Of a DNA stretch of 16,594 nucleotides, positions 1 through 16,594 are shown in pieces. Each line of letters starts with the position of its first letter. Positions within the stretch are counted from its first letter, which is position 1. The translations under genes and the position numbers were made by a program. The notes beneath the pieces are model-generated. The model had not been told where the DNA came from. It ran no database searches and was given only the letters and a program-made list of their open reading frames with translations. The DNA comes from Elusimicrobiota bacterium (GTDB taxonomy: Bacteria; Elusimicrobiota; Elusimicrobia; Elusimicrobiales; UBA9959): contig DAIENX010000108.1 of assembly GCA_027340875.1 (NCBI GenBank), positions 1 to 16,594 on the forward strand, read 5' to 3'.

Positions 1-1316
1 GCGTAGCCGCCGGGCGCCCTGAACGGCCTGTGGCGGTCCGGGTCCTTGACGCGCAGCACGATGACGCCCATGCAGACCAGCACGAAGGCGAAAAGCGTGC
101 CTATGTTGCAGAGGTTGGCCATCTCGTCGATGTTGCACAGCGCGGACAGCACCGCGACGAAGACGCCGGTCCAGATGGTGGTCACGTGCGGGGTCTTGAA
201 CTTCTCGTGCACGCGGGCGAAATACTGCGGCAGCAGCCCGTCGCGGCTCATCGAGAAGAAGATGCGCGGCTGCCCCATCTGGAACACCAGCAGCACGGCC
301 GTGTGGGCTATCACCGAGCCGAGAGATACCACCACTATTATCCAGCGCGCGGCGTGGTTGTAATCCAGCCCGGCGATCAGCGGCTCGGCTATCTTGTTCT
401 TGAGCTCCATGAACGGCATCATGCCGGTCAGGGCCACGGTGACGAGGATGTAGATCAGCGTGCAGATGATCAGCGAGCCGATTATGCCTATAGGCATGTC
501 CCTCTTGGGGTCCCGCGTCTCCTCGGCCACCGTGGAGACCGCGTCGAAGCCTATATACGCGAAGAATATAGTCGCCGCGCCCACCTGTATGCCCTTCCAG
601 CCGCCCGGCGCGAAAGGCACCCAGTTCTCGGCCTTGAAGTAGTAGAAGCCCACGCCCACGAAGAGCGCGAGCACGGCCAGTTTTATCATCACCAGTATGT
701 CGTTGAAGCGGGTGCTCTTCTTGATGCCGACTATCAGCAGCCCCGTCAGGGCCAGCACTATCAGCACGGCCGGCAGGTTGAAGATCAGCGGGATGCTCCC
801 CAGGTGCGGCACGGTGGCCAGGTCGAAGCCCTTCTGCACGAATGTGCGGTAGTCCAGCCGCAGCCAGAGCGGCATGTTGAGGCCGAAGGCGCTGTTCAGC
901 AGGTCGTTGAAATAGCCGGACCAGCTTATCGCCACGGCCACGTTGCCTATGGCGTACTCGATTATCAGGTCCCAGCCGATTATCCAGGCTATCAGCTCGC
1001 CCATCGTGGCATAAGCGTACGTATAAGCGCTGCCGGAGATCGGCACCATCGCGGCCAGCTCCGCGTAGCAGAGGGCGGTGAAGCCGCAGGCGACCGCCGT
1101 CAGCAGGAAAGAGACTATCAGCGCGGGGCCGGCCGGGTAGCCGCTGGAGGCGCCTACGGCGGCCTCGCCCACCATCGCGAAGATGCCGGCGCCGATTATC
1201 GCGCCGATGCCCACCATAGTGACGTCGAAAGCGCCCAGCACCCTGGAGAGCTTGTGCCCCTTCTCCCCCGATTCGGCCATTATCTCGTCTACCGATTTAA
1301 CCCTGAATACGGACAT
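1..1316 (-). CDS. APC-family (cationic amino acid transporter-like) permease; 3' end runs off the window
   Basis: Not in the ORF track. Manual minus-strand translation from ATG at 1316: MSVFRVKSVDEIMAESGEKGHKLSRVLGAFDVTMVGIGAIIGAGIF...AGPALIVSF...CYAELAAMVPISGSAYTYAYATMGELIAWIIGWDLIIEY, which are classic APC motifs. GAGG RBS upstream. Confidence 0.95.
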   Translation of the reverse strand, partial: MSVFRVKSVDEIMAESGEKGHKLSRVLGAFDVTMVGIGAIIGAGIFAMVGEAAVGASSGYPAGPALIVSFLLTAVACGFTALCYAELAAMVPISGSAYTYAYATMGELIAWIIGWDLIIEYAIGNVAVAISWSGYFNDLLNSAFGLNMPLWLRLDYRTFVQKGFDLATVPHLGSIPLIFNLPAVLIVLALTGLLIVGIKKSTRFNDILVMIKLAVLALFVGVGFYYFKAENWVPFAPGGWKGIQVGAATIFFAYIGFDAVSTVAEETRDPKRDMPIGIIGSLIICTLIYILVTVALTGMMPFMELKNKIAEPLIAGLDYNHAARWIIVVVSLGSVIAHTAVLLVFQMGQPRIFFSMSRDGLLPQYFARVHEKFKTPHVTTIWTGVFVAVLSALCNIDEMANLCNIGTLFAFVLVCMGVIVLRVKDPDRHRPFRAPGGY

Positions 1317-1354
1317 TGTTGCCTCGTTTGGCGGGCTGAAGGCCCGCACCAAGT

Positions 1355-1374
1355 TTGGCGGCCGCGGCCGCCAA
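1355..1374. promoter_or_regulatory. Perfect 20-bp palindrome TTGGCGGCCGCGGCCGCCAA in the permease/sixA divergent region (possible operator or 5' hairpin)
   Basis: Read directly from the sequence; adjacent to a minus-strand TAATAT -10-like hexamer at 1378-1383. Confidence 0.4.
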
Positions 1375-1483
1375 CTTATATTATTAAACTTCCGGGGCCC
1401 ATTTGAAGCGCTTGCGTACCGCGGCGCCAGGAAGCCGTGAAATCCGCCCGGACGGGGCTGGCAAAATTGTAGAATATATGTTT

Positions 1484-1960
1484 ATGAAAGAAGTCGTCTT
1501 CATGCGCCACGGACACGCCCTCTCCGCCCGGGAGGCCGGGGTCGCTTCCGATTCGGAACGCCCGCTCTCCTCTTTAGGGGAACAGGAAGCCCTTGAAACG
1601 GCCCGCCACCTGAGCGAGACGGGTTTCTCCCCCTCCTTGATCATCTCCAGCCCGTTCCTGCGGGCCTCCCGCACCGCCGAGATCGCGGCGCGGATATTTA
1701 CCGCCGCGGCGCGCAGCACCTCGCCGGCGCTGAGCGACGGCCCCGCCTCGGCCATAGTCGATCTCATTGAAAGCCTGGAAAGGGACGGCGCCAGCGTGCT
1801 CGTGGTCGGCCATCAGCCGCTGATGGGGGCCATAGCCGGGTATTTCTCCGGACGCGGTAATTTCGACCTCTCCCCGGCCGGATTCGTGCGGGTGGACGGA
1901 GAGAAGTCTCCGGCCGGATCCGCTCTGCTCGAGTTCTACTCCCCGCCGGTAAGGAAGTGA
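1484..1960 (+). CDS. sixA: Phosphohistidine phosphatase SixA-like (histidine phosphatase superfamily)
   Basis: MRHG, D-x-x-R-P-L, SSPFLRA and VVGHQP motifs. Start placed at 1484 (or 1478) rather than the track's 1403 because TAGAAT lies at 1470-1475 and RHG is normally near the N-terminus. Confidence 0.85.
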   Translation: MKEVVFMRHGHALSAREAGVASDSERPLSSLGEQEALETARHLSETGFSPSLIISSPFLRASRTAEIAARIFTAAARSTSPALSDGPASAIVDLIESLERDGASVLVVGHQPLMGAIAGYFSGRGNFDLSPAGFVRVDGEKSPAGSALLEFYSPPVRK

Positions 1961-1963
1961 CCG

Positions 1964-3097
1964 TTGAGGCTCCTCCTGTGCCTGTTACTTACTGCAAGCG
2001 CGGCGCAGGCCGCCCCGCGCGCGGCGCAGGTCCGCGTCTATTCGCTGTATAAGCTGAAGTCCTTAGACCTGGAACCGGAGGGACCGGCCTCGCAGGCGGC
2101 CGGCGCGCATCTGGCAGCCAAGGCCTCGGTCGCCGTCCACGGCTCCCTGGTCGCCTTCAAGGGCAAGGGCAGGTCCTCGTCCCAGAAAAGAATCACCGCT
2201 TCGGGCGGCATCTGGCTCTCTGGCCCGGCCCTGCCGCGCCGCCTTTACCGCGGCGAACTCTCGTTCTCGGCCAAGAATGGCCGCCTCGTGGTGATCAACG
2301 AGGCGCCGCTGGAGGAATACATAGCGTCGGTGGTCAGCGGCGAGGTCTCGGACCTCTCCGATCCGGAAGCCTACAAGGCGCAGGCGGTGGCGGCCAGGAC
2401 CTATACCCGCATGCACGACACCAACCACTCCGGGGAGGGCTACTCCCTCTGCGACTCCACCCACTGCCAGCTCTACACCGGCTCCGCCTCCGTCAGGGCG
2501 AAGGCCAGGGCCGCCGCCGAGGCCACCCGCGGCCAGATCCTTACCTACAAAGGCGTGCCGGCCGAGACCTATTACCACGCCATCTGCGGCGGCAAGACGG
2601 CCGACATGACCAGCGTCTGGCCTTTCGAGAGCAAGCCGTACCTCGTCTCCGTCAAGGACGGCCCCGCCTCCCGGCCCTATTGCTCCATAGCCCCGGGCTT
2701 CCTCTGGAAGACCAAGATCTATTTCACGGGTCTCACGCGGCTGGCCAGGCAGGCCGGCTGGATAGTGCGCGACGAGAACGCCACGGGCCTGCGCATCACC
2801 GCCTGGGGCCCTTCCGGCAGGGCCGAGAAGCTAGAGATCCGCACGCAGCGCAGGAAGGTCAGCGTCAGCGCGACCGACTTCTATCACGGCATCGGCCGCA
2901 GGGCCGGCTGGCGGGCCGTGCGCAGCTCCTGGTTCAGCATCCACCAGGGCAAGGATTACGTTTTCCTCGACGGCCGCGGCAGCGGCCACGGCGTCGGCAT
3001 GTGCCAGTGGGGAGCCGAGGGCATGGGCCGCAAGGGCTTCACATACCGGGAGATACTGAAGCATTATTACCCCGGCACGGAGATAGAGAATGACTGA
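1964..3097 (+). CDS. SpoIID/LytB-domain lytic transglycosylase with signal peptide
   Basis: LEEYIASVVSGE, KAQAVAARTY, LCDSTHCQLY and GHGVGMCQWGA...ILKHYYPG motifs; TTG start after AAGGAAG. Confidence 0.92.
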   Translation: MRLLLCLLLTASAAQAAPRAAQVRVYSLYKLKSLDLEPEGPASQAAGAHLAAKASVAVHGSLVAFKGKGRSSSQKRITASGGIWLSGPALPRRLYRGELSFSAKNGRLVVINEAPLEEYIASVVSGEVSDLSDPEAYKAQAVAARTYTRMHDTNHSGEGYSLCDSTHCQLYTGSASVRAKARAAAEATRGQILTYKGVPAETYYHAICGGKTADMTSVWPFESKPYLVSVKDGPASRPYCSIAPGFLWKTKIYFTGLTRLARQAGWIVRDENATGLRITAWGPSGRAEKLEIRTQRRKVSVSATDFYHGIGRRAGWRAVRSSWFSIHQGKDYVFLDGRGSGHGVGMCQWGAEGMGRKGFTYREILKHYYPGTEIEND

Positions 3098-3866
3098 CAT
3101 CCAAGCTGCGGTGCTGGGAGTGTTGCAGGGCGCGGGAGAGTTCCTGCCGATCTCCAGCTCGGCCCACCTGGCGCTGGCGCCGCACCTCTTCGGTTGGGAA
3201 TACCAGGGCCTGGCCTACGACGTGATGCTTCACCTCGGCACGCTTCTCGCCGTGCTGATCTACTTCGCCAAGGACTGGCTGAAGATCTTCAGGGACGCCT
3301 TTACCCGCGCTCCTGGCCCCGACGGAAAGCTGCTCTGGCTGCTGATACTGGCCACCGTCCCTGCCGGCGCCGCCGGAGTGCTCCTCAACAAAGCGGCCGA
3401 GACGGCGTTCCGCGATCCGCTGTGGATAGCCTTCAACCTGGTCTTCTTTTCCGTCTTCATCTGGCTGGCGGACCGGAAGCCCGCGCAGGCCCTGTCGGAG
3501 GAGGCCTTCTCCCCCCGGCACGCGCTGCTGATCGGCCTGGCCCAGTGCCTGGCGCTTATGCCCGGCGCCTCCCGCTCCGGCATGACCATAATGGCCGCCC
3601 TGTTCCTGGGCTACCGCCGCGATTCGGCCGCCAGGCTCTCCTTCCTGCTGAGCACTCCGGTCATCCTGGGGGCGGCCCTGCTCGAGGCGAGGAAGATAGC
3701 CCCCGCCCAGCTGGACTCCGCGTTCGCCGTGGGCCTGACCGCGTCTTTCATATCCGGGCTGGCTTTCATAGGGCTGCTGATGTCCTGGGTCAGGAAGCGC
3801 ACGCTGGCCCCGTTCCTGGTCTACCGCGTGCTGCTCGGGGCGGCCATACTGCTGCTGCACGTATAG
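3090..3866 (+). CDS. uppP: Undecaprenyl-diphosphate phosphatase (BacA/UppP)
   Basis: QGAGEFLPISSSAHL, HLGT, PGASRSG and AARLSFLL motifs; hydrophobic; 8-nt overlap with the upstream gene. Confidence 0.96.
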   Translation: MTDIQAAVLGVLQGAGEFLPISSSAHLALAPHLFGWEYQGLAYDVMLHLGTLLAVLIYFAKDWLKIFRDAFTRAPGPDGKLLWLLILATVPAGAAGVLLNKAAETAFRDPLWIAFNLVFFSVFIWLADRKPAQALSEEAFSPRHALLIGLAQCLALMPGASRSGMTIMAALFLGYRRDSAARLSFLLSTPVILGAALLEARKIAPAQLDSAFAVGLTASFISGLAFIGLLMSWVRKRTLAPFLVYRVLLGAAILLLHV

Positions 3867-3881
3867 CCAGACCGCATATAG

Positions 3882-3887
3882 TATAAT
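3882..3887 (+). promoter_or_regulatory. TATAAT -10 box 6 nt upstream of the AI-2E ATG (probable leaderless promoter)
   Basis: TATAAT-tgccac-ATG with no SD-like sequence. Confidence 0.55.
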
Positions 3888-3893
3888 TGCCAC

Positions 3894-4988
3894 ATGAACT
3901 CCGCCCCGCAGGCGCAACCCCCGAAACTGCTCAGGTTCGACAAGGCGCAGGTCTTCAACCTGTTCTTCTTCGGCATCCTGCTGTTCCTGCTCTACCAGCT
4001 GCTGCACATACTCTCGCCGTTCATCGGCGCGATACTGGTCTCGGCCACCTTCGCACTTATCTTCTTCCCCCTCTTCACCTGGGTGCTCGGCAACATAGCC
4101 TCCAACCGGACTGCGGCGGCCGCGATCTCCACTTTCACGGCGGTCCTCACGCTGGCCCTGCCGCTGCTGATCTTCGGCTGGCTGCTGATGCGGGAATCGC
4201 GCGACTTCTACCCTAAGACCAACCAGCTGCTGAACGCTTTCTCTGAGACGGAGATAGAGGCGAGGCTGCCCGAGGGGCTGCGGAGCTACTGGGACCTGGA
4301 CCTGGGCAACATGATAGCCGGCAACCTGAAGGCGCTGCAGGAGAGGATGACCCGGTCCGCCGCCGGCATCGCTAAGAACGTCTTCTTCTTCCTGATCAAT
4401 TTCGTCGTGATGGTGGCCACGCTGTTCATGTTCTTCCGTGACGGGGAACGGTTCCTGCACTGGCTCATCGACATCATCCCGATGGACCAGGAATACAAGA
4501 GCCGCATAGCCAACCACCTGTACGTCACCACTATGGCCGTGGTGCGCGGCCTGCTACTGACGGCCATCATACAGGGCTTCACCGGGGCGCTGGGCTACTG
4601 GCTGGCCGGCGTGAAATCCCCCATATTCTTCGGCTTGCTGACCACGTTCGCCGCCGTAGTCCCTTTCGTCGGTACCAGCCTGGTCTGGCTGCCGCTCTCC
4701 GCGGGGATGTACCTGTTCTACGGCTTCAAGGCGGGGTTGTTCGTGCTGCTGTGGGGCGCCCTGGTGGTGGCCATGCTGGACAATTTCCTGCGCCCGATCC
4801 TTATAGGGAAGGGCGCCAAGCTCCCGGTCTTCCTGCTCTTCCTCGGCATCTTCGGCGGCATGAAGGTCTACGGCCCCATAGGCCTCTTCCTGGGGCCGCT
4901 GCTGATCTCCTGCGTCATAGTCTTCCTGCAGATCTACAAGGAGGCCAAGAACGTGCCGCACCTCCCGCCCCCCGCTCCCACCTGCTAG
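3894..4988 (+). CDS. AI-2E family transporter (PerM/YdiK-like)
   Basis: 364 aa polytopic membrane protein with FFRDG, VPFVGT, DNFLRP and GPIGLFLGP motifs. Confidence 0.92.
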   Translation: MNSAPQAQPPKLLRFDKAQVFNLFFFGILLFLLYQLLHILSPFIGAILVSATFALIFFPLFTWVLGNIASNRTAAAAISTFTAVLTLALPLLIFGWLLMRESRDFYPKTNQLLNAFSETEIEARLPEGLRSYWDLDLGNMIAGNLKALQERMTRSAAGIAKNVFFFLINFVVMVATLFMFFRDGERFLHWLIDIIPMDQEYKSRIANHLYVTTMAVVRGLLLTAIIQGFTGALGYWLAGVKSPIFFGLLTTFAAVVPFVGTSLVWLPLSAGMYLFYGFKAGLFVLLWGALVVAMLDNFLRPILIGKGAKLPVFLLFLGIFGGMKVYGPIGLFLGPLLISCVIVFLQIYKEAKNVPHLPPPAPTC

Positions 4989-4997
4989 CGGCGGCGA

Positions 4998-5042
4998 CGG
5001 AACGGAAAAAGGCCCGTTCCAGGCGGGCCTTTTTCCGTTCCG
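4998..5042. terminator. Bidirectional intrinsic terminator
   Basis: 19-bp perfect inverted repeat CGGAACGGAAAAAGGCCCG / CGGGCCTTTTTCCGTTCCG between convergent genes. Confidence 0.88.
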
Positions 5043-5054
5043 GGCGTACCTTCC

Positions 5055-5777
5055 TCAGTCCTCTTTCGCCAGCGACTCCGGGCAGAGCCTGCGTACAGGG
5101 CAGCGGCGGCATTCGCCCTTGCGGGACATGTCCAGCGCCAGCATCTTCTCGCCGGTGTCGCGGACAAGGGCGAGCGTGGCTTCCTCGCGCGACGGGTCGT
5201 AGGCTACCGACACCTTCTGCAGCGAGGTCAGGATGAAATAACCGACCGAGCCGACCTGTAGCTTCAGCGCGCGGGAAAGGCCGAGGGCGTAGATGGAGAG
5301 CTGGAGACTGCCCGCGACGTCCCATTCGTTGCGGTCCTCGAAGCCCATCTTGTAGTCGAGCAGCTCCACCTGGCCGCCGGGGAGGCGGTCCACCCTGTCT
5401 ATAGTGCCTTTAATGCGCCACTTCTCGAAGCTGAACACGAAGTTCTTCTCCGAATAGAGGACCTGCGCCGGGTGCTCCTGGAAATGTTGCCACCACTTCT
5501 CCAGGACTTCCGCGCCCTTGTTATAGAACTCCATGCTCTGCTGCGGCGTGCCGTAGCCCTGGTGCAGCCAGGCGTCGTCGTAGTAGGCCATCAGGTCCCC
5601 AAGGTCGCCGGGATTGGCGTGGAAAGCGGCCAGCGCCCGGTGCACGGAGAGACCCAGCGAGGAATGCGGGCTCTGCGGGGCGAACTTGCGCTCGACGTAG
5701 ATGAACCGGTACAGGAACGGGCAGTCCAGGTAGGCGCGGATCTTGCTGTAGTTGAGCTCGAGCGGGTCGAAGATCAT
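5055..5777 (-). CDS. PD-(D/E)XK nuclease, RecB/AddB/Cas4-like, with a 4-Cys Fe-S 'iron-staple'
   Basis: YSKI..Y.DCP, G..VH, SE, GTIDRVD, LLDYK, QLSIYA and C-terminal CRRCPVRRLC. Start chosen at MIFDP (5777) because the track's 24-aa extension runs into a structured repeat. Confidence 0.88.
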   Translation of the reverse strand: MIFDPLELNYSKIRAYLDCPFLYRFIYVERKFAPQSPHSSLGLSVHRALAAFHANPGDLGDLMAYYDDAWLHQGYGTPQQSMEFYNKGAEVLEKWWQHFQEHPAQVLYSEKNFVFSFEKWRIKGTIDRVDRLPGGQVELLDYKMGFEDRNEWDVAGSLQLSIYALGLSRALKLQVGSVGYFILTSLQKVSVAYDPSREEATLALVRDTGEKMLALDMSRKGECRRCPVRRLCPESLAKED

Positions 5778-5804
5778 GGTGACACTATGAACCGGACAGC
5801 TAAA

Positions 5805-5935
5805 ACGGCAGGCGGAAGGGCGGCTCAAAAAACGCGGCGTCGCGCACACCGTGCGCGCGCCTCATCACTCGCCCCTCGCGCTTACGCAAGCTCGGGGCTC
5901 CGCGAAGGTTTTTTGCGCCGCCCCTCCGCCGCCGT
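5805..5935 (-). repeat. 131-nt structured inverted-repeat element (REP/MITE-like or cis-RNA)
   Basis: Terminal arms 5805-5833 and 5908-5935 (2 mismatches, 1 bulge) enclose two hairpins, 5836-5861 and 5866-5904. Confidence 0.7.
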
Positions 5936-5971
5936 GTGACGCCTCTTCAAAATATCCAGGCAGTAAAACGC

Positions 5972-6553
5972 TCATCTCTTCAGCCGGAAGAAATCCACGT
6001 AGGTGTCGCCGTACTTCTCGCGGCGGGTGTGCTCCAGGCCCGCCGGCGCGGAGACTTCCTCCTTCTTGTGGTGCTGCACCGCTATCACGGCCGCGGGGTT
6101 GGCTATGCCCGCCTCCACGAGCAGCTGAAGGGTCTGCACGCTATAGGAGAGCGGCAGGTTCTCGGAGGTACGGTACGGAGGCCCCATGAAGACCAGGTCG
6201 TAGCCCTTGTAGTCGGAGAAGTGCTCCAGCCATTTCAGGCCGCTCAGGACGTCGGCCTTCAGCACTTTGCCCTTCTCGCCGAAGCCCAGGTGCGCGAGGT
6301 TCTTCTCTATCGTCTTCACGCAGAGGCCTTCCTTCTCCACGAAAACCACCTTCAAGGCTCCGCGGGAGAGGGCCTCCAGGCCCACCGTGCCGACGCCGGC
6401 GTACAGGTCCAGCATCACCGCTCCCGTTACGTACGGGCGGACGATGTCGAAGAACGACTGCCGTATGCGGGCGGAGATCGGCTTGACGAACTTTTCCTTG
6501 GGCACCGAGAAGATCTTCCGGCCTCGGTGCGTGCCGGCGATAATGCGCATCAT
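5972..6553 (-). CDS. rsmD: 16S rRNA m2G966 methyltransferase RsmD
   Basis: MRIIAG..RGRK, LDLYAGVGTVGLEALSRGA, GPPY (variant of DPPY) and KYGDT motifs. Confidence 0.92.
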   Translation of the reverse strand: MMRIIAGTHRGRKIFSVPKEKFVKPISARIRQSFFDIVRPYVTGAVMLDLYAGVGTVGLEALSRGALKVVFVEKEGLCVKTIEKNLAHLGFGEKGKVLKADVLSGLKWLEHFSDYKGYDLVFMGPPYRTSENLPLSYSVQTLQLLVEAGIANPAAVIAVQHHKKEEVSAPAGLEHTRREKYGDTYVDFFRLKR

Positions 6554-6635
6554 AATTTAACAGGGCCGCAACATTTCTTTAATCAATGAAAATTTATACT
6601 ATATTATAGTAAATCGCCCCGACCGGGAGAGAAAA

Positions 6636-7967
6636 ATGGCAAATCCGGACATTATCATCGTTGACGACGACCCCATGGTGGGAGAGCTGTCCCGCGACCT
6701 GCTCACCGACGCCGGCTACACCGTTACGCTCGTCCAGGAATCCTTGGAGGCGATCCCCACCATCAAGGCCCAGATGCCCCGCCTTATCGTCACGGACATC
6801 ATGATGCCCGGCATCACCGGCATGGACATCTGCAAGGCGGTCAAATCCGACCCGAACCTCAAGCATATCAAGATCATAGTCGTCTCCGGAAAATCCTACG
6901 AGGTGGAGAAGCAGCGCGCCTTCCAGCTCGGGGCGGACTTCTTCGTGCAGAAGCCCTACAACGTGGACACCTTCTCCAATACCGTAAAGGAGATCCTGAA
7001 CGGAGCGGCTCCGCGCCTGGCCCCCTCCGAGCAGGCGGCCCAGGAGCCGGCCCTGATACGCGAAGACGAGCACCCCCAGGCCAGCGACCTCAGCACGGGA
7101 CAGATCCGCGTCACCGTCTGGGGCGCCCGCGGCCTCCCGGTGCAGCTGCCGAACTCGGCCTCGCGCTACGGCAGGCAGACGTCCTGCCTTTCCGTGGAGA
7201 CCAGGGACCATCTTTTCGTCTTCGACGCCGGGACCGGCATAGTGGAGCTGGGCAAGGAGATAGTGGAGAGGAAACGCTACTTCAAGGACATCTGGGTCTG
7301 CCTCACGCACTTCCACCTGGACCACATCCTCGGACTCGGCCGCTTCGCCCCCATCCACGACCCGAACTTCGCTATCCACCTGATCGGCTCCAATGATCCG
7401 GAGAAGACGCTCAAGGACGTGGCGCAGGCCACCTTTTACAGCTCCTTCTCCCTGACCAAGCAGGCCCCCAAGGCCAAGATAGACATCTACGAGATCCTGG
7501 AGGACAACTACGAGCTGTTCCCCGGCGTGCGCCTTTCCGCAATGTACGCCAACCACCCCACAAGCACGATGATCTACGTGCTGGACCTGCTGGGCAGGCG
7601 CGTCACGTACTCCCCCGACAGCGAGATCTGGGGCGACGCCACCGCGTTCCAGGATTACGACGAGAAGCTCGGCGGCTTCGTGCGCGGCTCGGACCTGCTG
7701 GTCCACGACGCCGTCTACAACGACAAGGACTACGAGACCTACAAGAAGCAGGGCCACTCCGGCCTGTCCATAGTGATGGACTTCGCCGTGGAAAAGGCCC
7801 AGGCCAAGGACCTGGTGCTCTGGCACGCCCACCCCGACTACACCGACGAGCAGATGGACCAGATGCTGGCGGCCGCCAACGCCCGCATACAGCAGAAGGG
7901 CTACGCGCTGAACTGCCACCTCCCCTCGGAAAAGCAGCAGTTCATCATCCAGGGCGAACAGAAATAA
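6636..7967 (+). CDS. Response-regulator receiver domain fused to an MBL-fold metallo-hydrolase (RNase Z/phosphodiesterase-like)
   Basis: REC: IIIVDDD, TDIMMP, VSG, QKP. MBL: WGARG, DAGTG, THFHLDH, NHP, PDSE, HDA, GHS, WHAHP. GGAGA RBS. Confidence 0.9.
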   Translation: MANPDIIIVDDDPMVGELSRDLLTDAGYTVTLVQESLEAIPTIKAQMPRLIVTDIMMPGITGMDICKAVKSDPNLKHIKIIVVSGKSYEVEKQRAFQLGADFFVQKPYNVDTFSNTVKEILNGAAPRLAPSEQAAQEPALIREDEHPQASDLSTGQIRVTVWGARGLPVQLPNSASRYGRQTSCLSVETRDHLFVFDAGTGIVELGKEIVERKRYFKDIWVCLTHFHLDHILGLGRFAPIHDPNFAIHLIGSNDPEKTLKDVAQATFYSSFSLTKQAPKAKIDIYEILEDNYELFPGVRLSAMYANHPTSTMIYVLDLLGRRVTYSPDSEIWGDATAFQDYDEKLGGFVRGSDLLVHDAVYNDKDYETYKKQGHSGLSIVMDFAVEKAQAKDLVLWHAHPDYTDEQMDQMLAAANARIQQKGYALNCHLPSEKQQFIIQGEQK

Positions 7968-7982
7968 GGCGCCCGCGGAGCG

Positions 7983-8019
7983 AAAAAGATAACCCCGCTC
8001 AGGCGGGGTTATCTTTTTT
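7983..8019. terminator. Bidirectional intrinsic terminator
   Basis: AAAAAGATAACCCCGC-tcag-GCGGGGTTATCTTTTT between convergent genes. Confidence 0.9.
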
Positions 8020-8039
8020 CACGCAGTCCCTGCGCGCGT

Positions 8040-8336
8040 TCAACTGTGACCCTGCGTCAGGTTCACGGCCCGTTCCGGGATGACGCCGAAGCGCTCCTCG
8101 TAGCGTTTGATGTTCTCGAGCAGCGCGTTCAGGAAGCGCTTCGTATGCACCGGACTTGAGATTATCCTGGCGCGAAGCTTGGCCTTGGGCTGGTTGGGCT
8201 GCAGGAACAGGAAATCGAAGATGAACTCGGTCTCGCTGTGGGTCACGCCGGCCAGATTGGCATAGGTGCCCTGTGCCGTGGCGTCGTCCATCTGCACTTC
8301 CAGCTGCATCGGTTTGGCTTCCTGCTTCTCGGTCAT
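8040..8336 (-). CDS. DUF3467-like small protein
   Basis: GTYANLA...HSETEFIFDF...ARIISSPVHTKRFLNALLENIKRYEERFG pattern; GGAGG RBS before MTEKQ. Confidence 0.8.
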   Translation of the reverse strand: MTEKQEAKPMQLEVQMDDATAQGTYANLAGVTHSETEFIFDFLFLQPNQPKAKLRARIISSPVHTKRFLNALLENIKRYEERFGVIPERAVNLTQGHS

Positions 8337-8408
8337 CTTTCCTCCTGCCGGGTTCAAATATCGGGCAAGTAAGAGTATAATATATTTTTAACCGGCAGGT
8401 GGTGACCC

Positions 8409-9407
8409 ATGACGAAGACCTCGACCCTTATCCTTATCGCTGCTCTCGCGGCTCCGGCCGCGGCCGAGCCGGCGCTCAAATGCCCGGACCTCAAGCCCAG
8501 GGCCCGCTCCCTGAAGGTCATGAGGATGCAGCCGCTCCGCCGCGGCAAGAACTGGCTGGCCGGCAGCGCGGGCAGCATCAATTCCGTCTCCTGCGACATG
8601 TACGGCATGAAGACCGGCGAGGCAGAATACGACGGCAAGAACCTGGTGCTCAAGCAGGCCTACGAATACCGCGACACAGAGGCTACCAAGGCCTTCTGCG
8701 CCGGGCTGAAATCGGAGGAGAAGCTCACGACGACCTTCAGCGAGGAGGCGCGCTCCTCCCTGGACGACTTCTGCCGCAGGAACAAGAAGAAGGACTTCAG
8801 CATGGTCCTCGTGTACGACGATTCCCCCTCGCGCGGCAAGGAGACCACCCGCAAGCCGATACGCAGCATCTTCCGCATCTTCGACAAGCGCGGCTTCGTG
8901 GCGGAGGAACACTCGTTCGACCCGTTCATGACCCTGGAAAGCGTCACTCTCTACACCTACGACAAGGGCAACAATCTGACGCAGCTGGCCGTCAACGACA
9001 TGGACGGCCGCCAGCTGCGCCGGGAGACATACTCCTGGAACAAGCCCACCGCCTCGCGGACGCACTCGGTCTTCGGCGAGACCAACCAGCTGCAGCGCAA
9101 GACCGTCACCGAGCTGCGCGAAGACGGCACGGTCAGGCGCATAGTCCGCACCGACTACGACTCCGGCGAGCAGCCCGTCACGCGCAGCGAGACCTACTGC
9201 GACGCGAAGGGCGCCCCGGAGAAGGAGCTCGTCTACGACGCGGACGAGGCCGACCCGAAATACGAGTACGACTACTCCCACAAGCTCGACGACAAGGGCA
9301 ACTGGACCGAAGAGCGCCGCACCCGCGTCACGGTGTTCAACGGCAAACGCATGCCCGACTCCTCCGGTCCGCCGGAGATCACCGAGCGGGAACTGCTCTA
9401 CTACTGA
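8409..9407 (+). CDS. Secreted hypothetical protein with YD-repeat-like beta motifs
   Basis: Signal peptide (ILIAALAAPAAA|E); recurring YTYDKGNN, YCDAKG and YDYSHKLDDKGNWTE; strong GC3 codon bias; AGGTGG RBS and TATAAT upstream. Confidence 0.75.
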   Translation: MTKTSTLILIAALAAPAAAEPALKCPDLKPRARSLKVMRMQPLRRGKNWLAGSAGSINSVSCDMYGMKTGEAEYDGKNLVLKQAYEYRDTEATKAFCAGLKSEEKLTTTFSEEARSSLDDFCRRNKKKDFSMVLVYDDSPSRGKETTRKPIRSIFRIFDKRGFVAEEHSFDPFMTLESVTLYTYDKGNNLTQLAVNDMDGRQLRRETYSWNKPTASRTHSVFGETNQLQRKTVTELREDGTVRRIVRTDYDSGEQPVTRSETYCDAKGAPEKELVYDADEADPKYEYDYSHKLDDKGNWTEERRTRVTVFNGKRMPDSSGPPEITERELLYY

Positions 9408-9421
9408 CCCCCGGAAGGGTG

Positions 9422-9462
9422 AAAAAGAACCGGCCCCGCATCGCGGGGCCGGCGCTTTCTTT
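9422..9462. terminator. Intrinsic terminator, likely bidirectional
   Basis: CCGGCCCCGC-atc-GCGGGGCCGG stem flanked by AAAAAGAA and CTTTCTTT. Confidence 0.8.
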
Positions 9463-9476
9463 CAGAGAGGAGAAGC

Positions 9477-9683
9477 TTACTGAAGCTTCTTCACGTTAAC
9501 GGCCTTCGGGCCCTTATCGGTATTCTCGGTCTCGAACTCCACTTCCTGGTTCTCCGCCAGGGTCTTGAAGCCTTCGCCGAGTATGGAAGAGTGATGGACG
9601 AAGAGGTCCTTGGAACCGTCCTCAGGGATGATGAAGCCGAACCCCTTCTTGTCGTTGAACCACTTAACTTTACCTTTTGCCAT
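9477..9683 (-). CDS. cspA: Cold-shock protein (CspA family)
   Basis: GKVKWFN, RNP1 KGFGFI, RNP2 LFVH, KGPKA; GAGGT RBS. The paralogue letter cannot be determined. Confidence 0.95.
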
Positions 9684-9743
9684 TTGCTTATTTACCTCTC
9701 TTTAATTGCCGATACTTCAGGGCCGTTCCCGGCCGTTAAAGAC

Positions 9744-9774
9744 ATTATATATAAAAACGCGTTGAGTTTAGCAA
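9744..9774 (-). promoter_or_regulatory. Sigma70-like promoter for the cold-shock gene
   Basis: Minus-strand TTGCTA...TATATAAT (spacer 17-19 nt depending on register). Confidence 0.55.
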
Positions 9775-9787
9775 GGCCGCGGGGCCG

Positions 9788-12334
9788 CTATTCCTCGCTC
9801 CATTTCATATATAGCGGCATCAGCGAGTTGATGGCGTCCGGGTGCCGGCCTATCACGCGCACCGCGAAGTCGTGCCTGCCGCTCTTATAGCACGGCAGGT
9901 CGCCTTTGTAGACGTACGCCTCCCCCATCCTGGCCTCGTTGCGCATCGAGACGGCCCGCCCCTCGCGGAACATGCCGTCCTCTCCTGCCGTGCCCGAATA
10001 TATCTGCACGTCCACGTCCTCGGGTTTCAGGTCCCCCAGCCAGACCACGGCGCTGAGGGGCAGCTTCACCCCGGAATGCACCTCCATCTCGGGCTTGAAA
10101 TGGTCGACAACCACCTTCACGCGGGGCCAGTTGTCGTGCAGCTTTTTGCGCCACCTCGCTATCTCCGCCACGCGCGAGTTGTCCGCGAACCTCTTGGAGG
10201 AGCGGTGCGCGGGCGAGTAGAACTTCTCGTGGTACTCGCGCAGCATGCGGTTGGTGTTGAAGTGCGGCACCAGCTTCTGCACGCAGGCCTTCATCATCCT
10301 GATCCAGCCGTGCGGCAGGCCGTCCTGGCCGCGTTCGTAGTAGAGCGGGGCGATCACCTTCTTTATCAGATTGTAGATGGATTCCGCCTCGACGTAGTCG
10401 CGTTCCTCGTCAGAATGGTACGACTCGGAGCCGCCTATGGCCCAGCCCACGTCAGGTGAGTAGCCCTCCGGCCACCAGCCGTCCAGCACCGACAGGTTCA
10501 TCACGCCGTTGATAGCGGCCTTCATGCCGCTGGTCCCGGAGGCCTCCAGCGGACGTATCGGATTGTTCAGCCAGACGTCGACGCCCTGCACCATGTAGCG
10601 CGCGACGTTCATGTTGTAGTCTTCCACGAAGATGATGCGGTGCTTGAAGCGGGGGTCCAGCGACAGGCGGGCCACCTGCTTGATGAACTCCTTGCCGTGC
10701 GCGTCGGCCTGGTGGGCCTTGCCCGCGAAGACGAACTGGACCGGCATCTTCTCGTCGGTCACAAGCTCCAGCAGGCGCTCGAGGTCGCGCATGAACAGCG
10801 TGGCGCGCTTGTAGGTGGCGAAGCGTCTGGCGAAGCCGATGGTCAGGTACTCCGGGTTGAGCGCCCTGCCCACCTCGTCCAGGACGCTGCGGTCGGCTCC
10901 CAGGCGCGTGTGCTGCCGGGTCAGGCGCTCGCGCACAAGCGTGACCAGCTTCTGCTTGCGGGTCATGTGCGTGTCCCACAGTTCGCGGTCGTTGATATCG
11001 TTGATCTTGGGCCAGTCGCAGGAATCGGGCACGCCGTTCCCGCCGCCTGCGAGGGACTTGCTGTAGAGCTTGTGGTGCTCGTGGCTGATCCAGGAGCAGG
11101 TATGCACGCCGTTAGTTATCCCCTCTATCGGGATCTCGTAGCGCGGCAGCTCGGGCCACAGCTTGTACCACATGTCGCGCGACACGTCGCGGTGCAGCAG
11201 GCTGACGCCGTTGAGGAAGGCGCAGAGGCGCATGGCCACCACGGTCATGCAGAAGCCCATCGAGGTGTGCTCCTCCTTGCCGATCTCGAGGAACTCAGGG
11301 AACGAGAGCCCCAGGTCCTTGACGTAGTGCTCGAAGTACTTGCGCACCAGCTCGAAGTCGAAGTACTCGTTGCCGGCCATCACCGGCGTGTGGGTCGTAA
11401 AGGCCGAGGAGGCCCAGACTATCTCGCGCGCCTCCGCGTAGGAGAGCCCGCGGGTCTTCATCATGTGGCGGATGCGCTCGAACAGCAGGAAAGCGCTGTG
11501 GCCCTCGTTGACGTGATAGACCGTGGGCTCCAGGCCCATCGCGGCCAGCGCCCGGCGGCCGCCGATGCCGAGCACGATCTCCTGGCGGATGCGGTTCTCG
11601 CGGTCTCCGCCGTAGAGCTGCTCGGTTATGGCGCGGGCGGCAGGCGAGTTCTCCGGCAGGTTGGTGTCCAGCAGGAACAGCGAAGTGCGCCCCACCGGGA
11701 CCTTCCAGATGCCCACCTCCACCTTCTCTCCGGCGAGGTCCACTTCGACGCGCAGCGGGTTGCCGGAGGCGTCCTTCACCACCTGCACCGGCATGTTGTA
11801 CCAGTCGTTCTCGGGATAGCGCTCCACCTGCCAGTTGTCGCGGTTGAGCACCTGCTGCACGTAACCCTTGCGGTAGAGCAGGCCTACGCCCACCAGCGGC
11901 ATCCCCAGATCGGAAGCGGACTTGAGGTGATCGCCCGAGAGCATGCCGAGGCCGCCGGAATAGATCGGGAGTCCCTCGCCAATGCCGTACTCCATCGAGA
12001 AATAGGCGACGAGCATGTCCTTGTCCTGCTCCTGGGCGTGCTTGGCGTACCAGGTGGCCTTGTCAGCCATGTAATCATCGAACTTCCTCTTGATCCCGGC
12101 CAGGCGCGAGATGAAGTCCCCGTCCCTGCCCAGCGCCTCCAGCTTCTCCGGCATCAGGGTTCCTAGTATCCATTTAGGGTTGCGGTGAGAGCGGTGCCAG
12201 AGGGCGTCGTCTATGCTGACGAACATCATGATGGCGTCCCAGTTCCACGTGAACCACATGTTGGTGGAAAGCTCATCGAGCGCCTTAAGGCTGTCCGGCA
12301 GGTTGGGGATTACGTTGAAGGATTTAATTTTCAT
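9788..12334 (-). CDS. glgP: Alpha-glucan (glycogen/maltodextrin) phosphorylase, GT35
   Basis: YFSMEYG, YSGGLG, NEGH, FTTHT, ITNGVH, FARRFATYKR and the PLP-lysine motif EASGTSGMK. Confidence 0.97.
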   Translation of the reverse strand: MKIKSFNVIPNLPDSLKALDELSTNMWFTWNWDAIMMFVSIDDALWHRSHRNPKWILGTLMPEKLEALGRDGDFISRLAGIKRKFDDYMADKATWYAKHAQEQDKDMLVAYFSMEYGIGEGLPIYSGGLGMLSGDHLKSASDLGMPLVGVGLLYRKGYVQQVLNRDNWQVERYPENDWYNMPVQVVKDASGNPLRVEVDLAGEKVEVGIWKVPVGRTSLFLLDTNLPENSPAARAITEQLYGGDRENRIRQEIVLGIGGRRALAAMGLEPTVYHVNEGHSAFLLFERIRHMMKTRGLSYAEAREIVWASSAFTTHTPVMAGNEYFDFELVRKYFEHYVKDLGLSFPEFLEIGKEEHTSMGFCMTVVAMRLCAFLNGVSLLHRDVSRDMWYKLWPELPRYEIPIEGITNGVHTCSWISHEHHKLYSKSLAGGGNGVPDSCDWPKINDINDRELWDTHMTRKQKLVTLVRERLTRQHTRLGADRSVLDEVGRALNPEYLTIGFARRFATYKRATLFMRDLERLLELVTDEKMPVQFVFAGKAHQADAHGKEFIKQVARLSLDPRFKHRIIFVEDYNMNVARYMVQGVDVWLNNPIRPLEASGTSGMKAAINGVMNLSVLDGWWPEGYSPDVGWAIGGSESYHSDEERDYVEAESIYNLIKKVIAPLYYERGQDGLPHGWIRMMKACVQKLVPHFNTNRMLREYHEKFYSPAHRSSKRFADNSRVAEIARWRKKLHDNWPRVKVVVDHFKPEMEVHSGVKLPLSAVVWLGDLKPEDVDVQIYSGTAGEDGMFREGRAVSMRNEARMGEAYVYKGDLPCYKSGRHDFAVRVIGRHPDAINSLMPLYMKWSEE

Positions 12335-12369
12335 TATAATGCGGGCTCCGTTCTCTGCTGATTAAAGTA

Positions 12370-12399
12370 ATTCTACAAAAATTGCCGCACGCCCCTCAA
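12370..12399 (-). promoter_or_regulatory. Putative glgP promoter
   Basis: Minus-strand TTGAGG-18 nt-TAGAAT, followed by GGAG before the ATG. Confidence 0.45.
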
Positions 12400-12434
12400 A
12401 AGACCTGCGTCAAGGCCGCGGCCGGCGCGCCCGT

Positions 12435-12463
12435 TTGTACAAAAGCCGTTTTTTTTATATGAT
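12435..12463 (+). promoter_or_regulatory. Sigma70 promoter of tRNA-Ala
   Basis: TTGTAC-17 nt-TATGAT about 45 nt upstream of the tRNA. Confidence 0.7.
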
Positions 12464-12507
12464 ATACGTGGTTCCTTCAAACGCCGCACCGTTGAGGTAG
12501 GCAATTC

Positions 12508-12583
<76 letters not shown>

Positions 12584-12588
12584 GATTT

Positions 12589-12617
12589 AAAGGCCTCGCA
12601 AGAGGCCTTTTGGTTTT
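12589..12617 (+). terminator. tRNA terminator hairpin
   Basis: AAAGGCCTC-GCAA-GAGGCCTTT followed by TGGTTTT. Confidence 0.75.
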
Positions 12618-12649
12618 CCGGATGAGCTAGCCATAATAATGGCTCGCGC

Positions 12650-12793
12650 GGGGGATCGAAAGGCGGAGCCGCGAGGACAGCAGTCCGCAGCGGCGAGCCG
12701 GGGTCGCGACCCGCAGCGGGTGGAGCGGGCAAAGCCCGCGACAGAATTCAGTGTTCAGGCGACGGCGAGCGGAGGAGTCGTGACAGATCCCCC
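12650..12793 (+). other. Structured non-coding element bounded by inverted copies of the tRNA T-arm
   Basis: Closing stem GGGGGATC/GATCCCCC; internal arms 12662-12699 and 12703-12784 folded by hand. Confidence 0.65.
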
Positions 12794-12805
12794 TCACGTC
12801 CACCA
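12786..12805 (+). repeat. Exact 20-bp direct repeat of the tRNA-Ala 3' end (att-like)
   Basis: GATCCCCCTCACGTCCACCA is identical to 12564-12583. Confidence 0.95.
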
Positions 12806-12841
12806 AATTTAAAAGCCCCCCTCAAAGGGGCTTTTAAATTT
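12805..12841. terminator. Bidirectional terminator-like hairpin after the duplicated tRNA end
   Basis: AAATTTAAAAGCCCC-7 nt-GGGGCTTTTAAATTT; pairing extends imperfectly to 12794-12852. Confidence 0.7.
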
Positions 12842-12936
12842 GGCGGGCGTGAAGCGAGACATAATGATGTCTGTCACGGATAAAGCGCATAGCGCTTTCC
12901 CGCAACCCCGACTCAAAGAACCACGGATAAATTTGC

Positions 12937-13851
12937 ATGAAACTACTGCTGGCAGCCCTGGACAACCTGGGGGACACGGTCCTCGCCGTGCCGGTGTACC
13001 TCGCCCTGCGCAGGATCACCGGGGCAGAGATCTCGCTGTGGACCAAGGACTATTCGTCCGGCCTGGCGCCCCTCATCGACGGTTCCCCAGAGATCTTCAA
13101 CTGCGACCCTTTCTGGGACAGTGCCCCGTGCCGCGCCAAAGGGAGCCTGCGCCTTTTCCTGAGCGCGCTCGGAGGCATAAGGGCCGCCGGCTTCGATTCG
13201 GCCGTCATATTGCGCGCCAACTGGCGAAAGAACCTCTCGTGCGCCTTCGCCGGCATCCCCGAGCGCTGGGCCGCCGGCGGCGCCTTCCGCACCCGTGTCC
13301 TGCCGCGCCAGGCCGCAGGCGAGCACATACTGGACTCCTACCGCGCGGCAGTGACGGAGATCACCGGCACGGACCCGGGCGAGCTGCGCTGCTCGCTGAA
13401 AAGGCCGGCCGTCGTCTCTCCCGGCCTGCGCGCCGCCGTGCACCCTTTCTCCGGCAACGCCGCGCGCAATCTTCCGCCCGCTGCCTGGCTCGAGACGATC
13501 TCCGGTCTCCGCGCACGCGGCTTCGAGGTGACCGTTATAGCCTCTCCGGAGGAGAAGGCTTCTTTTCCTCCCGGCGCGGAAGCCGTCTTCTCCTGCGACA
13601 TCGCGCCGGACCTCAGCGGGCTGGCCTCGATAATTTCCGCCGCGTCCCTCTTCATCGGGCACGACTCGGGCCCGCTGCACATGGCGGCCGCGCTGGGCAC
13701 GCCGTCGGTAGGCATAATCCAGGACCTCAAGATACCTGTAATAGGGCCCCGCGGCTCCGGCCCGCTGGAACTGGCCGTATTCTCCAAGGCTCCCGCCGAA
13801 CTTGGGGCCGCACAGATACTGGCGGCGGCCGGCAGGCTTCCCGGGCCCTGA
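12937..13851 (+). CDS. Glycosyltransferase family 9 (ADP-heptose:LPS heptosyltransferase-like)
   Basis: N-terminal LGDTVLAVP, VHPFSG and IGHDSGPLHMAAALGTPSV motifs. Confidence 0.9.
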   Translation: MKLLLAALDNLGDTVLAVPVYLALRRITGAEISLWTKDYSSGLAPLIDGSPEIFNCDPFWDSAPCRAKGSLRLFLSALGGIRAAGFDSAVILRANWRKNLSCAFAGIPERWAAGGAFRTRVLPRQAAGEHILDSYRAAVTEITGTDPGELRCSLKRPAVVSPGLRAAVHPFSGNAARNLPPAAWLETISGLRARGFEVTVIASPEEKASFPPGAEAVFSCDIAPDLSGLASIISAASLFIGHDSGPLHMAAALGTPSVGIIQDLKIPVIGPRGSGPLELAVFSKAPAELGAAQILAAAGRLPGP

Positions 13852-13899
13852 CCCCCGCCCTACCGCGCCCCGTCATTTGTTAGAATATATCCCGACGCT

Positions 13900-15057
13900 A
13901 TGCACAAACGCCTCACCGTGCTGCACCTCGACGACGGCAGGGAACTGCGCGGCGGCCAGCGCCAGCTGCTCTACCTGGCCAAGGAGCTGCAGGAGCTCGG
14001 CCATGAGAACATCGTGGTCTGCCGCGACGGCTCCCCCCTGCACGCCGCCTCCCTGCGCAAAGGGCTCAAGGTCCTGACGCTGCCGTACTATTTCGAATGG
14101 GACCCTGTCTCGGCGCTGCTGCTGCGGCGCGCGATAAAGGCGCTCCCGCCCGGAGACGCCCCCCCGGTGCTGCACGCGCACACCTCCCACGCCGCCGCGA
14201 TGGCCTGGCTGGCCTCGGTCGGCACCGACTGCGTGCGCCTGGCCCACCGCCGCGTGGATTTCATCCCCGGCTCGATGACCGCGCGTCTTAAATATTCGCG
14301 CGCGCACGGGGTCATCGCCATCTCCGGGGCCGTGCGGGACATCCTGCTGAAGGCCGGAGTGCCGGAAGAGAAGATCGCTGTCGTCAACAGCACGATAGAC
14401 CTGGACGACACGCCGTGGGGCCCGGGCGAGTTCGATGCCTACCGCTACGCCGCCCGCGCCGAGCTTGCCGCCGAGCTTTCGATACCTAAGGACGCCTTCT
14501 GGGCCGGCTCGCTGATAGCGCTGGTCCCGCACAAGGATCCGGAGAACATGGTCCGGGCCGCGGCCGAGGTGCTGAAGCGGTCCCCGGGAGCCTACTTCCT
14601 GGTCGCCGGCGAGGGCCCGCTGGCCGAGCGCACCGCCCACCTCGCCCGGCTGCTCCGCATACAGGACCGCTTTCTGCTGATAGGCTACAGGCAGGACCCC
14701 TATAAGGTACTGGCCGCGCTGGACGCCTTCGTGCTGTCCTCCGCCGAGGAAGGCATGGGCAGCGTGCTGGTGGAGGCCATGAACGCCTCGCTGCCGATAG
14801 TCGCCACCACGGCCGGCGGCATCACCGACGTGATAGAGGACGGGGCCAACGGCCTCACCGTGTCGCCGCGCGACCCGGCCGCGCTGGCCGCCGCGCTGCT
14901 GCGCGTGATCGGCGACCCGGCCCTGCGCTCCGCGCTGGCGGCCGAGGCCCACCGCCGGAGAGAGGATTTTTCGTCGCCGCGCATGGCGGCGCTGACGCTC
15001 AAATGTTATGAAACGGCCATTGAGAATTTTAAGCGTAATAGACATCCCGTGGAATAG
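13900..15057 (+). CDS. Glycosyltransferase family 4
   Basis: GGQRQL, LHAHTSH, VIAISGAV, HKD and EGMGSVLVEAM (E-x7-E) motifs. Confidence 0.92.
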   Translation: MHKRLTVLHLDDGRELRGGQRQLLYLAKELQELGHENIVVCRDGSPLHAASLRKGLKVLTLPYYFEWDPVSALLLRRAIKALPPGDAPPVLHAHTSHAAAMAWLASVGTDCVRLAHRRVDFIPGSMTARLKYSRAHGVIAISGAVRDILLKAGVPEEKIAVVNSTIDLDDTPWGPGEFDAYRYAARAELAAELSIPKDAFWAGSLIALVPHKDPENMVRAAAEVLKRSPGAYFLVAGEGPLAERTAHLARLLRIQDRFLLIGYRQDPYKVLAALDAFVLSSAEEGMGSVLVEAMNASLPIVATTAGGITDVIEDGANGLTVSPRDPAALAAALLRVIGDPALRSALAAEAHRRREDFSSPRMAALTLKCYETAIENFKRNRHPVE

Positions 15058-16084
15058 CGGGCTGGCCTCCTACGCCTTCGACCAGGCCCTGGCGCTGCGC
15101 GGCGCGGGGCACGAGGTCTTTTTCGCCTGTCCCGCAGGGAGCGCGGCCGCAGCCTTCGCGGCCAGGGAGGGTTTCAGGTCGTACGTGATCCCCGGCAGGA
15201 AGAGCCGCCTCGGCCTGCCGCTCGCCGCGCTGAAGCTGCGCGCCGCCGCCAAGGCCTGCTCCGCCGACGTGGTCTGCGCCCATACCGGCTCCACGCAGAC
15301 CCTTTCCTGCCTGCTGGGCCTGCCGCTGATCAGGGTGAAGGCCGACGCCAGGAAGCCCTCGGCCGGCTTCACTTTCTCGGCGGTGGACGGCGTCATAGCC
15401 GCCTCCGGCTATATCGCGGGTCTTTACGCGGAGGCCGGGCTGCCCTCCGCGAAGGTCGCCACTATACGGCAGGGCATCGCCCTGCCTGACGTGCCGCCCC
15501 CCGCCGCAGGCAAGCCGCTGAAGATAGGCATGCTCGGCAGGCTGGACCCGGTAAAGGGGCATGAAGTATTCCTGAGAGCCGCGGCCATCCTGCTGGCCTC
15601 CGGCGCCAAGGCGGAGTTCCACGTGGCGGGCTACGAGGCCAATATCAAGTACGCCGACCTGCTGAGGCTGGCGGAGGAGCTGGAGATAGCGGACAGCGTT
15701 GTCTTCCACGGCCGCGTCGACGGCCCTTTCAACTTCATCGGCTCCTGCGACGTCGGCGTGATAGCCTCGCTAGGCAGCGAGGCGGTCTCCCGGGCGGCCC
15801 TGGAATGGCTCGCCGCGGGGCGGCCTCTCGTCTCCACCACGGCGGGAAGCCTCCCCGAATACGCCGGCCCGGGCTGGCTCGTCCCCCCCGGGGACCCGGC
15901 CGCGCTGGCCGCGAAGATCGGAGAGCTGCTTTCGGCCCCGGAAAAGATAGCCGCGGAAGGCGAAAGGAACCGAGCCCGCGCCGCCGCCGATTTCTCTCCT
16001 GCGGCTTTCGCCTCCGCCACGCTCAAGATCTTCGAGGACGCCGCCGCAGGCTCCGCGCGCAGGGCCGGCTGGGCGGAGGTCTAG
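15008..16084 (+). CDS. Glycosyltransferase family 4
   Basis: GRLDPVKG, SEAVSRAALEW (E-x7-E) and VPPGDPAALA motifs. Confidence 0.9.
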   Translation: MKRPLRILSVIDIPWNSGLASYAFDQALALRGAGHEVFFACPAGSAAAAFAAREGFRSYVIPGRKSRLGLPLAALKLRAAAKACSADVVCAHTGSTQTLSCLLGLPLIRVKADARKPSAGFTFSAVDGVIAASGYIAGLYAEAGLPSAKVATIRQGIALPDVPPPAAGKPLKIGMLGRLDPVKGHEVFLRAAAILLASGAKAEFHVAGYEANIKYADLLRLAEELEIADSVVFHGRVDGPFNFIGSCDVGVIASLGSEAVSRAALEWLAAGRPLVSTTAGSLPEYAGPGWLVPPGDPAALAAKIGELLSAPEKIAAEGERNRARAAADFSPAAFASATLKIFEDAAAGSARRAGWAEV

Positions 16085-16088
16085 GCCC

Positions 16089-16594
16089 ATGCCCACCCTG
16101 TCCATAGCGATGATAGCGCACAACGAGGAGAGGAACCTCTCCCGCTCCCTTTCCAGCGCCTCCTGGGCGGACGAGGTCATCTTCGTGGACTGCTCCTCCA
16201 CCGACGGCACGGCCATGGCCGCCCGCGGCCACGGAGTCAAGTACTTTTCGCGGCCCAACAGCCAGGCCGTCTATGTCAACAAGCAGTTCGCCGCCGACCA
16301 GGCCTCCTGCGACTGGATCCTGATCCTCGACGCGGACGAGGAGATATCGAAGGACCTGCGGGAGGAGATAGAGCTCTTCATCGCCTCGCCCGGCAGCGCC
16401 GCGGCCGCCGAGATGCCGAGGAAGAACTTCTACTTCGGCCGCTGGCTGCGCCACGGCGGAAAATACCCCGACACCCAGCTGCGCCTCTTCGCCCGCGGCC
16501 GGGCGCGCTTCCTGCCGCTGCCGGTGCACGAACGCCTGCAGGTGGACGGCCCGGTGGCAAGGCTGAACGAGCCGCTGCTCCACTACCCCTATAA
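16089..16594 (+). CDS. Glycosyltransferase family 2 (WaaE/KdtX-like LPS glucosyltransferase); partial
   Basis: Not in the ORF track. Manual translation: MPTLSIAMIAHNEERNL...WADEVIFVDCSSTDGT...DWILILDADE...YPDTQLRLF...VHE; open to the end of the window. Confidence 0.92.
   Translation, partial: MPTLSIAMIAHNEERNLSRSLSSASWADEVIFVDCSSTDGTAMAARGHGVKYFSRPNSQAVYVNKQFAADQASCDWILILDADEEISKDLREEIELFIASPGSAAAAEMPRKNFYFGRWLRHGGKYPDTQLRLFARGRARFLPLPVHERLQVDGPVARLNEPLLHYPY

Follow-up and report, generated by a model that had tools for sequence, protein, structure and literature searches.

A gene-less, strand-specific structured repeat behind tRNA genes of Elusimicrobiota and Patescibacteria: a candidate mobile element built like the tRNA-linked repeats of Escherichia coli

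What is the elaborately folded sequence behind the tRNA-Ala(GGC) gene of an uncultured Elusimicrobiota bacterium, and why does it include an antisense copy of part of that very tRNA? The window analyzed here is a 16,594-nt stretch of contig DAIENX010000108.1. A sequence-only reading of this window described positions 12650-12793 as a multibranched core closed by an antisense T-arm, a candidate strand-specific structure with its own target-matching arms; the strings it quoted are all in place at their coordinates. We find that the window contains one copy of a gene-less family that lies behind many tRNA and tmRNA genes, mostly in Elusimicrobiota and Patescibacteria. In our preferred reading, to which we assign a probability of roughly 0.6, these are non-autonomous mobile elements that lack genes, fold as a single strand and carry arms templated by the target.

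The structured unit behind tRNA-Ala(GGC)

The locus comprises the host tRNA gene, the putative repeat unit and the remains of two further units, in the following order.

12436..12463, plus strand: sigma-70-like promoter match 5' of the tRNA (consensus scan only, 9/12)
12508..12583, plus strand: tRNA-Ala(GGC), the host gene (ARAGORN; Rfam tRNA, 63.8 bits)
12561..12583, plus strand: tRNA tail T54-A76, putative left part of the repeat unit, its left boundary provisionally set after G52 G53
12589..12610, plus strand: terminator-like hairpin 1
12611..12625, plus strand: degenerate antisense copy of the acceptor strand, loosely paired with the tail in the 12561-12784 fold
12626..12647, plus strand: conserved hairpin hp1 (9 pairs, 6 changed on both sides)
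12650..12660, plus strand: antisense arm, with tRNA positions 54-64 in reverse complement (11 nt, exact; source strand 12561-12571)
12662..12699, plus strand: arm A, stems interrupted by invariant purine-rich (GA-type) internal loops
12701..12784, plus strand: arm B, with a near-invariant G.T pair at its base (188/194)
12718..12758, plus strand: nested second repeat module (41 nt) within arm B, replacing a GA dinucleotide
12785..12805, plus strand: tRNA tail repeated in direct orientation (exact over 20 nt from 12786; C at position 56 changed to A)
12806..12843, plus strand: terminator-like hairpin 2
12839..12872, plus strand: beginning of another, truncated unit with antisense acceptor and hp1, in the same order as in intact congener units at this locus
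12873..12914, minus strand: right-end fragment of a sister ('type 2') element, reversed, joined at the base of the second hp1

The antisense arm starts 66 nt past tRNA-Ala. The earlier description is borne out for its exact match to the tRNA and, in the predicted fold, for arm A, for the lower part of arm B and for the closing stem of 8 bp (12650-57/12786-93). Two of its limits had to be redrawn. The core fold at 12650-12793 stands, but the unit does not start at 12650, since the covarying hp1 precedes it; and whereas the base of arm B holds, its inner part (GCGGGC-AAA-GCCCGC) does not belong to the family core, being part of the nested repeat. The motif of the nested module occurs 20 times in the genome of this organism, and the module is present within six copies of the element, always at the consensus GA position; as it begins with G, the base loss at this site is two or, possibly, one. 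The right end of arm B, GTGAC, adjoins tRNA position 56, and the junction begins with CGA or CAA in 93 of 107 cases. Among the homologs, the antisense acceptor pairs at no fewer than six of seven positions in 94 of 194, and a 7-bp hairpin lies 5' of the antisense arm in 85 of the 119 examined over a wide region.

The left part was placed within the tRNA on the basis of tandem units in homologs, which repeat from the T loop, and of geometry aligned with that of the sister element. Taken from this putative left end, 12561, to 12784, the unit is predicted to fold on itself; the element is about 220 nt long and contains no ORF. The junction between hp1 and the type 2 fragment at the right of the locus recurs at a second locus (L099), and an intact type 2 element occupies the orthologous locus of another genome (G023). 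Farther downstream, the window encodes a family 9 glycosyltransferase (12937-13851, plus strand), and the gene behind this tRNA varies among congeners. Elsewhere in the window, the cold-shock protein gene region at 9426-9828 (minus strand) matches Rfam cspA at 42.9 bits, under the gathering score of 78.

The structure is real and non-random. Compared with shuffled sequences, 12650-12793 folds better on the plus than on the minus strand, both as RNA (z of -5.16 vs -2.66) and as DNA (-3.61 vs -1.97), which bears out the proposed strand specificity; for the wider segment 12640-12810, z is -3.44 for RNA and only -1.40 for DNA. An alignment of 22 copies shows two-sided changes at 27 of its 45 pairs, with pairing in 95% of the cells, which exceeds all 500 shuffles and all slid controls, with the proviso that the relatedness of the copies inflates covariation tests. 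Thus, the structured core has both homologs and covariation. The 428 predicted apical loops include 15 GNRA loops, no UUCG loops, 46 GNA triloops and 42 GNYA loops. Apical loops of the GNA and GNYA types are preferred in DNA; judged by such preferences, the loops appear to lean toward single-stranded DNA, and the computed folding energies lean toward RNA. No Rfam family matches across the core at E<=5, as the first reading had surmised; the only match is a weak permuted-tmRNA hit (23 bits, gathering score 47) that extends from the tRNA tail to the second terminator.

A family whose arms follow the resident tRNA

BLAST searches identified homologs in 33 of 36 congeners. A covariance model built from the 22 copies is positive in 51 of 151 genomes of the phylum, among them 6/7 of the same family, 39/45 of the sister family and 0/44 of family f13, where absences are weak evidence given that 19 candidates were scored per genome. 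A pattern scan of species genomes yielded at least 121 loci. Among the matches listed, 80 titled loci belong to Patescibacteria-type genomes (45), Elusimicrobiota (21), unnamed bacteria (9), Gammaproteobacteria (3) and Bdellovibrionales (2), so the occurrence of similar sequences behind tRNAs of other uncultured bacteria, which the first reading had brought up, is now documented. Of the 126 pattern matches listed, 102 lie within 150 nt of the 3' end of a tRNA or tmRNA gene on the same strand, and the covarying core is found at more than 40 tRNA/tmRNA labels; the related genomes behind these counts are not independent, and some loci are possibly counted twice. Phage and plasmid collections contain no match to the element, and viral contigs contain one, a tandem array without a called tRNA.

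Other repeats occur in the same setting. Behind tRNA-Gly and tRNA-Thr of genome G000 (contigs C11, C20 and C79), there is a different class of repeat, in which a short hairpin core lies between an antisense tRNA tail and a copy of the tail, in tandem on C20. Modular intergenic repeats that share hairpin modules with the element family are present on C13, C25, C41, C49, C65, C66, C71, C103, C110 and other contigs of this genome, and these are insertion targets of the sister element. At several Patescibacteria loci (L063, L065, L133, L136), a mini-hairpin of 16-18 nt is inserted in the tail copy right after position 58.

The flanking arms vary with the adjacent tRNA, in accord with the initial proposal. 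Scored against its own tRNA across 102 loci, the arm agrees at 5.8 of 7 positions, compared to 3.76 +/- 0.10 with permuted tRNAs; for the tail copy, the corresponding values are 10.1 of 14 positions and 5.96. The window locus is itself a case in point: its T stem is unlike that of most congeners, and the arm tracks the local variant. At non-Watson-Crick pairs of the tRNA, exact complementarity of the arm to the 3' strand is seen in 19 of 24 cases in the T stem and in 29 of 35 in the acceptor. Arm mismatches comprise 22 G.U and 18 A.C, without G.U bias, and the G3.U70 pair of tRNA-Ala is mostly lost in the arms. The core, unlike the arms, retains its G.T pair in nearly all copies. Because the arm is a Watson-Crick copy even where the tRNA wobbles, it looks templated. 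Judging from these patterns, the arms were probably copied from the target by a polymerase, and the core is likely selected as a shape of one strand. The same wobble-pair test rules out a tRNA-mimic reading, under which the arms would be the tRNA's own 5' strands.

The tail copy is more variable. Ungapped, it matches fewer than 10 nt in 82 of 197 cases and at least 17 nt in 94, and 43 copies extend into the trailer. At positions 59-63, the arm fits the real tRNA better (0.87-0.98) than it fits the tail copy (0.77-0.91), which is often damaged or short. At several loci (L117, L208 and L038), the tail duplication stops at the terminator T-run, and tandem units repeat the tail, the terminator and the core.

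Junctions, movement and the search for an enzyme

The sister element has in common with the tRNA-linked form hp1 and the junction of arms A and B, but its first stem closes on itself and it lacks a target-matching arm. It is present in 43 of 80 genomes of the family. The 134 distinct copies comprise 106 without a tRNA within 450 nt, although short flanks may hide tRNAs near some of these, 22 in antisense orientation to a tRNA and 6 in the sense orientation. GG precedes the element in 44 of 60 parsed ends. We considered the 16 tRNA-near copies with a parsed left end, of which nine fell under the cut-off for rebuilding the junction (at least 12/13 matches); in all the remaining seven, exactly two target bases were lost, and two further junctions at 11/13 matches agree; the rule rests on few junctions, with two pairs among the seven sharing a site. 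The type 2 junctions show no shared core dinucleotide on both sides. The element in the window fits the rule, with G52 G53 retained, T54 T55 lost and the sequence resuming at C56; its left end, therefore, would be at 12561. The sister element occurs on both strands of the T arm, and its use of the antisense T-arm hairpin indicates a DNA target. Because the armless sister element obeys the same insertion rule, it is doubtful that the arm is a guide that finds the target, as the sequence-only reading had suggested.

Under our preferred reading, hp1, arm A and arm B would form a strand-specific three-way junction that is recognized in trans. The element would lodge in the T-loop hairpin of the tRNA at G53|T54 T55|C56, with duplication of the tail, often together with the terminator, such that the tRNA stays whole. 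The antisense arms would arise through fold-back copying with the local tRNA as template, in the course of insertion or afterward. The active form would be a single strand, more likely of DNA than of RNA.

The distribution of the element among related genomes is consistent with movement. At the orthologous tRNA-Ala site, 27 congeners were informative (30 loci were returned, of which two without a tRNA call and one at a contig edge were left out): 9 are filled, 1 contains the sister element, 12 are empty and 5 carry remnants or other repeats, as read by eye. The congener with the sister element, which it carries reversed, is the closest relative. The cores do not sort by genome and sort only slightly by tRNA, and near-identical cores (0.99-1.0) are found at different tRNAs in different genomes. 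The nearest neighbor of a core is at the same tRNA in 6/28 and 6/30 cases and in the same genome in 1 and 2, respectively, which speaks against purely vertical inheritance. The effect of the tRNA on core similarity is small but real (42 and 14 of 1000 permutations), so in-place inheritance accounts for some copies. The patchy pattern could also reflect loss instead of gain. Neither circles nor empty-versus-filled polymorphism within a population nor transposition was observed. Scars that resemble template switching are common at the junctions.

Is there an enzyme that would mobilize the element? A Pfam scan of 78 downstream ORFs revealed varied, largely housekeeping or unassigned proteins, with no recurring mobile-element family and no integrase; among 171 ORFs beside the sister element, which are similarly varied and of which 15 were scanned, there is no protein cluster with more than six members. 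The HUH-type or similar partner proposed initially is unsupported. In the 45 genomes of the sister family, 39 of which carry the element, Y1_Tnp is found in 16, a match to the YazA-like GIY-YIG query in one, and IS110 in three, all of the latter weak and under the cut-off. The same applies to genus g5, with PF01797 in 13 of 30 genomes and the element in all 30, and PF01797 was not found in one genome with 14 copies of the element (G054). HUH/Y1, YazA-like GIY-YIG and IS110 enzymes were rejected as partners, given that their occurrence does not track the element. Loss of target bases is not known from HUH transposition. RVT_1 (PF00078) has no match in the genome of this organism, which is 92% complete, a miss that, like that of any single query or in any incomplete genome, does not equal absence. 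The only two Phage_integrase matches in the same genome have the size of XerC/D, and integrase genes are near 2 of about 150 loci (L097 and L115). The mobilizing enzyme, then, may be encoded away from the element, as a host protein or a rare visiting one, and the family may indicate movement of DNA without a dedicated transposase.

G000 has a pair of small, nearly identical YazA-like GIY-YIG genes that share their flanks (L162, 1465-1746, and L163; contigs C73 and C108), one of them behind tRNA-Gln(TTG) and a structured repeat; the pair may be a strain duplicate in the assembly. On C111 of the same genome, a RAYT-like Y1 transposase (L165, 1474-2115) lies between its own short palindromic repeats, which are unrelated to the element. 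At L097, a phage-type integrase (2500-3852) ends just 5' of a displaced tRNA-Gln tail that still has its complete element, which looks like a tRNA parted from its tail by an island. At L472, an IS110 transposase (921-1865) is located about 230 nt from a sister element, a single case.

The element shares traits with several known classes of mobile DNA and differs from each of them. tRNA-targeting tyrosine-integrase islands and cis-mobilizable elements insert in the T loop, restore the tRNA and often leave a damaged displaced tail. All these features appear to be shared by the element, which, unlike such islands, has no integrase, is only about 220 nt long, occurs at nearly any tRNA and contains internal antisense arms. 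Elements of the IS1111 type insert into palindromes, and the bridge RNA of IS110/IS1111 is, likewise, a structured non-coding sequence with target-complementary segments; by contrast, our element has neither a recombinase gene nor the shared core dinucleotide at both junctions. REP/REPIN-RAYT sequences and miniature derivatives of IS200/IS605 are also short, gene-less, multi-copy hairpins, but the element targets the tRNA T loop, has target-derived arms and is not tracked by Y1_Tnp. The movement of both kinds is believed to proceed through single-stranded DNA, with an enzyme supplied in trans (bioRxiv 10.1101/2024.07.17.603846).

Counterparts in E. coli and alternative explanations

The novelty of the element turned out to be less than first expected because its architecture is shared with the tRNA-linked repeats (TLRs) of E. 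coli. The available part of PMC8144298 lists 22 such repeats, known since 1978 and without known function, in which the last 18-19 bp are identical to the 3'-terminal sequence of the tRNA or rRNA upstream of them; that part mentions neither an antisense arm nor mobility. The TLRs (among them the tyrT repeats or RtT RNA, rttR, RF00391, and RrA/B/F), like the element, are located behind a tRNA gene and terminate with 18-20 nt copied from its 3' end (same source), and the window element has both the position and the 3' identity (20 nt exact). Tandem TLR units may include the terminator (proK, lysQ, lysV), as do those of the element. In K-12, we found that the tRNA-linked TLRs contain an antisense T-stem arm that varies with the tRNA (tyr, arg, lys, pro) and the same GA or TC dinucleotide 5' of GAA as in the element; the proK and tyrV units fold as a multibranch closed by arm and tail, whereas the lysV unit does not.

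The cores, however, are not detectably related at the sequence level: the tyrT locus reaches no more than 5.2 bits with model R1, and RF00391 has no match in the window or in the genome it comes from. The tail copy begins at position 56 in the element and at 58-59 in E. coli, and the element has hp1, with no such hairpin apparent in the E. coli units. By sequence comparison, then, the element matches the TLRs in architecture and positional definition and falls outside the RtT sequence family; the best explanation is that it is their divergent counterpart. In our search of the literature, the element family was undescribed; the antisense arm of TLRs may be found in Egan and Landy 1978, Rudd 1999 or the supplement of PMC8144298.

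The TLRs also suggest the first alternative to a mobile element, namely, that this is a read-through RNA useful to the host, similar to RtT/RrB. Transcription would pass terminator 1 and yield a folded RNA with a CCA end, in which the arm and the tail copy form the closing stem; this RNA would be processed and either bind a protein or tune tRNA maturation. As far as the accessible text of PMC8144298 goes, three rRNA-linked E. coli TLRs are read-through small RNAs that are transcribed, processed and bound by Hfq and CsrA. The strong covariation, the greater stability of the RNA than of the DNA fold, the location of the 102 of 126 matches on the tRNA strand and the full-length read-through fold, in which the arm pairs with the tail copy with a probability of 0.99, all agree with such an RNA. 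Nevertheless, we regard it as rather unlikely. The closing partner that it requires, the tail copy, is often damaged, and the arm fits the real tRNA better; the arms show no G.U bias and mostly do not keep G3.U70; this core is also found in antisense orientation to tRNAs and at a distance from them; and 12 of 27 congeners have an empty site. In 13 RNA sequencing runs, only about 5% of the sequence words were present, and the four runs examined contained only tRNAs of other organisms, which weighs neither for nor against such an RNA.

An element with an RNA intermediate, inserted by target-primed reverse transcription, is still less probable. Offset nicks would account for the two lost nucleotides, and the duplicated tail with its terminator would be the 3' end of a pre-tRNA, which is in keeping with the duplications that end at the terminator T-run in L117, L208 and L038 and with the template-switch-like scars; R2 retrotransposon insertion shows a similar 2-nt loss without target duplication. 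This scheme has to contend with the highly variable length of the duplication, the scarcity of RNA-type loops, the lack of an RVT_1 match in the 92% complete genome and the DNA target indicated by the sister element on the antisense T-arm hairpin. Finally, the notion that the element is the scar of an integrase island, with attL and attR left by an internal deletion and palindromes perfected by replication slippage, is highly improbable and already largely refuted: it would explain why the duplicated tail begins in the T loop and why integrases are near L097 and L115, but one covarying core at more than 40 tRNA/tmRNA labels misfits site-specific integrases, correction of palindromes would erase the invariant G.T pair and the asymmetric loops, no examined copy contains island genes, and the two integrase matches in the genome are of XerC/D size.

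A mobile, folded single-strand element with target-templated arms, thus, remains our preferred reading, and it can tentatively be extended. Possibly, the window element, its sister and the TLRs belong to a broad, undescribed class of gene-less, folded single-stranded DNA modules that insert into hairpins in exchange for two unpaired bases that follow a G and are moved by an enzyme that may be the host's; the tRNA-linked form would rewrite its own arms for each target, and the E. coli TLRs would be the enterobacterial branch. The build of the TLRs recurs here in phyla that are distant and for the most part uncultured, in copies numerous enough for a mechanism to be read from them, and the element offers a testable origin for the TLRs. 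The apparently templated arms, the fixed T-loop junction and the two-base-loss signature of the sister element make the TLR puzzle testable in E. coli K-12. In the rrfB trailer of E. coli (L201), the 5S-linked TLR also seems, by eye, to include a stretch loosely antisense to the 3' terminus of 5S, with several G.U pairs.
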